From Candidatus Marinacidobacterium sp. (GTDB taxonomy: Bacteria; Acidobacteriota; Vicinamibacteria; Marinacidobacterales; Marinacidobacteraceae), in NCBI GenBank assembly GCA_965243415.1, contig OZ251549.1, forward strand, positions 3,899,802-3,963,801: a DNA stretch of 64,000 nt, written 5' to 3'. The notes beneath the pieces are model-generated. The model saw only the letters and a program-made list of their open reading frames with translations, did no database searches and was not told the DNA's origin. Position numbers and translations under genes: made by a program. This document shows, piece by piece, positions 1-64,000 of the stretch. How positions within the stretch are numbered: position 1 is the first letter of the stretch; each line of letters starts with the position of its first letter.

Positions 1-88
1 CTGCGCGAGTTGAACCGAACGACCGCCCGAAAGACCCTCCCGACAGACCTCACGACCCACTGTCGACGACACCCCAAACCTTGACCTT

Positions 89-148
89 GCCCTCACTGCG
101 TCCCGCGCCCCTCTCGACCGGAGATCGGCGCCTTCCGGTGGTGAGGGC
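89..148 (+). promoter_or_regulatory. Nested inverted repeat in the hicA leader abutting the start codon (candidate operator or SD-sequestering stem-loop)
   Basis: GCCCTCAC (89-96) is the reverse complement of GTGAGGGC (141-148). An inner ACCGGA/TCCGGT pair lies between them. The hicA ATG is at 151. The same element recurs before the second hicA. Confidence 0.4.
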
Positions 149-150
149 CC

Positions 151-387
151 ATGCCGCCTAAGGCCGGAGAAGCCATCGAGATGGTGGAGTTCTACGGCTG
201 GAAGCGGCTGAAGAAGACCCGCGGCAGCCACCGCCAGTTCAAGCACGGCACGAAGAGAGGTAGAGTCTCGGTGCCGGGGCCCCTCCGCAGGGTGTTGAAG
301 TGGGGCACCTGGAAGAGCATCGTGCGCCAAGCCGACCTGCCGAGACGAATCCTCCGGGAGTATCCGACCTGGAAACGCTGGAGATGA
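151..387 (+). CDS. hicA: HicA-family mRNA interferase toxin (copy 1)
   Basis: 78 aa with a YcfA/HicA-like core (GWKRLKKTRGSHRQFKH..GRVSVPG). The stop overlaps the downstream hicB start as ATGA (384-387). Confidence 0.85.
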   Translation: MPPKAGEAIEMVEFYGWKRLKKTRGSHRQFKHGTKRGRVSVPGPLRRVLKWGTWKSIVRQADLPRRILREYPTWKRWR

Positions 388-1463
388 AGCGCGTCTATCC
401 GATCGTCGTGCAACGCGGCCGGACCCTGTACGGCGCGTACGCCCCGGAGGTGCCGGGCACCTTCGCCACGGAGCGGACGCTCCCGGAGGCCCGACGCCGG
501 GTGCGGACGACCATCGCCAGGCACCTCGGGCTGGTCGGTGAGATGGGAGATGAAATCCCGGAGCCGGACCCGAAGGTCGCCCGGGCACTCGCCCGCGCCA
601 CCGACCCCGGGAGCGGGCTCCCGGTGGATCCGGCCATCGAGATCGTCAGCGTCTCGGTCGGGCCGGAAGACGCTCCGCCGGAGGCGCCGCCCGAGCCGGA
701 CCCGGCGCTGCCGGAAGCCGGTCGCAGGCGCCCGTGGAACGAGACCTTCGTCGCCGTGATCGCCGGGACTCCGGGAGACTATGGCGGCGAGGCGTTCGAC
801 CTGCCGGGCTGCGTCAGCGTCGGCGACACCATGGAGGAGATGCGGCGGAACCTGGCCGAGGCCATCTCGCTCCAGGTCCAGGGCATGGTGGACGACGGGC
901 ACCCCCTGCCCGAATGCCGCCTCACCCCCGAAGAGGCGCTGCGGCGGTTCCACGAAGATCCCGACAACGATCCGGCGAATCCCGAGAATGCCGCGGTCGC
1001 GGAACGCGTCACCGTGGAAGTGCGGCCGCCTCGCCCGCAGGCGCAGGTGCTGAACGCCATCTGGAAACAGGCATACGAGGCCGAGGGAACCTTCGAGAAG
1101 GACTGTTTCCTCCCGGCGCCGGTGGCTCCCGGAGAGTCCTGGAACGGGGCCTACGCGGCGGAGATCTTCCAGGTGGACGGGATCTGGCACGGACTGATCC
1201 CGGACCTGGCCCGGTGTCACGAAATCGGACGCACTCGCGAGGAACTGCGACGCAGCCTGCAGACCGCCATCGCCGACCGCCTGCTCGAGGAGGTCGCCTC
1301 CACCGGCGCCATTCCGCTTCCGCGTCGAACCGCGGAAACGGCCAGGGCGCGCCACAATCTCCGTTGGGCCGGCGAAGGGGAGGACGAATTCCCGAACCCG
1401 GACGTCACCTTCGAGATGATCCCGGTGGAGATCGTCGCGCCGGCCGTCGCCTGCGCAAGTTGA
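384..1463 (+). CDS. hicB: HicB-like antitoxin with three tandem HicB_N (UPF0150-type) domains (copy 1)
   Basis: In-frame ATG at 384 within track ORF 300..1463. Three internally repeated segments fit the HicB N-domain pattern: YPIVVQRGRTLYGAYAPEVPGTFATERTLPEARRRV; FVAVIAGTPGDYGGEAFDLPGCVSVGDTMEEMRRNLAEAI; YAAEIFQVDGIWHGLIPDLARCHEIGRTREELRRSL. I see no RHH or HTH tail. Confidence 0.8.
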   Translation: MKRVYPIVVQRGRTLYGAYAPEVPGTFATERTLPEARRRVRTTIARHLGLVGEMGDEIPEPDPKVARALARATDPGSGLPVDPAIEIVSVSVGPEDAPPEAPPEPDPALPEAGRRRPWNETFVAVIAGTPGDYGGEAFDLPGCVSVGDTMEEMRRNLAEAISLQVQGMVDDGHPLPECRLTPEEALRRFHEDPDNDPANPENAAVAERVTVEVRPPRPQAQVLNAIWKQAYEAEGTFEKDCFLPAPVAPGESWNGAYAAEIFQVDGIWHGLIPDLARCHEIGRTREELRRSLQTAIADRLLEEVASTGAIPLPRRTAETARARHNLRWAGEGEDEFPNPDVTFEMIPVEIVAPAVACAS

Positions 1464-1528
1464 GCCGAAAGACCTTCCCGACAGACCTCACGACCAACTG
1501 TCGACGACACACCCAGAACCTTGACCTT

Positions 1529-1588
1529 GCCCTCACTGCGCCCCGCGCCCTTCTCGACCGGAGATCGGCGCCTTCCGGTGGTGAGGGC
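1529..1588 (+). promoter_or_regulatory. Second copy of the hicA-leader inverted repeat
   Basis: GCCCTCAC (1529-1536) pairs with GTGAGGGC (1581-1588), immediately before the hicA ATG at 1591. Conserved with the element at 89-148. Confidence 0.4.
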
Positions 1589-1590
1589 CC

Positions 1591-1821
1591 ATGCCGCCTG
1601 AAGTCTGGCTCGCCATCAAGATCGTGAAGCGCGTCGGATGGAAACACGAGGAGACCACGGGCAGCCATCGACAGTTCGAGCACGACGACAGACCCGGCAA
1701 GGTTACGATTGCCGGTCGTCGCGGCGCGACCATGAAGATCGAGGCTTGGAAAAGTGTCGTGGCGCAGGCCGGTCTCCCGAAATGGATCATCCGCAACTAC
1801 CATCTCTGGAAGCGTCTGTGA
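1591..1821 (+). CDS. hicA: HicA-family toxin (copy 2)
   Basis: 76 aa, GWKHEETTGSHRQFEH..GKVTIAG. The stop TGA (1819-1821) overlaps the hicB ATG at 1821. Confidence 0.85.
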   Translation: MPPEVWLAIKIVKRVGWKHEETTGSHRQFEHDDRPGKVTIAGRRGATMKIEAWKSVVAQAGLPKWIIRNYHLWKRL

Positions 1822-2900
1822 TGAAACGCGCCTACCCGGTCGTGGTCGAACGCGGCCCGACGCTGTACGGCGCGTACGCCACGGAGGTCCCCGGTACCTT
1901 CGTGGTGGCGCGAACGCTCCCGGAGGCGGGGCGCCGGGTGCGGGCGGTCATCGCCCGGCGCCTGCGGTTGGTCGGCGAGATGGGGGATGAGATCCCGGCG
2001 CCGGACCCGAAGGTCGCCCGTGCGCTCGCCCGCGTCACCGACCCCGGGAGCGGGCTCCCGGTGGATCCGGCGTTCCAGATCGTCACCGTCGAAGTCGGGC
2101 CCGAGGACGCTCCTCCGGAGGCGCCGCCCGAGCCGGACCCGGCGCTGCCGGAAGCCGGCCGTTCCAAACCGTGGAACGAGACCTTCGTGGCCGTCCTCGG
2201 GAAGACTCCCCAAAACTACTGCGGCGAAGTCCCCGACCTGCCGGTCTGCCTCAGCGTCGGCGACACCATGGAGGAGTTGCGGCGAAACATGGCCGAAGCG
2301 ATGTCGATGCATGTCCAGAGCATGGTGGACGACGGGGATCCCCTGCCCGAACGCCTCCTCACGCCCGAAGAGGCGCTGCGGCGTTACTACGACGATCCCG
2401 ACACCGATCCCACGAATCCCGAGGACGCCGCGGTCGCGGAGAGAATCACCGTGGAGATCCGGCCACCGCGTCCGCAGGCGCGCGTGCTGAAGGCCGTCCG
2501 GCGGCAGGCGCGCCGGAACGAAAAGAAGTTCGAGAAGGACTGCGCGGCGCGGACTGCGGTCGGTCCCGGGGAATCGTGGAGTGGCGCCTATGCCGCGGAG
2601 ATCTTCCAGGTGGACGGGATCTGGCACGGCCTGATCCCGGACTTGGCCAAGTGTCTCGAAATCGGGCGGACGCGCCGGGAACTCCGGCGCAGACTGCAGG
2701 CCGCCATCGCCGACCGCCTGCTCGAGGAAGTAGCCTCCGCCGGCGCCGTTCCGCTTCCGCGCCGCACCGCGCACACGGCCGCCGCCCGCCATAATCTCGA
2801 CGCGGCCGGTGAAGGCGAGGACGAATTCCCCGACCCGGACTTCACCTTCGAAATGATCCCGGTGGAGATCGTCGCCCCCGCCGTCGCCTGCGCGAGTTGA
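1821..2900 (+). CDS. hicB: Triple-domain HicB-like antitoxin (copy 2)
   Basis: ATG at 1821 is in frame with track ORF 1638..2900. The protein is colinear and highly similar to copy 1 (MKRAYPVVVERGPTLYGAYATEVPGTF...). Confidence 0.8.
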   Translation: MKRAYPVVVERGPTLYGAYATEVPGTFVVARTLPEAGRRVRAVIARRLRLVGEMGDEIPAPDPKVARALARVTDPGSGLPVDPAFQIVTVEVGPEDAPPEAPPEPDPALPEAGRSKPWNETFVAVLGKTPQNYCGEVPDLPVCLSVGDTMEELRRNMAEAMSMHVQSMVDDGDPLPERLLTPEEALRRYYDDPDTDPTNPEDAAVAERITVEIRPPRPQARVLKAVRRQARRNEKKFEKDCAARTAVGPGESWSGAYAAEIFQVDGIWHGLIPDLAKCLEIGRTRRELRRRLQAAIADRLLEEVASAGAVPLPRRTAHTAAARHNLDAAGEGEDEFPDPDFTFEMIPVEIVAPAVACAS

Positions 2901-4048
2901 ACCGAACCATGACCGAACCGGAAGCAGAACCGACCCGAACCGATCCCCCAACCGAGTCGGCCGGCGCGGAATCGGAGCGGCAGGTCTTCGCCTTCGTGGT
3001 GGAAGAGGGGCCGAACGGCTTCGGGGCGTACGCGCCGGACCACCCGGCCTCCTTCGCCACCGGGAGCACCTTCGAGGAGGCGGTCCGCGCCTCGCGGGAT
3101 TCCCTGGCGACCCAACTGCGACTGCTCCACGGGATGGGCGACTACCTCCCGCACGCGGAACCGGAGACCGGGGGGCGTATGGAGCGCGCCGGCCGCACCG
3201 CCGAGGGCGAGGTCACCGACCCGGACCTCCGGATCGTCCTCCGGGAAGTCGGCCCCGAAGACGCGCCGCCGGACGCGCCCTCGCCGCCGCCCGTCGAAGG
3301 ACCGGCGCCGCCGCCGCGTCGGGAGAGTTTCCAGGCAGTCTTCGCCCAAGAGTCCGGTTACTACCTGGGCTACATCCCCGACCTGCCCGGCGGCATGGCC
3401 ATCTCCGACACCCTGGACGAGGCGCGCGAAGACCTGCTGCTCGGCACCACCGAGGGCCTGCAGAGCAAGGTGGACCTGGGCGAGACGATCCCCGAGAAAC
3501 GCCGGACCACGGAGGAGGCGATCACGCACCACTACGGACTCCGGCCGGAGAAGCCCCCTTCGCCCGGGGAATACGCCCCGAGGATCGAGACGGTGACCAT
3601 CGCTCTCAAGCCGCCCCGGGCGGCCGCCCGGATGCTGAAGCAGATGGAAGACGACGCCCTCGAACTCCGGGAGCGGTTCGAGGAAGGCCGCTGCCGCCGC
3701 CGGCCGCTGAAGCCCGGCGCTTCCTGGACCGGCCGTTACGCCGCGGTCTTCGAGCCCGGCGTCTTCTGTCCCACGGCCTATATCCCGGACCTCCCCGCCT
3801 GCTGTGTCGAGGGCGAGAACCGCGCCGAGGTACGGAAGAACCTCCACCGCGCCTTGACCGTCCACCTCTATCGCGCCCTCTCCGACAAGGGGACCTTCCC
3901 CCTGCCCCGCCGCAACCGCGCCCAGGCCCGGGCCCACAAACTGCGGAAGACCGTCGAATACGGCTTCGACCCCGAAGACGACCAGGGCGCCCACGAGACC
4001 GCGATGATCTCCGTCACCCTCCGCGCCCCCCACCCGGACTCCCGGTGA
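2897..4048 (+). CDS. Divergent triple-domain HicB-like protein without a cognate hicA; translationally coupled to hsdS
   Basis: Three HicB_N-like segments: FAFVVEEGPNGFGAYAPDHPASFATGSTFEEA; FQAVFAQESGYYLGYIPDLPGGMAISDTLDEA; YAAVFEPGVFCPTAYIPDLPACCVEGENRAEV. The start may instead be ATG 2909. The stop overlaps the hsdS GTG as GTGA (4045-4048). Confidence 0.7.
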   Translation: MNRTMTEPEAEPTRTDPPTESAGAESERQVFAFVVEEGPNGFGAYAPDHPASFATGSTFEEAVRASRDSLATQLRLLHGMGDYLPHAEPETGGRMERAGRTAEGEVTDPDLRIVLREVGPEDAPPDAPSPPPVEGPAPPPRRESFQAVFAQESGYYLGYIPDLPGGMAISDTLDEAREDLLLGTTEGLQSKVDLGETIPEKRRTTEEAITHHYGLRPEKPPSPGEYAPRIETVTIALKPPRAAARMLKQMEDDALELRERFEEGRCRRRPLKPGASWTGRYAAVFEPGVFCPTAYIPDLPACCVEGENRAEVRKNLHRALTVHLYRALSDKGTFPLPRRNRAQARAHKLRKTVEYGFDPEDDQGAHETAMISVTLRAPHPDSR

Positions 4049-5262
4049 CGCCGCCAGCATCGCGCTCGCTCCCCGAGGGCTGGGCCGTCGTGCCTCTTCG
4101 GAGGATCGCCTTCATCGGTGCAGGCGACCCCGCCCCACAGGACCCTGCCGACTTCGAGAACGGATGCCATCCGTTCGTCCGCACTGCCGATGTCGGCCGG
4201 GTCAAACGCTCCGGGGCCTTCCGCGGAACACGAGATCGCCTCACCGACGACGCTGTCCGCGAGCGACGACTCCGCTGCTGGCCGGCCGGGACGATTTTGG
4301 TCCCGAAGAGCGGCGCATCCACTGCTCTCAACAACCGCGTCCGCCTCGCTGAGCCCGCGTATGTCTCCTCCCATCTCGCTACAGTTCGCGCCCGCCCCGG
4401 AATCCATGAGGCATTTCTCTATCACGCACTCTGCCGTCTCGACGCGAATATGCTGATCGGTAACGCCGGATATCCATCTCTCAGCCTCGCCGAGTTGGGC
4501 TCCGCCCCCGTCCCGCTGCCGCCCCTGCGTGACCAAGAATCCATCTCGTCCGTGCTGCAGTCCGTCGATCACACTACCTTCCACACCGACGCCGTCACAC
4601 GAGCTACAGCTGCCCTTCGCCGCGCCCTGTCGCATCGTGTCCTGCACACCGGGCCAATCTACCGCCCGTCATCTCAGTCGGTGCCCGGAGTCTCCGAACG
4701 CCGCTCTCCCTCGATTGCCTCCACGCTCACCGTCGCCGACGCGCTCCGCCCGTTCCGTTTCAACCGCCGACAACAGGTCCCAAAACGGGCATATCGACCG
4801 AGTGGCACGTGGCCAGTCTACGACCAGAGTCCCAACGTCCCTGCTGCCTTCACCGATGATCCTCACCATGTCCTCCATTCTCGTGAGCCCGTCATTATTT
4901 TCGGCGACCACACAAAGACCTTCAAGTACGTCACCGCGCCGTTTGCTCTCGGAGCCGAAGGAACCAAGCCCTTTCTCGTAAGTCCTGATCTCGACCCGCG
5001 TTACGTCTTCCATGCCCTATTGAGCGTTCGAATTCCGGGAAGCGGCTACAATCGCTACTGGTCATCCCTGGCACGCCAGACACTCCACATTCCATCCCCA
5101 TCCAAGCAACGAGTCATCGCCGATTTCTTCGACTCGGTGGCTGACGCCGTCGAATCGGCAGAGTTCGCCGCGACTGCATCCGATTGTCTCTACAACTCGC
5201 TGCTCAACAGTACGACGCACGGACTGCAGCCAAAAGCCGGGCCCCACCCCGTGGAGTACTGA
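4045..5262 (+). CDS. hsdS: Type I restriction-modification specificity subunit HsdS
   Basis: 405 aa with a two-TRD layout and typical motifs: LPEGWAVVPLRRIA near the N-terminus and a central conserved PLPPLRDQESISSVL. GC is visibly lower than in the neighbours. Confidence 0.85.
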   Translation: MTPPASRSLPEGWAVVPLRRIAFIGAGDPAPQDPADFENGCHPFVRTADVGRVKRSGAFRGTRDRLTDDAVRERRLRCWPAGTILVPKSGASTALNNRVRLAEPAYVSSHLATVRARPGIHEAFLYHALCRLDANMLIGNAGYPSLSLAELGSAPVPLPPLRDQESISSVLQSVDHTTFHTDAVTRATAALRRALSHRVLHTGPIYRPSSQSVPGVSERRSPSIASTLTVADALRPFRFNRRQQVPKRAYRPSGTWPVYDQSPNVPAAFTDDPHHVLHSREPVIIFGDHTKTFKYVTAPFALGAEGTKPFLVSPDLDPRYVFHALLSVRIPGSGYNRYWSSLARQTLHIPSPSKQRVIADFFDSVADAVESAEFAATASDCLYNSLLNSTTHGLQPKAGPHPVEY

Positions 5263-5266
5263 ACAG

Positions 5267-6205
5267 ATGGCTCCGCTGACACACTTCATGAAGATGTACC
5301 GCACAGCGCACTCCGCAATGCTCGCGGCCATCGAGATCTACAACAAGCCAGTCGTTGAGCATCGCGAACAGACATTCTCCATTCTGTTCGTCAACGCATG
5401 GGAGATATTCTTCAAGGCAAGAATCGTCCAGCAGAACGGTAACGACCTGCGATCCATCTATGTCCGTGACAAGGATGGTATCCGCTTTCGCAGAAATCGA
5501 CTGACAGGGGACATTCTCACCATCGACCTCAGCGTTGCGATGGAGCGATCGGTAGCGCCACATGCCGTACAGGCCAACGTCCGAGGTATGACTGGTATAC
5601 GGAATGCTGCTATACACATGGGCACCCTCGCACCAAGTATAAGGACACGGATTCTCCAATTTGGCACGGCCGGCGTTCAATCCTTCGCACGACTGTGCGG
5701 CCGGTGGTTCGGTCAAAGCATGCATGCTCCGTATCTTCTGCCGCTCGGATTTGTGGGGTCAGCGGAGTTGGCTGTCGCGGCCGTCGGCGGAAAACAGAGA
5801 GATTTGCTTCGTTTTCTGGAAGGACTGTGCGATAGTGTCGGCGATGACTGCGACGGGTTCCGGGTATCCATAGCGACTCCTGTCCTCTTGAACCCAAAAA
5901 ACAGTGGCGGTGCGACGATTGGAGTAACCAATGACCCTACTGCGCCGACACTGCGGATGGAGGAAAATGATCTTCTCGATCGTTATTCGTCGACATATGG
6001 GGAGATGGTGGCAGTGTGTAAACGCAGATACTCCGACTTCAAGTGCAACAAGGCCTTCTATGCGATCAAGGCCAGATTCGACAAGGATCCAACGTGCTGC
6101 CTCGAGCGAAAGTTGGACCCGAAACGCGAGAGGGGGATCCTCAAGAGGTTCTACAACGTCGATGCTGTCTTCATCTACTTGGACAAGGCGTACACCGCTT
6201 CGTGA
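5267..6205 (+). CDS. DUF3644-like protein (accessory gene commonly embedded in type I R-M loci)
   Basis: The N-terminal pattern AMLAAIEIYNKP..HREQTFSILFVNAWEIFFKA matches my recollection of DUF3644. It sits between hsdS and hsdR, and its stop overlaps the hsdR GTG (GTGA, 6202-6205). Confidence 0.6.
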   Translation: MAPLTHFMKMYRTAHSAMLAAIEIYNKPVVEHREQTFSILFVNAWEIFFKARIVQQNGNDLRSIYVRDKDGIRFRRNRLTGDILTIDLSVAMERSVAPHAVQANVRGMTGIRNAAIHMGTLAPSIRTRILQFGTAGVQSFARLCGRWFGQSMHAPYLLPLGFVGSAELAVAAVGGKQRDLLRFLEGLCDSVGDDCDGFRVSIATPVLLNPKNSGGATIGVTNDPTAPTLRMEENDLLDRYSSTYGEMVAVCKRRYSDFKCNKAFYAIKARFDKDPTCCLERKLDPKRERGILKRFYNVDAVFIYLDKAYTAS

Positions 6206-9200
6206 CGTCCGTGGAAGCAGCCTACGCGGAGTGCCCAGCGCGGGCTCTCTTGGAGAGTCTCGGCTGGTTGTACCGACCGGGCCTCGGGGATGCGCGGAAT
6301 CGAGACGGCGCGAGGGACTCGCTGCTCGTTGATCGGCTGCGGGAGGCTCTGCTGCGGCTCAACGAGTGGATGACAGAGCACGAGGCCGAGCGGGTTATCT
6401 CGCGGCTGCGGCGCTCGGAGGGGGTCGGGGTCGTGGAGAACCGGCGGGTGCATGAGTGGTTGATCTACGGGATGCCGTTCGACACCGGCGGGGGGAGCGG
6501 GCCCCGAACCCGGAGCGTGCAGTTCTTCGACTTCGAGAACCCCGAGGGCGGGCGGAACGAGTTCGTCGTCACCACCCAGTTCCCGGTTCGCGGCGGTCGG
6601 GACCGGATCATCGCCGACCTGGTGCTGTTCGTGAACGGGATCCCGCTCGTCGTGATGGAAGCGAAATCCCCGACCGTCGGGTCGGGTTGGAAGACCGAGG
6701 CGGTGGACCAACTGCGCCGCTACCAGGGACTCGGGCCGCAGTACCGCGACCGGGGCGCGCCGGACCTCTTCCGCACCAACCTGCTCACCGTCGCCCACTG
6801 CGGCGCGAGGGCGGCGTACGGCGCGGTCGGGGCCGGGGAGGACGCCTACGCCGAGTGGAAGTCGGTCGAACCGCTCACCGACGACGAGGTGCGGGAACGG
6901 TACGGGGTCGAGCCGACCGGGCAGGCCCAACTCATCGTCGGCCTGCTCCACCCCGCCATGGTGCTCGAAGTGCTGCGGGACTTCGTGCTCTACGAACCGC
7001 AGAAAGGCCGGCTGGTCAAGAAACTGCCCCGCTACCAGCAGTACCGGGCGGTGCGGAAGGCCCTCGCGCGAATCCGCTCCGGGGGCCGGCCGGAACAGCG
7101 GGGCGGCGTGATCTGGCATACCCAGGGGTCGGGCAAGTCGCTGACCGCCTTCTGGCTGGCGACGAAACTGCGGCGCGACCCGGCCTTCGGGAACGCCACC
7201 ATCCTGGTCGTCACCGACCGGCGGCAACTGAACCGCCAGATCCGCGACACCTTCGACCGCTGCGGGTTCCCGGCCCCGGAGATGGCCGAGAGCGGCAAAC
7301 ACCTGGCCCGCCTGCTGACGAGCGGCCGCGGGCGCACGGTGATGACCACCATTCAGAAGTTCGACGACGCGGTGCCCGAAGAGGAACGGGCCACCGCCAC
7401 GCTCGATCCCTCCGACGAGGTCGTCGTCATGGTGGACGAGGCGCACCGGACGCAGTACGGGACGCTGGGCGCGATCCTCTCGCAGGCCCTGCCCCGCGCC
7501 GCGCTCATCGGGTTCACCGGTACGCCGATAGACAAAGGGTTCCGGCGCAGCACGATGAAGCGATTCGGTTCGCTCATCGATCGCTACACCATCGAACAGG
7601 CGGTGGAGGACGGCGCCACCGTCGAGATCCGCTACGAAGCGCGGCTGCCGGACCTCGCGGTCGAGGGCCCCCGGACGCTCGACCAGATCTTCGACGCCAT
7701 GTTCGGCAAGGAATCGGAGGAGGTGCAGGAGCAGGCCCGCCGGCGCTACGCGAACAAGGAGACCGTCGCCGAAGCCGACCGACGGATCCAGACGATCGCG
7801 CTCGACATCGCGGAACACTTCAAGACCCGGATCCGCCCCAACGGCTTCAAGGCGCAGGTGGTTGCGCCCGGACGCCGCGCCGCGCTCCGCTATTCGGGGT
7901 ACCTGAACGATTTCGGGATCCCGGCGTACCCGATCATCACCGTGGAACGGGGCGACGGGCCGGAGTTCGACGCCGCCCGTGAAGTGGACGAGGAGCAGAC
8001 CATCGGCGCGTTCAAAGACCCCGAAGGCGAACCGGAGATCCTGGTCGTCGTGGACCGGCTGCTCACCGGTTTCGACGCGCCGGTGGAGCAGGTGCTCTAT
8101 CTCGACCATGTCCTCCGGGACCACAACCTGCTCCAGGCCATCGCCCGGGTGAACCGCCGATTCCGCCATCTCCGGGACGGCGTTTGGACCGAGAAGACCT
8201 ACGGCCTAGTGGTGGACTACTGCGGGGTATCGGGAAACCTGGAGCAGGCGCTCTCCTCGTTCGCCTCGTCCGAGGTGAAGGGCGCGATGCTCGAAACCGA
8301 AGCGGATCCGGCCACGGTCATCGAGGCGGCCGCCGTCCGCGCCGAATCGCATTTCAAGGGACGCGACCCGGGGGATCCCGCCGACGCGGCGCTGGTGTTC
8401 GTCGGCGACGGAGACGACTACGAAGGGAGCCGTTTCCGGGAGGACGCCTTCGAGCGGTTCGAAGCGGACTACCGGGCCTTCGCGCGCCTCATGGACCGTT
8501 TCCTTCCCGATCCACGCGCCCTGCGTTACGCGGACCGGCTGGCGCGGCTCAAGGGGATCCGGGCGTTCGTCCGCGCCCAGTACCTGCGCCGGGACGATGC
8601 GGTGGACTGGGCCGACCTCGGCGCCAAGGTGCGGCGGTTGATAGACGGCCGCATCTCCGCCGAAGTGCGGGAGTTGATGGCGCCGGTCTCCATCCTCGCC
8701 GGGGACTTCGAGGAGCGGATCGCCGCCCTGCCCCACGACGAAGCGCGGGCGTCGGTCATGGAACACGCGATCCGGGCGGAGATCCGCGAACGCCTGCGGG
8801 AGAACCGCGCCTACTACGAGAAGTTGTCCGAGAAACTGGCGCGCATCATCCGGGAACTGCGCGAGCAGGTGATCGAAGCCGCGGAGGCGGTGCGGCGGCT
8901 GCGCGAACTGCGCGCCGAGATGCGGGGGGAGGCCGACAGCGCCCGGGCGCGGGGGCTCTCGCCGCTCGCGTTCTCCATCTTCCGGTTGTTGGAACAGCAG
9001 CCGCCGGCGGCGGAACCGGCGGGGGCGGTCGGCGAGATCGCGGAGGAGGCGAATCCCGACGCGGACGCCGTTCGCTCGCGCGCCGCCGGGAAGATCGCGG
9101 AAGTCGTCGGGAAGTACCGGAAGTTCGTGGACTGGGAGGCGAACGAGGAGGTGCGGCGGCGGATGCGGCGGGAGATCAAGCGGCAACTGCGCGAGGACGG

Positions 9201-9273
9201 CTACGCGGAGATGCATCTCACCCGGCTGGCGGTCCAGGTGGTCGAGATCGCGCGGCGGCAGCCGGACGAGTGA
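6202..9273 (+). CDS. hsdR: Type I restriction enzyme R subunit HsdR (SF2 helicase-nuclease)
   Basis: In-frame GTG at 6202 within track ORF 6043..9273. Motifs present: HTQGSGKS, VVTDRRQL, DEAH box MVDEAHRTQYG, GFTGTPI and a QAIARVNR-type motif VI. Confidence 0.95.
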   Translation: MTSVEAAYAECPARALLESLGWLYRPGLGDARNRDGARDSLLVDRLREALLRLNEWMTEHEAERVISRLRRSEGVGVVENRRVHEWLIYGMPFDTGGGSGPRTRSVQFFDFENPEGGRNEFVVTTQFPVRGGRDRIIADLVLFVNGIPLVVMEAKSPTVGSGWKTEAVDQLRRYQGLGPQYRDRGAPDLFRTNLLTVAHCGARAAYGAVGAGEDAYAEWKSVEPLTDDEVRERYGVEPTGQAQLIVGLLHPAMVLEVLRDFVLYEPQKGRLVKKLPRYQQYRAVRKALARIRSGGRPEQRGGVIWHTQGSGKSLTAFWLATKLRRDPAFGNATILVVTDRRQLNRQIRDTFDRCGFPAPEMAESGKHLARLLTSGRGRTVMTTIQKFDDAVPEEERATATLDPSDEVVVMVDEAHRTQYGTLGAILSQALPRAALIGFTGTPIDKGFRRSTMKRFGSLIDRYTIEQAVEDGATVEIRYEARLPDLAVEGPRTLDQIFDAMFGKESEEVQEQARRRYANKETVAEADRRIQTIALDIAEHFKTRIRPNGFKAQVVAPGRRAALRYSGYLNDFGIPAYPIITVERGDGPEFDAAREVDEEQTIGAFKDPEGEPEILVVVDRLLTGFDAPVEQVLYLDHVLRDHNLLQAIARVNRRFRHLRDGVWTEKTYGLVVDYCGVSGNLEQALSSFASSEVKGAMLETEADPATVIEAAAVRAESHFKGRDPGDPADAALVFVGDGDDYEGSRFREDAFERFEADYRAFARLMDRFLPDPRALRYADRLARLKGIRAFVRAQYLRRDDAVDWADLGAKVRRLIDGRISAEVRELMAPVSILAGDFEERIAALPHDEARASVMEHAIRAEIRERLRENRAYYEKLSEKLARIIRELREQVIEAAEAVRRLRELRAEMRGEADSARARGLSPLAFSIFRLLEQQPPAAEPAGAVGEIAEEANPDADAVRSRAAGKIAEVVGKYRKFVDWEANEEVRRRMRREIKRQLREDGYAEMHLTRLAVQVVEIARRQPDE

Positions 9274-9292
9274 GGCGGACGGGTGCGGCGCC

Positions 9293-10090
9293 GTGACTCC
9301 GGGGGAAGCGGCCGTGGCGGAGTTCGGGGAAGTCCGGTTCGGGGAGACCGCGATCCGGTTCGAGGTGCGCCGCAGCGCCCGGCGGCGGAAGACGGTGCGG
9401 ATCCGCGTCGAGGAGGGGCGGGTGCTGGCCGCGGCGCCGGAGGCGATGGCGACGGAAGAGATCGGGGCGATCGTGCGGCGGCGCGCCGGCTGGATCCGGC
9501 GGCGGCTGGCGGCGCCCGGACCGGAGGCGGAACCGGCGCCGAAGCGGTTCGTGAGCGGGGAGACGCTGCCCTATCTGGGACGGAGCGTGCGGCTGGTGGT
9601 GGAGCGCGGCGGGGCGGACGCGCCGGCGGTGCGGTTCGACCACTGGCGGCTGCGGGTGGCCGTGTCCGACGGTGATGGCGTGGGCGACGGCGGCGGTGGC
9701 GTCGTCGGGGACGCGGGCGGGGAGCGGCGCGAGCGGGTGCGGCGGGCGGTGCTCGACTGGTTCCGGGGGCGCGCCGCCGACCGGGCCCGGGCGAGCGTGG
9801 CGCGCTGGCTGCCGCGGTTCGGCCGGGCGGAGGCGCCGGAGGTCCTGATCCGTGACCAGCGGAAGAGATGGGGGAGTTGCGCGCCGGACGGAGCGCTGCG
9901 GTTCAACTGGCGGGTGGTGATGCTGCCGCCGCGCCTGCTGGACTATGTGGTGGCCCACGAGATCGCGCACTTGGCCGTGCCGAACCACTCCCCGGCGTTC
10001 TGGTCGCACCTGGCGTCGGCGATGCCGGACTGGCGCGAACGGCGGGCGCGGCTGCGGGAGGCGGGCGCGACCCTGCCGTCGCTGTCGTAG
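9293..10090 (+). CDS. YgjP-like zinc metallohydrolase (DUF45 / M48 superfamily), frequent type I R-M companion
   Basis: 265 aa with WGSC...LRFNWR and an HExxH motif (VVAHEIAHLAVPNHSPAFW). It lies directly downstream of hsdR. Confidence 0.85.
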   Translation: MTPGEAAVAEFGEVRFGETAIRFEVRRSARRRKTVRIRVEEGRVLAAAPEAMATEEIGAIVRRRAGWIRRRLAAPGPEAEPAPKRFVSGETLPYLGRSVRLVVERGGADAPAVRFDHWRLRVAVSDGDGVGDGGGGVVGDAGGERRERVRRAVLDWFRGRAADRARASVARWLPRFGRAEAPEVLIRDQRKRWGSCAPDGALRFNWRVVMLPPRLLDYVVAHEIAHLAVPNHSPAFWSHLASAMPDWRERRARLREAGATLPSLS

Positions 10091-10110
10091 CGGAGCGGGG
10101 CGGCGGAACG

Positions 10111-10228
10111 GGTTCGCTCCGTATCGGGTCGATCCGTATCGGCTCGATCCGCGTCGGCTCGATCCCTATCGGGTTCGATCCACATCGGGTCGATCCGCAT
10201 CGGGTCGATCCACATCGGCTCGGTCCGC
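10111..10228. repeat. Eight tandem ~15 bp units (consensus GGSTCGATCCNNATC)
   Basis: Read directly: ggttcgctccgtatc / gggtcgatccgtatc / ggctcgatccgcgtc / ggctcgatccctatc / gggttcgatccacatc / gggtcgatccgcatc / gggtcgatccacatc / ggctcggtccgcc. It shares the TCGATCC core with the following satellite. Confidence 0.9.
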
Positions 10229-10254
10229 CAACGGGTCCACCACCGATGTGCGCA

Positions 10255-11393
10255 GGGTGGTCGATCCGCCGAAGGGTGGTCGATCCGACACAGGGTGGTC
10301 GATCCGCCGAAGGGTGGTCGATCCGCCGAAGGGTGGTCGATCCAGCCCAGGGTGGTCGATCCGTCGGAGGGTGGCCGATCCGCCAGAGGGTGGTCGATCC
10401 GACACAGGGTGGTCGATCCGACACAGGGTGGTCGATCCGACACAGGGTGGTCGATCCGCCGAAGGGTGGTCGATCCGTCGGAGGGTGGCCGATCCGCCGA
10501 AGGGTGGTCGATCCGACACAGGGTGGTCGATCCGACACAGGGTGGTCGATCCGCCGAAGAGTGGTCGATCCGACACAGGGTGGTCGATCCGCCGGAGGGT
10601 GGTCAATACGCCGTAGGGTGGTCGATCCGGCGCAGGGTGGTCGATCCGTCGTAGCGTGGTCGATCCGCCACAGGGTGGTCGATCCGCCGAAGGGTGGTCG
10701 ATCCGCCGGAGGGTGGTCGATCCGCCGCAGGGTGGTCGATCCGCCGCAGGGTGGTCGATCCGCCGGAGGGTGGTCGATCCGCCGCAGGGTGGTCGATCCG
10801 TCGTAGGGTGGTCGATCCGGCGCAGGGTGGTCGATCCAGCCCGGGGTGGTCGATCGGTCGGGGGGTGGTCGATCCGCCACAGGGTGGTCGATCCGCCGAA
10901 GGGTGGTCGATCCGCCACAGGGTGGTCGATCTGCCACAGGGGTCGATCCGCCGGAGGGTGGTCGATCCGCCGCAGGGTGGTCGATCCGTCGGAGGGTGGT
11001 CGATCCGCCGCAGGGTGGTCGATCCGACACAGGGTGGTCGATCCGCCAGAGGGTGGTCAATACCGCCGGAGGGTGGTCAATACGCCGGAGGGTGGTCAAT
11101 ACCGCCGGAGGGTGGTCAATACACCGGAAGGTGGTCAATACGCCGGAGGGTGGTCAATACGCCGTAGGGTGGTCAATACGCCGTAGGGTGGTCGATCCGG
11201 CGCAGGGTGGTCAATCCGCCAGGGTGGTCGATCCGCCGCAGGGTGGTCGATCCGCCGCAGGGTGGTCGATCCGCCGCAGGGTGGTCGATCCGCCGTAGGG
11301 TGGTCGATCCGCCGAAGGGTGGTCGATCCGCCGGACGATGGTCGATCCAACCGGAAGGTGGTCGATCCGCTGAGAGTGGTCGATCCGCCGACA
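10255..11393. repeat. Satellite of about 60 tandem 19 bp units: 13 nt constant core GGTGGTCGATCCG plus 6 variable nt
   Basis: Units such as gggtggtcgatccgccgaa, gggtggtcgatccgacaca and gggtggccgatccgccaga repeat head to tail. A variant block gggtggtcaatacgccgga clusters at about 11050-11180. A 19 bp period is not a multiple of 3, and most units are stop-free in all six frames. This explains the many overlapping track ORFs here. Confidence 0.95.
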
Positions 11394-12016
11394 GCGAAGG
11401 TCGGGGGGCGTTCGAGGGGAGACCCGCGGCGCGGCTCCTTCCGGTCGGGCGGCCGGGGCGACGCCGCGGCCGGGCGGCCGGCCGGAGGCGCGGCGGGCGG
11501 CCGGACGCTCCCGGGCGCGGCTTCGGCGCTGTCGAACGAGGCGGGGCGCGCCGCCGGGGGAGCCGACGCGCGGACGGCGCGAGGGTCGGAAAATCCATGA
11601 CAGGTTTTGTCCGGTGCGCCGCTTACGGTTCTCGCCATGAACCTCCGAGCCCGCCTCCCCGGCGATCCGGCGACCGACGCCGGGAGCGCCCCCCGGCGCT
11701 TTCCGCCCGTGGGGGCTCTCGTCGGCGAGCGTTCCCTCACCGGGTCCCCGGTCTGGCGCCGGGGGGCGGTGGAGCGGGTGCGCGCCTGTCGCCGGCTGGC
11801 GCTGGACTGCGCGGCCGCCCGTCGGAGCGACCGTCCGCCGGGAGACCGACCCGACGGGAGCGCCGCGCCGGAGTACCGCGGCGGGAGCGCCCGAACTTCG
11901 GGAGAAGGATCGAAACCCGAGGGGCCGCACGACCCCGAATCACACGACCCCGAATCGCACGACCCCGAATCGCACGACACCGAACGGATCACGACGGACG
12001 GAGAGGAAGACGACAG

Positions 12017-13399
12017 ATGAACCGAAGAATCCCCGCACCCCGAACGGGCGCGGGCGGGTCGACGAACCGCGCCACGATCCCCGCCGCCATCCTTCTGGTA
12101 GCAACGATGGCGCTGGCCGGGTGCAGCCCGGACGGCCCCTCCGCGCCCACCGCTCCGGCGACCGACCGCCCGGCGGCCGGACCCGCCGCGCCGACGCCGC
12201 CGACAGCCGGGACCGACGCAGGAAGCGGATCGTTCTCCTGGAGCATCGAGATGCATCGGGGCGGCTCGACCTTCGCGTGGGCGGTGAAGGACCGGACGGT
12301 CGCCGCCGGGGAGACCGGCGCGCACGCGCTGCCCCGGGGCTTCTGGCACGGCGAGTTGCAGCAGCCGGTGGTCCATGTCCGGGCGGGCTACGAAGACGCC
12401 GCCGGCGCGGTGTCCCTGTCCGTCGCCTCCCGCACCGCGCCGCCCTACCGGCCGCACGATTCCCGCTTCGGCGACTCCTTCGGGGGCGGCGAGGCGTATG
12501 TGTATGTCGGCGGTTACGGCGACCTGACCCTGGAAGCGCGGCACCTCCCCTCCGGCGCCGCTTCCCGGTTCCGCCTCGAGATCGGCGAGCTCCGCGACAA
12601 CGCCCCCGACCTGGAAACGATCTGGTTCGCCAGGGAACACGCCCGGCCCGTCATCCCCGCGGTCGGTCGGCTCCCGGCGACCTGCGACCCGGCGCTCCGG
12701 GCGAGCGCGGTCCGCTTCACCGAAGGGGTCTGGGAGGACTGGAGACTGCCGATCCCGGTGGACCTGGTGGACAACTTCCCGACCGTCCGGGAACCGTGGA
12801 TCTGGACGAACGGCGAACCCACCGGTTACCTGGAAGCGTTCGATTTCTCCGTGATGCAGGAACAGATCGAGGCCTACGCCGAACAGATCGAGCAGAACCT
12901 CGGCTTCCCGATCATCGAGTTCGGGCGCGTGATCTCCGCGGACACGCTGGAGCGCGAAGGCGGGGCGAATCGCCCGCGGCGGACCGAGCGGCTCCATGTC
13001 GGCTACCGCGTCGGCGACTGTTCCCTCGCCGCCGCCGCCTGTGCGCACCTCGAGTCCGGTTTCGCCTCCTGGTGGGTGCGCGCTTCCGCCGGCGACTCCG
13101 GGGAAGCGGTCGGGATGGCGCACGAGATCGAACACCTGCTCGGCTTCAAACACGAGTACAGCGAGTTCGACGCAACCTCGCGGAACCCGGACGGCGTGGC
13201 GATGGACCAACCGGAATACCGCAACTTCCTCCCCGGCCAGCGGTACTGGACGGGGAACCACAGATGGCAGTGCGGCCGGACCGGGCCGAACACCGTCTCC
13301 TCGACGGACTCCTGCTACAAGGAATGGGACGACTCCCGATACACCGCCTCCGCCACCCTGGCGAACCTCTACTGCATCTTCGAGACCCAGCGGCGCTGA
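12017..13399 (+). CDS. Lipoprotein with metzincin-type zinc-protease motif
   Basis: In-frame ATG at 12017 preceded by ggagaggaag. Signal peptide plus lipobox LLVATMALAGCS. HExxHxxGxxH motif (AHEIEHLLGFKH). The upstream part of track ORF 11207..13399 lies in repeat DNA and is rejected. Confidence 0.75.
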   Translation: MNRRIPAPRTGAGGSTNRATIPAAILLVATMALAGCSPDGPSAPTAPATDRPAAGPAAPTPPTAGTDAGSGSFSWSIEMHRGGSTFAWAVKDRTVAAGETGAHALPRGFWHGELQQPVVHVRAGYEDAAGAVSLSVASRTAPPYRPHDSRFGDSFGGGEAYVYVGGYGDLTLEARHLPSGAASRFRLEIGELRDNAPDLETIWFAREHARPVIPAVGRLPATCDPALRASAVRFTEGVWEDWRLPIPVDLVDNFPTVREPWIWTNGEPTGYLEAFDFSVMQEQIEAYAEQIEQNLGFPIIEFGRVISADTLEREGGANRPRRTERLHVGYRVGDCSLAAAACAHLESGFASWWVRASAGDSGEAVGMAHEIEHLLGFKHEYSEFDATSRNPDGVAMDQPEYRNFLPGQRYWTGNHRWQCGRTGPNTVSSTDSCYKEWDDSRYTASATLANLYCIFETQRR

Positions 13400-13506
13400 C
13401 GCCCCGGTTCCACGCCCGATCTCGCAAACCGACGGCGCCCGAGCCATCGCCTCCGACCGGAATCCTCCGCCCCGCCGCCCCCACCCCGAACACCCACCGA
13501 GAATCC

Positions 13507-14613
13507 ATGCCACAACCCATGCTGAAACCCTTCCCCGCTCCGACCCTCCCTTCCTCCATCGTCGTCGTCCTCGGGGCACTGGCGCTCGCGGCCTGCGCCG
13601 GGACTTCGCGGCCGACGCGACACCTGTCCCCGGAGGATCAGGCCCGCGTCGCCCGGGAGACCGCTCTCCAGGCAGAGATGGCGCTCACCACGATGATGGA
13701 GAACGACGACCGCCTCTCACGGGTGGCGCTGCCGATCCAGCAGGCGGCGGTCCCGCTCTGCCCTCCGGCGCGGCTCGGGACGCGCTACGGATACCGCGTG
13801 GCGGTGCTCGAGAGTTTTCCGGAGGAGTTCCGCGACGCCGCCTCGCGCCTCCGCGGGATGGATCATCGGGTCTCGCTGCTCTCGGTGACTTCGGGATCAC
13901 CGATGGCGCTCGCCGGTTTCCGGGCCGGCGACCGGGTGCGGGGCGTCAACGGCTCCCCCGTCCGTCCGGGAAAGGCCGGACTGTCGGACTTGGACAAGAG
14001 ACTCCGGGACGGCGCCTCGAACTCTTTCCGGGTCGCGCGCGGCTTCGATGAGTCGGAAGAGTCGCCGGAGGAACACTCGGCGGAGGTCACCGGGGTGTCG
14101 GTCTGCGGCGAGGCGCCGGTCGTGCTCGACGGCGACTCCACCACGAACGCCTTCACCGACGGCGAGAACATCTACCTGACCCAGGGAATGATGGGTTTCG
14201 TGGAGTCGGACGACGAACTGGCGATGGTCGTCGCCCACGAACTGGGCCACATCGTCGGCGGCCATGTGCAGAAGAAGAAGATGAATGCGTTCTGGGGCGC
14301 CCTCGGCGGCGCGCTGCTCGACGGCCTCGCCGCCCGATACGGCGGAGTGGACACCCGCGGGGCCTACTCGGAGGCGCTGGCGGTGGCCGCCTCCCGGAAG
14401 TACAGCCAGGACTTCGAGAACGAAGCGGACGCCCTCGGCGCCGAGATCCTGGCGGCGGCGGGCATCGACTTCTTCGACGCGATCGACTTCTGGCGGCGCA
14501 TCTCCATGGAGTCCCCGGGCGGAGTCGCCGCCTCGCACAACGCCTCGCATCCGTCGTCCCCGGAGCGATTCATCCGCCTCACCGACCTCCATGCCGAGTT
14601 CTTCCCCCGATGA
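13507..14613 (+). CDS. M48-family (HtpX/BepA-like) metallopeptidase lipoprotein with PDZ-like insert
   Basis: In-frame ATG at 13507. Signal/lipobox LGALALAACAG. PDZ-like LLSVTSGSPMALAGFRAGDRVRGVNGSPV. HExxH motif (VVAHELGHIVGGH) with a downstream ENEAD glutamate region. Confidence 0.85.
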   Translation: MPQPMLKPFPAPTLPSSIVVVLGALALAACAGTSRPTRHLSPEDQARVARETALQAEMALTTMMENDDRLSRVALPIQQAAVPLCPPARLGTRYGYRVAVLESFPEEFRDAASRLRGMDHRVSLLSVTSGSPMALAGFRAGDRVRGVNGSPVRPGKAGLSDLDKRLRDGASNSFRVARGFDESEESPEEHSAEVTGVSVCGEAPVVLDGDSTTNAFTDGENIYLTQGMMGFVESDDELAMVVAHELGHIVGGHVQKKKMNAFWGALGGALLDGLAARYGGVDTRGAYSEALAVAASRKYSQDFENEADALGAEILAAAGIDFFDAIDFWRRISMESPGGVAASHNASHPSSPERFIRLTDLHAEFFPR

Positions 14614-14710
14614 CCGCGGGACGCGGCGCCTTCGCGCGAGCCGAATCGTCGAATTCCTCTGCGGCTCCACCCCCGACCCCGGCGCGATGCCCCGCGAACG
14701 GTGACGACTG

Positions 14711-14887
14711 ATGGGCTGTCTGGCGTGGCTCCTGGGAAACATCCTCGGACTCGCCGCGGCCTGGCGCGTGGCTTCCTGGATCATGCCGAACGAGTGGTGG
14801 TTCCTCGTCGCCTTCCCCGTCTATGCGGTCGGTTACTTCGTGCCGTTCTACCTGTTCGCGTGGCTGTACCCCGACTTCGAAGTGTGA
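14711..14887 (+). CDS. Small hydrophobic (2-TM) protein, 58 aa
   Basis: My own translation: MGCLAWLLGNILGLAAAWRVASWIMPNEWWFLVAFPVYAVGYFVPFYLFAWLYPDFEV. GC-rich third positions are consistent with coding. It is below the size cut-off of the track. Confidence 0.4.
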   Translation: MGCLAWLLGNILGLAAAWRVASWIMPNEWWFLVAFPVYAVGYFVPFYLFAWLYPDFEV

Positions 14888-15013
14888 ACGCTGAAGACCG
14901 CCCCGATCGATCGGGGCGATGGCGCCGGGCGTCGCGGTCCGCCGGCGCCGAAGTCCGGAAGCGCACCCGCCCGCCCGGGGTTCGGGAGCGAGGTCGCCCG
15001 GCCGCGGCGCGGG

Positions 15014-16531
15014 TCAGAGGCCGAGGTCGCGGAGGATGCCGGGGTTGTCGCGCCAGCCGGAGCGCACCTTGACCTGCAGGCCGAGGAACACGCGGCGGCC
15101 CAGGCGGGATTCGATGGCCGCGCGCGCTTCCGACCCGACCCGTTTCAGCATCCCGCCGCCGCGGCCGATGACGATGCCGCGCTGGGAGTCGCGGTCCACC
15201 AGCACCGAGGCCCGGATGCGCACCAGGCCGCGCTTCGGGGCCGAGTCGTCGTACTCCTCGATCCGCACCGCGGCGGCGTGGGGCACTTCCTGGCGGAGGT
15301 GGGTCAGCATCCGTTCCCGCACTTCCTCGGCGGCGAAGAAGGCCTCGGGGAGGTCGGTGATCCGGTCGGCTTCGTAGAGCGGCGGGCCGAAGGGCAGCCT
15401 CGCCGCGACCACGGCGAGCAGGGACCGGTCGGGCCGCGCCTCCCCCCGCCCGGCCCGATGCCCCTGCGGCGAATCCACATTCGCGCCGGTGCGGGCGGAG
15501 AAGACGACGACCTCGGTGTCCGGGACCTCCGTGTCCGGCACTACGGCGTCGGGGATGGCAGCGCCGCCCGCCTCCTCTCCCGCCAGCTCGGCCGAACGCC
15601 CGCCGCGCCCGGCGAAGGCCTCCCGGAACCGCGCCGTCAGCCGGGCCACCTGCGACCGGGAGGCGGCGTCGCTCTTGTTGATCCCGATCACCCGCGGCCC
15701 CCGGAACCGGCGAAGGCGCCGGACCAGACCGTCGAGGTCGGTCTCGCTCCCGGGCCGCACCCCGTCCACCACCGCCAGCGCGAGGTCGGCGCCGCCCAGA
15801 CTCTCGGCGACGCTCCGCATCATCGCCTTCCCCAGCCCGTGCCGGGGCCGGTGGATCCCCGGCGTGTCCAGCAGGATGCATTCGAGACCCCGCCGCCGGG
15901 CGATCCCCAGGATCCGGCGCCGGGTGGTCTGCGGCTTGGGACTGACGATCGCCAGCGACTCCCCCACCAGCCGGTTCAGCAGCGTGGACTTCCCCGCGCC
16001 GGGCAGCCCCACGATCGCCACGAACCCCGCCCGATGCGCCGCCGCGCCGCTCCCGACCGCACCTTCCCCGGCGCACCCGGCCCCGCCTCCCTCGTCCTGA
16101 CGCCCGCCGCCGGCGATTTCTCCGTCGGCGCCCTGGCGGTCCCCACCCTCGCCGCCCCCGCCCCCGCCGGCCGTCTCCTCCGCCGCGCCTGCTCCCCGAC
16201 CCGCTCCGCCATCCCCTTCCCCGATCGCGCCGGCGGCCGCGCCCCGACGCGCCGACCCCGTCCGGGGCGATCCGGCGCCGGCCCCCGGGCCCGGTCCGCC
16301 ATCCGGGCGCGTCCCGCCCGAAGCGGGATCCCCGGGCTCCGCCCCCGCGCCCGTCCCCTCCCCCCGGTCGCCGGCCGCCGCCGCGGCCCGCCCGCCCTCC
16401 GCCCGGCGCCCGCGGTCCGCGCTCCGGCAGTCCGCGCCCTCCCCGCCGCCGCGCCCGCCGGCCGTCCCTTCCCCGGCGCCCGCTCCCCGCTCCGTTCCGC
16501 CGGCTCCGCCCACGACCTCCCCGGCATCCAC
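15014..16531 (-). CDS. era: GTPase Era (start uncertain; long low-complexity N-terminal region)
   Basis: G1 motif IVGLPGAGKSTLLN, DTPG, NKSD, and a KH-domain C-terminus (VDRDSQRGIVIGRGGGMLKRVG). There is no ATG/GTG/TTG in frame between the G1 motif (~16020) and GTG 16513/16531, which implies a ~165 aa Gly/Ala/Glu/Arg-rich extension or a non-canonical start. Confidence 0.85.
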   Translation of the reverse strand: MDAGEVVGGAGGTERGAGAGEGTAGGRGGGEGADCRSADRGRRAEGGRAAAAAGDRGEGTGAGAEPGDPASGGTRPDGGPGPGAGAGSPRTGSARRGAAAGAIGEGDGGAGRGAGAAEETAGGGGGGEGGDRQGADGEIAGGGRQDEGGGAGCAGEGAVGSGAAAHRAGFVAIVGLPGAGKSTLLNRLVGESLAIVSPKPQTTRRRILGIARRRGLECILLDTPGIHRPRHGLGKAMMRSVAESLGGADLALAVVDGVRPGSETDLDGLVRRLRRFRGPRVIGINKSDAASRSQVARLTARFREAFAGRGGRSAELAGEEAGGAAIPDAVVPDTEVPDTEVVVFSARTGANVDSPQGHRAGRGEARPDRSLLAVVAARLPFGPPLYEADRITDLPEAFFAAEEVRERMLTHLRQEVPHAAAVRIEEYDDSAPKRGLVRIRASVLVDRDSQRGIVIGRGGGMLKRVGSEARAAIESRLGRRVFLGLQVKVRSGWRDNPGILRDLGL

Positions 16532-16581
16532 CCCCCGGCGCGCCGATCCCGTCCCGGAGGGGTCGGCGCCGTCCGTCCCGG

Positions 16582-17841
16582 TCAGTCCGCGGCTCCCGCC
16601 CCGGCGGCGTCGGCGGGATCTACCCGGCGCAGCCGCAGCCGATGCACCCGCCGCCCGTCGGCCTCCAGCACCTCGATCCGCACCCCCTCGCTCTCCAGCG
16701 ACTCCCCCGGTTCCGGGATCCGACCCAGCGCCGCCAGCACGAAGCCCGAGACGGTATCGATCGCCGCCCCGTGGAGCGCCTCCGGCAACCGGACCCCGGT
16801 GCGCCGCGACACCTCGTCCAGTTCGGCGGCGCCGCGCACCAGGAAGACCCCCTCCGACTCCTCCTCGACTTCGGCCCCGCCGCCGTCGCCGTCCTCGCGC
16901 ACCTCGCCCACGATCTCCTCGGAGATGTCGCGCAGGGTCACGATCCCGGAGACGCTGCCGCGCTCGTCCACGACCACCGCGAAGGTCTGCTGGTCGCGTT
17001 TGAACTCCTTGAGCAACTCGTCCACGCGCTTGGTCTCCGGCACCACCGGCGCCTCCCGGACGAGCGCCGCCAGGTCGCCGCCGTTCCGCCGCGCCGCGAT
17101 CAGGTCCACCGCGTCCACCAGGCCGAGCACGCCGCCTTCCCCCCGCTCGCCGAAGACCGGCAGCCGGTGGTGGCGGCTCTCGGCCACCCGTTGCTCCACT
17201 TCCTCGACGCTGGCGCCGCTCTCGACGGAGACCACCGCCGTCCGGGGCGTCATCACCTCCCGCACCAGCATCTCGTCCAGTTCCAGCACTCCCCGCACCA
17301 TCGCGGCCTCCTCTTCTTCCAGGATGCCTTCCTCCTCGCCGGTCTCCAGGAAGGCTTCCACCTCTTCCCCGGTCGCTTCCTCCCCGGCCTCTTCGGAGAT
17401 CGGGAAGGAGCGGCGCAGCGCCCGCCGCAGCGGCTCCGCCAGCGGCCGCAGCAACCGCTCCCAGCGGCGGAACAGCGGGAGCAGTCGGCGCAGCACCGAC
17501 TCCGGGTCGCGCAGCAGCACCGCCGCCGGAACGACCTCCCGCAGGAGCAGGTAGCCCGGCGCCGCCACCAGCAGCACCCAGGCGGCGGGTTCCGGCCCCG
17601 CCCCCGCCTCCCGCGCCGCCAGTCCGGCGAACCCGGCGGACAGCAGCAGCCCGAAGCGCGTCGGGATGAGCACCGCCAGCGGGTCCGCCAGCCGCTCCCG
17701 GAGAGCCCGGGTCTCCTCCGGTTCCCCGGCGAGCGCGCGCACCGCGATCTCGCTCGACGAGAAGAAGGCGATCTCGAACAGGGCGAGCAGCACCACCGCG
17801 GCCCCGAACAGGACGATCAGCCCCACCCACAGCACCGTCAC
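16582..17841 (-). CDS. DUF21-CBS-CorC_HlyC family membrane protein (CorC/TlyC-like)
   Basis: GTG at 17841 overlaps the upstream stop (GTGA). N-terminal TM region (VLWVGLIVLFGAAVVLLALFEIAFFSSSEIA), a CBS pair (VREVMTPRTAVVSV..., TFAVVVDERGSVSGIVTLRDI), and a C-terminal CorC_HlyC-like domain. Confidence 0.9.
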   Translation of the reverse strand: MTVLWVGLIVLFGAAVVLLALFEIAFFSSSEIAVRALAGEPEETRALRERLADPLAVLIPTRFGLLLSAGFAGLAAREAGAGPEPAAWVLLVAAPGYLLLREVVPAAVLLRDPESVLRRLLPLFRRWERLLRPLAEPLRRALRRSFPISEEAGEEATGEEVEAFLETGEEEGILEEEEAAMVRGVLELDEMLVREVMTPRTAVVSVESGASVEEVEQRVAESRHHRLPVFGERGEGGVLGLVDAVDLIAARRNGGDLAALVREAPVVPETKRVDELLKEFKRDQQTFAVVVDERGSVSGIVTLRDISEEIVGEVREDGDGGGAEVEEESEGVFLVRGAAELDEVSRRTGVRLPEALHGAAIDTVSGFVLAALGRIPEPGESLESEGVRIEVLEADGRRVHRLRLRRVDPADAAGAGAAD

Positions 17842-18086
17842 GACGCCCCCGCCTCCCGCGCCGCCAGTTCGTCGAACCCCGCCGACAGGAACGGCCCGAA
17901 TCGAGTGGAAGGCGGCATCGCCGGCGGGTCCGCCAGCCGCTTCCGCAACACCCGGGGCCCCCCCGTCCGCCCGGCCAGCGCCTGCGCCGCGATCCCGCTC
18001 GAAGCGGAGGACGCGACCTCGAACAGCGCCGACAGCGCCGCCGCCGCCCGGAACCGGTCGATCCGCGCCACCCGGAGCACGATCAC
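17838..18086 (-). pseudogene. Diverged duplicate of the 5' (first TM hairpin) module of the DUF21 gene, still an intact 82-codon ORF
   Basis: About 245 bp, homologous to 17593-17841. Translation: VIVLRVARIDRFRAAAALSALFEVASSASSGIAAQALAG...FLSAGFDELAAREAGAS. GTGA overlaps at both ends (18083-18086 and 17838-17841). Confidence 0.45.
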
Positions 18087-18337
18087 GACGCCCCCGCCTC
18101 CCGCGCCGAGAGTTCGGCGAGCCCCGCCGACAGCAGCAGCCCGAGCCCGTGGGAATCCGCCTCGCCGGCACGCCCGCCGCCCGCTCCCCGCAGCGTCCGG
18201 GTCTCCCCCGCCCGCCCGGCCAGCGCCTGAGCCACGATCCCGCTCGAAGCGGACAACGCGACCTCCACCAACGCCGGCAGCGCCGGCAGCGCCACCGCCC
18301 CGAACGGAGCGATCCGCAGGGCCCGAAGCCCCGTCAC
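18083..18337 (-). pseudogene. Second diverged duplicate of the DUF21 5' module (84-codon ORF)
   Basis: Track ORF 18083..18337 (..ALPALVEVALSASSGIVAQALAG...LLLSAGLAELSAREAGAS). Its GTG overlaps the ybeY stop (GTGA at 18334-18337). Confidence 0.45.
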
Positions 18338-19146
18338 GGCGCGCCCGCCGCCCGGTTCCGCCCGGACCCGGCCCTGGCCCCGGCCCCGGCGGCAGCGGCC
18401 CCGTCCCCGGGAGCGAGCCCGTGCCGGCGGCGGAGCAGGCGCTCCAGCCGGGCCATCTCGCCCCGGTCGGTCTCGTGGTCGTAACCCAACAGATGCAGGT
18501 AGCCGTGGAGAGCCAACACCCGCAGTTCCCGGTCGAGCGTCTGCCCCCGCGCCGCCGCCTGCCGCCGGGCGGTCTCCGCCGATACGGCGAGGTCCCCGAG
18601 ATAGGGCTCTTCCCCGAACCCGGCCGCGCCCGCCGCGGCGCCGACCCCCACCCCTGCGGGCGCCTCCCCGCCGCCCGCACCGTCCGGACTGCCCGGATCA
18701 CCCAGATCGCCCGGATCGTCCCCGGGCTCCGCCGGGAAGGCCAGCACATCGGTCGCCGCGTCCATCCCCCGGAAGCGCCGGTTCAACTCGCGGATCCGCC
18801 GGTCGGAGAGGAGCCGCAGCGTGGCCCCGCGCCGGTCGCCGGGAGCGGCGTCGGCGGCCACCCGCGAAAGGAACGCCGCCAGACCGGCGGAGTCCACCGG
18901 AACCGACCGCTGCCGGTTCTGCACCGAGAACCGCGCGGCAACCGAACCCGACCTGACCGAACCCGACGAACCCGACCCGGCCGAACCCGACCCCGCGCTC
19001 TCGCCCCGCCCCCGCGGAGGCTCCTCCCCGCCGGCCGGCGAGATTCCCGGGGACGCTCCGGCAGAGGCCTCCGGGCCTCCCCCGGCGACCGCTCCCGCCG
19101 ACCCCCCGCCGTTCCCGGTCCCGGCCCGGACCCGCGCCCCGCTCAC
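18334..19146 (-). CDS. ybeY: Endoribonuclease YbeY (rRNA maturation factor); N-terminus uncertain
   Basis: Zinc motif HGYLHLLGYDHE and DVLAFP. GTG 19146 overlaps the upstream stop as GTGA. The first ~60 aa and an internal insert are Gly/Ala/Ser low complexity. An alternative start lies near VAARFSVQNRQ. Confidence 0.85.
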   Translation of the reverse strand: MSGARVRAGTGNGGGSAGAVAGGGPEASAGASPGISPAGGEEPPRGRGESAGSGSAGSGSSGSVRSGSVAARFSVQNRQRSVPVDSAGLAAFLSRVAADAAPGDRRGATLRLLSDRRIRELNRRFRGMDAATDVLAFPAEPGDDPGDLGDPGSPDGAGGGEAPAGVGVGAAAGAAGFGEEPYLGDLAVSAETARRQAAARGQTLDRELRVLALHGYLHLLGYDHETDRGEMARLERLLRRRHGLAPGDGAAAAGAGARAGSGRNRAAGAP

Positions 19147-21500
19147 CCGCCGGCCGCCGCCCCGGCGCCCGCGCCCACCGGCGAGGCCTCCGCTTCCCCG
19201 CCCTCCGCCCGCGCCGCGCCCCGCCGGTCGAAGTCGAACCCCGGATACGACACCCGCCCGTGGTGGATCCCCTGCAGCGTCGACAGGAAACTCGCCCGCA
19301 CCCGGCTCATGTCGCCGAGCGTCAGGTCGCACTCGGTGAGTTGATGGTCCTCCACCAGCGACTCCATGATCCGGTCGATGACCCGCTCCAGTTCCTCGCG
19401 CCCGGGCACCCGGACGCTCCGCGCCGCCGCCTCCACCCCGTCGGCCATCATGATGATCGCCGCCTCCCGGGTCTGCGGTTTGGGCCCGGCGTAGCGGAAG
19501 GCCGCTTCGTCCACCGGCGCCGGCCGCCCTTCCTCCTCCGCCCGCTTCTTCGCCTTCTCGTAGAAGAAGCGGATGAGCCGGGTGCCGTGGTGCTGGGGGA
19601 TCACATCCACGATGTCCTGCGGGAGTTTCATCCGCCGGGCGTACTCGATCCCCTCGGTCACATGGCGGCGGATGATGTCGGCGCTCTCCTCCGGGGTGAG
19701 CGCCTCGTGCGGGGATTCGCCCCGGATGTTCTCGACGAAGTACCCGGCGCGCCGCAGTTTCCCGATGTCGTGGTAGAGCGCGGCGGTGGAACAGAGCGCC
19801 GGATTCGCGCCCACCGCGGCGGCGGCCGACTCGGCCAGAAGACCCACCAGGACGCTGTGCTGGTAGGTCGCCGGAGCCGAGAGCGCCAGGTCCCGCAGCA
19901 GCGGACTGTCCCGGCGGGAGAGTTCCATGAGCCGGTTCTCGCTGGTCCGCTCGAAGACCGCCTCGAACACCGGCAGCGCCAACTGGGTGAGCGCCGCCGA
20001 GAACAGCCCGCCCAGGAACGCCGAAGCCGCTTCCAGGGCCAGCCGGGGGAGTCCCCCGTAACCGCCGCGCAGCAGTTCCATCGCCACCACCAGCGCCATG
20101 CCGACGAGCCCCACCAGCGCCCCCACCCGCAGCGCCCGCACCGGCCGCTCCGAGCGGCGATGGATGAAGACCGCGGCGAAGCCGGTCAGCAGGGCGAAGA
20201 GCCCCACCGTCAGGCTGCCGGTCATGATCGCGACCGAAGCGGCGAAGAGCGCCCCGGTCAGCAGCGCCGAGGAGGTGTTCTCCAGGAGGAGCGTCAGCAG
20301 CGCCGCCGCGGCGAAGGGCGCCGCCCAGACCAGCGCGGTGGGGTCCGAGAACGGCTCCTGCGCCAGTTGCGCCGCCAGCGCGGTCCCGAAGAAGCCCAGC
20401 ACCCGGGCCAGCCCCAGGTGGGTCACGATGATGGCCCCGGCGAAAGCGAAGGCGGAGGCGGCCCAGCGGTCGCCCCGGCGCGCCGGCTGCAGCAGCATCC
20501 GCAGCAGACCGACGAGCACCCCGGCGAAGAGCAGCGCTCCCAGCCCGGCCCAGCCGGAGGCGGTCGGCGAAGAGGCCCGCATCTCCAGCAGTTGCCGGTG
20601 CGCCCGCGGGGTCACTTCGTCGCCGGCGCGGATGAGCGTCCGGCCCCGGAGCACCTGCAGCACCACCGTCTCCACCGACTGGCTGGCCTCGCTGCGGAGC
20701 CGGGTGGTCTCCACTTCGTTCCGCTCCAGGGTCGGGCGGACCAGGGTGGCGGAGAAGCCGGCCAGCGCCCGGCGCCGGTCGGGGGTCAGGTCGGAGAGCG
20801 CCAGCACCTGCAGGTTCGCCGCCTCCCGCGCCTCGCCGACGGAGAGGATGTTCGAGAAGTCGGTGACCACGAAGGTGGTGTCGGCGGCCGGGTCGCGGCG
20901 CTGGACCGGGCGGCCGAGCGCGGCGATCGCCCCCTTCTCGGCCAGGATGTCCCGGGCCAGCACGCTGGCCACCGCGTCGGCGAGGCTCTGCTCCACCTCC
21001 GGCGCGAAGGCCAGCCCCATCAGCAGCGCCAGGCCCTCGGGGTCGGCCTCGGCGTCGAGCAGCCGGAAGAAGGTGTCCGCGAAGGCCGGCTCGGCGGCGG
21101 TCTCGGAGCGCACCGCCTCCCGCCCGAAGGAGAAGGCGGCGGCCAGCCGGGTGCGCACCCCTTCCCCGGCCTGCGGGTCGAAGTCATAGACATCGGGCAC
21201 CATTTCGATGGCTTCGCGGCGGCGCTCCTCGGTGGCGGCGGCGTCCTCGTAGGTGAACCCGCTGGCGGCGCGCACGGTGCGGGGCGCGATCTCCCCCACT
21301 TCGTACACCGGGCTGCGGAGGCCCAGGCCGGGCCAGATGAGCAGGCCCAGGGCGACCGCCAGCAGCGAACCGACGAGCGCGGTGCGGGAGAACAGGTCGT
21401 CCCGCCAGTGCCGCAACTGCTCGCGGATCCGGAGGGAGAACGACCGCCGGGGCGCGGCCTCCCCCCCGGAGCGCCCGCCGGCGAGGTCTTCCCCGACCAC
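19143..21500 (-). CDS. 7TM receptor with intracellular HD/HDIG hydrolase domain (PgpH-like)
   Basis: GTG at 21500 with GGAGG 6-10 nt upstream. Multi-TM central region. HD domain: YQHSVLVG...LYHDIGKL...IPQHHGTRLIRFFYEKAK. It sits between phoH and ybeY, as in the conserved operon. Confidence 0.85.
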   Translation of the reverse strand: MVGEDLAGGRSGGEAAPRRSFSLRIREQLRHWRDDLFSRTALVGSLLAVALGLLIWPGLGLRSPVYEVGEIAPRTVRAASGFTYEDAAATEERRREAIEMVPDVYDFDPQAGEGVRTRLAAAFSFGREAVRSETAAEPAFADTFFRLLDAEADPEGLALLMGLAFAPEVEQSLADAVASVLARDILAEKGAIAALGRPVQRRDPAADTTFVVTDFSNILSVGEAREAANLQVLALSDLTPDRRRALAGFSATLVRPTLERNEVETTRLRSEASQSVETVVLQVLRGRTLIRAGDEVTPRAHRQLLEMRASSPTASGWAGLGALLFAGVLVGLLRMLLQPARRGDRWAASAFAFAGAIIVTHLGLARVLGFFGTALAAQLAQEPFSDPTALVWAAPFAAAALLTLLLENTSSALLTGALFAASVAIMTGSLTVGLFALLTGFAAVFIHRRSERPVRALRVGALVGLVGMALVVAMELLRGGYGGLPRLALEAASAFLGGLFSAALTQLALPVFEAVFERTSENRLMELSRRDSPLLRDLALSAPATYQHSVLVGLLAESAAAAVGANPALCSTAALYHDIGKLRRAGYFVENIRGESPHEALTPEESADIIRRHVTEGIEYARRMKLPQDIVDVIPQHHGTRLIRFFYEKAKKRAEEEGRPAPVDEAAFRYAGPKPQTREAAIIMMADGVEAAARSVRVPGREELERVIDRIMESLVEDHQLTECDLTLGDMSRVRASFLSTLQGIHHGRVSYPGFDFDRRGAARAEGGEAEASPVGAGAGAAAGG

Positions 21501-21522
21501 GGTTCCCGATCCTCCCCGCCGC

Positions 21523-22653
21523 TCAGCCGACTTCGGCGACCGCCGCCGGCCGGCGTTCTTCCAGCGGTTCGTCCGGAGGTTCCCCGGGAAGCGCCCGCTC
21601 CCCGCGGCGCGGTTCGGGCTCGCCGGCGGGCGCGATTCCGGCGGGGACGCCCGTCTCCCCGGACACTTCCCCGCGCCGGCGTTCCTGGCGCCGCCGCCGG
21701 GAGACCTGGTTCGTGGCGTAGGCGCGGACGATGGCCTGCACCAGCCGGTGGCGCACCACATCGCTCTCCTCGAACCGCACCACCCCGACCCCGTCGAGGT
21801 CGCCGATGACCCCCAGGCTCTCGGTGAGCCCGCTGACCCGCCCCGGCGGCAGGTCGTTCTGGGTGAGATCGCCGGTGACCACCGCCCGGGTGCCGTTCCC
21901 CATGCGGGTCAGGAACATCTTCATCTGCTCGGAAGTGGTGTTCTGCGCCTCGTCGAGGATGATGAAGGAGTCGTTCAGCGTCCGCCCGCGCATGAACGCC
22001 AGCGGGGCGATCTCGATGACCCCGCGTTCCCGGAGGCGCTGCGCCTTCTCGGCGTCCATCAGGTCGTGGAGCGCGTCGTAGAGCGGGCGCAGGTAGGGGT
22101 CCACCTTGTCGATCAGGTCGCCGGGCAGGAAGCCCAGTTTCTCCCCGGCCTCGACCGCCGGGCGGGTGAGGACGATCCGCCGCACCTGCCGACTGCCGAG
22201 CGCCTCGACCGCCACCGCCATGGCCAGCCAGGTCTTCCCGGTCCCGGCCGGGCCGACGCCGAGCACCAGGTCCTTGGCCTTCAGCGCCCGCAGGTATTCC
22301 AGTTGCCGGAGGCTGCGGGCGCGCACCGCCTTCCCGGTGGCCGGGGTGATGACGGTGTCCACGAAGTACTCGCGGAGCGAGGCGCCGGGGTCCTGTTCGA
22401 GGATACGGAGGGCGGCGCGCACATCGGCCATCCGGTATCTCTGGCCGGATTCGCGGAACTCCCGGTCGAGCGAGGCGAGGCCTTCGAGCGCGGCGGCGAG
22501 CAGGGCGCAGCGGTCCGGGGGGCCTTCGGCGAGGAGGACCTCGCCGCGGCTGGCGAGGGTGAGGCCGAGCGCTTCCTCCAGCGAGCGCAGGTTCCGGTCG
22601 CGGATCCCGAAGAAGGCCAGGCCCCCCTCGCCGGGGATCGGGATCCGGGTCAT
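21523..22653 (-). CDS. phoH: PhoH-like ATPase (YbeZ)
   Basis: Walker A GPAGTGKTWLAMA, IILDEAQN, and strong PhoH colinearity. ATG 22653 is preferred over GTG 22668. Confidence 0.93.
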   Translation of the reverse strand: MTRIPIPGEGGLAFFGIRDRNLRSLEEALGLTLASRGEVLLAEGPPDRCALLAAALEGLASLDREFRESGQRYRMADVRAALRILEQDPGASLREYFVDTVITPATGKAVRARSLRQLEYLRALKAKDLVLGVGPAGTGKTWLAMAVAVEALGSRQVRRIVLTRPAVEAGEKLGFLPGDLIDKVDPYLRPLYDALHDLMDAEKAQRLRERGVIEIAPLAFMRGRTLNDSFIILDEAQNTTSEQMKMFLTRMGNGTRAVVTGDLTQNDLPPGRVSGLTESLGVIGDLDGVGVVRFEESDVVRHRLVQAIVRAYATNQVSRRRRQERRRGEVSGETGVPAGIAPAGEPEPRRGERALPGEPPDEPLEERRPAAVAEVG

Positions 22654-22825
22654 GGCGGCGGGGCTCACGGGCGGGGCCGGGTCGGCGCAGCGGGGCTCAG
22701 CGGCGCCACCGGGGCGGGGCGTCGGCGGACGCGAACGCCGGGGGAGGCGCCGGCCCGACCGCGCGGCGCGCCGCCTTCGGAGCGGGGCGCGGTCAGCACC
22801 GGGGAGCGGGAATCACGGGAAGCGG

Positions 22826-24037
22826 TCAGAGCAGGCGGAACTCCACCTCGATCTCCGCCAGCACATCCACCGGTTCGCCGCGGAACCGCCCGGGGAGGAA
22901 GGTCCACTGCCGCACCGCGGCGATCGCCTTGTCGTCCAGCCCCCGGTCGAGGCTGCGCAGCACCCGCGCCGGGCCGATCCGCCCGTTCTTGAGGATGACC
23001 ACTTCGAGGATCACCTTGCCCTCGATCTTCCGCGCCAGCGCGTCGTCGGTGTACTCCGGGGTCACCCGCCGGCGCAACTGCGGCGGCTCCACCCCGCTGC
23101 CGATCCGGTAGGCGCCGCCCCCGAAGCCGCCCCCGGTCCCCTCGCCGATCCCGTCGCCGTCCCCTTCGCCGATCCCGCCGCCGGCGCCGTTTCCGCCCCC
23201 GCCGCCGATCCCGCTCCCGGCCCGCCCGTCCCGAAGCGCTTCGGAGGCGTCCCGGATCAGCCCGGCCAGCATCTCCGGGTCGGGGGCGGTGGTGTCGAAG
23301 GGCGCGTTCAGGGCGTCCTCCGGCGGCGGCTCGACTTCCACATCCTCGATCTCGGGGTCGTCGTACACCAGTTCCTCGGGATCCGGCGCGGTTTCGACGG
23401 CCACGAGCGCAGCGTCCTCCCCTTCCAACTGCAGCGGCGCCGGCGGCTCCTCCGACTCGTCCCCGCCGCCGCCGCCCCCGCCCCCGGGCCCGGCCTCGAC
23501 CACGAACACCAGCCCGGGGAGGTCGAACCCGTCGTCCTCGACGATCTCCTCGGCGGCGAACCAGCCGAAGAGGACCACGGACAGGATCGCCCCGTGGAGG
23601 ACGATGGCGGAAGCGAACCCCCGCCGCCCGCTGGTAAGCCCGCCGTCGAGATGCACCAGCGGCTTCCCGGTGATCGCGCTGACCTCCGCTTCCCCGGAGC
23701 CGCGAAAGTGGGCCCGAACCGCCTCCGGGAGCGCTCGAATGGTCGCCGGGAGCGCCCGAACCGCCCCCGGGACGGCCCGAACCGCCGCCGAAACCCGGCC
23801 GAAGGCGGACTCCGCCGGCGGGGAATCCGGGGTCGTTCGGGAGGGTTCGTCGGTCAAGAGGCCGGGCCGGCGCCGGGACGCCGGCCCGTTCTCGCATTGT
23901 AACGATGGATCCGGCGTTCCCCGGACGCCGGACGGGGCCGCTCCCGGCAGCGCGATCGGCGGGATCGTTCGGCCCCGATCGATCCCCCGGGGCGACCCCC
24001 GGCAGCGTGTTAGCCTCCCCGATGGCGCACGTGACAC
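22826..24037 (-). CDS. TonB-family energy transducer (start uncertain)
   Basis: C-terminal TonB domain (PEYTDDALARKIEGKVILEVVILKNGRIGPARVLRSLDRGLDDKAIAAVRQWTFLPG), a single TM helix (FASAIVLHGAILSVVLFGWF) and a Gly/Pro/Glu-rich linker. There is no internal ATG, so the true start may lie downstream of 24037 (for example TTG 23857). Confidence 0.75.
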   Translation of the reverse strand: MSRAPSGRLTRCRGSPRGIDRGRTIPPIALPGAAPSGVRGTPDPSLQCENGPASRRRPGLLTDEPSRTTPDSPPAESAFGRVSAAVRAVPGAVRALPATIRALPEAVRAHFRGSGEAEVSAITGKPLVHLDGGLTSGRRGFASAIVLHGAILSVVLFGWFAAEEIVEDDGFDLPGLVFVVEAGPGGGGGGGGDESEEPPAPLQLEGEDAALVAVETAPDPEELVYDDPEIEDVEVEPPPEDALNAPFDTTAPDPEMLAGLIRDASEALRDGRAGSGIGGGGGNGAGGGIGEGDGDGIGEGTGGGFGGGAYRIGSGVEPPQLRRRVTPEYTDDALARKIEGKVILEVVILKNGRIGPARVLRSLDRGLDDKAIAAVRQWTFLPGRFRGEPVDVLAEIEVEFRLL

Positions 24038-24394
24038 GGTGCGATTCCGGAAGCCGTAGCACGTTTCTTCGGAAACGGAGCGCTATGTGGGGTTGCCGGC
24101 TGCGGCCGGACTCTGGGCCCCACCGTGCGCCGCCGGGGGGACGGGAATCGCCGGAAGGCCCGCCGTATCTCCCCGCTGACCGCGGTCCCGGCGAACCGCA
24201 CCGGCCGACCTCTCCCGCCCACCGGTAGCCGGATCGGGACGCCCCGCGCCCCGGTATCCGAACGCCGCACCGCAGGGGGGTCGTCGCGTTCCGCCGCCAC
24301 GCCGGCTCCCACCCCCGCCGGGGTTCCGCGTCGTCCGACCGAACCCCGTCCGCCCCCCGGCGCCTCCGCGCCGCCCCTTCTCCCTCCCCAACCG

Positions 24395-24937
24395 TTGCTC
24401 CTCCCGTTCGGCTCCCGCACCCCGCTCGTCCCGGCCTCGGCGTTCGTCGCCCCCGGCGCCGCGCTCATCGGCGACGCCGCCCTCGGGGAAGACGCCTCGA
24501 TCTGGTTCGGGGCGGTCCTCCGCGCCGACCTGAACTCGATCCGCGTCGGGCGCCGGTCGAACCTGCAGGACGGCGTCGTCGTCCATGTGAACGCCGGCGA
24601 CGACTCCACCACCGTCGCCGACGAGGTCACCGTCGGCCACCGGGCGGTGCTCCACGGCTGCCGCCTGGAGACCCGCTGCCTGGTCGGAATGGGCTCGGTG
24701 GTGCTCGACGGCGCGGTGGTCGGCGCGGAAGCGATGGTCGCCGCCGGGGCGCTCGTCCCGCCGGGCCTCGAGATCCCGCCCCGGACACTGGCCCGCGGCG
24801 TCCCGGCGCGGGTCGCCCGCCCGCTCACCGACGCCGAGATCGCCCACCTGGAATGGTCCGCGGCCCACTATGTCGCGTTGAAAGACCGCTACCTGGCCGC
24901 CGAGCGGTCGAACCCGGCCCCGGGGAGCCCCGCATGA
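24395..24937 (+). CDS. Gamma-carbonic-anhydrase-like / hexapeptide-repeat (LbH) protein
   Basis: AFVAPGAALIGDAALGEDASIWFGAVLRADLNSIRVGRRSNLQDGVVVH...GHRAVLHGC. The TTG 24395 start is inferred from the typical family length (~180 aa). The stop overlaps the aspS ATG (ATGA, 24934-24937). Confidence 0.8.
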   Translation: MLLPFGSRTPLVPASAFVAPGAALIGDAALGEDASIWFGAVLRADLNSIRVGRRSNLQDGVVVHVNAGDDSTTVADEVTVGHRAVLHGCRLETRCLVGMGSVVLDGAVVGAEAMVAAGALVPPGLEIPPRTLARGVPARVARPLTDAEIAHLEWSAAHYVALKDRYLAAERSNPAPGSPA

Positions 24938-26739
24938 GCCGGATCCCGCCACCCGAAGCCCGCCCCCCGACCCGCCGCACCCACACCTGCGGCGACCTCC
25001 GCCGCGCCGACGCCGGGGAACGGGTGGTGCTCATGGGCTGGGTGGAGCGCGTCCGCGACCTGGGCGGACTCCTCTTCCTCGACCTCCGCGACTACCGGGG
25101 CGCCACCCAGATCGTCGTCCGCCCCGACTCCCCGGCGATGGCCGCCGCCGGGAAGGCCGGCCCCTGGTGGGTGCTCGCCGTGGAGGGCCCGGTCCTGGAA
25201 CGGACCCCGGAGACCGTGAACCCCAAGTTGGCCACCGGCGAGATCGAAGTGGAAGCGGAAGCGATCCACCTGCTGAGCGAGGCCCGCACCCCGCCGTTCT
25301 CCCCGACCGAGTCCGGCACCGTCGCCGAAGACCTGCGCCTCCGCTACCGCTATCTCGACCTCCGCCACCCGACGCGCCAGCGCAACCTCCGCCTCCGCGC
25401 CCGCCTCGCCAGGGAAGTCCGCGCCCACCTCGACGAATGCGGCTTCGTCGAGATCGAGACCCCGTTCCTCACCCGCTCCACCCCGGAGGGCGCCCGCGAC
25501 TACCTGGTCCCCTCCCGCGTCCACCGGGGCCGTTTCTACGCCCTGCCCCAGTCGCCGCAACTCTTCAAGCAACTCCTGATGATCGGCGGCGCCGACCGCT
25601 ACTACCAGATCGTCCGCTGCTTCCGCGACGAGGACCTCCGCGCCGACCGCCAGCCGGAGTTCACCCAGGTGGATTTCGAGATGTCCTTCGCCGACCCGGC
25701 CCAGGTCATCGAGGTCACCGAGGGCCTCTTCGAGCGGGCGCTCGGCGCGGTCGGAATCCCGGTTTCGCCCCCGTTCCCCCGGTTCTCGTACGAGGAGGCG
25801 ATGGACCGCTTCGGCGTGGACCGCCCCGACCTGCGCTACGGCGCCGAGATCCGGGACCTGACCGGGGAAGCCGCCGGCTCCGGCCACCCGCTGCTCGACC
25901 GGGTGCTCCGGGAAGGCGGCACCGTGCGCGGACTGGCCGCGGCCGGCTGCGGCGGGTATTCCCGGAAGATGCTGGACGCCCTGACCGAAGTCGCCCGCGC
26001 CGCCGGCGCCGGGGGTCTGCTGTGGGCGGCATTCCCGGAGGGCGGCGTCCGCTCGCCGCTGCTGAAGACCGTCGGCGAGTCCCGGTTGCGTTCGTGGCTC
26101 GAATCCGCCGGCGGCGGCCCCGGCGACCTGCTCCTGCTGGCGGCGGGCCCGAAGGACCCGGTCCGCCCGGCCCTCGGCGCGGTGCGGCGGGAAGTGGCCC
26201 GACGGGAACGGTGGGACACCGGCAACGAGTTCCGCCTGGCCTGGGTCACCGACTTCCCCCTGTTCGGCTACTCGGAACAGGAAGGCCGCCTGACCTCCGT
26301 CCACCACCCGTTCACCAGCCCCCACCCGGACGACCTGGAGCGGCTTACGAGCGACCCGGCGTCGGTGCGTTCCCTCGCCTACGACATCGTGGCGAACGGC
26401 CACGAACTCGGCGGCGGCAGCATCCGCATCCACGACCGGGCGATGCAGCAGCGCATCTTCGAGGTCCTGGAGATCCCCGCCGACGAGGCCGCGGAGAGAT
26501 TCGGCTTCTTCCTGGAAGCGCTCACCTACGGAACCCCGCCCCACGGCGGCATCGCCCTGGGTTTCGACCGCATCGCCATGCTCGCCGCCGGCGCCACCAG
26601 CCTCCGCGAAGTCATCGCCTTCCCGAAAACGACTTCCGCCGCCGACCTCATGACCGGCTCTCCGGCCGGCGTGGCGACCGAGCAGTTGACCGAAGTCGGC
26701 GTGTCCCTCCGCGCGGAGAAACCGACGCCCGCGGACTGA
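24934..26739 (+). CDS. aspS: Aspartate--tRNA ligase
   Basis: 601 aa. OB-fold N-terminus, class II motifs (FRDEDLRADRQPEFTQVD; GGGSIRIHD; GIALGFDR). Confidence 0.97.
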   Translation: MSRIPPPEARPPTRRTHTCGDLRRADAGERVVLMGWVERVRDLGGLLFLDLRDYRGATQIVVRPDSPAMAAAGKAGPWWVLAVEGPVLERTPETVNPKLATGEIEVEAEAIHLLSEARTPPFSPTESGTVAEDLRLRYRYLDLRHPTRQRNLRLRARLAREVRAHLDECGFVEIETPFLTRSTPEGARDYLVPSRVHRGRFYALPQSPQLFKQLLMIGGADRYYQIVRCFRDEDLRADRQPEFTQVDFEMSFADPAQVIEVTEGLFERALGAVGIPVSPPFPRFSYEEAMDRFGVDRPDLRYGAEIRDLTGEAAGSGHPLLDRVLREGGTVRGLAAAGCGGYSRKMLDALTEVARAAGAGGLLWAAFPEGGVRSPLLKTVGESRLRSWLESAGGGPGDLLLLAAGPKDPVRPALGAVRREVARRERWDTGNEFRLAWVTDFPLFGYSEQEGRLTSVHHPFTSPHPDDLERLTSDPASVRSLAYDIVANGHELGGGSIRIHDRAMQQRIFEVLEIPADEAAERFGFFLEALTYGTPPHGGIALGFDRIAMLAAGATSLREVIAFPKTTSAADLMTGSPAGVATEQLTEVGVSLRAEKPTPAD

Positions 26740-26775
26740 TCGGAGGCGATCCCCTCGACTGTCGAGCAAGCCGAT

Positions 26776-26796
26776 CCGTCCCCCCGGGAGGGACGG
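26776..26796 (+). terminator. Possible GC-rich hairpin after aspS
   Basis: CCGTCCC (26776-26782) pairs with GGGACGG (26790-26796) around a 7 nt loop. No U-tract. Confidence 0.25.
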
Positions 26797-26805
26797 ACCG
26801 GAGCG

Positions 26806-28977
26806 GTGCGACGCCGCGTCGGTTCCAAACCCGTCGTACCGGACCCGAAGTACGCCGCCGGCGACGCGTACTTCGGCGCCAGCAGACAACTGGCGGCGGC
26901 GATGGACGAGCGCGACCTGGAGAGGGCCGCGAAACTGGTGCACCGATGCCTGGAGTTGCTCCCGCCTTGGCTCCACTCGGTACGGAGGGACCCTCGCCAG
27001 TTCTCTTCGCGGTGGTTCCCGATTCGGGCGCTCGAACACGGCGGCAGCCTTCTGGCCCTCGTCGGAGACGACGAGGGTCTCGCTCGAATGCGGCGCTTGG
27101 TCCTCTCCGAGCCGGCGCTCCGGCCGTGGACCGGGCGCGTGGAGCAACACCATCTCGCCCGACGCCTCTTGCCCAGGATCGAGAACCTGATCCGCACGCA
27201 ACCGACTTGCCTCCAAAGTGACCTGAAGCGCCTGCTCGATACTCCGGACGGCCGACCGGTCGCTTCCATGGTTTCGTTCCTCGAAACGATGGGACGACTG
27301 GTTCGGGTTCGTTCCGGCCGCACCTGGCGCCTGCTTCCTCCGGATTCGCCCGAGATTCCGCCCGCAGACCTGCAGCCGGAGGGACCGCCGAAGCCGAACC
27401 CGAAACCACGACCACGGGTCCCCTCGCACCGTACCGACCGGACTGCGCCCCTGCGTCCGGTCGATCTTTCCTCCTTTCCGCGCATCGCTCTCCCCCAGGC
27501 TCTCGCGAAGTGGGAACTCGTCGACAAAGACCGACTGCCGGAGGTCGGCGACGCTCCGCTGACCGCGTTCGAAGTCCGGGATGCGGATTGGCGCTCTCCC
27601 TCGGTGGAACGCCTACCGCCCGCGCTCCGCCCCGACCCCGCTATCCGTCGCTTCTTCCCTTCGAACTCCGGTGTCCTGATGACGACGGAGAAGCGGCGCT
27701 GGACCGACTTCGGCGACGACGAGGCAAGGGCGCTCCACTACGACCACGACGGCCGGACCACCGCACGGAGGACCCTGCCGCACGGCATATTTCGCGCCTA
27801 CTGTCCTCCGTTCGGATCGGCCGTGATCGGGATCTCCCAGGATGGGGTCCTCCACGCTCTGGACGAAGACCTGCGAACGATTCTCGAAACACCGATCCCA
27901 CAGGCGCCGGAAGTCACGGTCTGGAAGAAGACCTTGCCCGAAGAGATGCGGGGCGCTACGGGCTTCACTGACAGGATCGCAATCTCCGCAGACGCGGGCC
28001 GATATCTCTTCGCCATGAACGATCGGGTTCATTGTGTGGGCCGAAGCGGCTCTGCACTCTGGAGTCGCCGGTTTCCCGATGCTCGTTGGTTCCCCGCGGC
28101 AGACTACTACGGTGCCGGCCGACATCAACCGGATCTGGGGCCGCCGCCGCGCGCCCCATCCCGGCCTCCAGGCGCGAGCCAGAGGATTTCGTCGAGCGAG
28201 GACAGACGGAGGATCTGCGCTTGGCATCCGCCGGACGATTGGTCCGCCGACAGGAACCTGGCTGAACTCGAAATGCAGAGGGCGCGGTGGTTGCTGACCG
28301 AGGAATTCCGCATGCCGCAGTCCCTCGCAGATGATTACGTGCGCGCCACTCGTTCCACCTCGGAAAATCTCGCCGGTGACGAATCCGGTACTCCGCCGCC
28401 GTCCGAAGACACTTGGCGGCCTCGTTTCATACGAGAACTCTCTCGCCGACAGGAAGCATCGCCTTATGGGATCTGCGAGATACGCGAGGTCGAGGCGACG
28501 GACTCCCCCCCGATAACCTTTGTCCACGAGGTCGCGTTTTCGTCGAGTGGCGGAACCGCATTCGTCGCGACCTCGGAAGGCGCGGTCTGGGCGCTGGACG
28601 AGGCAGGAAACGCAGTGCGTGCGTACGTCGGGATCGGCGGCCCGCTCGGCCCACCCTGCGTCACGGGCCAGCGGACACGCAGGATCGTCCACCACGGCGA
28701 CTACCTCTACCTGATGACGGAAGCCCAACTGTTCGTGTTGGCCCGCGATGAACTCCAGGTCGTCCTCGATGTGCTGCCTCGGGAAGAGATGTACCACACG
28801 CCGAACGGTTTCGGCCTCCTGAGCGAACGGCGCATCCGCTGGTACGGCCGCGAAGGGACCTACCTCGGAACGATCCTGGCGAAGCATCCGATCCGCCGTC
28901 TCTACCGAGCAGGCACGGACACCGTGATCGAAACCCGAACCGAACGCGCGGTCTTTTCCGATATCCCCGTCTGGTAG
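26806..28977 (+). CDS. Unknown 723 aa protein: N-terminal ~190 aa module ending in a winged-helix-like segment, plus a C-terminal region with beta-propeller-like repeats
   Basis: Long ORF with coding-like composition. The N-terminal module is paralogous to ORF 29108..29710. Repeated strand-like motifs occur (GVLHALDEDL, VHCVGRSGSALWSRRF, GAVWALDEAGNAVRAY). I recognise no family. Confidence 0.7.
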   Translation: MRRRVGSKPVVPDPKYAAGDAYFGASRQLAAAMDERDLERAAKLVHRCLELLPPWLHSVRRDPRQFSSRWFPIRALEHGGSLLALVGDDEGLARMRRLVLSEPALRPWTGRVEQHHLARRLLPRIENLIRTQPTCLQSDLKRLLDTPDGRPVASMVSFLETMGRLVRVRSGRTWRLLPPDSPEIPPADLQPEGPPKPNPKPRPRVPSHRTDRTAPLRPVDLSSFPRIALPQALAKWELVDKDRLPEVGDAPLTAFEVRDADWRSPSVERLPPALRPDPAIRRFFPSNSGVLMTTEKRRWTDFGDDEARALHYDHDGRTTARRTLPHGIFRAYCPPFGSAVIGISQDGVLHALDEDLRTILETPIPQAPEVTVWKKTLPEEMRGATGFTDRIAISADAGRYLFAMNDRVHCVGRSGSALWSRRFPDARWFPAADYYGAGRHQPDLGPPPRAPSRPPGASQRISSSEDRRRICAWHPPDDWSADRNLAELEMQRARWLLTEEFRMPQSLADDYVRATRSTSENLAGDESGTPPPSEDTWRPRFIRELSRRQEASPYGICEIREVEATDSPPITFVHEVAFSSSGGTAFVATSEGAVWALDEAGNAVRAYVGIGGPLGPPCVTGQRTRRIVHHGDYLYLMTEAQLFVLARDELQVVLDVLPREEMYHTPNGFGLLSERRIRWYGREGTYLGTILAKHPIRRLYRAGTDTVIETRTERAVFSDIPVW

Positions 28978-29107
28978 AGTGTCCGGCAGACGATCTGGAG
29001 TCCCCAGGCCTTCGGGGCGGCTCGTCAGCGCGTGATTTCCGCCGCCGTCCCGGATCGGGAGGCGGGCGCCTTCAGCGCGATTTTCAAGACCGGACTAGGA
29101 GAAGACG

Positions 29108-29710
29108 ATGGCCCAAGACTCCGACGGTTCGAACCGGCCCGATGGCGGTTCGGCCTCCGCTCACCCGGAGTTGTCCGATCTCTACCGGAAACCCGGCCCG
29201 GCGGAGATCGCCTACCACCGGGGCACGGAGCTGCTGGGGCAGGCCCTCCGGGAGCGCGACTACCAAAAGGCCGCCCGCCAGGTGCGGAAGAACCTGACCC
29301 TCATTCGGCGGTGGCTGCGCGAAGACCGGCAGGACTTGCGATACATCACCGTCATCTATTCCGTCCCCGAACTCGAACGCGGCGGCATCGCCCTCGCCAT
29401 CGTCGGTGACGCCGACGGAATCGCCCGGCTGCGCCGCCTGGTCGCCTCCGAGCCGGAACTCGCCGCGTGGCAGGAACAGGTCGAGACCCACGCTCTTTCC
29501 TACCGCCTCGTTCCCGAGATCGAAAACCTGATCCGCGAACACCCCGGCGTCCTCCAGCGGGAGATGAAACGCCGCCTCGGGGCCGAAGACGGCCGCCTGG
29601 TGGTCCGGCTCATCGAATACCTGGAACGCGCCGGCCGGATCACCCGCGTCCGCGCGCACCGCACCTGGCGCCTCTTCCCGCCGGATTCCCCGCCACTCGA
29701 GGAGCCCTGA
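29108..29710 (+). CDS. Unknown 200 aa protein, stand-alone paralogue of the N-terminal module of the 723 aa protein
   Basis: Alignable by eye: IENLIREHPGVLQREMKRRLGAEDGRLVVRLIEYLERAGRITRVRAHRTWRLFPPDSP against IENLIRTQPTCLQSDLKRLLDTPDGRPVASMVSFLETMGRLVRVRSGRTWRLLPPDSP. Also ALAIVGDADGIARLRRLVASEP against LLALVGDDEGLARMRRLVLSEP. Confidence 0.7.
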   Translation: MAQDSDGSNRPDGGSASAHPELSDLYRKPGPAEIAYHRGTELLGQALRERDYQKAARQVRKNLTLIRRWLREDRQDLRYITVIYSVPELERGGIALAIVGDADGIARLRRLVASEPELAAWQEQVETHALSYRLVPEIENLIREHPGVLQREMKRRLGAEDGRLVVRLIEYLERAGRITRVRAHRTWRLFPPDSPPLEEP

Positions 29711-29799
29711 CACTCCGTCCGCCCCCTCCCTCGCGACGCGACGACCGCGATTCGAGGGCCATCGGCGAGAGTGAACGCCGAAGGAGGACGCAATGGCCC

Positions 29800-30141
29800 T
29801 TGGTAGTCCGGGGGCTCTCTCCGGCGATCGTCCAATGGCTGCGAGCCCGCGCGTGGCACGAGGCAGTGTCCCCGGAGGAGATCGCGCGGCGGGTGCTGGC
29901 GGCGGCCTACGTCAACGAGAAAGGGCTGGGTACGGCCATCCGCGAGGCCGTCGGCCCGAAGGGCCTGGTTCTGGAGATCCCGCCGCGCTCGGAGGCAGGA
30001 GGAAGGGAGCCGATCGACTTCTCCGGCCCGGAGTACGGCGTTTACGACGAGGATCCCCCCGGCCCCGGCGAGACGCCCGGACCGGCCGAGTCCCGAGCGC
30101 CGACGACGCCCGCCGCGAAGACGGACACCCCGCCCCGCTGA
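29800..30141 (+). CDS. Orphan FitA/VapB-like (RHH) antitoxin homologue with Pro-rich tail, no adjacent PIN toxin
   Basis: TTG 29800, with aaggagga at 29781-29788. VVRGLSPAIVQWLRARAWHEAVSPEEIARRVL...GLGTAIREAVGPKGLVLEIPPRSE..REPIDFSGPEYG is clearly homologous to the vapB product at 30840. The nearby ATG 29793 is in the wrong frame. Confidence 0.6.
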   Translation: MVVRGLSPAIVQWLRARAWHEAVSPEEIARRVLAAAYVNEKGLGTAIREAVGPKGLVLEIPPRSEAGGREPIDFSGPEYGVYDEDPPGPGETPGPAESRAPTTPAAKTDTPPR

Positions 30142-30165
30142 GCGCCGGCGCCGGGAGCCGCCGGG

Positions 30166-30765
30166 CTATTCGTTCTGGTAGGCGCCGGCGTAGGTCCGTT
30201 CCGCCGGTTCCGCCAGTCGGAAGAACACCAACTGGACGATCCGGGCGCCCTCGGTCAGTTCGATCCCGTCCGGGTGGCTGACGACGAGGAGCGACCCGCT
30301 GCGCCCCGAGTAGCCGGAATCCCACAGCGCCGTCCCGATATGGGCGCCGCAGCGCAGCAGCGACGAGCGCGTCCGCCCCAGCGCGAACACCTCCGCCGGA
30401 ATGTTCACCGTCTCGTGGTAGCGGACCCAGTAACTCCCGGCCGCCAGCCGCCAGACCCCGTCGGCGTCCGGGGGGATCGGCGCCGCCGCCGGGATCCGCC
30501 GCGTCCGGTTGTCGAAGTCCACCCGCCCCGGCCCCGACCCGAGCTTGCTCACCTCGGCCAGCGTCAGGTCCACCCCGTTCATCTGGATCTGCATTTCCGG
30601 ATCCCGCAGCCCTTCCAGCAACGGCGGATCGTCGGCCAGCCGCCGCCGCAGCGCCGCCCCGGCGATCAGTTCCATCGGCACTCCCGCCCGCAGCCGCCCG
30701 TCATCGGTGCGGCGATGGTACGCGAGCCACGCGGCGATGGCCCGCGCCCCCGACGGCGCCGCCAT
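30166..30765 (-). CDS. dCTP deaminase / dUTPase-family (DCD-DUT fold) protein, second family member in the window
   Basis: GVDLTLAEV...GRTRSSLLRCGAHIGTALWDSGYSGRSGSLLVV...GARIVQLVFF. The real start is probably ATG 30675 (MELIAG...). Confidence 0.75.
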   Translation of the reverse strand: MAAPSGARAIAAWLAYHRRTDDGRLRAGVPMELIAGAALRRRLADDPPLLEGLRDPEMQIQMNGVDLTLAEVSKLGSGPGRVDFDNRTRRIPAAAPIPPDADGVWRLAAGSYWVRYHETVNIPAEVFALGRTRSSLLRCGAHIGTALWDSGYSGRSGSLLVVSHPDGIELTEGARIVQLVFFRLAEPAERTYAGAYQNE

Positions 30766-30839
30766 CCACCGGCAATGCGAGTGCTGGCACCTATTGCGAT
30801 GGTGCTAGCATCCCACCGAGAACGCCGGGAGGAGAACCG

Positions 30840-31100
30840 ATGGCCAACCTGAGCATCCGACGACTCGACGACGATGTCTATCGGCGGCTGAAGGTCCGGG
30901 CGCGGGTCGAATCCGCCTCGATGGAAGAAGTGGCGCGTCGCATCCTGCGGGAGGCCCTCACCTCGAAGAAGCCGCTCGGCACCGCCATCCAGGAAGCCGT
31001 CGGTCCGAAGGGCCTGGTCGTCGAGATCCCGTCCCGCAAGGCGCTCAGACCGCGCGAACCGATCGATTTCTCGGCCCCGGAGTACGGGCCGGACGAATGA
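30840..31100 (+). CDS. vapB: FitA/VapB-type antitoxin (RHH)
   Basis: MANLSIRRLDDDVYRRLKVRARVESASMEEVARRILREAL. Its stop overlaps the vapC ATG (ATGA, 31097-31100). Confidence 0.8.
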   Translation: MANLSIRRLDDDVYRRLKVRARVESASMEEVARRILREALTSKKPLGTAIQEAVGPKGLVVEIPSRKALRPREPIDFSAPEYGPDE

Positions 31101-31507
31101 TCCTGCTCGACACCGATGTCCTGTCCGCCATGATGCGGCCGGATCCCGATCCCGGGGTCCGCGCCTGGTTCAATCGCCAGCCGGAGGAGGGAGTGTTCCT
31201 GTCCTCCATCACCATCGAGGAGATCCTCTTCGGTATCCGACTGGTGCCCGCCGGCAGGAAGCGGAGAGACCTGGAGCAGTCCTACTCCAACATGCACAAG
31301 ATCTTTTCCGGGCGCATCCTGCCGTTCGACGAGACGGCAGCCGGCGAGACCGCGACGCTCCGGGCTCACCGCCGCGCGATCGGCCGGCCCATGGAGGTCC
31401 CCGACGCCCAGATCGCCGGCATCGCCAAGAGCCACGCGCTCTCGCTGGCGACCTTCAACACCAAGGACTTCCTGCACCTCGACCTGCATCTTCTGAAGCC
31501 GCGCTGA
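31097..31507 (+). CDS. vapC: PIN-domain toxin VapC/FitB
   Basis: MILLDTDVLSA..., with conserved acidic residues (D5, E42 region, D/Q near DAQIAGIA, TFNTKDF). Confidence 0.9.
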   Translation: MILLDTDVLSAMMRPDPDPGVRAWFNRQPEEGVFLSSITIEEILFGIRLVPAGRKRRDLEQSYSNMHKIFSGRILPFDETAAGETATLRAHRRAIGRPMEVPDAQIAGIAKSHALSLATFNTKDFLHLDLHLLKPR

Positions 31508-31615
31508 ACCGCAGGGCAACGGTGGACACGGGCCGTCCGCCCGGTACCGAACTGACCGAATTACCGTAGATTCGGACATCACACTGACGAATTCTATGGT
31601 AAAACGGTCAGCACG

Positions 31616-32767
31616 GTGACCGATTCTCATGTTCCGCGGGCGCTCCTCGACCGCCTGACCCGGGCGGTGGCCCCCGGCAAGGTCGTCATTCTGTACGGCG
31701 CCAGGCAGGTCGGCAAGACCACCCTGCTCCGCCGTTATGTGCGGGAACACGCCCCCGAAGCGCTCTTCGTCTCCGGCGAGGACCCCCCGGTCCGGGAGCA
31801 GTTGGAGGGCCAGTCCGTCGCCCGGCTCGCCGCCTTCGTCGGCGGGCGCCGCACCCTGATCGTGGACGAGGCGCAGCACCTCCGGGAAGTCGGGTCGATC
31901 CTGAAACTCCTCGTCGACCACCTCGAAGGCCTCCGGGTCATCGCCGCCGGCTCCTCTTCGTTCGACCTCGCCGCCGCCACCGGCGAACCGCTCACCGGCC
32001 GGAAGAAGACCCTGCTCCTGCTCCCCCTCGCCCAACTCGAACTCGGCGCACTCGAAGGGCCCCACGAAACGAGCGCCCGTCTGCCGACCCGGTTGGTGTA
32101 CGGCTCCTACCCGGAAGTCGCGCTCCTGGATTCCGACGAGGAGCGCGCTCTCCACCTGCGCGAACTCGTGTCCTCCTACCTGTTCCGGGAGGTCCTGCAG
32201 GTCGAGGGCGTCCGCCATTCCAGCCGCCTCCTGCGACTCGTCCAACTCGTCGCCCACCAGATCGGCGCCGAGGTCTCCCTGAACGAACTCGGAACCCAAC
32301 TGGGCCTGAGCAAGAACACCGTCGACCGTTACCTCGACCTGCTCGAGAAGTGCTTCGTCCTCTACAGCCGTGGCGGCTTCAGCCGGAACCGTCGCAAGGA
32401 GATCAGCAGTCGCCGCCGCTACTACTTCCATGACAACGGCATCCGGAACGCGGTGATCGCCAACTTCAACCCCGTCTCCCTCCGCGACGACCTCGGCGCT
32501 CTCTGGGAGAACTACATCCTCACCGAGCGGATGAAGCGCAACCTCTACACCGGCCATCTCGCAGACAGTTACTTCTGGCGCACCTACGACCGCCAGGAAG
32601 TGGACCTCATCGAAGAATGGAACGGCGCCCTCCACGCCACCGAGATCGAGTGGTCCCCCCGCCGCGTCAAGGCCCCCGCCGGCTTCCGCCGCGCCTACCC
32701 CGACGCCACCTTCCGCGTCGTCCACCGGAACGACTACCTGGACTTCATCACTCCCCGGTCCTCGTGA
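31616..32767 (+). CDS. AAA+ ATPase with C-terminal DUF4143 domain
   Basis: Walker A GARQVGKTTLL, Walker B LIVDEAQ, and the later typical YFHDNGIRNA and EVDLI motifs of the AAA_14/DUF4143 family. Confidence 0.9.
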   Translation: MTDSHVPRALLDRLTRAVAPGKVVILYGARQVGKTTLLRRYVREHAPEALFVSGEDPPVREQLEGQSVARLAAFVGGRRTLIVDEAQHLREVGSILKLLVDHLEGLRVIAAGSSSFDLAAATGEPLTGRKKTLLLLPLAQLELGALEGPHETSARLPTRLVYGSYPEVALLDSDEERALHLRELVSSYLFREVLQVEGVRHSSRLLRLVQLVAHQIGAEVSLNELGTQLGLSKNTVDRYLDLLEKCFVLYSRGGFSRNRRKEISSRRRYYFHDNGIRNAVIANFNPVSLRDDLGALWENYILTERMKRNLYTGHLADSYFWRTYDRQEVDLIEEWNGALHATEIEWSPRRVKAPAGFRRAYPDATFRVVHRNDYLDFITPRSS

Positions 32768-32825
32768 CCGGCAGCGCGTACCGGGCCGCCCCACTCGTCG
32801 TTCTCGGTAGCCGATACCTCCGTTC

Positions 32826-32857
32826 GGCGCCGGATCCCTCCGGGACTCCCCGGCGCC
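32826..32857. terminator. Hairpin between convergent genes (possible bidirectional terminator)
   Basis: GGCGCCGG (32826-32833) pairs with CCGGCGCC (32850-32857). Located between the stop at 32767 (+) and the stop at 32863 (-). Confidence 0.3.
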
Positions 32858-32862
32858 GGAGA

Positions 32863-33318
32863 CTACCGCCCGCAGCCGCGGCCCACTCGGCCGATCGCCG
32901 TGGCGGAGCCGTCGAGCGGGAAGGTGTAGGTCATCGTGCTCTCCATGCCGAGGATCGTCTCCTCAACTTCCACTCGGAGTTGTGTCCCGTTGATCGCCTG
33001 GAGGATCGGCGCGGCGCCGGCGAAGTACAGCATCCCGTAATCCGAGACGCGGAGCGGCATGGCCGTCGTCCGTCGTCCATTGACAACTGCCGTCGTGCTC
33101 TCGAAGTTGGCCGCGTACGACACCAGCGCGAGGAGGTCCCCGTCCGGGTTCAGTCGGCCGCCGCCTCCGGGTTCACACATGTATAGGAGGAAAGTCCGGT
33201 CGTTCTCGGCGGCCTTCGGACTCTCGGCGTCGCCGTCGTCGTTGACGAACCAACGCGTCTGGGCGCTCCCGGCGTGGGTGCCGGCCAAGAACAGACCCGC
33301 CAGCAGGATTCGGTTCAT
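32863..33318 (-). CDS. Secreted hypothetical protein (151 aa)
   Basis: In-frame ATG 33318. Signal peptide MNRILLAGLFLAGTHAGSAQT. No family recognised. Confidence 0.6.
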   Translation of the reverse strand: MNRILLAGLFLAGTHAGSAQTRWFVNDDGDAESPKAAENDRTFLLYMCEPGGGGRLNPDGDLLALVSYAANFESTTAVVNGRRTTAMPLRVSDYGMLYFAGAAPILQAINGTQLRVEVEETILGMESTMTYTFPLDGSATAIGRVGRGCGR

Positions 33319-33341
33319 GGCGGTACTGTGTCGTCTCCCGG

Positions 33342-34169
33342 CTAAGCCGGAGTCGCGGCGCCAGCATAGCACTCCCGCAGCCGATTCAACGAATCGAGAA
33401 GTTCCGGCGGCCCGAACCCCCGCTTCGCCCGGTTGTACCGGGACGGATGCCGTTTCAGAAGGAACAGCACCCGCTTGCCCTCCACCGACCCGGTGCACAA
33501 CTCCGGGTGTTGGCCACCCCAGGCGTGGATGGTCTCGAGAGCGAAGAGCCTTCGGAGCCCCTCACGCTGGAACCCGTCTCCCTGCGAGATCACGATGTCC
33601 GGCGTCAGCGTCTGGATGACTCGCCCCGCGTTCTTCATGCAGTTTCTCTTCATCGTCAGTGTCGATTTCGTAGCCATGCTGTGCTTGCCCGACTTCGAGT
33701 CCGTACCGACGGGACCGCACAGGACAGCGTTCACCAGAGCGAACTGGTGGGCGAGAGCCTCATCGGTGACTCCCTCGTCCAGCAGGTGCTTCAGTTCGAA
33801 GTACACGCCGCTCATGTGGGGGTTCCCGTCAGGATTCGCATTTCCCCGGAAATCCTCCTTACTCTGGCTCAGTTGGAACGGCCGGAAGAAGTCGCGCCCC
33901 TCATGGTGTGGCCGGTCCTTGGATACGAAGAGCACCCGCGCCCTCTGTCCGCCCACGATCGCCTCGCCGTAGTGGGCGCCGACGTACGCCCAGTCGCCTC
34001 TCCTGCCCACCCCCGGCGACAGGCCACCCCTCTTGCTCCGATTGCAGAACTCGTGGTCGCAGCAGGCGAACCCGGTCGTCGGGGCGACCTTCAACTGAAC
34101 CTCCATCAGGGCCTTGATCGCCCGCCGGTCAGGGGTCATCAGCCTGTCGATGGCTTCGATTCCCGCCAT
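33342..34169 (-). CDS. Uracil-DNA-glycosylase-superfamily-like protein (unknown subfamily)
   Basis: In-frame ATG 34169. The pattern resembles UDG-fold motifs: VLFVSKDRPHHEGRDFFRPF (motif-A position), FALVNAVLCGP, PDIVISQGD, VLFLLKRHPS (motif-B HPS). An alternative TTG start at 34301 would place the poly-G tract inside the ORF. Confidence 0.5.
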   Translation of the reverse strand: MAGIEAIDRLMTPDRRAIKALMEVQLKVAPTTGFACCDHEFCNRSKRGGLSPGVGRRGDWAYVGAHYGEAIVGGQRARVLFVSKDRPHHEGRDFFRPFQLSQSKEDFRGNANPDGNPHMSGVYFELKHLLDEGVTDEALAHQFALVNAVLCGPVGTDSKSGKHSMATKSTLTMKRNCMKNAGRVIQTLTPDIVISQGDGFQREGLRRLFALETIHAWGGQHPELCTGSVEGKRVLFLLKRHPSRYNRAKRGFGPPELLDSLNRLRECYAGAATPA

Positions 34170-34271
34170 GTCGTGTCCTCCCGCCCGTTCGGGCCGAACG
34201 GCGTTCGAGTCGGCGATCTCCGACCCGGAACGCAGCATCCGGCGGCCTTCGCCGCCGGCTCCGCCCTTATA

Positions 34272-34292
34272 CCCCCCCCCCCCCCCCCCCCC
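34272..34292. repeat. Homopolymer C21 (G21 on the gene strand)
   Basis: Counted directly from 'a' followed by 9+10+2 c. It lies between the herA stop (34450) and the UDG-like start (34169). Confidence 0.95.
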
Positions 34293-34449
34293 GCATGTCA
34301 AGTGCCAAATTCGGACGGGTCCGCCCCCCGTGCCGACCCGTTCCCCACTCCACCCTCGAGTCAGCCTCGCCCAGTCGGCCCCGGGCCCAGCCCTCGCCTT
34401 ACCAGCCGTAGCAGCCCGGCCCGCGCTCTCCCATCGTCCGTCTCCCCGT

Positions 34450-36243
34450 CTACTCGTCCCCCGGGGAGTCCTGCCTCCGCCCCTCCCCCTCGTTGAGACC
34501 GTTCTCGCGCAGGAAGTCGTCCACGCTGTTGAAGGCGTTGAAGAACAACGGGCTGCCCGCCGACGACAGCGGGCTCACCGGCCCCGTCGTCATGAACGAG
34601 TACTGCCGATGTTCCGTATCGAACGACGAATGCGGATCCCGGAAGGACTGGTACAGATCCAGAGCCGTCCCCTTCGACCCCACGAGTCGGCGCAGCGCGT
34701 CGTACTCGTACCCAAGCCCCAGGCCGAACCCGACGAACAGAATCCGCAGTTGCTGCACGATCTCGGAATCCAAACTGGCCAGTGTTTGACTGATGAACAT
34801 CCAACCGAGCCCGTACTTTCGCGTCGTCCGCGCAGCGTCCTTCAGGACCGCCTTGACGCTGCGGCCTGCCTCACCGCCGGCGGACGTCTCGCGCGGCGCC
34901 AACCGGTGAGCCTCATCAATGACCACAAGCGCGTTGAGGCTCTTCCCTTCCTGATAGCTGCGTTCCGCAGCCTCGTTCAGCCCGTCCAGTAGCCTCTTGA
35001 TCACGAGCGACTGGATCTGATCGTTCCACGACATCCCGCCAGCCTGCCTCTTGGACAAATCCACGACGACGACCGGCCGCTTTCGCCCGTCCACGGCCAA
35101 GAGACCACGGAGAACCGATCCGATCTGTTGGGCCCCGCTCCTGTCTTCCCGAAACAAGTTCCCGACGGATTTCCAGATCCGATAGAGTTGATCCGTGTCC
35201 GCTTCCTCTACTGCCGCGTTGAACCGGGCTCTCGGCCCCGGAGAACGATAGAACTTGCTCTGAAACCGATCTTCCCCCAAGAGTTGCCAGGCGGTGTCGA
35301 ACGCCTTCCGAGAGTACAGATCGCGGAGCTTGACCTTCTTCCTCAGGCCCTCCACCAAGACACTGCACGCCGTGACAAGATTTTCACCGGGAGGAATGGT
35401 CAACTCTCGAAAGAACACGGACTCGGCGAGAATCTTCTCGAACAACTCCCACCGATCGAGTACGAGTTGCTGAACGCCGATCACTTGGACTTTCCTACCC
35501 AGTCGGCCAAGCACATCACCGACCGGGATTCGGAACCCATCGTCCTCGCCCGCTTCCCTCCTCATATCCTGCGCGAACTCGCCCTGCGGGTCGAGGACCA
35601 GAAGCGCCATCTCCGGATGCCGTGCGTACGCCAACAACATCATCTTCGCCAGGACGGACTTGCCGGCCCCCGTCTTCCCGAACAGGCCGAGATGGTACGC
35701 CTCTCCCGCGCCGTTCACGCCACGATCGAAGTGCTTGAACCAGAGCGGCATCTTGGGTTCCGACCCATACACCTGCCCCAGATAGAACAACTGCGGCCGG
35801 TGTCGAGCCAAGATCCCTTCCAGCACTTCGTCGTTCACGATGTAGACCGATGTCCCGGTGGACGGAACCGTCCCCAGAATGCTCGGCTCGTAACCGCCAC
35901 CCGCGCCCTCCGCGAACACGGCGCTGATCCCCATCCGACCCAGGTGGGTGTCCTGTCGCGCGCTGACCGCGTCCACCCGTCCGTGACGCCGGACGAGGCT
36001 CCGCATCGTCGGGTCCTCGTGCCAGATGTTGCGGAGTTGGATCTCGGTTATCTGGCCGAGGGCGTAGTGTTCCCGGCCGTCCTGCGGGTAGTGGAAGAGC
36101 GCGAGTTCTCCGACCAGTTTGCGCGACGCCGCAGTCCCGAGGACATCGATGACGATCTCGGTCGTGCTGGAGGGGGAGCCGATCACTCCGAGGCGCTCCA
36201 TCTCCTCGACGATCTTGCTCAGCGGCTTCTCTCGGTCAGCCAT
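34450..36243 (-). CDS. herA: HerA-like hexameric ATPase/translocase (DUF87 family)
   Basis: 597 aa. HAS-barrel-like N-terminus (GVIGSPSSTTEIVIDVLG...), Walker A GLFGKTGAGKS, Walker B ALVVIDEAHRL, C-terminal FISQ. GGGAGA SD upstream. Confidence 0.88.
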   Translation of the reverse strand: MADREKPLSKIVEEMERLGVIGSPSSTTEIVIDVLGTAASRKLVGELALFHYPQDGREHYALGQITEIQLRNIWHEDPTMRSLVRRHGRVDAVSARQDTHLGRMGISAVFAEGAGGGYEPSILGTVPSTGTSVYIVNDEVLEGILARHRPQLFYLGQVYGSEPKMPLWFKHFDRGVNGAGEAYHLGLFGKTGAGKSVLAKMMLLAYARHPEMALLVLDPQGEFAQDMRREAGEDDGFRIPVGDVLGRLGRKVQVIGVQQLVLDRWELFEKILAESVFFRELTIPPGENLVTACSVLVEGLRKKVKLRDLYSRKAFDTAWQLLGEDRFQSKFYRSPGPRARFNAAVEEADTDQLYRIWKSVGNLFREDRSGAQQIGSVLRGLLAVDGRKRPVVVVDLSKRQAGGMSWNDQIQSLVIKRLLDGLNEAAERSYQEGKSLNALVVIDEAHRLAPRETSAGGEAGRSVKAVLKDAARTTRKYGLGWMFISQTLASLDSEIVQQLRILFVGFGLGLGYEYDALRRLVGSKGTALDLYQSFRDPHSSFDTEHRQYSFMTTGPVSPLSSAGSPLFFNAFNSVDDFLRENGLNEGEGRRQDSPGDE

Positions 36244-36246
36244 CGT

Positions 36247-37419
36247 CTATCTCCCGGATTCGCTCCGATAGCCGTGCATCGCGAAGAAGACCTCGCCGAT
36301 GTCTCCGGCATAGTTCTCGGAGATCTGCTCTGTGGTTACCTGACGGAACGACGGAAGCGCGCGGGCTAGGGCCTTCACCGTTCGGTCCGCCAGGTAGATC
36401 GGGTACGGCTCCATCATCGACGGCGTCGCGGTCTGGTGCCTGATCCCTTGAACCACCGTAGCCAGCCGGTGGGGATTCGAGGCGATGCTGGCCGGCACTT
36501 CGATCCGCAGCGCCGGCAGCCAACTCTGCGGCTTGTAGTAGAGAACTCGAACACGATCGAGAGCCGCGGTGACTGCGGCGGTGAGCCCCGCCGCACGCTC
36601 CTGCAGAGAAGCCGGCAGCGTGTTCGTATTCAGGTGCCAGCCACCCGACGCTTCCCCGTCCGTGTCGAGCGGCAGCGGGCTCGTCAGTTCTCCCGGCTCC
36701 AGCAACATGGTCAGGAGGCCGCGGTCGTCATAGGGGTTCGACAAATTCAACTCTTTACATACTTCACGGCGTGTCGAGTACTTCGGGAGCGCCGCGAACT
36801 GCCGGTCGGTCCGCTCCGACTTCAGGATGAGCAGGTAGGCGTCGAGGTAGTCGAGACAATTCGACTCGAACTCCGTCGCGCACTTGAGGGTTCGGGAGCC
36901 GTCGATCTTGTTGAGGGCCTGGTTGAAGTAGATGATGGGCAGGGCCAGCGTTCCGTCCATCATCACCAGATCGTGAGGCGCCCCGGTGATCAACTGGAGC
37001 TCCGCGCCCAGCATCACCGCGCGCAGGACCGTGGCGGTGTCCGGGTCGTGGACTTCCGCCTTGATGAAGGTCCGATGACGCGGATGTTCCCAGTGCCTCT
37101 TCTCCGAAGGAGGCGTCAGCCCTTCCACCGCGACGGCGGCAGCGGCGGCGAGATCGGTCGTCAGCAGGCGTTCGATGCCGTAGGAACCGTCCGCGCCGCA
37201 GGTGGTGGGCACCGGCGCCTGCGCCATCGCCGCCTCGGTCTCCAGGAGGCCGGAACCCGCCAGAGCGCGCCGATGCGCGTCCCGTTCGGCCCGGACTTCC
37301 TCGAAAGCGGCCAGCAGTTCCCGGGAGACCTCGGTCGTCTGCTCCAGGACCTCTTCCACGAGGGCGGCCGGCAGGTCCGCGAACGGTGCTGCGGCCGAGG
37401 CCGCCGGGGCTCCGTTCAT
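36247..37419 (-). CDS. nurA: NurA-domain nuclease
   Basis: In-frame ATG 37419 (GGGAGG upstream). CGADGSYGIERL and VMMDGTLALPI match the NurA catalytic Asp motifs. Only 3 nt separate its stop from the herA ATG. Confidence 0.78.
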   Translation of the reverse strand: MNGAPAASAAAPFADLPAALVEEVLEQTTEVSRELLAAFEEVRAERDAHRRALAGSGLLETEAAMAQAPVPTTCGADGSYGIERLLTTDLAAAAAVAVEGLTPPSEKRHWEHPRHRTFIKAEVHDPDTATVLRAVMLGAELQLITGAPHDLVMMDGTLALPIIYFNQALNKIDGSRTLKCATEFESNCLDYLDAYLLILKSERTDRQFAALPKYSTRREVCKELNLSNPYDDRGLLTMLLEPGELTSPLPLDTDGEASGGWHLNTNTLPASLQERAAGLTAAVTAALDRVRVLYYKPQSWLPALRIEVPASIASNPHRLATVVQGIRHQTATPSMMEPYPIYLADRTVKALARALPSFRQVTTEQISENYAGDIGEVFFAMHGYRSESGR

Positions 37420-38672
37420 GCGGCCTCCCAGAGGCGGTAGTCGTCCCGGCGGAAGTGCAGGAAGCGCCGGTCCCGGGCGGCGCGGGGAAGCAGCCACCGC
37501 TCCCGGAACCACTCGAAGACCCGGTCCGGACTCCGCCGCTCGGGTCGCAACTCGGCGTCCTCTCCCCGCAGAAACGCCTGCGTGTTCCCGGCGAGCGGCG
37601 CGACGAAGATCTCCCTCCCGACCCCGTGCCGGGCCAGGCCGCGGGACAGCCCCAGCAGGGGCAGGGTCTTCCGTACCAACTCGCGCCGGTTCCGGAAGCC
37701 GCTCCCCCAGAGGTCGTGCTTGGCCGTGGCGTCGCAGTACTTGCCGGCGAAGGCCCGCAATTCGGCATAGACGCCGTTGGTGAACTGGAACTCTCCCGTG
37801 CCGCAGGTGAACCCCACGCTCCGGAACGCTCGATCCCCGCCGTACCGGAGCCGGTTGTAGAGCGAGGAACGCCCGAGCGCCGAAGTCGTGGTCAGCAGCG
37901 CCAGCCGCCCGTCGAGCGGTCTCGGGCTGATGGTCGCCTGGCGTCCCCCGTACTTCGCGGCGAACCGCTCGATGACCGGTTGGCTCGTGGCCAGGAGGGC
38001 GACCAACTTTCCGCAGAGCAGGTACGAATACGGCGGGATCGCTCCCAGGGCGAACAGGTCCATCACGCACTGGAGGCGCTGCCGGCGGGCCTCGTAGTCC
38101 CAGCCGATCCATCGGTCGCGCGGCTTCAACCCGAAGATCGGGTCGCCGAGCCCGAAGATCCCGATCAACTTCCCGTTCGAGTCGTCGTAGATGACGAAGC
38201 GCAGTCGCCGCCCGTACCCGGCGGAGACCGGGATGCTCCAATGGAGTCTCGCATACCGGAAGAGGAGTTCCTCTTCGGAACCGGCCTCGACCTCCACGAG
38301 GCGGGGCCGGATGCGCTCGGGAACGACTTCCTCCCCGTTCGCCACGAAGGACAGCAACCGGCGCTCGTGCCGTTCAAGCCCCGCGCGGCTCCGCGTCCGA
38401 TTGTGGTCCACCGCCACCTGGTGCAGGGCCCGGAGACCCTCCTTGTTCCGTGGGTCCGGGGGAACGAGCGCGCCGTCCCGGATCGTGAAACCCTGGGCCG
38501 CGAGCGAGACGAGGAGACGGTTGCCGAGAGTCTCGGCCTCCATCTGGCTCGGCGCCTCCGGCAACTCTGGAAGCCCGCCGACGAACGGCCCCGCGGAGTG
38601 TCCGCCGGACGCCGGCGCAACGCCGAGCGCCCCACGGGCCTCTACGGCGGCGTCCATCGGACCGGCGGTCAT
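37416..38672 (-). CDS. DUF4338-like (Druantia DruA-like) protein
   Basis: 418 aa. Core RLRFVIYDDSNGKLIGIFGLGDPIFGLKPRDRWIGWDYEARRQRLQCVMDLFALGAIPPYSYLLCGKLVALL fits the DUF4338 pattern as I recall it. Its stop overlaps the nurA ATG (ATGA, 37416-37419). Confidence 0.65.
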   Translation of the reverse strand: MTAGPMDAAVEARGALGVAPASGGHSAGPFVGGLPELPEAPSQMEAETLGNRLLVSLAAQGFTIRDGALVPPDPRNKEGLRALHQVAVDHNRTRSRAGLERHERRLLSFVANGEEVVPERIRPRLVEVEAGSEEELLFRYARLHWSIPVSAGYGRRLRFVIYDDSNGKLIGIFGLGDPIFGLKPRDRWIGWDYEARRQRLQCVMDLFALGAIPPYSYLLCGKLVALLATSQPVIERFAAKYGGRQATISPRPLDGRLALLTTTSALGRSSLYNRLRYGGDRAFRSVGFTCGTGEFQFTNGVYAELRAFAGKYCDATAKHDLWGSGFRNRRELVRKTLPLLGLSRGLARHGVGREIFVAPLAGNTQAFLRGEDAELRPERRSPDRVFEWFRERWLLPRAARDRRFLHFRRDDYRLWEAA

Positions 38673-38762
38673 GGCGTCAGGGCGGAGCGTCCGGAGATCG
38701 GAGCGCGGCCAGCCACGAAATCGAGGCCTGACCGGCCACGGAAGGGTAGAGCATCCTTCTGG

Positions 38763-39341
38763 TCACTCCCCGGGGTCGGGCTTCAGGATGGTGGGGAGGG
38801 TGATGCGTTCCTGGCCCTGGTACTTGCCGTGTTTGTCGCGGTAACTGGTTTCGCACTCTTCGTCGCTCTCGAAGAAGAGGACCTGGGCGATGCCCTCGCC
38901 GGCGTAGATGCGGCACGGCAACGGCGTCGTGTTCGAGATCTCCAGCGTGGCGTTCCCCTCCCACTCGGCGTCGAAGCCGGTCACATTGATGATGATGCCG
39001 CATCTGGCGTAGGTGGACTTGCCGATGCAGATGCCGTACACATTCCTCGGCATCCGGAAGTTCTCGATGGTGTTCGAGAGGGCGAAGGAGTTCGGCGGGA
39101 TCACGCAGACCTCGCCGCTGAAGTCCACGAAACTCTGCGGGTCGAAGTTCTTCGGGTCCACGATCGCCGCATTGACATTCGTGAAGATCTTGAAGTCGTT
39201 CGAGACCCGGATGTCGTAGCCGTAGGCGGAGAGGCCGTAGGAGATGACGCCCTCGCCGACCTGGTGGTCCACGAAGGGATGGATCAGCCGGTGCTCCTTC
39301 GCCATCCGGCGGATCCAGCGGTCCGACTTGATGCTCGCCAT
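38763..39341 (-). CDS. dcd: dCTP deaminase
   Basis: [14 protein letters not shown]...[13 protein letters not shown]...[29 protein letters not shown]. Canonical Dcd. Confidence 0.95.
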
Positions 39342-39429
39342 GTCGTCGCCTTCCTCCGGTGCGGCTCTGCGCTCCCGTGTCCCCCGTATCGCCTGTGCGG
39401 CTCTTCGACGGAGAGGCCCGGCCCCCGCC

Positions 39430-39855
39430 TCAGGCCCCGTCGGCCCCGGCCAACTCGACGCCGGGGAAGAAGTAGGCGATCTCGACAGCGGCGTTCTCCG
39501 GGGAGTCCGAGCCGTGGATGGCGTTCCGCTCGATGGACGACGCGAACCGCGCGCGGATCGTGCCCTCCGCCGCTTCCGCCGGGTTCGTCGCGCCCATCAG
39601 CGCGCGCAACGACGAAACCGCGTCCTCGCGCTCCAGCACCGCCGCCACCGCCGGCCCCGAGGACATGAACTCGCAGAGGCTACCGAAGAACGGGCGCTCC
39701 CGGTGGACCGCGTAGAAACCCTCCGCCTCCCGCCGGTCCAGGCGCACCAGGCGCATCGCCACCAGGCGGAATCCGGCCTCCTCGACCGCGGACAGGATGG
39801 CGCCGGTGTTCCCGGCGGCCACCGCGTCCGGTTTGACGATGGTCAGCGTGCGCAT
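39430..39855 (-). CDS. ndk: Nucleoside diphosphate kinase
   Basis: [10 protein letters not shown]...NAIHGSDS active-site His motif. Confidence 0.97.
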
Positions 39856-39948
39856 TCCGGTTTCCTTCTCCCCGGCCCGGTCCCGGACCCGACTCGATTC
39901 CCGTCCGCGCTTCGGTCTCGAAGCGGCGGTTCGACAACGCCCGCCCCC

Positions 39949-40824
39949 TCAGCGGGAGGCGAGCACCGACTCCATGGCCGCGCCGAGGTCGGCGGGGCTC
40001 TCGACGACCTCCGCCCCGGCGGAGCGGAGCGCGTCCATCTTGGCGGCGGCGGTTCCCTGCCCGCCCATGACGATGGCCCCGGCGTGCCCCATCCGCCGGC
40101 CCGGCGGCGCGGTCTGCCCGGCGATGAACGACACCACCGGCTTCCGGAACTCGCGCCGAATGAACTCGGCCGCTTCTTCCTCCGCGCCGCCACCGATCTC
40201 GCCGATCAGCACCACCGCTTCGGTCCCCTCGTCCCCGGCGAACGCCTCGAGCACTTCGAGGAAAGTCGTCCCGATGACCGGGTCGCCGCCGATTCCCACG
40301 CAGGTGCTCTGGCCGATCCCGCGTTCGCTCAGTTGGTGCACCGCTTCGTAGGTCAGCGTGCCGCTGCGCGAAACCACCCCGACCGCGCCTTCCCGGTGGA
40401 TCGGCCCGGGCATGATCCCGACCTTGGCGCGTCCCGGCGAGATGACCCCGGGGCAGTTGGGACCGACCAGCCGCGTGGAACCGCCGGCGAGCAGCCGCGC
40501 CACCCGCACCATGTCCCGCGCCGGGATGCCTTCGGTGATGGCGACCACCAGTTCCAGGCCGCTGTCCGCGGACTCGGCGATGGCGTCCGCGGCGAAGGCC
40601 GGCGGCACCAGCACCATCGAGGTATTCGCCCCGGTCTTCTCCGCCGCTTCCGCGACCGAATCGAACACCGGCACGCCTTCCACTTCGGTGCCGCCCTTCC
40701 CCGGCGTGACGCCGGCGACCAGACGGGTGCCGTAGTCCCGGCAGGCGAGCGCGTGGAACCGGCCTTCGCCGCCGGTGATTCCCTGGACCAGCAGCCGGGT
40801 CTCCCGGCCGACGAAGACGCTCAC
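39949..40824 (-). CDS. sucD: Succinyl-CoA synthetase alpha subunit
   Basis: GTG 40824 overlaps the sucC stop (GTGA). [10 protein letters not shown]..., [15 protein letters not shown] phosphohistidine loop. Confidence 0.97.
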
Positions 40825-41987
40825 GCCGCGGTCTCCAACTTCGCCACCACCGCGTCGGCGGCCTCGCGCATCCCGTCGGCAGTGGTGAAATCCAGGCCCG
40901 ACTCGTCGAGCATCTTCCGGGCGATCTCCACATTCGTGCCCTTCATGCGGATCACGATGGGCAGGCGCGAATCCAGTTTCCGCACCGCGGCGATCAACCC
41001 TTCCGCGAGCCGGTCGCATCTCAGGATGCCGCCGAAGATGTTGATGAGCACCGCCCGCACCTCGTCGTCCCGGGTGAGGATGCGGAAGGCGTTCTCGATC
41101 TGTTCGGCGTTCGCGCCCCCGCCCACATCGAGGAAGTTCGCCGGCGCCGCTCCGGCCAGTTTCACGATGTCCATGGTCGCCATGGCGAGCCCGGCGCCGT
41201 TCACCATGCACCCCACCGCGCCGTCCAACTTGATGTAGTTCAGGTCGTACTTCCCGGCTTCCACTTCGAGCGGCGATTCCTCGTGGAGGTCCCGGAGCGC
41301 CGCCGCTTTCGGCTGGCGGAAGAGGGCGCTGTCGTCCACGGAGACCTTGGCGTCGAGCGCGATCACTTCCCCGCCGCCGGTCACCAGCATCGGGTTGATC
41401 TCCACCTGACTCGCATCGAGCCCGTCGAAGGCCCGGTAGAGCCCGAGCAGGAACGAAACCCCCCGGCGGAAGACAGCGCCGCCGAGTCCCAGTCCCAGCG
41501 CCAGCCGCCGCGCCTGGAACGGCTGCAGCCCCATCGCCGGGTCCACGGTCTCGGTGAGGATCTTCTCCGGAGTGGTGGCCGCCACTTCCTCGATGTCCAT
41601 CCCGCCGGCGGCGCTGGCGATCAGGATCGGCCGGCCGCTCGACCGGTCCACCACCAGACTGGCGTACAACTCGCGCGCGATCTCGACGCCTTCCTCGACG
41701 AGCAGGGTCCGCACCAGGCGGCCGTCGGGCCCGGTCTGTTTGGTGACCAGGACCGAACCGAGGAGCGCCCCGGCGGCTTCCCGCACCTCGGATTCGGCGC
41801 GGCAGAGGCGGACGCCGCCGGCCTTGCCCCGGCCGCCGGCGTGGATCTGCGCCTTGACCACCACCGGCGAACCCAACTCGGCCGCCGCGGCGACCGCTTC
41901 CTCCACGCTCGCCGCGGTGCGCCCCTTCGGGGAACGGACGCCGAAGTCGGCGAGGAGGGCTTTCGCCTGGTATTCGTGGAGATTCAC
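40821..41987 (-). CDS. sucC: Succinyl-CoA synthetase beta subunit
   Basis: [12 protein letters not shown]... ATP-grasp, full-length colinearity. Confidence 0.97.
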
Positions 41988-42057
41988 TGGGGGAGATTCA
42001 CCGGGGGAGTTTCACCGAAGCCGATTCCGGGACGAGCGTCAGGAAAGGCGCGCGCTC

Positions 42058-42984
42058 TCAGACGCCGATCACCGAGACCAGTTCCTGCACCGAAGCCGCC
42101 GACCGGTCGAGCGCCTCCTGCTCGTCCGCGGTGAGCCGGATCTGGATCACTTCCTCGATCCCGGCGCGACCCAATTTCGCCGGCACGCCCAGGTAGAGCC
42201 CTTCCACCCCGTACTCGCCTTCGAGATAGGCGGCGCAGGGAAGGATCTTCTTCTTGTCCTTCAGGATGGCGTCCACCATCTGCACCACCGCCGCCGAAGG
42301 CGCGTAGTAGGCGGACCCGGTCTTGAGATGCGCCACGATCTCGCCCCCGCCCTTCCGCGTCCGCTCCACGATGCGCTCGATCGCTTCGGCGGAGAGGATG
42401 TCCGGCAGCGGAATGCCGGCGACCGTCGAGTACCGCGGCAACGGCACCATGTCGTCCCCGTGTCCGCCGAGCACGAACGCATGGACATTCTCCACCGAGA
42501 CCTCGATCTCGGCGGCGATGAAGGAACGCATCCGGGCCGAATCGAGCACGCCGGCCATCCCCACCACCCGCTCCTTCGGGAACCCGCTGGCGCGGAGCGC
42601 CGCCTGCGCCATGGCGTCGAGCGGATTCGAGACCACCACCAGGATGGCCTCCGGCGAAACCGCGACCGCTTCCTTCGTCACCGCGGTCACGATCTCGTGG
42701 TTCTTCCGCAGCAGGTCGTCCCGGCTCATCCCCGCCTTCCGCGGCAGCCCGGCGGTGATGACCACGACTTCCGAACCGGCGGTTTCGGCATACCCGTTCG
42801 TTCCCACGACCCGCACATCGCTGCCGCTCACCGGGCAGGCCTCGAGCATGTCGAGCCCCTTTCCCTGCGGGATCCCCTCGACGATGTCGGTGAGGACCAC
42901 ATCGGCCAGTTCGGCGTCCGCGATCCGCTGGGCGGTGGTGGCGCCGACATTCCCGGCGCCGATGACGGTGACTTTGGGCCGCAT
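42058..42984 (-). CDS. mdh: Malate dehydrogenase (LDH-like family)
   Basis: [13 protein letters not shown]...[17 protein letters not shown]...GGHGD. Confidence 0.97.
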
Positions 42985-43017
42985 GACGGTGCTCCCGAAC
43001 CCGACTCGCAGCGGCGG

Positions 43018-44418
<1,401 letters not shown>

Positions 44419-44953
44419 GTATGGCTGTTCGGGACTCCTGCTTCGGCTGGCCGCCGGCGCGGCGGCAGCGTTTCGGGGTAGGGGTTTCGGGGTAAGGGTT
44501 TCGGGGCGGGGTGTCGGGAGGGACCGGAGGATCGCGGGGGCCCGATGGCGGCGAACAGCGCCCGGCCGACGGCGAACGCCGCCACCGGGGCGGGGGACGG
44601 GTTCGCGGCCCGTCCGGCCACCGAGTCGGCCCGTCGCGAACGCCGCCGCCGACCCGCGGTCCGGCGGGCGAGCCGGAAAGCCCGGAACGCGATTCCGGAG
44701 TCCGGGCCGTCCCCGCCCCGGCCTCGACGATCTCCGGGAGGATGTCCGGGACGCTCCCCGGAACGACCGGAATTCTACGCGGCCCCCCGAACCGGAGCAA
44801 GACCCCGGAGGCCGGGGGGCGACCGACCCGCCCCACCCCGCCGGCGACCCGCAGCCCTGCGGCCCCCGTCGCCGATCCCCGCGGAGCCGTGGCGGGCCGC
44901 TCCCGGCCGGCCGACGCCGATCGGCAGCCGTGGCCGCGCCGCGCCGGATTCCC

Positions 44954-45610
44954 GCCTCCCCGAACGGTGAGCGCCCCGTCGCTCGCACGGGCGACGAGTC
45001 CATCGCTCCAGGCGTCCCGGACGGTCCCCGGAGCACCATGCCGCTGCTGTCGCCTGGCCGAGCGGGAAAACGGCAGGGCGATGCCGACCGGCGGTCGCCG
45101 TCCCCCGCGCCGGCTCCTCCGCCTCCCCGAACGGCGAGCGCCCCCGCACCTCCATCGCTGCCCCGGCGCAAGGGCGGCCAGCCCCTCACCCCGGACCCCG
45201 GGCGGCTCCCGGATCTCCGGGAAAACTCCCGTCGCCCGTCGCGACGGAAGACCGCGAAGCGACCCCGCCGCGTCGTCGCCGTCGCCCCGCGTCGCGCCGG
45301 CTCCTCCGCCTCCCCGAACGGCGAGCGCCCCCGCACCTCCATCGCTGCCCCGGCGCAAGGGCGGCCAGCCCCTCACCCCGGACCCCGGGCGGCTCCCGGA
45401 TCTCCGGGAAAACTCCCGTCGCCCGTCGCGACGGAAGACCGCGAAGCGACCCCGCCGCGTCGTCGCCGTCGCCCCGCGTCGCGCCGGCTCCTCCGCCTCC
45501 CCGAACGGCGAGCGCCCCCGCACTTCCATCGCTCCCCCGGCGTGAGGGCGGTCCGCTCCCGGCCCCGGATCGGGCGGCTCCCGGACCGCCGGGAGACTGT
45601 CGATCGGCAA
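44954..45610. repeat. Tandem ~187 bp repeat, about 3.5 copies (anchor gcctccccgaacgg at 44954, 45121, 45308, 45495)
   Basis: The two central copies (45121-45307 and 45308-45494) are near-identical by direct reading. The outer copies are diverged or truncated. The period is not a multiple of 3. Confidence 0.9.
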
Positions 45611-46337
45611 CGAAGAGGTCCCGCCTTCGAGCAACCGAAAATGTTCCGCTCCGGCGCGGGGCGGGCCGGGGGGAGGGAGGGAGAGGGGGAGGATCGGGGG
45701 GAGTTCTCGCGTGCGGTCGGGTGGCGCGAAAGGTGCTGCGGGCGGCGCTCCCGCGACGAGTCGAGAGTCCCGGTGGCGGGCCTCCGGAGGTGGCTGGGTC
45801 GATTGCCCGCAGACAGTCCACCCCCGCGACGAGTCGAGAGTCCCGGTGGCGGGTCTCCGGGGCGGGCCCGGGCGGGCGGGCGCTCGACCCCGCCGCCGCC
45901 CGGATCCCCGTCTCCCCGGGCGATCCCGCCGCGAATTCCCCGCCCCGGCGCCGAGCCGCCTTCCTGGCCCCGGGAGCCGATCCCCCCGCCCGACCCTCCG
46001 CTCGGCGCCCCCGGACGGCTCGGCGCCCCCGGACAGCTCGGCGCCCCCGGGGACGGCTCGGCGCCCCCGGACGGCCCGAAGCCCCGCAGCCGCCCGGCCC
46101 CGGATTCCCCGCCTCCGGGGGAGCCGCGCCCGGCGAGTTCGAGCGCCGCCGGCCTTGCCAACCGGTCGCCGGGGCCGGTATCGTTCCAATCATGAAACGG
46201 GATTTCAGTTTCGATAAAGGCGGGATCGCGAGCCGCGCCGGGAGCCGGACCGCCGCCCGAGCCGGGTACCGCGCCGCGCGCCCGCCCACCACCCCGCCCG
46301 CCATCCCGCCTCCCGCCCCCGCCGGGCCGTCCGCGCC

Positions 46338-47513
46338 ATGACCTTCCGCCGCGTCCTCTTCTGGACCCACCTGGTCGTCGGCGCCCTCGCCGGCCTGGTC
46401 GTCCTGCTGATGTCGGTGACCGGGGTGATCCTCGCCTTCGAGGTCCAACTGAACGACTGGGCGCGCCGGGACTACCGCGCCGCCACCGCCCCCACCGCCC
46501 CGCTCACCGCCGACCGCCTCCTCGAGATCGCCGCCGCCGAAGCCCCGGAAGGCGCCGCCCCCAGCAGCCTCCTGCTCTCCGCCGACCCCCTCGACCCGGC
46601 CGTCGTCGGCCTCGGCCGCGGCCGCAGCCTCTACCTCGCCCGGGCCTCCGGCGAGGTCCTCGGCGACGGCAACGGCCGGATGCGCCGCTTCCTCCGCAGC
46701 GTCATGTACTGGCACCGCTGGCTCGCCCTGGAAAACGAGAGCCGCGCCGCGGGCCGGGCGGTGACCGGGGCCGCCAACCTGCTCTTCCTGTTCCTCATCC
46801 TCAGCGGCATCTACCTCTGGTGGCCCCGGAACCTCACCCCCCGGGCGCTCCGGCACGCGCTCTGGTTCCGCCGCGGCCTGCGCGGCCGGGCGCGCGACTT
46901 CAACTGGCACAACGTGGCCGGGTTCTGGCTGGCCCTCCCGCTGGCGGTCGTGGTGGTGAGCGGCGCGATGATCTCCTACCGCTGGGTCGGCCGTTTCATC
47001 GAGTTCGCCGTGGGCGGGCCCCCGACCGCCTCCGCGCAGGAGTCCCTCGGCGACGACGACTCCGGCGACGACTCCGGCGACCCGCTCCCGCCGCCGGCGA
47101 CCACCCCGCCGGCCCTGCCGACCATGCAGTCCCTGGTCGACCGCGCGGCCGCCGGGACGCCGGGCTGGCGGCGGCTCACCCTGCGCCTCCCCGGGGACGA
47201 GACCGCCCCCTGGACCGTCCGGACGGACACCGGCGCCGGCCGCCAGCCCTCCCACTGGCGGAACCACCGCTTCGACCGCGCCACCGGCGCCCTGCTCGAG
47301 GTCGGCCCGGTCGCCGAGACCCGCGCCGGGGCCGTCCGGTACTGGCTGCGCTTCGCCCACACCGGCGAGGTGTACGGCCTCCCCGGCCAGACGGTGGCGG
47401 CCGTCGCCTCCGCGGCCGGGGCGCTGCTGGTCTGGACCGGCTTCGCCATGGCCTGGCGCCGGTTCTTCCCGAAGAAGAAACGATTCGGCCCCGGCGACGC
47501 CTTCGAGGTGTAA
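46338..47513 (+). CDS. PepSY-associated TM helix protein (PiuB-like)
   Basis: FWTHLVVGALAGLVVLLMSVTG, MYWHRWL, FNWHNVAGFW and a C-terminal HTGEVYGLPGQ. Topology is typical of the PepSY_TM family. Confidence 0.85.
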   Translation: MTFRRVLFWTHLVVGALAGLVVLLMSVTGVILAFEVQLNDWARRDYRAATAPTAPLTADRLLEIAAAEAPEGAAPSSLLLSADPLDPAVVGLGRGRSLYLARASGEVLGDGNGRMRRFLRSVMYWHRWLALENESRAAGRAVTGAANLLFLFLILSGIYLWWPRNLTPRALRHALWFRRGLRGRARDFNWHNVAGFWLALPLAVVVVSGAMISYRWVGRFIEFAVGGPPTASAQESLGDDDSGDDSGDPLPPPATTPPALPTMQSLVDRAAAGTPGWRRLTLRLPGDETAPWTVRTDTGAGRQPSHWRNHRFDRATGALLEVGPVAETRAGAVRYWLRFAHTGEVYGLPGQTVAAVASAAGALLVWTGFAMAWRRFFPKKKRFGPGDAFEV

Positions 47514-47729
47514 CCGGGTCCGGCCCCCCCGCCGCGGCGTCCTCCGGCGCCCGTCTCCGGCAGCCGCACCCGCCCCGGGCAACGCGGCGCCCGGGAAACG
47601 GAACGCCATCGGTTAAGATTCAGGGTTCCTTTCACGGAGCGGGCCCCGCTCCGATCCCCCGGGGGCGCCCCGGCGGTTCCTCCGCCCGAGACCCGCCGCC
47701 CCCGCAACGGCCCGACGAGGAGGTCGCTC

Positions 47730-50300
47730 TTGCCTACCCCCACCGGAGATCGCCGCCGCCACGCGGTCTCGGTCTTCCTCCCCCCGATCCTCGGCCTGAT
47801 TCTCGGCGCCGGCCTCGCGCTCACCGGTTGCGGCGAGGACTCCGCCACCACTCCGGCCCCGGCTCCCGCGCCGGCCCCCAGTCCCCCGCCGGCGCCGGAC
47901 CCGGTCGGGGTTCCGGGCGGGCTGACCGCCACTGCCGGCCTGGACTTCCTCGAGTTCCGCTGGGAAGCGGTCGAAGGCGCCACCGGCTACGAAATCCAGA
48001 TGAGCATGAAGGAGGGGGACTTCAGCGAGGTCGTCACCGCGATGGTCACGGAGACGATGCACCGGTTCACGGTGGCCCCGGAGACCGCCGGCTACGCGCG
48101 GGTCCGGGCCCACGAGGGCGACCGCCAGGGCGACTGGAGCGAGGCGGCGATGGGGATGAGCCTCGCCGCTCCGCTCATGCTGGGCACGCCGATGCCGATG
48201 GTCTCCGACACCGGCCCGGACTACATCGAGTGGAGTTGGGCCCCGGTGGCCGACGCCGCCGGCTACCTGGTGAATGTGGCCGCGACCATGGAGGGTCTGG
48301 ACACCGCCCGCATCCAGTTCGCCCCGCAGCCGATGCACCGGGAAGAAGGCGTGGAAGCGGAGACGGAGATGGTTATCCGGGTGCGGGCCACCGGCGGCGA
48401 GCGGGAGGATCCGGTGGTGGGCGCCTGGAGCGAGGCGGTTTCGGGGATGAGTGACGCGGCGCCGATGCCGTTCATGGTGAGCATGCGGCCGCCGGAGGCC
48501 GGGGCGGACAACGCCTGCAGCGGGCAGGCGTTCTGTCCGGACGACGGGACCGATCCCAAGACGGCGCTCGCCTCCGCGAACCCGGCGCTGCTGGTGTCGG
48601 CCTCCCATCCGGCGCGGATCTCGCCGATGTTCGTGGACGGACCCCCGCCGGTCACCATCGGCGCCGGGGAGAGCGCGACCCCCTTCCGCCGGGTCTCCGG
48701 CTGGAACGCCCTGCAGAGCGCCGTGGTGGGCGAGGGCGCCGTCTTCCGGTTCGAGCGGATCACCCTCGGCGCCGGGCAGGAGGCCGCCCCGACCGGCGAC
48801 ACGATGTACATCACCTGCGGGCCCTTCGCCTGTTCCGAAGCCGCCGCCGAAGCCCCCGAGGCGCCGGAGATCACCGCCGACGCGGTCTGCGAGGAGTTCG
48901 AGGCGGACTTCCGACTGGTGAAGGGAATCGCCCTGAACCGCTCCGCCACGGACAAGTACAACGGCGTGGATGTCGGCTGGCTCTACACCATCAGCCACCC
49001 GGCCGAGGTGACCCACGAATTCACGACCATCCCGACTCATACCGGCTCCCTGGAGGTTCCCGGGGGAACCGTGAAGGCGACCCGGACGGAGACCCCGCTG
49101 GTCATGAAGGCCGGTTCGGGGACGAGCAAGGTGAACAAGTTCGGTGGCCCCGACAACCGCGACGGAGATCAGACCACCGCCGACGACCCGGGCCCGATCC
49201 GGAACGGGTTCGACGCCAACGGGATGTCGCAGGACTGCGCGCCGCTGACCGGACTCGGCAACTACGAGACCTCGTACGAACGGATGGCCCTGAGCCTCTC
49301 CAAGAGCCGCGGCGAAGCGGAGAGGTTGGAGCGACCGCCGAATTGCTTCCGGCTCATGACCGACGCCGTCTATGTGACCATCGCGGCGGTCACGGAGGCG
49401 GAGGTTTCCTGGTTCGACTATGTGCCCGGGTATCAACTGCATATCGACCCGCAGTCGGTGGTTTCCTGGACCGGCAGCCGCGTGGCCTGGGGCGACGATG
49501 ATCCGTTCGAGGACCTGGAGTGCGAGCGCGTCACCTTCGAGGCGGAGGACCAGTTGGATGTCTGCGGCGAATTCCAGGAGGAAGCGGAAGCGTTCTGGGG
49601 CAAGGGCTTGGACGGTGGCCAGTTCCGACCGGAATACAACTGGGGCGCGACTGACGAGTCGGATCCATCCACTTACCAACTGTTCGATATCTCGATCCGC
49701 AACAAGGCGCCCGTCCCGGCCTCGCAGGCCTCGGGGGGGGAGTATCGACCGGCCGGGAGTCGCCACGCCCATATGTACTTGGTCAACAAGGAGAAAGGCA
49801 CCTACGGCAGCGGCGGCAACGGGGGGATCGACGGAACGGTTCGCGACTCTGATCTCTACCGGGTCGCCGGGACCCAGGGCGCCCGGAGCAGCAATACGCA
49901 GTGGCGGGCGATCGTCACCGTGAGCAACTTCGACGACGACAGCGATCCGAGGTTCGGCGACTTGGGGAAGATCGACCTAGGAACGCTTAGAGGCAGTAGA
50001 CTCAGCGGCTCCTGGCTTTGGGGGCTTCCCGATGGGATCCCTGACAACTACGACTCCGTTCAAGACCCGGACCTCGCCTGCACGGACGACGATGGCGGGG
50101 AAGGCTGCGACGCGGTGGTGGAGATACCGTTCAGCGCGACCTTGACCCGAATCGCGGACACCGACACCTGCACCTACACCATCGAGGCTTCCATGACCTG
50201 CACCTGGGACGCCGACGGCGACGAGCGCCGCGGCGGCAACAGGAACGTCGACACCACGCTCACCAACGACAACCGCTTCATCACCTGCCTGCCGAACTGA
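47730..50300 (+). CDS. Large lipoprotein with N-terminal FN3-like domains (856 aa)
   Basis: Lipobox LALTGCG, a Pro/Ala linker, and repeated modules (LEFRWEAVEGATGYEIQ; YIEWSWAPVADAAGYLV). The remainder is unknown. Confidence 0.75.
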   Translation: MPTPTGDRRRHAVSVFLPPILGLILGAGLALTGCGEDSATTPAPAPAPAPSPPPAPDPVGVPGGLTATAGLDFLEFRWEAVEGATGYEIQMSMKEGDFSEVVTAMVTETMHRFTVAPETAGYARVRAHEGDRQGDWSEAAMGMSLAAPLMLGTPMPMVSDTGPDYIEWSWAPVADAAGYLVNVAATMEGLDTARIQFAPQPMHREEGVEAETEMVIRVRATGGEREDPVVGAWSEAVSGMSDAAPMPFMVSMRPPEAGADNACSGQAFCPDDGTDPKTALASANPALLVSASHPARISPMFVDGPPPVTIGAGESATPFRRVSGWNALQSAVVGEGAVFRFERITLGAGQEAAPTGDTMYITCGPFACSEAAAEAPEAPEITADAVCEEFEADFRLVKGIALNRSATDKYNGVDVGWLYTISHPAEVTHEFTTIPTHTGSLEVPGGTVKATRTETPLVMKAGSGTSKVNKFGGPDNRDGDQTTADDPGPIRNGFDANGMSQDCAPLTGLGNYETSYERMALSLSKSRGEAERLERPPNCFRLMTDAVYVTIAAVTEAEVSWFDYVPGYQLHIDPQSVVSWTGSRVAWGDDDPFEDLECERVTFEAEDQLDVCGEFQEEAEAFWGKGLDGGQFRPEYNWGATDESDPSTYQLFDISIRNKAPVPASQASGGEYRPAGSRHAHMYLVNKEKGTYGSGGNGGIDGTVRDSDLYRVAGTQGARSSNTQWRAIVTVSNFDDDSDPRFGDLGKIDLGTLRGSRLSGSWLWGLPDGIPDNYDSVQDPDLACTDDDGGEGCDAVVEIPFSATLTRIADTDTCTYTIEASMTCTWDADGDERRGGNRNVDTTLTNDNRFITCLPN

Positions 50301-50879
50301 GCCCGGCCGGCGGCTGACCTCCGGGGCCGAGAGCATCCCCGCTCCCGGCCCCGGCCGTTCCCGACCCGGCGCCGGCGCGACCCGCCGGCGACTCCCGGCC
50401 GGGCCACTGTCGCCGGCGCCCTCGTCCCCCGGCGCCCCCGTCCCCCGCCGGAGAACCGAACCGGGAGACCGCACCGGCCCGCTGATCGGCTGATCGCGAG
50501 CCGCCGGACGGACGAAGACCGCGGACGGCCGGACACCCGGACCGGCGCCCGCTGACCGGAGTCGGCGACCCCGCGTCCCGACCGGAAGCGCCGCCATCGC
50601 CGGAACCCGACCCCGGCCCTGCCGCGGCGACCCTGCCGCGGCAGAAAGCGGGACCGGGGGGAGCGGGACCCGGGCCGGGCGCGACCCGCCCCGGGACGGT
50701 CCGCCCCCGCGATTCGGAGGGACGATCCCCCCTGACCGGGAGGCGGCCCGCCAGACCGCCGCCGCCAACATCGCTGCCGCCATCGCCGCCGCCGTCGCCG
50801 CCGCCGGGACGAGCCCCGGAAGGGCGGGGGGCCCGACGGACCGTCGCCGCCGCCACCATCGCCGCCGCAGCGACGACCC

Positions 50880-51500
50880 CCCGGGAGCGCGGCCCGCCCC
50901 CGGGGCGCAGACCGCCGGGACGCCGAGCGCCGCGCGGATGCCGCCGGGAGGATCCCCCGGAGCGCGGCCCGCCCCGGGGCGCAGACCGCCGGGACGCCGA
51001 GCGCCGCGCGGACGCCGCCGGGACGATCCCCCGGGAGCGCCGCCCGCCCCGGGGCGCAGACCGCCGGGACGCCGAGCGCCGCGCGGGCGCCGCCGGGACG
51101 ATCCCCGGGAGTACGGCCCGCCCCGGAACGCAGGCCGCCGGGACGCCGAGCGCCGCGCGGACACCGCCGGGCCGAACCTCCGGGAGCGCCGCCCGCCCCG
51201 GGGCGCAGACCGCCGGGACGCCGAGCGCCGCGCGGACGCCGCCGGGACGATCCCCGGGAGCGCGGCCCGCCCCGGGGCGCAGACCGCCGGGACGCAGACC
51301 GCCGGGACGCCGAGCGCCGCCGGGACGAACCCCGGGAGCGCGGCCCGCCCCGGGGCGCAGACCGCCGGGACGCCGAGCGCCGCGCGGGCGCCGCCGGGCC
51401 GATCCCCGGGAGCGCGGCCCGCCCCGGGGCGCAGACCGCCGGGACGCCGAGCGCCGTGCGGGCGCCGCCGGGACGATCCCCCGGAGCGCGGCCCGCCCCG
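50880..51500. repeat. Tandem 74-75 bp repeat, about 8 copies
   Basis: The anchor gcgcagaccgccgggacgccgagcgccgcgcgg recurs at 50905, 50979, 51054 and onward. The period alternates between 74 and 75, so the reading frame is not preserved between units. Confidence 0.9.
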
Positions 51501-51879
51501 GAAGGGCCGCGCGCCGAGGCCCGGACGCCGGGCCCGCGACCGGTTCCCCCCGAAGCGCAACGGAGCGCCCCGCCCGTCCCCCCCGCCGGTCCTCCCGGAG
51601 GCGGCCCCCGGCCCTCCCCTCCCCAGTGTCGTCCTTCGGCCGGGGACGGCGCGTGACGGGGACGCCGGACGACGACGGGAGACCCCGGTCCGGCCCTCCC
51701 GGAGTCGTCCCTCCCGACCGAGCCCCGCCCGCCGTCCCGCTCCGCGTTCCGGGCCGGAGTTCCGCCGCTGTCGCCGGGCCCCCGCCCGGATTCCCGGCCC
51801 CGGAAGCCCCCCGCCCGCCGACCCGACCCCGACGAACTCCCGACGAACTCCCGACGAGCCCCGAACCCGACCCCCGCGC

Positions 51880-52580
51880 CGCCCAAGTCGCCACTCCCGG
51901 CGATCGGCTCGAACGGAGCAGCCCTCCCCCGCGCCGCCGGCCATCGCTCGAACGAAGCGGCCCTTCCCCGCGCCCCGGAGTCGTCGCCGGTGGCTGCCCG
52001 GAGTCGCCGGAGGGGATCTCGCCCCCCGCGGCAGGAGTCCTCGCCGGAAGCTGTCGAGCCGACGGAGCCGGTCCGAGCCGATGGAGGCGATTTCGCCCCG
52101 GCGCCCGGACTCGTCACCGGAGGCGAATCGCACGCCGAGGAAGCAGACTTCGCCCGAGGGGCCGGAGTCGTCACCGCCGGCCCCCGAGCGGAAGCCGGCC
52201 TCCCCTGCGCCGCCCAAGTCGCCGCCGCCGGCCACCGCTCGAACGAAGCGGCCCTCCCCCGTACCGCCGGAGTCGCCACCGGAGGCTGCCCGGAGTCGCC
52301 GGAAGGGATCTCGCCCCCGCGGCAGGAGTCCTCGCCGGAAGCCGTCGAGCCGACGGAGCCGGTCCGAGCCGATGGAGGCGATTTCGCCCCGGCGCCCGGA
52401 CTCGTCACCGGAGGCGAATCGCACGCCGAGGAAGCAGACTTCGCCCGAGGGACCGGAGTCGTCACCGCCGGCCCCCGAGCGGAAGCCGGCCTCCCCTGCG
52501 CCGCCCAAGTCGCCGCCGCCGGCCACCGCTCGAACGGAGCGGCCCTCCCCGACACCTCCGGAGTCCCCGCCACCGGCGGC
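51880..52580. repeat. Tandem ~292 bp repeat, about 2.4 copies
   Basis: The anchor ggctgcccggagtcgccgga occurs at 51992 and 52284, with long near-identical stretches after each. The period is not a multiple of 3. Confidence 0.85.
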
Positions 52581-52708
52581 GGGAGTCCTCGGTGCCGCCT
52601 CCATCCGGTCGTCGCAAAGGCCCCGGCGCCGACCTCGGCCCGCGCCGGGGCGCCCCGCCCTTCGCTCCGTACCGCCGACCCCCGGCTACGGGAAGGAAAG
52701 CGGGTCTC

Positions 52709-53150
52709 CTACGGCTCCACCCCGAAGGCCCGGCAGATCGCGTCCAGTTTCTCGACGACTTCCGGGTGGATCTCCGTCGGCTCCATGAGCGCGGCGATCT
52801 CGTGGTACCGGGTGTACGAGAGATCGGGCAGCCCGGCAGCAGTCAGCAGCGGCGGCAGCAACCGGGTTCGGGCCTTCACATCGCTCAACCACGGGTGGTC
52901 GCCAAGAGGATCCTCCGCAATGGCCAGCGGGTAGTCGCGCTTCCATGAGTCCCGCAACCTGGCGACCGCGGCCGCATCGCCGCCGGTCTCCCGCTCCACG
53001 AAGCGCGCCAGCGCCTCCGGGTGGAGCAGGTAACTCTCGATCTCGTACCGCCGCCAGCGCAGCCGCTGCAGCCCGGCACCGGTGATCTCCGTCTCCAGAA
53101 CCGCCGCCCGGGCGTCCCCGTCGCGCAGTTCCAGCCCGACGAAATGCCCC
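52709..53150 (-). pseudogene. Tandem duplicate of the 3' ~440 bp (C-terminal ~147 codons) of the downstream ATPase-TOPRIM gene
   Basis: Colinear with 53180-53621 (471 bp offset). It translates in frame to GHFVGLELRDGDARAAV..RRYEIESYLLHPEALARFVERETGGDAAAV...EVVEKLDAICRAFGVEP. It lacks the ATPase part and an obvious start for the full fragment. Confidence 0.8.
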
Positions 53151-53179
53151 CCCGGCGGCGAGGCTGGGGGGAGTGTGGC

Positions 53180-54826
53180 CTACGGCTCCACCCCGAAGGC
53201 CCGGCAGATCGCGTCCAGTTTCTCGACGACTTCCGGGTGGATCTCCGCGGGCTCCATGAGCGCGGCGATCTCGTGATACCGGGTGTACGAGAGGTCGGGC
53301 AACCCGGCGGCGGCCAGCAGCGGCGGCAGCAGTTCCGTGCGCGCCTTGGTATTCCTCAGGAAAGGGTGGTCCTCGAAAGGGTTCGCCGCCACCGCCGGCG
53401 GGTAGTCGTTCCGCCACGAGTCCCGCAACCCGGCGACCGCGGCCGCATCGCCGCCGGTCTCCCGTTCCACGAAGCGCGCCAGCGCCTCCGGGTGGAGCAG
53501 GTAACTCTCGATCTCGTACCGCCGCCAACGCAGCCGCTGCAGCCCGGCACCGGTGATCTCCGTCTCCGGAACCGCCGCCCGGGCGTCCCCGTCGCGCAGT
53601 TCCAGCCCGACGAAATGCCCTCCCGCGAGTCGCAGCGCTTCGAAGTGGTCCCGCGAACGAACCCCCGGCGTACCGCTCTCGGTCTCGAAGACCGCCGGCT
53701 TCCACATGAGTTCGGTGGCCAGCAGCCGTTCGGCGCGATGCTCCAGCCGCCGGGCCCAGGCGCCCAGGATCTCCCAGTCGGTGTAGTCCTCCACATAGAG
53801 GATTCCGCGGGCGCCGGCCATCTGCACGACCTCCGAGTTGGAAAGGACGCGCAGCGAGGTGAGCAGCCGACTCTTCTCCACATCGTCCGCCGCCATGCGC
53901 GGCCGGTCCAGCAGGATGCAGAGGTCGCGCGGCTCGACGGCATCCACGACCGCCTCCGAGTGCGTCGCGCAGATGAGTTGGCAGCGCTGCCGGGCCGCCA
54001 CCCGGCGCAACTCCCGCCAGATCGAGTTCTGCAGGATCAGGTGCAGATGCGCATCCGGTTCGTCCAGCAGCAGCACTGCCCCGGGCCGCACCTGCAGCAC
54101 CGCCAACAACATCAGGACCTGGTGGAACCCGCTTCCGGCACTGGCGACATCGAGCGGCGGCGCCGTCTCCGACTCCCGGTACTCCGCGACCACATGCGCC
54201 CCGCCGGCGAACGGTTCCAGCAGCCGGTAACCGAACAGGCGGTCCACGGATTCCACCAGCGCCTCCCAGGCCGGGGGGTTCCCGTGCGCTTCCACCAGCA
54301 GGTTGCGCAGGGTGTCCCCCGCCCGCCCGACATGGAGCAGTTGTTCGACCTTCGGCCAGTGGTACAGCGGCTCGTCTATGACCACCCCGTCCATCGGCGG
54401 AGCGAAGACCACCGGGAAATCCATCCGCTCCAGGACCTCGGGTTCCGCATCGGCGGCCGGCCGGATATACATCTGTTCGACGGTGTCCGCCCGGAACTCC
54501 ATCTTCACCGACCCGGCGTCATGGCGGACGCCGATTTCGAGGATGTCCCGATAGACGCGGTCCTTCCAGAGGTGGTCGAACGCCCGGAGCGGCACCACCG
54601 AGAACGATTGGCGGGAGATCGGGACATGGTCGTAGCCGTGCTTGCCGCGCTCCCGCGCCCCGACTTGGGCTCTCCAGTGCCGGAGAGCGAAGGCCCAAGC
54701 GGCGATGCCCTGCAGCACCGTGGTCTTGCCGGTGTTGTTGGGGCCGGCGACGACCAGGTGGCCCGGCAGCCGGAAGTCGAAGTCCCCGAACCGCTTGAAC
54801 TTCCGGACGGAGACTTCCCGGATCAT
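53180..54826 (-). CDS. ABC-type (AAA_15/21-like) ATPase fused to a TOPRIM/DUF4435-like domain (OLD-family or fused PARIS AriA-AriB-like)
   Basis: In-frame ATG 54826 (GGAGGG upstream). Walker A GPNNTGKTT, signature-like SAGSGFHQ, Walker B LLLDEPDAHLH, H-loop CATHS. C-terminal ILYVEDYTDWEIL, LELRDGD and RRYEIESYLL resemble TOPRIM/DUF4435 acidic motifs. Confidence 0.7.
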   Translation of the reverse strand: MIREVSVRKFKRFGDFDFRLPGHLVVAGPNNTGKTTVLQGIAAWAFALRHWRAQVGARERGKHGYDHVPISRQSFSVVPLRAFDHLWKDRVYRDILEIGVRHDAGSVKMEFRADTVEQMYIRPAADAEPEVLERMDFPVVFAPPMDGVVIDEPLYHWPKVEQLLHVGRAGDTLRNLLVEAHGNPPAWEALVESVDRLFGYRLLEPFAGGAHVVAEYRESETAPPLDVASAGSGFHQVLMLLAVLQVRPGAVLLLDEPDAHLHLILQNSIWRELRRVAARQRCQLICATHSEAVVDAVEPRDLCILLDRPRMAADDVEKSRLLTSLRVLSNSEVVQMAGARGILYVEDYTDWEILGAWARRLEHRAERLLATELMWKPAVFETESGTPGVRSRDHFEALRLAGGHFVGLELRDGDARAAVPETEITGAGLQRLRWRRYEIESYLLHPEALARFVERETGGDAAAVAGLRDSWRNDYPPAVAANPFEDHPFLRNTKARTELLPPLLAAAGLPDLSYTRYHEIAALMEPAEIHPEVVEKLDAICRAFGVEP

Positions 54827-55326
54827 TCTTCGCCCTCCGGGGCGTTCCGGCGATTCGTCATCGGGCGCACGCCGGGGGGAGCGTACCCGAACGGCCCGGC
54901 AGAGGCGGTTCCGGCCACGGCCCGTGGGGATCCGTCGAAGATGGCGTCGCCGGCAGGCCAACCGGGCCACTCGGCGCCTGCGACCGGTCCGGGTCCCGGA
55001 CGGCCGGGAACCCCCCGACAGCCTCCGGCGCCCTTGCCGGCGAGGTCGGGGGACACCGAAGACCTGGACGACCCGTGGCTCCATCCACCGCTCGCAGGGC
55101 ATTGCCGCGGACTCCGGCCGGAGCAGGGAAAGGCGGTCGTGCGTCCATCCGGCCCCAGCCTCCGGCCTCCGAGGACCCGAAGCACTGCTCTCGCCGCCCA
55201 GGCGCCGCGGCGGCCAAGGTCGCCGCCGCGCGTGTCGCCCGGCGCCCCTCTCGACCACGATGCTCCGGTTAGGATGCAGGGCGGCGGATCGAACACTCCC
55301 CCCGGCCACTCCTCGGGCCATCCACC

Positions 55327-56892
55327 ATGTCATCGCCCCTCCCGGACATAGATTTCAACCGGATCGTCTCCCGCGGCGGCAGCCAGCGCGCAGCGTTCGA
55401 GGAACTCTCCTGTCACCTCGCCCGGGCCGACCATCCCGGCAACGGCGGATACCGCCGCCTGCAAGGCGCGGGCGGCGACGGAGGCGTGGAGTGTCTCCTC
55501 ACCCTGCCGGACGAACGCGTCCTCGGCGTCCAGGCGAAATTCGTGAGCGATGTCCCGCGGGCTCTCACGCAGGCCGAAAAGTCGTTTCGCACTGCCCTGC
55601 AGCAGCATCCCGACCTGACGGACTACATCGTATGCCTCCCGATCGATCCGACGGGGAGGACCGCTCGCAGGGGTCGCAGCGGCCAGGAAAAGATCGCCGA
55701 CTGGATCGAGAAACGAAAGGCCGACGCCGACCGACAGGGGCGCAGGATCCAGATCGAATTCTGGACCGAATCCGATCTGAGGGAACGCCTGCTCCGACCG
55801 CCTCGATCCGACGCCGCGATCCGTTACTACTTCGACCGGACACTGCTTTCCGAGGATTGGTGGGTCAACCATTGCAAACAGGCCCTCGACCTCGCCCGTC
55901 CCCGCTACACGCCCGAGCATTCGGTGGAGACGACGCCCACCGGCTGGTTCCACGCCTTCGGCCGAACCGCCGCCTGGAAGACGGAACTGCGGGAGCGTCT
56001 CACGACCTGGTCGGAAGCGACCCGCGATGACCTGAAGGATCTGCGCGAGGCTGCATCACGGCAACCTCGATCCTCCGATACGGAAGCGGACGGCTGGTCT
56101 CCGGCCTGGCCGAAAGAAGCCCTTGCGACCTTGAGCGCCGCAGTCGCCCAAGCCGACGGCTTCCGCTCCGGTTGCGACGCCCTCTCCACGGCCCTCGACG
56201 AGACCGAAAGGAAAACCTACGACCGTTGCGTAGAGCGCGGTTCGAGACTTCTCGACGACCTCCGTGCCCTCGCCGACATCCTCTCGACCGACCTGGACCG
56301 GCGGCATTTCCCCGGCGCCTCGACATCCCCCCGATTCCGCCAACATCATGCGGAATGGGCCGGCTCCCTCCCGGCAGACAATCTCGACCGCGTGCGGAGA
56401 GTTCTGGGGAACACGGAGACTCTTCATAACCGGCTGCGTTCCTCCGAATGCTCCCTCGCCTTCGAGTCGATCCTCTTCCTGACCGGCCCGGCGGGGGCCG
56501 GCAAGACGCACACTCTGTGCGACACCCTGACGAGCCGCGCCTCGGCCGATCTACGGACGGTGATGCTGTTCGGACACCAGTTCGACCCGGCCCGCAGTCT
56601 CGACGCGCAACTTGCCGCGAACCTCGCGCTTCCCCACGATCTGACGACCCCCACCCTCCTCGATCTCCTCGAGTCAGAGGGACGGACGCGTTCGGCGGCC
56701 GTTCTCCTGTGCCTCGATGCCGTGGACGAAGCGCAACACCGCGACCGGTGGCCCGATGAGATCCGCCGACTCGTCAGTCTCCTCGATGACCGTCCCCAAG
56801 TGCGTCTCTGTGTCGCCTGCCGGACCGCCTTCGCCAAGACCTGCCTTCCGCGCGGCTACGAGGAGCAGACCGTCGTGCACCCCGGTTTCTGA
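55327..56892 (+). CDS. Mrr-like PD-(D/E)xK nuclease domain plus P-loop STAND/NACHT-like NTPase (N-terminal part of an Avs-like protein)
   Basis: GDGGVEC...GVQAKF (Mrr-type D..QxK). Walker A LTGPAGAGKTH, Walker B VLLCLDAVDEA, sensor-like RLCVACR. It ends at TGA 56890-56892 inside the NTPase module. Confidence 0.7.
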   Translation: MSSPLPDIDFNRIVSRGGSQRAAFEELSCHLARADHPGNGGYRRLQGAGGDGGVECLLTLPDERVLGVQAKFVSDVPRALTQAEKSFRTALQQHPDLTDYIVCLPIDPTGRTARRGRSGQEKIADWIEKRKADADRQGRRIQIEFWTESDLRERLLRPPRSDAAIRYYFDRTLLSEDWWVNHCKQALDLARPRYTPEHSVETTPTGWFHAFGRTAAWKTELRERLTTWSEATRDDLKDLREAASRQPRSSDTEADGWSPAWPKEALATLSAAVAQADGFRSGCDALSTALDETERKTYDRCVERGSRLLDDLRALADILSTDLDRRHFPGASTSPRFRQHHAEWAGSLPADNLDRVRRVLGNTETLHNRLRSSECSLAFESILFLTGPAGAGKTHTLCDTLTSRASADLRTVMLFGHQFDPARSLDAQLAANLALPHDLTTPTLLDLLESEGRTRSAAVLLCLDAVDEAQHRDRWPDEIRRLVSLLDDRPQVRLCVACRTAFAKTCLPRGYEEQTVVHPGF

Positions 56893-56896
56893 GCTC

Positions 56897-59602
56897 ATGG
56901 ACCCTGCCACGGTGCGCAAGTTCTTGGTGCGCCACAACCTTCGACCACCGACGACGCCCCTCCTTCCCCCGGAGTTCTCCAACCCCCTCTACCTCCGCCT
57001 GGTCTGTGAGGCAGCACACGCCCAGAGGCTCGATTCCATCCCGGACGGCTGGGCCGGTATCCGAACGGGCATCGCCGAGTGGCTGGAGCACAGGGAGCAG
57101 GAATTCGCGCATTTCTTCAAAACTAAAAGAAAAGCAGCGGCCCTGAGGCGCTGTCTCCGTGCTCTCGCCGAAGAAGAAAACGCGGTTCGGGCAGGCATCC
57201 CGCGTACGCAAGCCGTTGACGCGGTAGCGGGAACCCTCGACGCACTGGGATACGGCGAACCTGGCCGAGTCGTCGACTGGCTGGTCGACACGGACATTCT
57301 GATCGAGGAACGCGATCCGTCATCCGATCCGCTCTCTCCGACCACCCGCCTTCGATTCGGGTTCGCCCGAGTCGGCGACTTCCTGAGGGCCCACCGCCTC
57401 CTCGATGCCGTTTCCGAGTCGCTGCCGGCCGCTGCCGCCCCGGGAGGCCGGCTCCACGACATCTGGCGTACCGACGACGAAGCCGGCCGCAACCGCAATT
57501 TGATCGGGGCACTGTCCGTGATCCTTCCCGAGACACATCGCGGCATCGAAGTCCCCGACCTCGTCTCCGATCCGGCGGCCCGCCGCACCGTCCTCGGCTC
57601 CTGGTGCGACAGCCTGTCATTGCGGGACCCGACTTTCTACACCGAAACCACGGCCCGGCTGGCGCGCGAGGCGCTGGGGATCGAAGAGTACGCCTACCGA
57701 ACGATGGATGCACTGCTGGCCAACTGCTGGCGTTGCTCGTGCCTGGACATCCGCCGAATCTCCCGCCTTCTTCGCAGTCTGCCACTGGCTAAACGCGACG
57801 CGCTCTGGTGCGTCCACCTCCACGAATCCTACGAGCTACACGGTTCCGCCCGCCGCCTCATCGAGGCAGTCTTGGGCACCCCACTTCCGCATCTGAAACC
57901 GGAGGAAACCGAGCGATGGACGGAGGCGCTCCTCTGGTTCACGGCGGCGGCAGACGGGCGCGTCCGCGACCATGCCACCCGAGCGGCGATCCTCCTGCTC
58001 CGTGCCCATCCGGCCTGTTGCGAGCCGGTGCTGGATCGTTTCCTCGACTGCGATGACGACATCGTTCGGGAGCGGACACTGCTGAGCATCTACGGCGCAC
58101 TGCTCGCCCTCAGAGATCCGGCAACGACTGCCTCCGTCGCGTCCACCCTGCGAGAGCGATTCATCGCCGATCCGACCGCCTTCGACAACGCCGCGATTCG
58201 GGATTTGCTTCGGTGCCTGATCGACTTGGCGAATCACCTTCAGAAGGACGGCCGCGCCATCCCTACGGACGGTCTAGACCGAAAGTGCAGCGAGAGTTGG
58301 AACCCCGACATCCCCACGGACGACGAGTGCAAACAGTATCGGATCTGCGACTTCTTTCAGCCGGTGGAGTACCTGAGCGACTTCGTCAGGTACACGCTTC
58401 TCTGCCTGAGCCGATGGGAGAAGCACCTGCTCCGACGGGAGATGGGACGGTGGATGATCCGCTACATCTCGGAGACCCTGGGCTACGAGGACTCGGACTG
58501 CTACCGCTACGACGCCCACATGGCAAAAGAGTACGGACCGGGGCGGAGCAAGCCGGTGTGGGCGGAACGGATCGGCAAGAAATACCAATGGATCGCCCTG
58601 CAGCGACTGGCGTCGCGCCTCCATGACCATGTCGCGCCGGAGAAACCGTGGTGGCGTTCCTCATCTCCGTCATCCCCGCTCATCCTTCCAACCCGGCGGC
58701 TCTTCGATCCGACGATTCGGACCGTGGAACCCCTGCCGGACGGTGATTCCGGATCGAGGATCGCGGCGCCCCGCATCGAAGCCGCCTCGGAAGACAACGA
58801 CTTTGCTTGGCTCAACCGCAGGAACGACCTGCCGGAGGCGCAGGCACTGATCGCCGTGACCGATGCGTCGGGCGCTGACTGGTGGCCCCTGCTCGTCTAC
58901 TGGGAAGGCGAGAAGGCGAATACCGGCAGCCGGCAGAGTTGGATCCATGTCTTTGCCTACATCGTCGAAACCGATGACTTCGGGATGGCTCTTCGGTTTC
59001 TGAACGGGCGAAACTTCTACGGGAAGTGGATGCCGGAGGGACGCGATCTCACCGGATTCGTGGGCGAGTATCCGTGGGGATCCGTGTTCGCCGACGCTCG
59101 GGGAAATCGGAGTCGATACGCCGAGCAAGAGGGACCTGGATGGGACACCGAGAGGAGCCCAGTACCGTTCGAGCCCGCCTGGAATCGGGTCTTCCCCGAC
59201 CACGGGTACGACGCAACGACCTCGGAATCGTCGTCGGTAACCGTCCCGTCTCCGACCCTGTTCGAGGGCGGCGACCTTTCCTGGGATTTCCGCGGCGGTT
59301 ACGCGGGCGCGGACGGCCGGACGGTTTTTCGGGAACCCGCCGGAGCGGATGGCGGCGCCATGCGGTTGGTGGCGGAGCGGACGGATTTCCGGCGCCGTCT
59401 GGCCGAATCCGGCAAGCGGCTGATGTGGACGCTTCTCGGCGAGAAGTTGATCGCCAACCCTCTGCCCCAGGCATGGCGGACTTTCAGTCAAGTGGCGTAC
59501 CTCGACGAAGACGGCGCGCTGCGAGTCGGGGAGCGACTGTTTCTCGACAACGAAAGCGCCACGGCGGCGCCCGGCTTCCGCAATCGCTTCGTCAAAGTGT
59601 AG
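56897..59602 (+). CDS. C-terminal continuation of the STAND protein (helical/HEAT-like region plus unknown C-terminal domain), in a different frame
   Basis: The frame is open from 56717 and the first ATG is at 56897, 5 nt after the upstream stop. It starts with the post-NTPase pattern FSNPLYLRLVCEA typical of NACHT/STAND arms. HEAT-like segment VRDHATRAAILLLRAHP...DDDIVRERTLLSIYGAL. Confidence 0.65.
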   Translation: MDPATVRKFLVRHNLRPPTTPLLPPEFSNPLYLRLVCEAAHAQRLDSIPDGWAGIRTGIAEWLEHREQEFAHFFKTKRKAAALRRCLRALAEEENAVRAGIPRTQAVDAVAGTLDALGYGEPGRVVDWLVDTDILIEERDPSSDPLSPTTRLRFGFARVGDFLRAHRLLDAVSESLPAAAAPGGRLHDIWRTDDEAGRNRNLIGALSVILPETHRGIEVPDLVSDPAARRTVLGSWCDSLSLRDPTFYTETTARLAREALGIEEYAYRTMDALLANCWRCSCLDIRRISRLLRSLPLAKRDALWCVHLHESYELHGSARRLIEAVLGTPLPHLKPEETERWTEALLWFTAAADGRVRDHATRAAILLLRAHPACCEPVLDRFLDCDDDIVRERTLLSIYGALLALRDPATTASVASTLRERFIADPTAFDNAAIRDLLRCLIDLANHLQKDGRAIPTDGLDRKCSESWNPDIPTDDECKQYRICDFFQPVEYLSDFVRYTLLCLSRWEKHLLRREMGRWMIRYISETLGYEDSDCYRYDAHMAKEYGPGRSKPVWAERIGKKYQWIALQRLASRLHDHVAPEKPWWRSSSPSSPLILPTRRLFDPTIRTVEPLPDGDSGSRIAAPRIEAASEDNDFAWLNRRNDLPEAQALIAVTDASGADWWPLLVYWEGEKANTGSRQSWIHVFAYIVETDDFGMALRFLNGRNFYGKWMPEGRDLTGFVGEYPWGSVFADARGNRSRYAEQEGPGWDTERSPVPFEPAWNRVFPDHGYDATTSESSSVTVPSPTLFEGGDLSWDFRGGYAGADGRTVFREPAGADGGAMRLVAERTDFRRRLAESGKRLMWTLLGEKLIANPLPQAWRTFSQVAYLDEDGALRVGERLFLDNESATAAPGFRNRFVKV

Positions 59603-59737
59603 GCCGGAGGCGAAGCGAACGGTCGAGGCGCCCGGACAGGCCGTTCCGAACGAAAGCGGGATCGCTACACTGACTCGCCGCGCCCGAACGGCAGGGGAAT
59701 CGGGCGCCCGCACCCACCGACGAGGAGGGAATAGAAC

Positions 59738-60304
59738 ATGACGAAGACCCGTAACCACCGAGTCCCCGGCGCCCGCGCCGTCCTCGCCTTCGCCCTTCCG
59801 GCGCTGGCGGCGGCCCTCGCCTGCTCGGCTCCACCGGCGGAGACGCCGCCGCCGGAAGAAACCGCGATGCCGGGGCCGGAGGATCGGAACCGTGAAGTCG
59901 TGCTCCGGTACTTCGAAGAAGTCATCAACGGTCGGAACCTCGACCTCCTGGACGAGATCCTGGCCGCGGACTGGATCGCCCACAACCCCGGCGAGCCGAA
60001 CGGGCGGGAGGGCCTGAAGCAGTACTTCGCGGGGATGTTCGAGGCCTTTCCCGAGGTCCACGCCGATGTGAAGCGCGTCGTCGCGGAGGACGACCTGGTG
60101 GTGACGCACTCGCACTACACCGGCGCCGTCGCCGACCGGGGCGACGACTGGGCGCCCGGCTCCGGCGCGACGGTGGATATCTTCCGTCTGGAGGACGGCG
60201 TGATCGTGGAGCACTGGGATGTGAACCAGCGCCCGATCCCGGAGAGTTCGGTGAACGGCAACACCATGTTCGACGGCGGAGCGCTCTACCGCCACCGCGA
60301 ATGA
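59738..60304 (+). CDS. SnoaL-like (NTF2 superfamily, ester-cyclase-like) lipoprotein
   Basis: Lipobox AAALACS. NREVVLRYFEEVINGRNLDLLDEILAADWIAHNP...DIFRLEDGVIVEHWDV. Confidence 0.8.
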   Translation: MTKTRNHRVPGARAVLAFALPALAAALACSAPPAETPPPEETAMPGPEDRNREVVLRYFEEVINGRNLDLLDEILAADWIAHNPGEPNGREGLKQYFAGMFEAFPEVHADVKRVVAEDDLVVTHSHYTGAVADRGDDWAPGSGATVDIFRLEDGVIVEHWDVNQRPIPESSVNGNTMFDGGALYRHRE

Positions 60305-61548
60305 GCGGCCGCCCGGGGCGCCTCCCGGTCGTCGTACGCCGGCGTCGGCCGGGGAGCGCGGCGGTCGGACGCCCGTTCGCCGGACGCCGGCGCCGACCGG
60401 GGGGCGCGGCAGGGAAGCGCCCGGTCGGGGTCGCGGTCTCGATCCGCGCGCAGCCGTCCCGGGAGCCGACCCCGGCCCCGTTCCTCGGCGTCGCCCTCCC
60501 CGTCGCCATCACCATCGCCCTCATCGGCTGCGGCGGAGCGGGCGCCCTGCCGCCGCAACCGTCGGGGCCGGTTCCGCATCCCGCCGAGTGCGACCGGGCG
60601 GCGGGCGACCCGGAGGACGCGGCGCGCGCCTTCCTCGATCTCCTGGCCCCGGCCTCGCGCGCGGCGGCCGGGCTGCCCTTCGGGGAGCCGACCCGCTCCC
60701 GCTGGTCGAACCTGCCGGTCGGGATCCTGGACTACACGCCGAACGGCGCGCGGCTCGGGGATTTGGACGCGGCGCAACGGGAGGCGCTCTACGGCGTCCT
60801 GGCGGCGGCGCTCAGCCGCACCGGCTGCGAAACGGTGCTCGGGGTGGTCGCCGCCGAGGGCGCGCTCTCCGAATCTCCCCGCGCCGCCCGGCTGGGGTGG
60901 AGCGCCGACAACTACTGGCTGGCCTTCTTCGGCGAACCCTCGGACGAGACGCCCTGGGGTCTGCAGTTCGCCGGGCATCACCTGGCGCTGAACCTGAGCC
61001 GCGTCGCCGGGGAGACCTTCCTCTCGCCCACCTTCGTCGGCGTGGAACCGGCAGAACACCGGCGCGGCGGCGCGACCATCGCCCCGCTCCGGGCGCACGC
61101 ACGGGCGGGCCTCACCCTGCTCGGCGCGCTCGACGACGCGGCGCGGGTCGCCGCCCGCCTGCCGGAGCGCCCGCGGGACGCCGTGGCCGGGCCGGGTCGG
61201 GACGGGGTGGTCCCGCCGTTCGCCGGCGCCCCGGTCGCCGGGTGGAGCGACGGGCCGCGCCGGCGGCTGCTGGACACGGTGCACCTCTGGGTCGGCCTGC
61301 TGCCGGAGCAGGATGCCGGGGCGCGGATGGCGGAAGTGCAGGCCGACCTGGACGAGACCTGGTTCGCCTGGCAGGGCGACCCGGCGGGCGAGGAGCCCAT
61401 CTACTACCGGATCCAGGGGCCGCGCCTGCTCGTGGAGTTCTCGACCCAGGGCGACCTCGGCTCCGAACGGGGGCACTTCCACACGATGTACCGCGACCCC
61501 ACGAACGAGTACGGCGCCGCCGCGGTGGCCACCGGGGACGGTCGATGA
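60301..61548 (+). CDS. DUF3500-family protein (start uncertain)
   Basis: WGLQFAGHHLALN, IYYRIQGPRLLVEFSTQ, GHFHTMYRDPTNEYG. ATGA overlap with the upstream gene. An internal lipobox-like TIALIGCGG at about codon 70 suggests a later start or an Arg-rich leader. Confidence 0.8.
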   Translation: MSGRPGRLPVVVRRRRPGSAAVGRPFAGRRRRPGGAAGKRPVGVAVSIRAQPSREPTPAPFLGVALPVAITIALIGCGGAGALPPQPSGPVPHPAECDRAAGDPEDAARAFLDLLAPASRAAAGLPFGEPTRSRWSNLPVGILDYTPNGARLGDLDAAQREALYGVLAAALSRTGCETVLGVVAAEGALSESPRAARLGWSADNYWLAFFGEPSDETPWGLQFAGHHLALNLSRVAGETFLSPTFVGVEPAEHRRGGATIAPLRAHARAGLTLLGALDDAARVAARLPERPRDAVAGPGRDGVVPPFAGAPVAGWSDGPRRRLLDTVHLWVGLLPEQDAGARMAEVQADLDETWFAWQGDPAGEEPIYYRIQGPRLLVEFSTQGDLGSERGHFHTMYRDPTNEYGAAAVATGDGR

Positions 61549-61641
61549 AGCCCGGCCCGGCCCCGGCGACCGGATGGCCGGTGCCGGACGCGCCCGGCCC
61601 TTCGGATCGCCTCCCACTGTGATGGAATTCGGGCCGCTGCC

Positions 61642-61776
61642 ATGACCGAACCGCCCCGCCACCTCTACCAGGGCTGCGCCATGCAGGCCGCCGACAGCGT
61701 CGTCGGCTGCTTCGGCACCATCGTCTGCGTCATCTTCGCCGTCATCGCCTTCCAGTTCTGCTTCCCCAGTTGCTGA
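61642..61776 (+). CDS. Possible 44 aa Cys-rich hydrophobic peptide
   Basis: My translation: MTEPPRHLYQGCAMQAADSVVGCFGTIVCVIFAVIAFQFCFPSC. Below the track cut-off, no homology support. Confidence 0.25.
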   Translation: MTEPPRHLYQGCAMQAADSVVGCFGTIVCVIFAVIAFQFCFPSC

Positions 61777-62127
61777 CCGGGCTCCGTTCCTCACCACAAC
61801 CGGGCCATCCGCCGACCGACGGTATCGCCCGGCCCCGGAACGACTGACCGGTCGCTGTCGGGGCGCGGCGCTCCCGGCGGCGGCCGTCCCCGCCGGCGTC
61901 GTCGCCACGGGCTCCCGGCTCCGCCCCGCCGGCCGGTCCCTTCCCGGCGCGCTATGGTTCCGGGTTCAGGAACGGGGATCGACGAGAACGGAGCAGGCGG
62001 GGAACCGGGCCGGTGAGTCGGCCTTTCCTGCTCCGCGATCCCTGCTCGGCCTGCTCGCCGAGGCCGTCGCCGGCCCTCACCGGCGGCGGCCCGAACCGGG
62101 CGGCATCGCCGCCGCCCCCGGAGGCCC

Positions 62128-62496
62128 TTGGTGAACCGCCTCTCCCTCCCCCTGTCGATCGTCGGCGCCCTCAGCGGCCTCGGCGCGCTGCTCCTCTACC
62201 TCCACGCGATCCCGGGCCGGAGCCGTCTCGGTGGCCCGGAAGTCTCGCGTCTCTACGACCACCTCTCCCTGCACCTCTGGTTCCTGGAGATGATCCTGGT
62301 CATCGCGGCCCTCGTCCTCGCCATCCTCGGCCTGGTCGGCTACCAGGAGATGAAGAACCTCGCCCGCCAGGCCGCGGTCCAGACAGCGAAGGACGAGATC
62401 CGGAACCACCCGCAGACCACGCCACCGGCGTCGAGGGAAGCCGTCACCGGCAATCCCGTGGGCGCCCCGAGCGACGAAAGGAATGTCCCCTCATGA
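62128..62496 (+). CDS. Small 2-TM membrane protein preceding the M78 array
   Basis: LSIVGALSGLGALLLYL and LEMILVIAALVLAILGLVGY. GGAGG lies 6 nt before GTG 62131. The stop overlaps the next ATG (ATGA, 62493-62496). Confidence 0.6.
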   Translation: MVNRLSLPLSIVGALSGLGALLLYLHAIPGRSRLGGPEVSRLYDHLSLHLWFLEMILVIAALVLAILGLVGYQEMKNLARQAAVQTAKDEIRNHPQTTPPASREAVTGNPVGAPSDERNVPS

Positions 62497-63020
62497 CCAT
62501 GACCATCACCGAGTATGTCGGTATCGCCCGGTACCGGCAGTCGGCGCCCGTGAATGTCGTCCGGCTCGCGTACGAGATCGGACTGGCGGTCTATGTCACC
62601 GGCGACTGGCCGGAGACGGTTTCCGGCATGATCCGCAAGGATCGGAAGAAAGGCGGGAAGAGCGGCTACGCCGTCACCGTCAACGACAAACACTGCGAGG
62701 CGCGCCGACGCTTCACCATCGCCCACGAGATCGGTCACTTCGTGCTGCACCCCGATCTCATCGGGGACAGTATCGGCGACGACGGGCTCTATCGCAGCCA
62801 CCTCCCCAACATCCGGGAGGTGGAAGCGAATCGCTTCGCCGCGAACCTCCTGATGCCGACCGAGTTGATCGAGAAGGCCGAAGTCGCCGGCGTGGACACG
62901 ATCCCCGACCTCGCCCGCATCTTCGAGGTGTCCCGCAGCACCATGTCCGCCCGCCTCGGCGTGCCGTTCGAGATCCGGGAGCCGGACGAACCGGCGGACA
63001 GCGCTTCGGAAGCTGCTTAG
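62493..63020 (+). CDS. ImmA/IrrE-family (M78, DUF955) metallopeptidase, copy 1
   Basis: In-frame ATG 62493. HEIGHFVLH zinc motif plus EANRFAANLLMP. Confidence 0.85.
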   Translation: MTMTITEYVGIARYRQSAPVNVVRLAYEIGLAVYVTGDWPETVSGMIRKDRKKGGKSGYAVTVNDKHCEARRRFTIAHEIGHFVLHPDLIGDSIGDDGLYRSHLPNIREVEANRFAANLLMPTELIEKAEVAGVDTIPDLARIFEVSRSTMSARLGVPFEIREPDEPADSASEAA

Positions 63021-63068
63021 CGCCGGCCGCGAAGCACGTAGGATCTGGCGAGGAAGGATGGTCCCGTC

Positions 63069-63617
63069 ATGATGTCCATCACCGAGTATGTCGGTATCGC
63101 CCGGAAGTACCTGCAGTCGGCGCCGGTGAATGTCGTTCGGCTCGCGCACGAGATCGGACTGGCGGTCTATCTGACCGGCGACTGGCCGGAGACGGCGTCC
63201 GGCATGATCCGCAAGAATCGGAAGAAAGGCGGGAAGAGCGGCTACGCCGTCACGGTCAACGACAAACACTGCAAGGCGCGGCAACGCGTCACCATCGCGC
63301 ACGAAATCGGCCACTTCGTGCTGCACCCGGATCTCATCGGGGACCGTATCGGGGACGATTGGCTCTACCGCAGCCACCTCCCCAACATCCGGGAGGTGGA
63401 AGCGAATCGCTTCGCCGCGAACCTCCTGATGCCGACCGAGTTGATCGAGAAGGCCGAAGTCGCCGGCGTGGACACGATCCCCGACCTCGCCCGCATCTTC
63501 GAGGTGTCCCGCAGCACCATGTCCGCGCGCCTCGGCATACCGTTCGAGATCCGGGAGCCGGACGCACCGGCGGACCACTCCCCGGAAGCGGTTCACCGCC
63601 GACCGCGAAGCACGTAG
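63069..63617 (+). CDS. ImmA/IrrE-family metallopeptidase, copy 2
   Basis: Highly similar to copy 1 (same HEIGHFVLH and EANRFAANLLMP). The conserved spacer gcgaagcacgtaggatctggcgagga precedes copies 2 and 3. Confidence 0.85.
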   Translation: MMSITEYVGIARKYLQSAPVNVVRLAHEIGLAVYLTGDWPETASGMIRKNRKKGGKSGYAVTVNDKHCKARQRVTIAHEIGHFVLHPDLIGDRIGDDWLYRSHLPNIREVEANRFAANLLMPTELIEKAEVAGVDTIPDLARIFEVSRSTMSARLGIPFEIREPDAPADHSPEAVHRRPRST

Positions 63618-63644
63618 GATCTGGCGAGGAAAGATAGTCCCGTC

Positions 63645-64000
63645 ATGATGTCCATCACCGAGTATGTCGGCATCGCCCGGAAGCACCTGCAGTCGGCGCC
63701 GGTGAATGTCGTTCGCCTCACGTATGACCTCGGGATGGTCCTCTACGAGACCGGTGACTGGCCCGAGACGGCGTCCGGCATGATCCAGAAGGATCGGAAG
63801 GGAGGAGGGAAGAGCGGCTATGCCATCATCGTCAACGACAAACACTGCGAGGCGCGACGACGCTTCACCATCGCCCACGAAATCGGCCACTTCGTGCTGC
63901 ACCCTGATCTCATCGGGGACAGCATCGGTGATGACTGGCTCTACCGCAGCCGCCTCCCCAGCATCCGGGAAGCGGAAGCGAATCGTTTCGCCGTGAACCT
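63645..64000 (+). CDS. ImmA/IrrE-family metallopeptidase, copy 3 (partial, runs off the window)
   Basis: ATG 63645. MMSITEYVGIARKHLQSAPVNVVRL...HEIGHFVLHPDLIGDSIGDDW...EANRFAVN. No stop before the window end. Confidence 0.8.
   Translation, partial: MMSITEYVGIARKHLQSAPVNVVRLTYDLGMVLYETGDWPETASGMIQKDRKGGGKSGYAIIVNDKHCEARRRFTIAHEIGHFVLHPDLIGDSIGDDWLYRSRLPSIREAEANRFAVN

Follow-up and report, generated by a model that had tools for sequence, protein, structure and literature searches.

An Avs2-family STAND protein encoded by two adjacent genes, with the break between nucleotide-binding domain and HD1, in Candidatus Marinacidobacterium

STAND/NLR switches are regarded as single-chain devices, in which the nucleotide-binding domain (NBD), HD1, and the winged-helix domain (WHD) clamp one nucleotide. 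What, then, is an Avs-type gene whose reading frame ends inside this switch and resumes a few nucleotides later in another frame? We addressed this question for a locus in Candidatus Marinacidobacterium sp., within a 64,000-nucleotide stretch of contig OZ251549.1 (here, the window). The original prediction, made from the sequence letters, offered three explanations: a sequencing error, a genuine inactivating frameshift, or a naturally split two-gene variant. Of these, the last proved to be the best supported.

Results

Two open reading frames match the Avs2 family collinearly

The locus was resolved into the following features (positions are those of the window):

53180 to 54826, minus strand: divergent neighbor, a 548-aa ABC-type ATPase (AAA_21/AAA_15) with a Toprim-like C-terminal part, by domain matches
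55327 to 56892, plus strand: ORF A (521 aa, by ORF calling in the window), comprising effector, helical extension, and nucleotide-binding domain (PDLC02164; AlphaFold pLDDT 89.6)
55327 to 55836, plus strand: probable Mrr-like PD-(D/E)xK nuclease domain, aa 1 to 170 (D51, E55, Q69, K71 motif; model topology)
55852 to 56463, plus strand: helical extension from effector to ATPase, aa 176 to 379 (all-helical in the model)
56464 to 56889, plus strand: STAND NBD, aa 380 to 521 (Pfam AAA_22/NACHT, invariant columns, Foldseek, 9o4e)
56890 to 56896, plus strand: junction, a TGA in place of the family Gly codon plus the 4-nt spacer GCTC (comparison with intact alleles and allele L003)
56897 to 59602, plus strand: ORF B (901 aa; +1 frame, open from 56717, ATG at 56897), comprising HD1, WHD, helical sensor arm, and C-terminal sensor (PADLOC, NCBIfam, 9o4e; model pLDDT 84.8)
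56897 to 57412, plus strand: HD1 (aa 1 to ~95, with the FSNPLYL "GxP-type" motif) and winged-helix domain (aa ~100 to 172), boundaries from the model
57422 to 58636, plus strand: helical TPR-like sensor arm, aa ~176 to 580 (all-helical model; EcAvs2 alignment to residue 986)
58799 to 59566, plus strand: beta-rich C-terminal sensor, aa ~635 to 890 (model strands from 661 to 883; homology to the EcAvs2/SeAvs3 terminase-binding domain)

Both ORFs were as first described, and all of the motifs quoted for them were found, including FSNPLYLRLVCEA in ORF B. The source annotation likewise records two proteins at the Avs2 locus and not a single polypeptide. ORF A matched positions 2 to 486 of the PADLOC Avs2 profile PDLC02164 (E = 1.9e-91), and ORF B matched positions 493 to 1006 plus a second stretch (E = 3.1e-128); because the two match one profile collinearly, their pairing is not due to chance. 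The NCBIfam Avs2 model matched ORF B at positions 316 to 795. The two halves scored 107 and 331 bits against NF041813, below its 1000-bit equivalog cutoff; the EcAvs2-type N terminus is the one on which this model was built. The EcAvs2 structure (PDB 9o4e) aligned with ORF A over chain residues 325 to 457 (E = 6e-9) and with ORF B over residues 7 to 500, corresponding to 487 to 986, plus a second stretch (E = 2.3e-42). Among the PADLOC and NCBIfam profiles, neither ORF matched any other Avs type, including Avs4. The original reading, in which a nuclease-type effector precedes a STAND NTPase of the Avs kind and the break lies within the NTPase module, was upheld. Its designation as Avs4-like was not, since only Avs2 profiles matched and 9o4e is EcAvs2. 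As judged by sequence, ORF A and ORF B are one collinear Avs2-family STAND protein encoded by two adjacent genes.

In the putative nuclease domain, the motif GDGGVEC...GVQAKF supplies D51, E55, Q69, and K71, each conserved at 90% or more in 48 homologues. The model shows an alpha-beta-beta-beta-alpha-beta topology (helix 20 to 35; strands 41 to 44, 56 to 59, and 65 to 70; helix 76 to 93; strand 97 to 103). Pfam HMMs gave no match to this domain, and its best PDB profile match was a weak one to the EcAvs4 nuclease domain (E = 0.39), the only part of ORF A with a resemblance to Avs4. We call the domain Mrr-like on the basis of the D...E...QxK motif, the model topology, and the literature on KpAvs2, in which a K71A mutation in the Mrr-family domain abolishes defense (PMC11564622). 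The helical extension is known from both EcAvs2 (PMC13601566) and KpAvs2 (PMC11564622). In the NBD, Walker A (GPAGAGKTH, 387 to 395, with G387, K393, and T394), Walker B (LLCLDAVDEA, with D464/E468), and R499 are all conserved, and Foldseek searches with the NBD model returned AAA+/ORC/Cdc6 folds. ORF A terminates at ..VVHPGF, just past the last NBD strand (515 to 517).

The ORF B model places HD1 helices at 3 to 12, 25 to 42, 55 to 73, and 82 to 91, followed by a WHD with helices 103 to 117 and 122 to 131, strands 135 to 139 and 150 to 154, and helix 157 to 170; HD1-WHD aligned to 9o4e from residue 487 onward. The C-terminal ~300 aa had been proposed as a novel sensor. Instead, residues 1067 to 1376 of an intact allele of the same clade (P0005) aligned with residues 1124 to 1448 of 9o4e, the EcAvs2 "C-terminal sensor" (E = 6.5e-10), and the ORF B model matched the Avs3-terminase structure 8dgc in Foldseek (E = 6e-7, probability 1.0, with low TM-scores). 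By alignment and model, this domain is the known Avs2/Avs3 sensor, the beta-rich form of which has been described for EcAvs2 and SeAvs3 (PMC13601566).

A stop codon stands in place of a glycine codon

At the junction, the stop TGA (56890 to 56892) is followed by GCTC and then by the ORF B ATG. Intact alleles read TTC GGN GAY ATG here, the six of them in the clade carrying GGN, CGG, or GCC, then GAY, where split alleles have TGA. L003, a 73%-identical relative, reads TTC TGA GAG ATG, with the TGA in frame. This codon is TGA in the window and L001 (GCTC, out of frame) and also in L003 and L004 (GAG, in frame), the window spacer being one base longer than the 3-nt spacer of L003 or the single Asp codon of intact alleles. 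A conserved Met two codons past the TGA site is the ORF B start, and its ATG lies 3 to 4 nt 3' of the TGA in every split allele. A spacer change of 1 nt can be tolerated only when ORF B has an independent start at its ATG.

The primary lesion is not a frameshift, given that TGA replaces a Gly codon and is in frame in L003. Deleting one T from the ggtttct run (56884 to 56890) fuses the frames mechanically, as first suggested, but comparison with relatives indicates that the product is not the ancestral state, because the nearly invariant F521 would be destroyed. TGA is an ordinary stop codon in the source genome. In the models, both confident, the break falls in an interdomain loop between the last strand of ORF A and the first helix of ORF B; EcAvs2 is continuous at the homologous site (roughly residues 474 to 480, by alignment). 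The junction was recovered without indels in Logan contigs from X1 (depth 204), X2, X3 (depth 122), and X5, and an independent sponge-metagenome assembly differing by ~1% (X4/L001/L002) has the same junction.

Diverged alleles share the split and show no further decay

Homologues are nearly all single ORFs of ~1400 aa. The split was confirmed in 4 of ~11 alleles of a sponge-associated clade, and only there; none of the more distant full-length homologues has it. The four alleles (the window, L001, L003, and the P0056+P0209 pair on another contig) belong to two deep lineages, and in all four both ORFs are open, all indels are in frame, and no secondary lesion is present. Over the first 60 codons of ORF B the split alleles group together (support 0.92) and differ at 31/180 nt, with 11/55 nt differing right at the junction (manual count on the alignment); given this divergence, the split must be old or convergent. 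The TGA-linked tract differs by ~20% at the nucleotide level between the two split lineages. Four split-specific residues (P3, R7, R12, and N/D14) cluster at ORF B positions 3, 7, 12, and 14.

In every pair compared, dN/dS was 0.25 to 0.40, equally for split and intact alleles, although recombination in this strongly mosaic locus could import selected-looking sequence and so weakens the arguments from dN/dS and from lack of decay: L001 has the same C-terminal 350 codons as intact L005, and the recombinant P0210, itself intact, has an L003-like C-terminal half. For the clonal part of the window and L001, dN/dS was 0.29 (Sd 25, Nd 21; P for neutrality = 3.8e-5). Over 100 codons on each side of the junction, comparison of the window with L003 gave a dN/dS of 0.55 (P = 0.006), with a probability of 0.03 of finding no stop under neutrality. 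Of 188 columns that 38 distant homologues conserve, 9 to 12 deviate in split alleles and 10 to 15 in intact alleles of the clade; split alleles have lost none of the nuclease, Walker A/B, or sensor-1 residues. Between the window and L001, the split-bearing core differs by 0 to 2% of nucleotides and the flanks by 4 to 13%, which indicates that the core was shared recently across diverged backgrounds. Intact and split alleles occurred together in one sample (X5).

No SD-like sequence was found before ORF B. The Avs2 start itself lacks one, and coupling without a clear SD is also seen at neighboring genes in the clade, including Avs2 and DUF3500, which overlap by 4 nt. Compared with intact alleles, RNA at the ORF B start showed no clear reduction in folding. 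The ATPase-Toprim gene is also present in L001, L003 (84% identity), L005, L007, L009, L050 (75%), and L052. It accompanies the Avs2 clade in two genomic contexts and is at most a candidate part of the system.

The Avs systems compared keep the ATPase switch on one chain

KpAvs2 of Klebsiella pneumoniae (Nat Commun 2024, PMC11564622), which causes abortive infection via nonspecific DNA degradation, begins with an Mrr-family nuclease (the catalytic Lys is also K71), of which the N-terminal domain of the window pair is a probable counterpart, and shares with the pair a STAND NTPase, the helical bundle that separates it from the nuclease, and a long sensor of the Avs2 type at the C terminus. However, KpAvs2 consists of one polypeptide and functions together with a radical-SAM protein and Avap2 from the same operon, whereas the window has two ORFs, lacks those accessory genes, and has the divergent ATPase-Toprim neighbor instead. 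EcAvs2 bound to the PhiV-1 terminase (9o4e; Nat Commun 2026, PMC13601566) aligns through NBD-HD1-WHD, TPR arm, and beta-rich C-terminal sensor and has the helical extension, but its effector is different and uncharacterized and it is a single chain. By analogy, sensing of the terminase ATPase domain and tetramerization would be expected of the split Avs2. SeAvs3 (8dgc) has a sensor-arm fold that matches the ORF B model, and the C-terminal sensor is common to both (PMC13601566); it differs in family, in its Cap4-type nuclease, and in its length of ~2000 aa. Avs proteins made from more than one gene are known, as in the split-TPR variant of Avs1, but there the cut falls within the sensor or ahead of it (PMC13601566) and leaves the NBD-HD1-WHD switch on one chain, whereas the window is cut inside the switch, at NBD/HD1. 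We found no described precedent for an Avs protein cut between NBD and HD1. The Mrr-like nuclease, which the window pair probably carries, is the most frequent effector type in Avs2.

Discussion

We favor, with a probability of roughly 0.55, a maintained two-gene Avs2 that works by termination-reinitiation and noncovalent assembly. A change from GGN to TGA after the conserved HPGF ended the first chain in the loop between the last NBD strand and the first HD1 helix, and the preexisting Met two codons on would have become the start of a second polypeptide. Given a stop-start gap of only 3 to 4 nt, we infer that ORF B may be made from the same mRNA by termination-reinitiation. The two products would then reassociate around the nucleotide and via the helical-extension/sensor contacts seen in EcAvs2, although a cut at NBD/HD1 divides the nucleotide pocket and speaks against a two-gene reading. 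If the pair behaves as EcAvs2 and KpAvs2 do, ATP-dependent tetramerization would follow once the sensor has bound a phage large terminase or some other trigger; it would join four Mrr-like nuclease domains and abort infection by indiscriminate DNA cleavage. We would give even odds to the fuller proposition of a heteromeric STAND/NLR-like receptor with its nucleotide pocket formed in trans (NBD on one chain, HD1-WHD on the other), which arose from one nonsense mutation upstream of a Met, was maintained by selection and spread by recombination, and in which P3, R7, R12, and N/D14 are adaptive.

The main rival, possible though doubtful, is an inactivated Avs2, that is, a nonsense null that segregates among the symbionts and owes its undecayed look to recombination with intact alleles. 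Defense genes are frequently lost, split and intact alleles coexist even in one run, and mosaicism as strong as that of L001 and P0210 would account for that look; however, the TGA-linked tract has diverged by ~20% and still has its TGA, its ATG, and uninterrupted frames, no further decay followed the spacer indel, and the four alleles have no secondary lesion among them. Confinement of the split to one clade, bisection of the nucleotide pocket, and the missing SD of ORF B also fit a null. Against it, the dN/dS of 0.29 (rounded P = 4e-5) comes from a part whose window and L001 copies have a more recent common ancestor than their flanks do, and family-invariant residues are lost no more often in split than in intact alleles.

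It is unlikely that the halves have been sub- or neofunctionalized, with ORF B sequestering terminase as a sponge or partnering a different NBD protein and ORF A as a nuclease-NBD module controlled otherwise, possibly by the ATPase-Toprim neighbor. This would accord with constraint on both halves, with the presence of that neighbor in both genomic contexts, and with the dependence of KpAvs2 on accessory proteins, which attach to its helical extension (PMC11564622). The neighbor, however, is not specific to the split, since it also lies beside intact alleles, and joint-pocket residues persist in each half: ORF A retains Walker A/B and R499, and ORF B retains NPL, as would be expected of halves that still cooperate.

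Recoding into a single protein, by a +1 frameshift near CCC-GGT-TTC-TGA in the window or by TGA read-through in L003, where the TGA is in frame, is highly improbable. From the sequence, a stop at the shift site and the upstream CCC-G Pro codon could favor +1 slippage, but tRNA-Phe on UUC would re-pair poorly in the +1 frame, and two lineages would require two different mechanisms at one site. Local RNA structure does not exceed that of shuffled sequence (z = +1.5), the downstream ATG is conserved in all split alleles, and TGA is a normal stop in this genome. Error in sequencing or assembly of a single intact gene, which a break adjoining a short T run might suggest, can be dismissed in view of the identical junction in four runs at a depth of up to 204, the agreement of assemblies from an independent study with ~1% SNPs nearby, and the base substitution to TGA in a 73%-identical relative.

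If the locus is a null allele, it reflects ordinary defense-gene turnover in sponge symbionts, of interest only as a case of recombination masking decay. If instead the two-gene Avs2 is functional, a STAND switch can be reconstituted from two polypeptides that meet at the NBD/HD1 boundary, and the pair would provide a ready-made split system for studies of activation and stoichiometry. It would also mean that a nonsense mutation beside an internal Met can turn a one-gene defense into a two-gene one.

Two collinear halves of an Avs2 protein

The split Avs2 comprises two open reading frames, and the ORF coordinates and all of the motifs quoted in the original prediction were found in the window as described:

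55327-56892, plus strand: ORF A, 521 aa
56897 (ATG)-59602, plus strand: ORF B, 901 aa, in the +1 frame and open from 56717

The source's own annotation likewise gives two separate proteins. G+C content is ∼66% in this region, somewhat below most of the window (∼70%). Both halves matched Avs2 models only, and did so collinearly. ORF A aligned to PADLOC model PDLC02164 at positions 2-486 (E 1.9e-91), and ORF B at 493-1006 and again further along (E 3.1e-128); in the NCBIfam Avs2 model, ORF A aligned at 6-308 and ORF B at 316-795. Because neither half matched an Avs4 model, we rejected the Avs4-like identity first proposed. The sole solved structure found by sequence was PDB 9o4e, EcAvs2 with terminase, matched by ORF A residues 370-504 (E 6e-9) and by ORF B over residues 7-500 and a further segment (E 2.3e-42). 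In P0005, an intact allele of the same sponge-associated clade, the last 300 residues align with 9o4e residues 1124-1448 (E 6.5e-10), a beta-rich "C-terminal sensor" that binds the terminase ATPase domain and is common to Avs3 (PMC13601566). The C-terminal region, at first suspected to be novel, is thus the sensor already known from Avs2/3; a Foldseek match of the ORF B model to the Avs3-terminase structure 8dgc (E 6e-7) points the same way.

AlphaFold models built from alignments of 47-48 homologues were called confident for both proteins (pLDDT 89.6 for ORF A and 84.8 for ORF B). The ORF A model contains an alpha-beta-beta-beta-alpha-beta domain (core aa 20-103), a helical extension (176-379), and the NBD (380-517); its whole-model Foldseek matches were AAA+/ORC/Cdc6 folds, dominated by the AAA+ core. 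The ORF B model begins with a helix at 3-12, is helical up to approximately residue 580, and is beta-rich across 661-883. Mrr-like double-stranded DNA nucleases are the effector in most Avs2 homologues (PMC13601566), and KpAvs2, which has an Mrr-family domain by HHpred, loses defence in a K71A mutant (PMC11564622). The nuclease motif D51-E55-Q69-K71 was at least 90% conserved across 48 homologues. When the N-terminal domains of six homologues were searched on their own with Pfam HMMs, no nuclease family was matched. Among PDB profiles, the best match to this domain was the EcAvs4 N terminus; it was weak (E 0.39) and aligned the E and QxK residues. Residue 369 (window 56431-56433), at the NBD-proximal end of the helical extension, is Arg in the window and in the related contig L001; all other clade alleles have Trp there, as do at least 90% of distant homologues.

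The break is a stop codon between NBD and HD1

Homologues of ORF B are nearly all single chains of 1370-1445 aa. ORF A matched 2280 representatives, and most of the best 150 have lengths of 1340-1620 aa. The junction in the window reads ...CAC CCC GGT TTC TGA GCTC ATG GAC CCT.... In six intact clade alleles, which are 72-83% identical, the corresponding sequence is ...HPGF-GD-MDRATVH..., encoded as TTC GGN GAY ATG. The window has TTC TGA GCTC ATG in common with L001/L002, which come from a separate sponge metagenome and are 95% identical; L003/L004 (73% identical) have TTC TGA GAG ATG, with both ORFs in one frame. Judged from these alignments, the primary lesion is a stop codon at the Gly codon, the ORF B start is the Met already present in intact proteins, and the window's shift of frame is secondary, a 1-nt difference in the spacer. 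The frame change originally noted in the NTPase module marks a real break, of which the shift itself is the lesser part. The repair suggested, dropping one T, would sacrifice F521, which is nearly invariant. Structurally, the cut lies in a loop that follows the last NBD strand (515-517) and leads into the first HD1 helix, and so interrupts the NBD-HD1-WHD switch. The junction sequence TGAGCTCA (window 56890-56897) forms a perfect palindrome of 8 nt that includes a SacI site; its L003 counterpart is TGAGAGA.

A sequencing error in a single gene can be dismissed, since Logan contigs of runs X1 (depth 204), X2, X3 (depth 122), and X5 reproduced the junction without an indel; it was also present in X4/L001/L002, with ∼10 SNPs per kb nearby. 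Recoding has very little probability, and TGA is an ordinary stop in the genes neighbouring the split Avs2. It is also improbable that the two halves function separately.

Split alleles lack signs of decay in a mosaic locus

Four split alleles (the window, L001, L003, and the protein pair P0056+P0209 on another contig) represent two deep lineages, the pair differing from L003 at 14/538 and 28/902 residues. Both ORFs are open in all four, and every length difference is in frame. Residues specific to the split alleles are concentrated at positions 3, 7, 12, and 14 of ORF B. A tree from the first 60 ORF B codons grouped the split alleles together (support 0.92); trees from other segments conflicted with one another, which indicates recombination. 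Given the ∼20% nucleotide difference between the two split lineages in the TGA-linked tract, the split is, on sequence grounds, either old or arisen twice. Either way, the change in spacer length has had no consequence, as predicted if ORF B is initiated independently.

Pairwise dN/dS was 0.25-0.40 for all pairs, split or intact alike. In the most closely related part of the window and L001, dN/dS was 0.29 (Sd 25, Nd 21; p 3.8e-5 against neutrality), and within 100 codons on either side of the junction it was 0.55 between the window and L003 (p 0.006). Only 3% of neutral simulations around the junction remained stop-free. Of 188 columns conserved among 38 distant homologues, 9-12 were altered in split alleles, compared with 10-15 in the clade's intact alleles. 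Divergence between the window and L001 was 0-2% in the split-bearing core (∼56000-57800) versus 4-13% in the flanks, suggesting that diverged backgrounds have recently come to share this core, by recombinational spread or a sweep. This local trough of divergence was noted within window positions 54800-58100.

The strongest rival explanation is a segregating null allele, which we regard as possible but rather doubtful. Mosaicism at the Avs2 locus is pronounced: L001 has the same C-terminal 350 codons as the intact allele L005, and P0210 is an intact recombinant. Two alleles coexist in run X5. One is the window-type split allele; the other resembles L008, with the L008 base at 24/25 variant positions and one base fewer at 56894, and we infer that it is intact. 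Recombination with such coexisting intact alleles could renew the sequence of a null allele and so give a false appearance of constraint. The restriction of the split to the sponge clade, among the homologues compared (best 150 of 2280 ORF A matches), also favours this rival.

Other interrupted homologues and gene neighbourhood

Among the representatives, a search for other splits at the same site gave short matches spread evenly over 218-1223 aa, the pattern expected of fragments, with no excess near 520 aa. An ORF B scan of GTDB returned no relatives, and a scan of JGI metagenomes for the split-junction pattern returned none. P0058 on L010 (500 aa, 36% identical to ORF A), considered as a third split, is instead an Avs2 homologue cut by an IS5-type transposase; it ends after Walker B at the transposase gene (L010 7001-9191). 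Independent cuts at the homologous HxGF boundary may also exist in two distant Avs2-like proteins: P0201 (492 aa, on a 2.4-Mb contig) stops 2 residues past HNGF, and P0154 (listed with P0208) has a frame shift at ITH|HGF, where its 90%-cluster mate reads through.

For taxonomy, an AspS comparison with GTDB representatives gave a best match of only 50% identity. Contigs related to the window come from sponge metagenomes, and at every clade locus the same gene lies divergently upstream of Avs2:

Window 53180-54826, minus strand: ABC-type ATPase (AAA_21/AAA_15) with a Toprim-like C-terminal part, 548 aa
L050 3025-4671: same ATPase-Toprim neighbour
L052 2809-4455: same ATPase-Toprim neighbour

In L050/L052, the Avs2 is 56% identical and the flanks differ. 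Across these two unrelated genomic contexts, the neighbour is 75-84% identical and Avs2 56-77%. The gene is absent beside a 38%-identical single-chain Avs2 homologue in a type I restriction-modification operon (L051 1-14230; order hsdM, hsdS, Avs2, HicA-like gene, hsdR). It may form a co-inherited defence pair with Avs2, or the two may be merely adjacent systems. On the 3' side (window 59603-60304), a SnoaL-like gene follows Avs2 in the window, L001, L005, and L008; in L003, L007, and L009, there is a 4-nt overlap between the Avs2 stop and a DUF3500 gene. Among the alleles, two versions of the C-terminal ∼25 residues of Avs2 occur.

A candidate two-subunit Avs2

Of the options initially raised (error, inactivation, or a two-gene variant), the last is our best reading, with a probability of roughly 0.55: a two-subunit Avs2. 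The ORF A subunit would carry the nuclease, helical extension, and NBD, and the ORF B subunit HD1, WHD, the TPR arm, and the C-terminal sensor. Termination-reinitiation would produce ORF B, which would join ORF A non-covalently. If the pair works in the way of EcAvs2 and KpAvs2, binding of terminase would then drive ATP-dependent tetramerisation, switching on the Mrr-like nucleases and leading to abortive infection.

No Shine-Dalgarno sequence was found upstream of ORF B, a point for the null allele; such sequences are also missing from about half of the local genes, Avs2 itself included. Gene overlaps of 4 nt are present near the split Avs2. Split and intact alleles did not clearly differ in RNA folding around the ORF B start, and a promoter scan inside ORF A revealed nothing convincing.

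Avs2 with an Mrr nuclease is known, as are split Avs cut in the sensor (PMC13601566); in the papers searched, we found no description of a maintained cut between NBD and HD1. Should function be shown, an Avs2 divided at this point would be of interest.
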